From the IMG/VR virus record IMGVR_UViG_2675903481_000014: a stretch of 5,049 nucleotides of DNA; one strand, written 5' to 3'. The stretch is from a virus. Lineage: Duplodnaviria; Heunggongvirae; Uroviricota; Caudoviricetes. This document shows, piece by piece, positions 1-5,049 of this stretch. The notes below the pieces were generated by a model. That model saw nothing but the letters and a program-made list of their open reading frames with translations. It was not told the origin of the DNA and did no database searches. Every line of letters starts with the position of its first letter. Position 1 is the first letter of the stretch. Position numbers and translations under genes: made by a program.

Positions 1-515
1 GAACGTTCTGCCGCTGTTGCTGCGTTTTGTGCGGCTGTTTTTGAAGAAGCTGCCGCTTTCGCGCTGTTACCTGCATTCGTCTCTGATGTTTTCGCCGCAT
101 TCCTGGACGATGCCGCTGCTGTTTCTGATTTCTTTGCTGCCGCTGCGCTCTGAGAGGCGGCTTCAGCGTTGCGTGCCACCTCTTCCACCATCTTTTCAAA
201 ACGATACAGTGCCTCCGGACGAACATCATCTTCTGTTGCAGCGCCCAGAAAATCATTCAATGTCCCCGGCTTAGAATCCTCATACACGGTGATGGCCCCG
301 GCATGTGAAGGCGGAAAACCTTCAACCAGCAGGATAACGCTGTACTGGCCATACTCGACATCCATGCTGTAACGTCCGGCTTCATCCGGATTTTCTGAGG
401 CCACCGTGTTCACCACAACCGTGGTGCTGTTACGTTTTGCTTTGAGCTGAATGGTGCAGTTCTGTATCGGTTTTCCTGCACCGTCTTTCAGCACGCCTGA
501 AATCTGTACTGCCAT
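1..515 (-). CDS. stf: Side tail fiber protein, N-terminal 171 codons (gene continues beyond window start)
   Basis: Absent from the ORF track because no stop occurs inside the window. Manual minus-strand translation from ATG (515-513) is open to position 3: MAVQISGVLKDGAGKPIQNCTIQLKAKRNSTTVVVNTVASENPDEAGRYSMDVEYGQYSVILLVEGFPPSHAGAITVYEDSKPGTLNDFLGAATEDDVRPEALYRFEKMVEEVARNAEAASQSAAAAKKSETAAASSRNAAKTSETNAGNSAKAAASSKTAAQNAATAAER. GGAG Shine-Dalgarno (complement of 521-524) lies 5 nt upstream of the ATG. The N-terminus followed by an Ala/Ser/Thr-rich low-complexity stretch matches what I recall of lambda-type Stf N-termini (memory, not a database hit). Confidence 0.8.
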   Translation of the reverse strand, partial: MAVQISGVLKDGAGKPIQNCTIQLKAKRNSTTVVVNTVASENPDEAGRYSMDVEYGQYSVILLVEGFPPSHAGAITVYEDSKPGTLNDFLGAATEDDVRPEALYRFEKMVEEVARNAEAASQSAAAAKKSETAAASSRNAAKTSETNAGNSAKAAASSKTAAQNAATAAER

Positions 516-526
516 ATTCACTCCAC

Positions 527-554
527 AAATAAAAAAGGCGCCATTTCTGGCGCC
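527..554 (-). terminator. Rho-independent terminator downstream of J
   Basis: Minus strand reads GGCGCC-AGAAAT-GGCGCC followed by TTTTTTATTT: a 6-bp all-GC stem (549-554 / 537-542), 6-nt loop (543-548) and T6 tract (complement of 531-536). It sits 19 nt after the J stop codon (576-574) and 15 nt before the stf-like start codon. Confidence 0.6.
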
Positions 555-573
555 CGTATCTGGGTTATAAAAT

Positions 574-3500
574 TCAACTGATACTGATACCGGCTGTAGA
601 TTTCTTCATCACAACAACAAGAAGGTCGCTGATACTGGTCGTTGGCGTCCAGTTATTAGCACCATATGAAGAAACATTGAAAGTCAGGGTGACATGGCCG
701 TGTCCGGCAGGCATATCAATGACTGATGAAAATACCCTGCTGACATCCGTCGCGGGTTGCTGAAAGATTTCCTGTCCGTTCTTCAGTACCTGCAGCTTAC
801 AGGTTGAATACCAGTATGACTGTTGGTTGTTGCTGTTGAAGTTTTCATGCTTACCCCCACGAAACAGAACGGGGGGGACTACTATCTGACGGTCAAAAGC
901 CTGGTCATCGTACACAGTGACCGTTATTGTACCGCTGGCATAACTGCCATTTCTCGGAAAGGCTTTTCCCACCGTTTTGACAATATCACCTTCAATCTGG
1001 TTAGCTGACAGTTTTCCCAGAATCCGACAGTTCTGATTAATCGTGACGTTGTTGAGCGTCCCGGAGTTCGCGTTCACGTTACCGCTGATATCCGCATTTT
1101 TCGCAGAAAGTCGACCATCAGGTGTCAGTGAAAACGTTGGGGGATTGCCACCGCTGGTAATGGTGGGAGCCGTCAGATATTTCAGGAACACTTCGTTCAT
1201 GAATATCTGATCGCCCTGCCCAACAAACATCGGCTTTGTGTTGCCATTCGCAGGATTAATCATCGCAATCCTGTCCGCCGCCAGCAGCACCTGACTCTGC
1301 ATACCGTCAGGAGTATTCTCAACACCGGCACCAATACCCGCGATATAAAGGCGTCCGTCCTGCATCTGCTGCAGCTTCACAGCCCACATGCTGTTCAGGT
1401 TATTATTTGTATCAACCTGAACCTTCTGTATCTGCTGGATCGCTGCACTCTGGTCTTCCAGTTTCTTATTGACGGTCTGCGTGATTTCATTGCTGACACC
1501 CGTAATGGACGTCCTGATTTCAGCCAGGTCAGGCGCAAGCTGACCGTTATCAATCTGCGTCCACAACTCCTGAGCCAGATGGGTTTTCCCTATCTCTCCT
1601 TTGAAAAAATTCAGATAGCCGGATGCATCATCACTCGGCTGGCCAACAGCCTCCACAAATGCCGATTTGCCAACGGTGTTCACACTGCGGATGTAAAAAT
1701 AATAATCATGGCCCGGTTTGATATTGATACTGGCGGCTATCCAGTACAGCGCCGTGCCAAGATAGCGTGCTGTGGTTTCAACCTGCCTGATATCCGCAAT
1801 CCGCTTTTCCGAGAACCAGAACTCAAACTGTACCGTCGGATCATAAACCGCAAGATGCGGCGTGGCGGTTATCTGAAAATACCCCGGTGTCAGCTCAATC
1901 TGCGACGGCGCTGCCGGTGCGGCAATCCGGAACGATACCGATGCCGGATCGCCCTGCTGCCCCCACGCATTTACCGCCCGGACTGTCAGCCTGTAGTTCC
2001 CCAGCGCCAGTTGCCTGAAGCGGTATGTGGTTTCCGTCGTCCGGGCCGTGCTGACCAGCCGCTCACTGCCGTCATCCGCTGCCACGGTCAGGCGAAGCAT
2101 AAAGCTCACCCCCTTCACCACCTTCGGCGTGTCCCAGCGCGCCAGCACCTGATATTCCCCGCTGTCTGCGGTGACTTCGGCAGTCAGGTGCTGCACCGCT
2201 GGCGGCGTGACACCATTCACCGTGCCGCTCTGGTCGCCGTCAAAGTGCGCCCCGTTATCCACGATGGCCTCTTTTTCCGGTACATGCTGCACGGCAGTGA
2301 TGGCATACGTGCCGTCATCGTTCTCACGGATACTCACACAGCGGAACAGGCGCTGGCGCAACGTTGGCAACTTCAGCCCCCACACGCTGTATTCTGCAAC
2401 GCCGTCAGGAACACGGCTCACTTTTACCTTCACGCCGTCGGTGACGGACTGGACCTCCACGCTGACCGGATTCCCCTGTCCGTCAGCCAGGCTTATCAGC
2501 GTGGTGCCGGAGGATGGCAGCGTGATTTCACGGTCGAGCGTCAGTGTCCGCGTCTGGTTGTTCACCGCCAGCACGCGCCCGCCGATGCTGATCCCCGCAT
2601 AGTCATCATCACAGATTTCAATGACATCGCCCGGTACATGGCGAAGCCCTTCTGCACCCACGCTGAAGTCCACGGTCTGCGTTTCCAGCAGCTCCGTTTT
2701 AATCAGCCACAGCCCGGCGCGGTGTGCCTGCCCCCGGCTGGTACAGCCAAAGGCATCCATCTTCGTGACGTTACGACCGTAACGGGCAATGGCCTGCGTG
2801 TCCTCCACAAGCTCTGTCGCCGTCTCCCAGCCGTTATCCGGGTCAATCCAGTTCACCTCAACGGCATTATGGCGGTCTTTCAGGGCGCTGAAGCTGTAGC
2901 GGAACGGCGCGCCATCATCCGGCATCACCACATTACTGCGGTTATAGGTCCACACCTTATCCGACGGTCGGTCCTGCACGAATGTCAGCGTCTGCCCGTT
3001 CCATACCGGCATACAGCGCATCGCCGAGCAAAAATCACTGAGCACATCCCACGCCTTGCGCTGTGTGGTCAGGTACGCATTACAGGTGATGCGCGGCTCC
3101 GTGCCGCCAAAGCCGTCCGGCACTGACTGGTCGCAATTCTGGCCGATGACATACAGCGCCCATTTATCCACATCTGCCGCACCAAGACGTTTCCCCATGC
3201 CGTAGCGCGGATGGGTCAGCATATCCCACAGACACCAGGCCATGTTGTTGCTGTATGCTGGCTTAAACGTTCCGTCCCAGATACCGCTNNNNNNNNNNCT
3301 CCGAGTCCACCTGTACGCCGACCAGTGCCGTGTTCGGGTAGCACTGTTTCACATCGATGATTTCGGTGTATGACGACCAGAGCGTTTTGTTCTGCAACTG
3401 GTCTGTGGTGCTGTCCGGCGTCATCCTGCGCATCCGGATATTAAACGGGCGCGGCGGCAGGTTATCCACCACCACCGAGGCCAGATACTGCGACGTGGTT

Positions 3501-3973
3501 TTGCCCTTAATGGTGATGTCTTTTTCCGTCACCCAGCCACCGTTACGTTGAATCTGAACCAGCAGGCGGACTTCCGATGGATTCCTGTCCCCCTTTGAGG
3601 TGGTTTCCACCAGTGCCTGCACGCCGAAAGTAAAACGCAGACGGTCAATGTTTGCCGACGTGATGGTCCGGGTGATCGGCGTGTCATATTTCACTTCTGT
3701 ACCGAGCACCGTCTCGGAGCCGGAGGATTCAAATCCCTCCGGCGGAGTCTGCTCCTGCTCACCGGCCCGGAACACCACCGTGACGCCGAATATATTGGTA
3801 TTCCCCTCACTGTCCAGCACCGGCGTACTGTTCAGCAGCACGCTTTTTAATCCATCCACCGGACCTTCAACCGGCCCTTCGCTGATGGCGTCTATCACGC
3901 TCAGCATCTGGGATGATTTCAGGTTGTCCTTCGCTTCGCGCGGGGTATGCCCCTTACTGCTGCCTTTACCCAT
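574..3973 (-). CDS. J: Tail tip host-specificity protein J (central tail fiber), with an internal 10-N gap
   Basis: Two track ORFs belong to one gene. ORF 3263..3973 begins [34 protein letters not shown], the recognisable N-terminus of lambda J. ORF 574..3243 is the remainder: its frame stays open upstream of the internal Met at 3243 right up to the N-run (codons 3244-3288 read [15 protein letters not shown] before MAWCLW). Resolved codons: 225 (3973-3299) + 904 (3288-577) + stop TGA (576-574). GGAG (complement of 3983-3986) lies 9 nt upstream of ATG 3973-3971. With 10 N the two flanks are one frame apart, so the true missing length must be a multiple of 3. The total span is consistent with a protein of roughly 1130 aa, the size of lambda J as I recall it. 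Confidence 0.93.
3289..3298. other. Run of 10 ambiguous bases (assembly gap or masking placeholder) inside J
   Basis: Literal nnnnnnnnnn at 3289-3298. J-like reading frame is intact on both flanks but offset by one, indicating the placeholder length does not equal the true sequence length. Confidence 0.95.
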
Positions 3974-3987
3974 TCCTCATGCTCCAT

Positions 3988-4015
3988 AAACGATAAAACC
4001 GCCCGGAGGCGGTTT
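3988..4015 (-). promoter_or_regulatory. Stem-loop in the I-J intergenic spacer (possible attenuator or RNA stability element)
   Basis: Minus strand reads AAACCGCC-TCCG-GGCGGTTT (perfect 8-bp stem, arms at 4008-4015 and 3996-4003, tetraloop 4004-4007), followed by TATCGTTTAT and then the J Shine-Dalgarno. Located in the 60-nt spacer between the I stop (4036-4034) and the J start (3973). Confidence 0.3.
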
Positions 4016-4033
4016 CACATAAAACATTTTGCA

Positions 4034-4705
4034 TCAGCGACCAATCACCACAACCTGACCACCATCCCCTTCGTCTGCCGTGCTGATCTCCTGAGAAACC
4101 ACGCGTGACCCCACGCGCATTTCACCGTACAGAACCGGCAGAACATTGCCCTGGGCAACCATGTTATCCAGTGAGGAGAAATAGGTGTTCTGTTTGCCGT
4201 TATCCGTTGTCTGTGTACGGGGAGTTCTGGCTTTCGGTGCCAGCATCTGCGCCACACCACCGAGCACCATACTGGCACCGAGAGAAAACAGGATGCCGGT
4301 CATACCACCGGCCCCAATGGCTGCCCCCCATGCTGCAAGGGTGGCTCCGGCGGTAAAGAATGATCCGGCAATGGCGGCAGCCCCCAGGACAATCTGGAAT
4401 ACGCCACCTGACTTGGCCCCGGCGACTCTGGGAACAATATGAATCACAGCGCCATCAGGCAGAGTCTCATGTAACTGCGCCGTTAACCCGGACGTGCTGA
4501 CGTCCCGCCCGGCAATCCGTACCTGATACCAGCCGTCGCTCAGTTTCTGACGAAACACCGGGAGCTGTGTGGCCAGTGCGCGGATGGCTTCAGCCCCCGT
4601 TTTCACACGAAGGTCGATGCGGCGGCCAAATCGTTGTAAATCCCCGTAAAGGCAGATGCGCGCCATGCCCGGTGACGCCAGAGGGAGTGTGTGCGTCGCT
4701 GCCAT
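4034..4705 (-). CDS. I: Tail assembly protein I
   Basis: Track ORF 4034..4705, 223 aa, ATG at 4705-4703, stop TGA at 4036-4034. Sequence MAATHTLPLASPGMARICLYGDLQRFGRRIDLRVKTGAEAIRALATQLP... matches lambda I in length (223 aa) and sequence as I recall it. The N-terminal ~90 aa is the ubiquitin-like domain described for this family, followed by a Gly/Ala-rich hydrophobic segment. The start lies 103 nt inside the 3' end of K, in a different frame. Confidence 0.92.
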   Translation of the reverse strand: MAATHTLPLASPGMARICLYGDLQRFGRRIDLRVKTGAEAIRALATQLPVFRQKLSDGWYQVRIAGRDVSTSGLTAQLHETLPDGAVIHIVPRVAGAKSGGVFQIVLGAAAIAGSFFTAGATLAAWGAAIGAGGMTGILFSLGASMVLGGVAQMLAPKARTPRTQTTDNGKQNTYFSSLDNMVAQGNVLPVLYGEMRVGSRVVSQEISTADEGDGGQVVVIGR

Positions 4706-5049
4706 TTGTCGGTATACCTCTCTCGTTTACTCAGTTGTTCAGGAATATGGTGCAGCAGCTCGCCGTCACCACAGTAAATAGCGGCATGATTCGGCACCGA
4801 TGAACCAAAGCAGCACAGCAGCACATCGCCCGGCTGCGCCGCTGACAACGGCACCTGATACAGCCCTGTGGCCTCCAGATTATCAAGATAGAGATTCTGG
4901 CCGTTACGCCACCAGTCATCCTCACGATGAAAGTCCGGCATCTCAATCCCCGCCAGATGGTAAGCGTCCCGGAACAGCGTGTAACAGTCCGTCACCCCGT
5001 GCTCAAAGCGCCGCCCGGTGAGATGCGGCACACAGCGGAACTTATGAAT
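4603..5049 (-). CDS. K: Tail assembly protein K, C-terminal 148 codons with NlpC/P60 peptidase domain (5' end of gene outside window)
   Basis: Track ORF 4603..5031 is open to the window edge: codons 5049-5032 read IHKFRC, and the track's M at 5031-5029 is an internal GTG, not a start. Stop TGA at 4605-4603. NlpC/P60-type motifs are present: Cys in GVTDCYTLF (codon 4986-4984) and His in VPNHAAIY (codon 4788-4786), followed by LLHH. Lambda K is about 199 aa with an N-terminal JAB/MPN domain that would lie beyond position 5049. Confidence 0.88.
   Translation of the reverse strand: MHKFRCVPHLTGRRFEHGVTDCYTLFRDAYHLAGIEMPDFHREDDWWRNGQNLYLDNLEATGLYQVPLSAAQPGDVLLCCFGSSVPNHAAIYCGDGELLHHIPEQLSKRERYTDKWQRRTHSLWRHRAWRASAFTGIYNDLAAASTFV

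Follow-up and report, generated by a model that had tools for sequence, protein, structure and literature searches.

The distal part of the tail tip gene J in the 5,049-nt stretch of viral DNA analysed here (the window) is, by its sequence, an allele of the phage 21 type that includes a shaft longer by 28 residues. With a probability of roughly 0.8, positions 574 to ~1641 represent the phage 21-type distal J module, for which the receptor on Escherichia coli K-12 is LamB despite ~50% divergence of the receptor-binding domain (RBD). The step made in the preliminary description from a diverged C-terminus to a different receptor is thus unsupported, because the same distal J is carried by phage 21, which uses LamB only on K-12 (as found with a stock having the substitution E1071K).

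Source phage and gene order

In megablast searches, the window showed 100% identity across all 5049 nt to phage ev017 (LR597643 / NC_049948, genus Jouyvirus), on the biology of which nothing relevant was found in the literature, and 99.5% nucleotide identity over its whole length to the classical lambdoid phage 21 (OL657228); the 5049 nt of the window correspond to 5132 nt in the two phage records. The DNA of positions 574–1500 is 100% identical to both phages. Phage 21 differs from the window by at least one substitution in J, an L-to-P change in an FNIII domain (residue ~685), and by none in 574–1500. Accordingly, the last 178 residues of J are 100% identical to those of phage 21, and from residue 806 onwards the translated J proteins of ev017 (gp20) and phage 21 (CPT_21_21) do not differ.

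Coherent long reading frames are found on the minus strand only, in the order of the C-terminal part of K (NlpC/P60), I, J, and the 5′ part of stf. Pfam models assign the neighbours as K (NlpC/P60), I (Lambda_tail_I), and stf (phage_tail_N), with J (positions 574–3973, minus strand; tip attachment or central tail fibre protein, 1160 residues in the source phage and broken by a run of N in the window) lying between I and stf. Beyond the stop codon of J at 574–576 lies an intrinsic terminator hairpin (536–555, minus strand, read from 555 to 536), for which the phage 21 record likewise has a terminator annotation, and directly thereafter the start codon of stf (515–513), of which the N-terminal 171 residues of the side tail fibre protein are encoded (3–515, minus strand; PF08400, E = 3.8e-70, in agreement with the phage annotations). 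The annotations of ev017 and phage 21 show the matching order K–I–J–terminator–stf without lom; a lom/ail-type gene is thus absent between J and stf here, whereas it is present in lambda, 434, and PhiR70_1. A plus-strand open reading frame of 515 residues (1579–3126) was considered as a gene but discarded, since it runs antisense to J and an even longer stop-free stretch lies antisense to lambda J; it is regarded as a composition artefact.

Domain organization of J

The complete gpJ series of Pfam domains was detected in J (FNIII-A_GpJ, Phage-tail_3, Ig_J, Ig_J_second, Phage_Tail_Tip, and Ig_GpJ_C), with PF24801, PF13550, PF24421, PF24489, PF09327, and PF12421 all scoring above the curated cut-offs. 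Ig_J_second extends to about residue 818, Phage_Tail_Tip covers residues 872–1000, and Ig_GpJ_C residues 1038–1160; residues 819–871 matched no Pfam model. As judged from the gene order, this Pfam series, end-to-end homology, and the RBD fold, J is assigned as a lambda-type tip attachment protein (central tail fibre), which probably forms a homotrimeric fibre at the tail tip; others have earlier built a trimer model of phage 21 J (phi21 evolution papers).

The distal part of lambda gpJ consists of an α-helical shaft (residues 809–861), a β-sheet prism (central straight fibre), and an Ig-like RBD, of which four bottom loops go into the lumen of LamB (PMC11101478). Correspondingly, J of the window can be divided into a lambda-like part of residues 1–805 (1642–3973, minus strand) with the hub domains and two FNIII/Ig domains, an α-helical shaft of residues 806–889 (1390–1641, minus strand) aligned to lambda residues 809–861, a β-prism of residues 890–1015 (1012–1389, minus strand) overlapping the Phage_Tail_Tip match, and a C-terminal Ig-like RBD of residues 1016–1160 (577–1011, minus strand), which falls to Ig_GpJ_C and is 100% identical to the phage 21 allele. 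The shaft contains 28 extra residues (approximately 836–863; 1468–1551, minus strand; gap placement approximate), which are absent from lambda and 434 and common to PhiR70_1. The hydrophobic power of the shaft peaks near a period of 3.6 residues, not the 3.5 of heptad periodicity, and the 28 extra residues make up 'four extra heptads' by arithmetic alone.

A structure model of the last 160 residues, obtained with AlphaFold2 in single-sequence mode, was all-β and of low confidence (mean pLDDT, 56; pTM, 0.57), and was used for matching at the fold level only. The top four Foldseek matches of this low-confidence model were 9wca, 9wcb, 8xck, and 8xcj, with TM scores of about 0.5; these A8 and lambda fibres agree with the much stronger sequence evidence on RBD homology. 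When the last 356 residues of J were compared with solved structures by phmmer, lambda gpJ was matched at E = 1e-99 to 4e-101, and the stronger match was to A8 gpJ 713 (9WCA/9WCB), at E = 3e-150; the fibre entries matched were 8iyk, 8xcj, and 9wca.

Divergence from lambda J and the mosaic junction

Full-length J of ev017 aligned with lambda J (NP_040600, from NC_001416) with 962 identities over 1164 positions (83%; 1964 bits, BLASTP), which are unevenly spread along the protein. In a global alignment, residues 1–805, comprising the hub and FNIII domains, are 97.0% identical to lambda, as had been suspected for the N-terminal and central regions. Identity is 41% over the aligned positions of the shaft (806–889), to which the 28-residue extra segment is added, 71% in the β-prism fibre (890–1015), and 48.6% in the RBD (1016–1160). 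The distal C-terminus is hence homologous to lambda and strongly diverged from it, as the preliminary description had it; over the last 150 residues the identity is 48.3%, to be compared with the value of >95% that the same description had named as speaking against its claim.

At the DNA level, 60-nt windows compared with lambda contain 52–59 identical positions down to about position 1669, followed by 46/60 and then 36/60, and past this point the identity is about 50–80% to the stop codon, except for two windows spanning the 28-codon insertion. Together with the amino acid alignment, the fall from 58/60 to 46/60 and 36/60 places a mosaic junction with lambda at J residues ~797–816 (1609–1668, minus strand), and the sharp drop at ~1641–1669 supports the mosaic exchange that had been proposed for distal J. 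By the alignment and the domain limits of lambda (PMC11101478), the junction falls roughly where the second Ig/FNIII domain gives way to the helical shaft. Distal J is thus a mosaic module joined near residue 806 to the lambda-like part by a sharp recombination junction, and the whole unit of shaft, prism, and RBD is a different allele from that of lambda. While the divergence noted before stands, its limit at position 1500 does not, since the diverged block starts ~140 nt upstream, at residue ~806 and window position ~1641; positions 574–1500 encode J residues 853–1160 only, and the peptide beginning with GQPSDD, quoted for that interval, begins at 1644.

Relationship to the A8 and Stx1a-phage RBD

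The nearest solved RBD is that of A8 gpJ 713, which is 82% identical to the RBD of the window without insertions or deletions and has the same last 29 residues. Unlike lambda gpJ713, it was solved on OmpC G17 of EDL933, not on LamB: entry 9WCB holds an OmpC chain under the title 'Open state of A8 gpJ 713 central tail fiber with OmpC G17 from E. coli EDL933'. No usable paper on 'A8' was found, and its partner is known here from the contents and titles of the PDB entries. In the A8 construct, which is a chimera, shaft and prism are those of lambda; its RBD occurs naturally as an allele of Stx1a-converting phages, of 2H10, Chlobot, and PhiR70_1, and of others.

Natural PhiR70_1 J is 90% identical, gap-free, to the distal module of the window, the identity being 97% in shaft and prism, 77% in J residues 1006–1131, and 100% in the last 29 residues. 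All 29 substitutions that separate the window from the PhiR70_1/A8 allele lie inside residues 1006–1131, which marks out a second, finer exchange zone inside the RBD. At 82% identity and with these 29 substitutions, the RBD of the window is not the same allele as that in PDB entry 9WCB. As this nearest solved RBD is bound to OmpC of EDL933, the RBD lineage spans the use of both LamB and OmpC.

Receptor of the phage 21-type allele

LamB, also the receptor of lambda, is the native and only receptor of phage 21 on E. coli K-12 (Borin et al. 2023; Virus Evol 2024). The lytic phi21 ancestor did not lyse the Keio ΔlamB strain and was scored 'L' only among LamB, OmpC, and OmpF, the receptor tests having been made in K-12 BW25113 only (Borin et al. 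2023; Virus Evol 2024). Use of OmpC and OmpF by phage 21 arises by mutation only: I1025T alone in J leads to OmpC use, and later J mutations on top of it to OmpF use (Borin et al. 2023; Virus Evol 2024). In the window, the codon of Ile1025, in the motif EGDIVKT, is at 982–984 (minus strand), so that, from this literature, I1025T alone separates the allele from an additional use of OmpC. In the accessible literature, we found no classical paper showing LamB use by wild-type phage 21.

The phi21 stock that was tested carried G18903A in J relative to GenBank (Borin et al. 2023; Virus Evol 2024). This change maps to J codon 1071 (844–846 in the window, minus strand), GAA to AAA, and gives E1071K in the laboratory stock, whereas Glu1071 is shared by the window, GenBank phage 21, ev017, and the A8 allele. 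The allele of the window is therefore one RBD residue (Glu1071 versus Lys) away from the receptor-tested phi21 stock, and we infer that this difference is without effect on the receptor.

The mechanism of attachment is most likely like that of lambda. By homology to the lambda and A8 fibres, the distal loops of the trimeric RBD would enter a trimeric outer-membrane porin through its extracellular mouth; this binding would spread the RBDs, twist the prism, and flip the helical shaft, after which the tail tip would open for DNA ejection.

Alternative interpretations

The distal divergence would be meaningless if J were a decaying pseudogene of a defective prophage, a reading to which the raw window lends itself in that J appears there as two pieces, open reading frames of 225 and 889 residues, in different frames. 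However, the frame break coincides with a run of nine N (3290–3298) that stands for about 92 nt, by which J residues 226–256 are lost; because the run masks these ~92 nt, the break is artificial. Moreover, J is a single intact open reading frame of 1160 codons in both ev017 and phage 21, which are plaque-forming or virion-purified phages. A pseudogene or a frameshift in J was rejected on these grounds, decay being scarcely conceivable here, and the '225-residue N-terminal' piece described before is lambda-like as stated but is a separate piece only as an artefact of the N run. The tips of lambdoid J proteins are generally known to vary with the receptor, FhuA being that of N15, phi80, and HK022, and the diverged C-terminus could on this account target such an unrelated receptor class or another outer-membrane protein, with nothing specific in the window pointing that way. 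The RBD is homologous to the porin-binding RBDs of lambda, 434, and A8, but has no detectable similarity to the N15 tip (gp21), which gave a weak match in the shaft region only (E = 0.009), and the match to HK97 stops at shaft and prism, before the RBD. Since phage 21 failed to infect triple mutants in LamB, OmpC, and OmpF even after evolution (Borin et al. 2023; Virus Evol 2024), a receptor of an unrelated class is very improbable, and there is no evidence for one outside the LamB/OmpC/OmpF porin group.

Within this group, OmpC might be the main receptor of the natural Glu1071 allele, or an alternative one, on natural E. coli hosts such as those with an EDL933-like OmpC, and the LamB-only result would then be an effect of K-12 and/or of E1071K. 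Such a role of OmpC is suggested by the deposition of the closest solved RBD, A8 gpJ 713, in the open state with OmpC G17 of EDL933, by the mere 29 substitutions, without insertions or deletions, between the two RBDs, and by the unlocking of K-12 OmpC through I1025T, outside the RBD core, which suggests a latent affinity for OmpC; the tested stock, in addition, has Lys1071, and the window, GenBank phage 21, and the A8 allele have Glu1071. Against this, the published phage 21 ancestor was LamB-only among LamB, OmpC, and OmpF on K-12, its authors call LamB native, and there is no evidence that E1071K changes the tropism. We therefore regard OmpC as a rather unlikely main or alternative receptor and retain LamB as that of the phage 21-type module on K-12. 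A related possibility, also unlikely, is that the choice between LamB and OmpC within one RBD lineage is set by at most 29 substitutions and that the Glu1071 allele, present in ev017, in wild-type phage 21, and in hundreds of prophages of E. coli, may have a strain-dependent dual tropism, with LamB used on K-12 and OmpC variants, for example of the EDL933 type, on wild hosts. If such a dual tropism were true, 'LamB-only' would in part be an artefact produced by the K-12 host and by the E1071K change in the laboratory stock, and recognition of LamB would have persisted, or arisen anew, over an RBD divergence of 50% from lambda through different contact loops.

Prevalence and implications

At ≥99% identity, the last 537 nt of J occur in 268 records of complete E. 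coli genomes, among them that of the type strain ATCC 11775, and 814 further records match at 95–99%. The allele is thus common, and the gene is already known, annotated in GenBank, and studied experimentally, with nothing new in this respect here. At an RBD identity of 49%, lambda and phage 21 share the use of LamB, whereas at 82% phage 21 and the A8/Stx1a allele use LamB and OmpC, respectively, so that distance from lambda is a poor predictor of the receptor in the J family. Caution is accordingly advisable, as a change of receptor cannot be predicted from C-terminal divergence of a lambdoid J alone; receptor calls for E. coli prophages with the phage 21-type allele should be based on experimental anchors at the level of the allele, not on distance from lambda. 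The pair of phage 21 and A8, with 29 substitutions and no insertions or deletions, could be a compact system for mapping porin specificity.

Comparison with other lambdoid tail tips

Phage 434 (h434 host range) uses OmpC as its receptor according to the classical literature. The preliminary description had proposed a comparison with the J proteins of 434, N15, HK97, and 21, among others; over the distal module, phage 21 gave a 100% match and 434 was at 49%, and HK97 and N15 had no match in the RBD. J of 434 (OL657226) has a homologous distal module with 49% identity over the last 356 residues and an RBD of the porin-binding type, but differs in its short, lambda-like shaft and in the lengths of its RBD loops. 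The match to HK97 J covers the shaft and prism only (29% identity; E = 9e-15) and ends before the RBD. Lambda gpJ (NP_040600; PDB entries 8XCJ/8XCK, gpJ713 with and without LamB) belongs to the same family and has the same domain order and a homologous RBD fold, and its receptor on K-12 is LamB, known from the literature, as is that of phage 21; K10 and TP1 are likewise counted among the LamB-dependent phages. Relative to lambda, J of the window has 1160 residues instead of 1132, and the RBD loops contain a 4-residue deletion and a 5-residue insertion. The two phages also part in experimental evolution, in which lambda goes towards OmpF, whereas phage 21 goes first towards OmpC.

Receptor-binding domain and helical shaft of J

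The solved structure nearest to the receptor-binding domain (RBD; window 577–1011, minus strand) of the tip attachment protein J is that of A8 gpJ 713 (PDB entry IDs, 9WCA/9WCB; sequence identity, 82%; indels, 0). The A8 RBD was solved on OmpC G17 from E. coli EDL933, whereas the RBD of the window is a LamB-using allele, the use of LamB being known from laboratory phi21 tested on E. coli K-12. All of the 29 differences between the two RBDs are located within J 1006–1131, and the long loop of residues 1061–1081 and the last 29 residues of J are identical. The papers on receptor evolution worked with a laboratory phi21 that has the mutation G18903A, corresponding to the substitution E1071K within the RBD. 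At the codon concerned (window 844–846; position 7287 of L002), Glu is encoded in the window as well as in GenBank phage 21 and in the A8 allele, in contrast to Lys in the laboratory stock.

On the N-terminal side of the RBD, the helical shaft of J contains 28 residues (window 1468–1551, minus strand) that are absent from the J proteins of both lambda and 434, and, judged from these additional residues in the sequence, the shaft is presumably longer than theirs. Numerically, 28 residues equal four heptads.

Reading frame of J and its relatives in E. coli genomes

J seems to be divided between two frames, as a piece of 225 aa and an ORF of 889 aa, because a run of 9 N at window 3290–3298 stands in for ~92 nt of the source phage, with residues 226–256 being lost. 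The run is a masking or assembly artefact, and a frameshift in J was therefore rejected. A 515-aa ORF antisense to J (window 1579–3126, plus strand) was also rejected as a gene; since lambda J has a stop-free antisense stretch of 705 aa at the equivalent position, this ORF is regarded as an artefact of codon composition. Sequences related to the J tip were found in 3582 of the 5426 complete E. coli genomes, at a median of 2 and a maximum of 13 places per genome, the multiple matches being due to the several lambdoid prophages carried by a strain, especially in O157:H7.

Genes flanking J

Upstream of J, the I frame (ATG at 4705) and the end of K (stop at ~4603) overlap by ~100 nt (window 4603–4705), as likewise seen in lambda; I is annotated as 573 nt in ev017, with a later start, versus 672 nt in phage 21. 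The J–stf interval (window 516–573) contains only a terminator hairpin (555–536, minus strand) and a short spacer, with no gene for a lom/ail-type outer-membrane protein, whereas such a gene occupies this position in lambda, 434, and PhiR70_1. Beyond the interval comes the N-terminus of the side tail fibre protein Stf (PF08400; window 3–515, minus strand), and after it a low-complexity stretch rich in Ala and Ser. In both ev017 and phage 21, stf forms an intact ORF of 686 codons, whereas stf is frameshifted in laboratory lambda.
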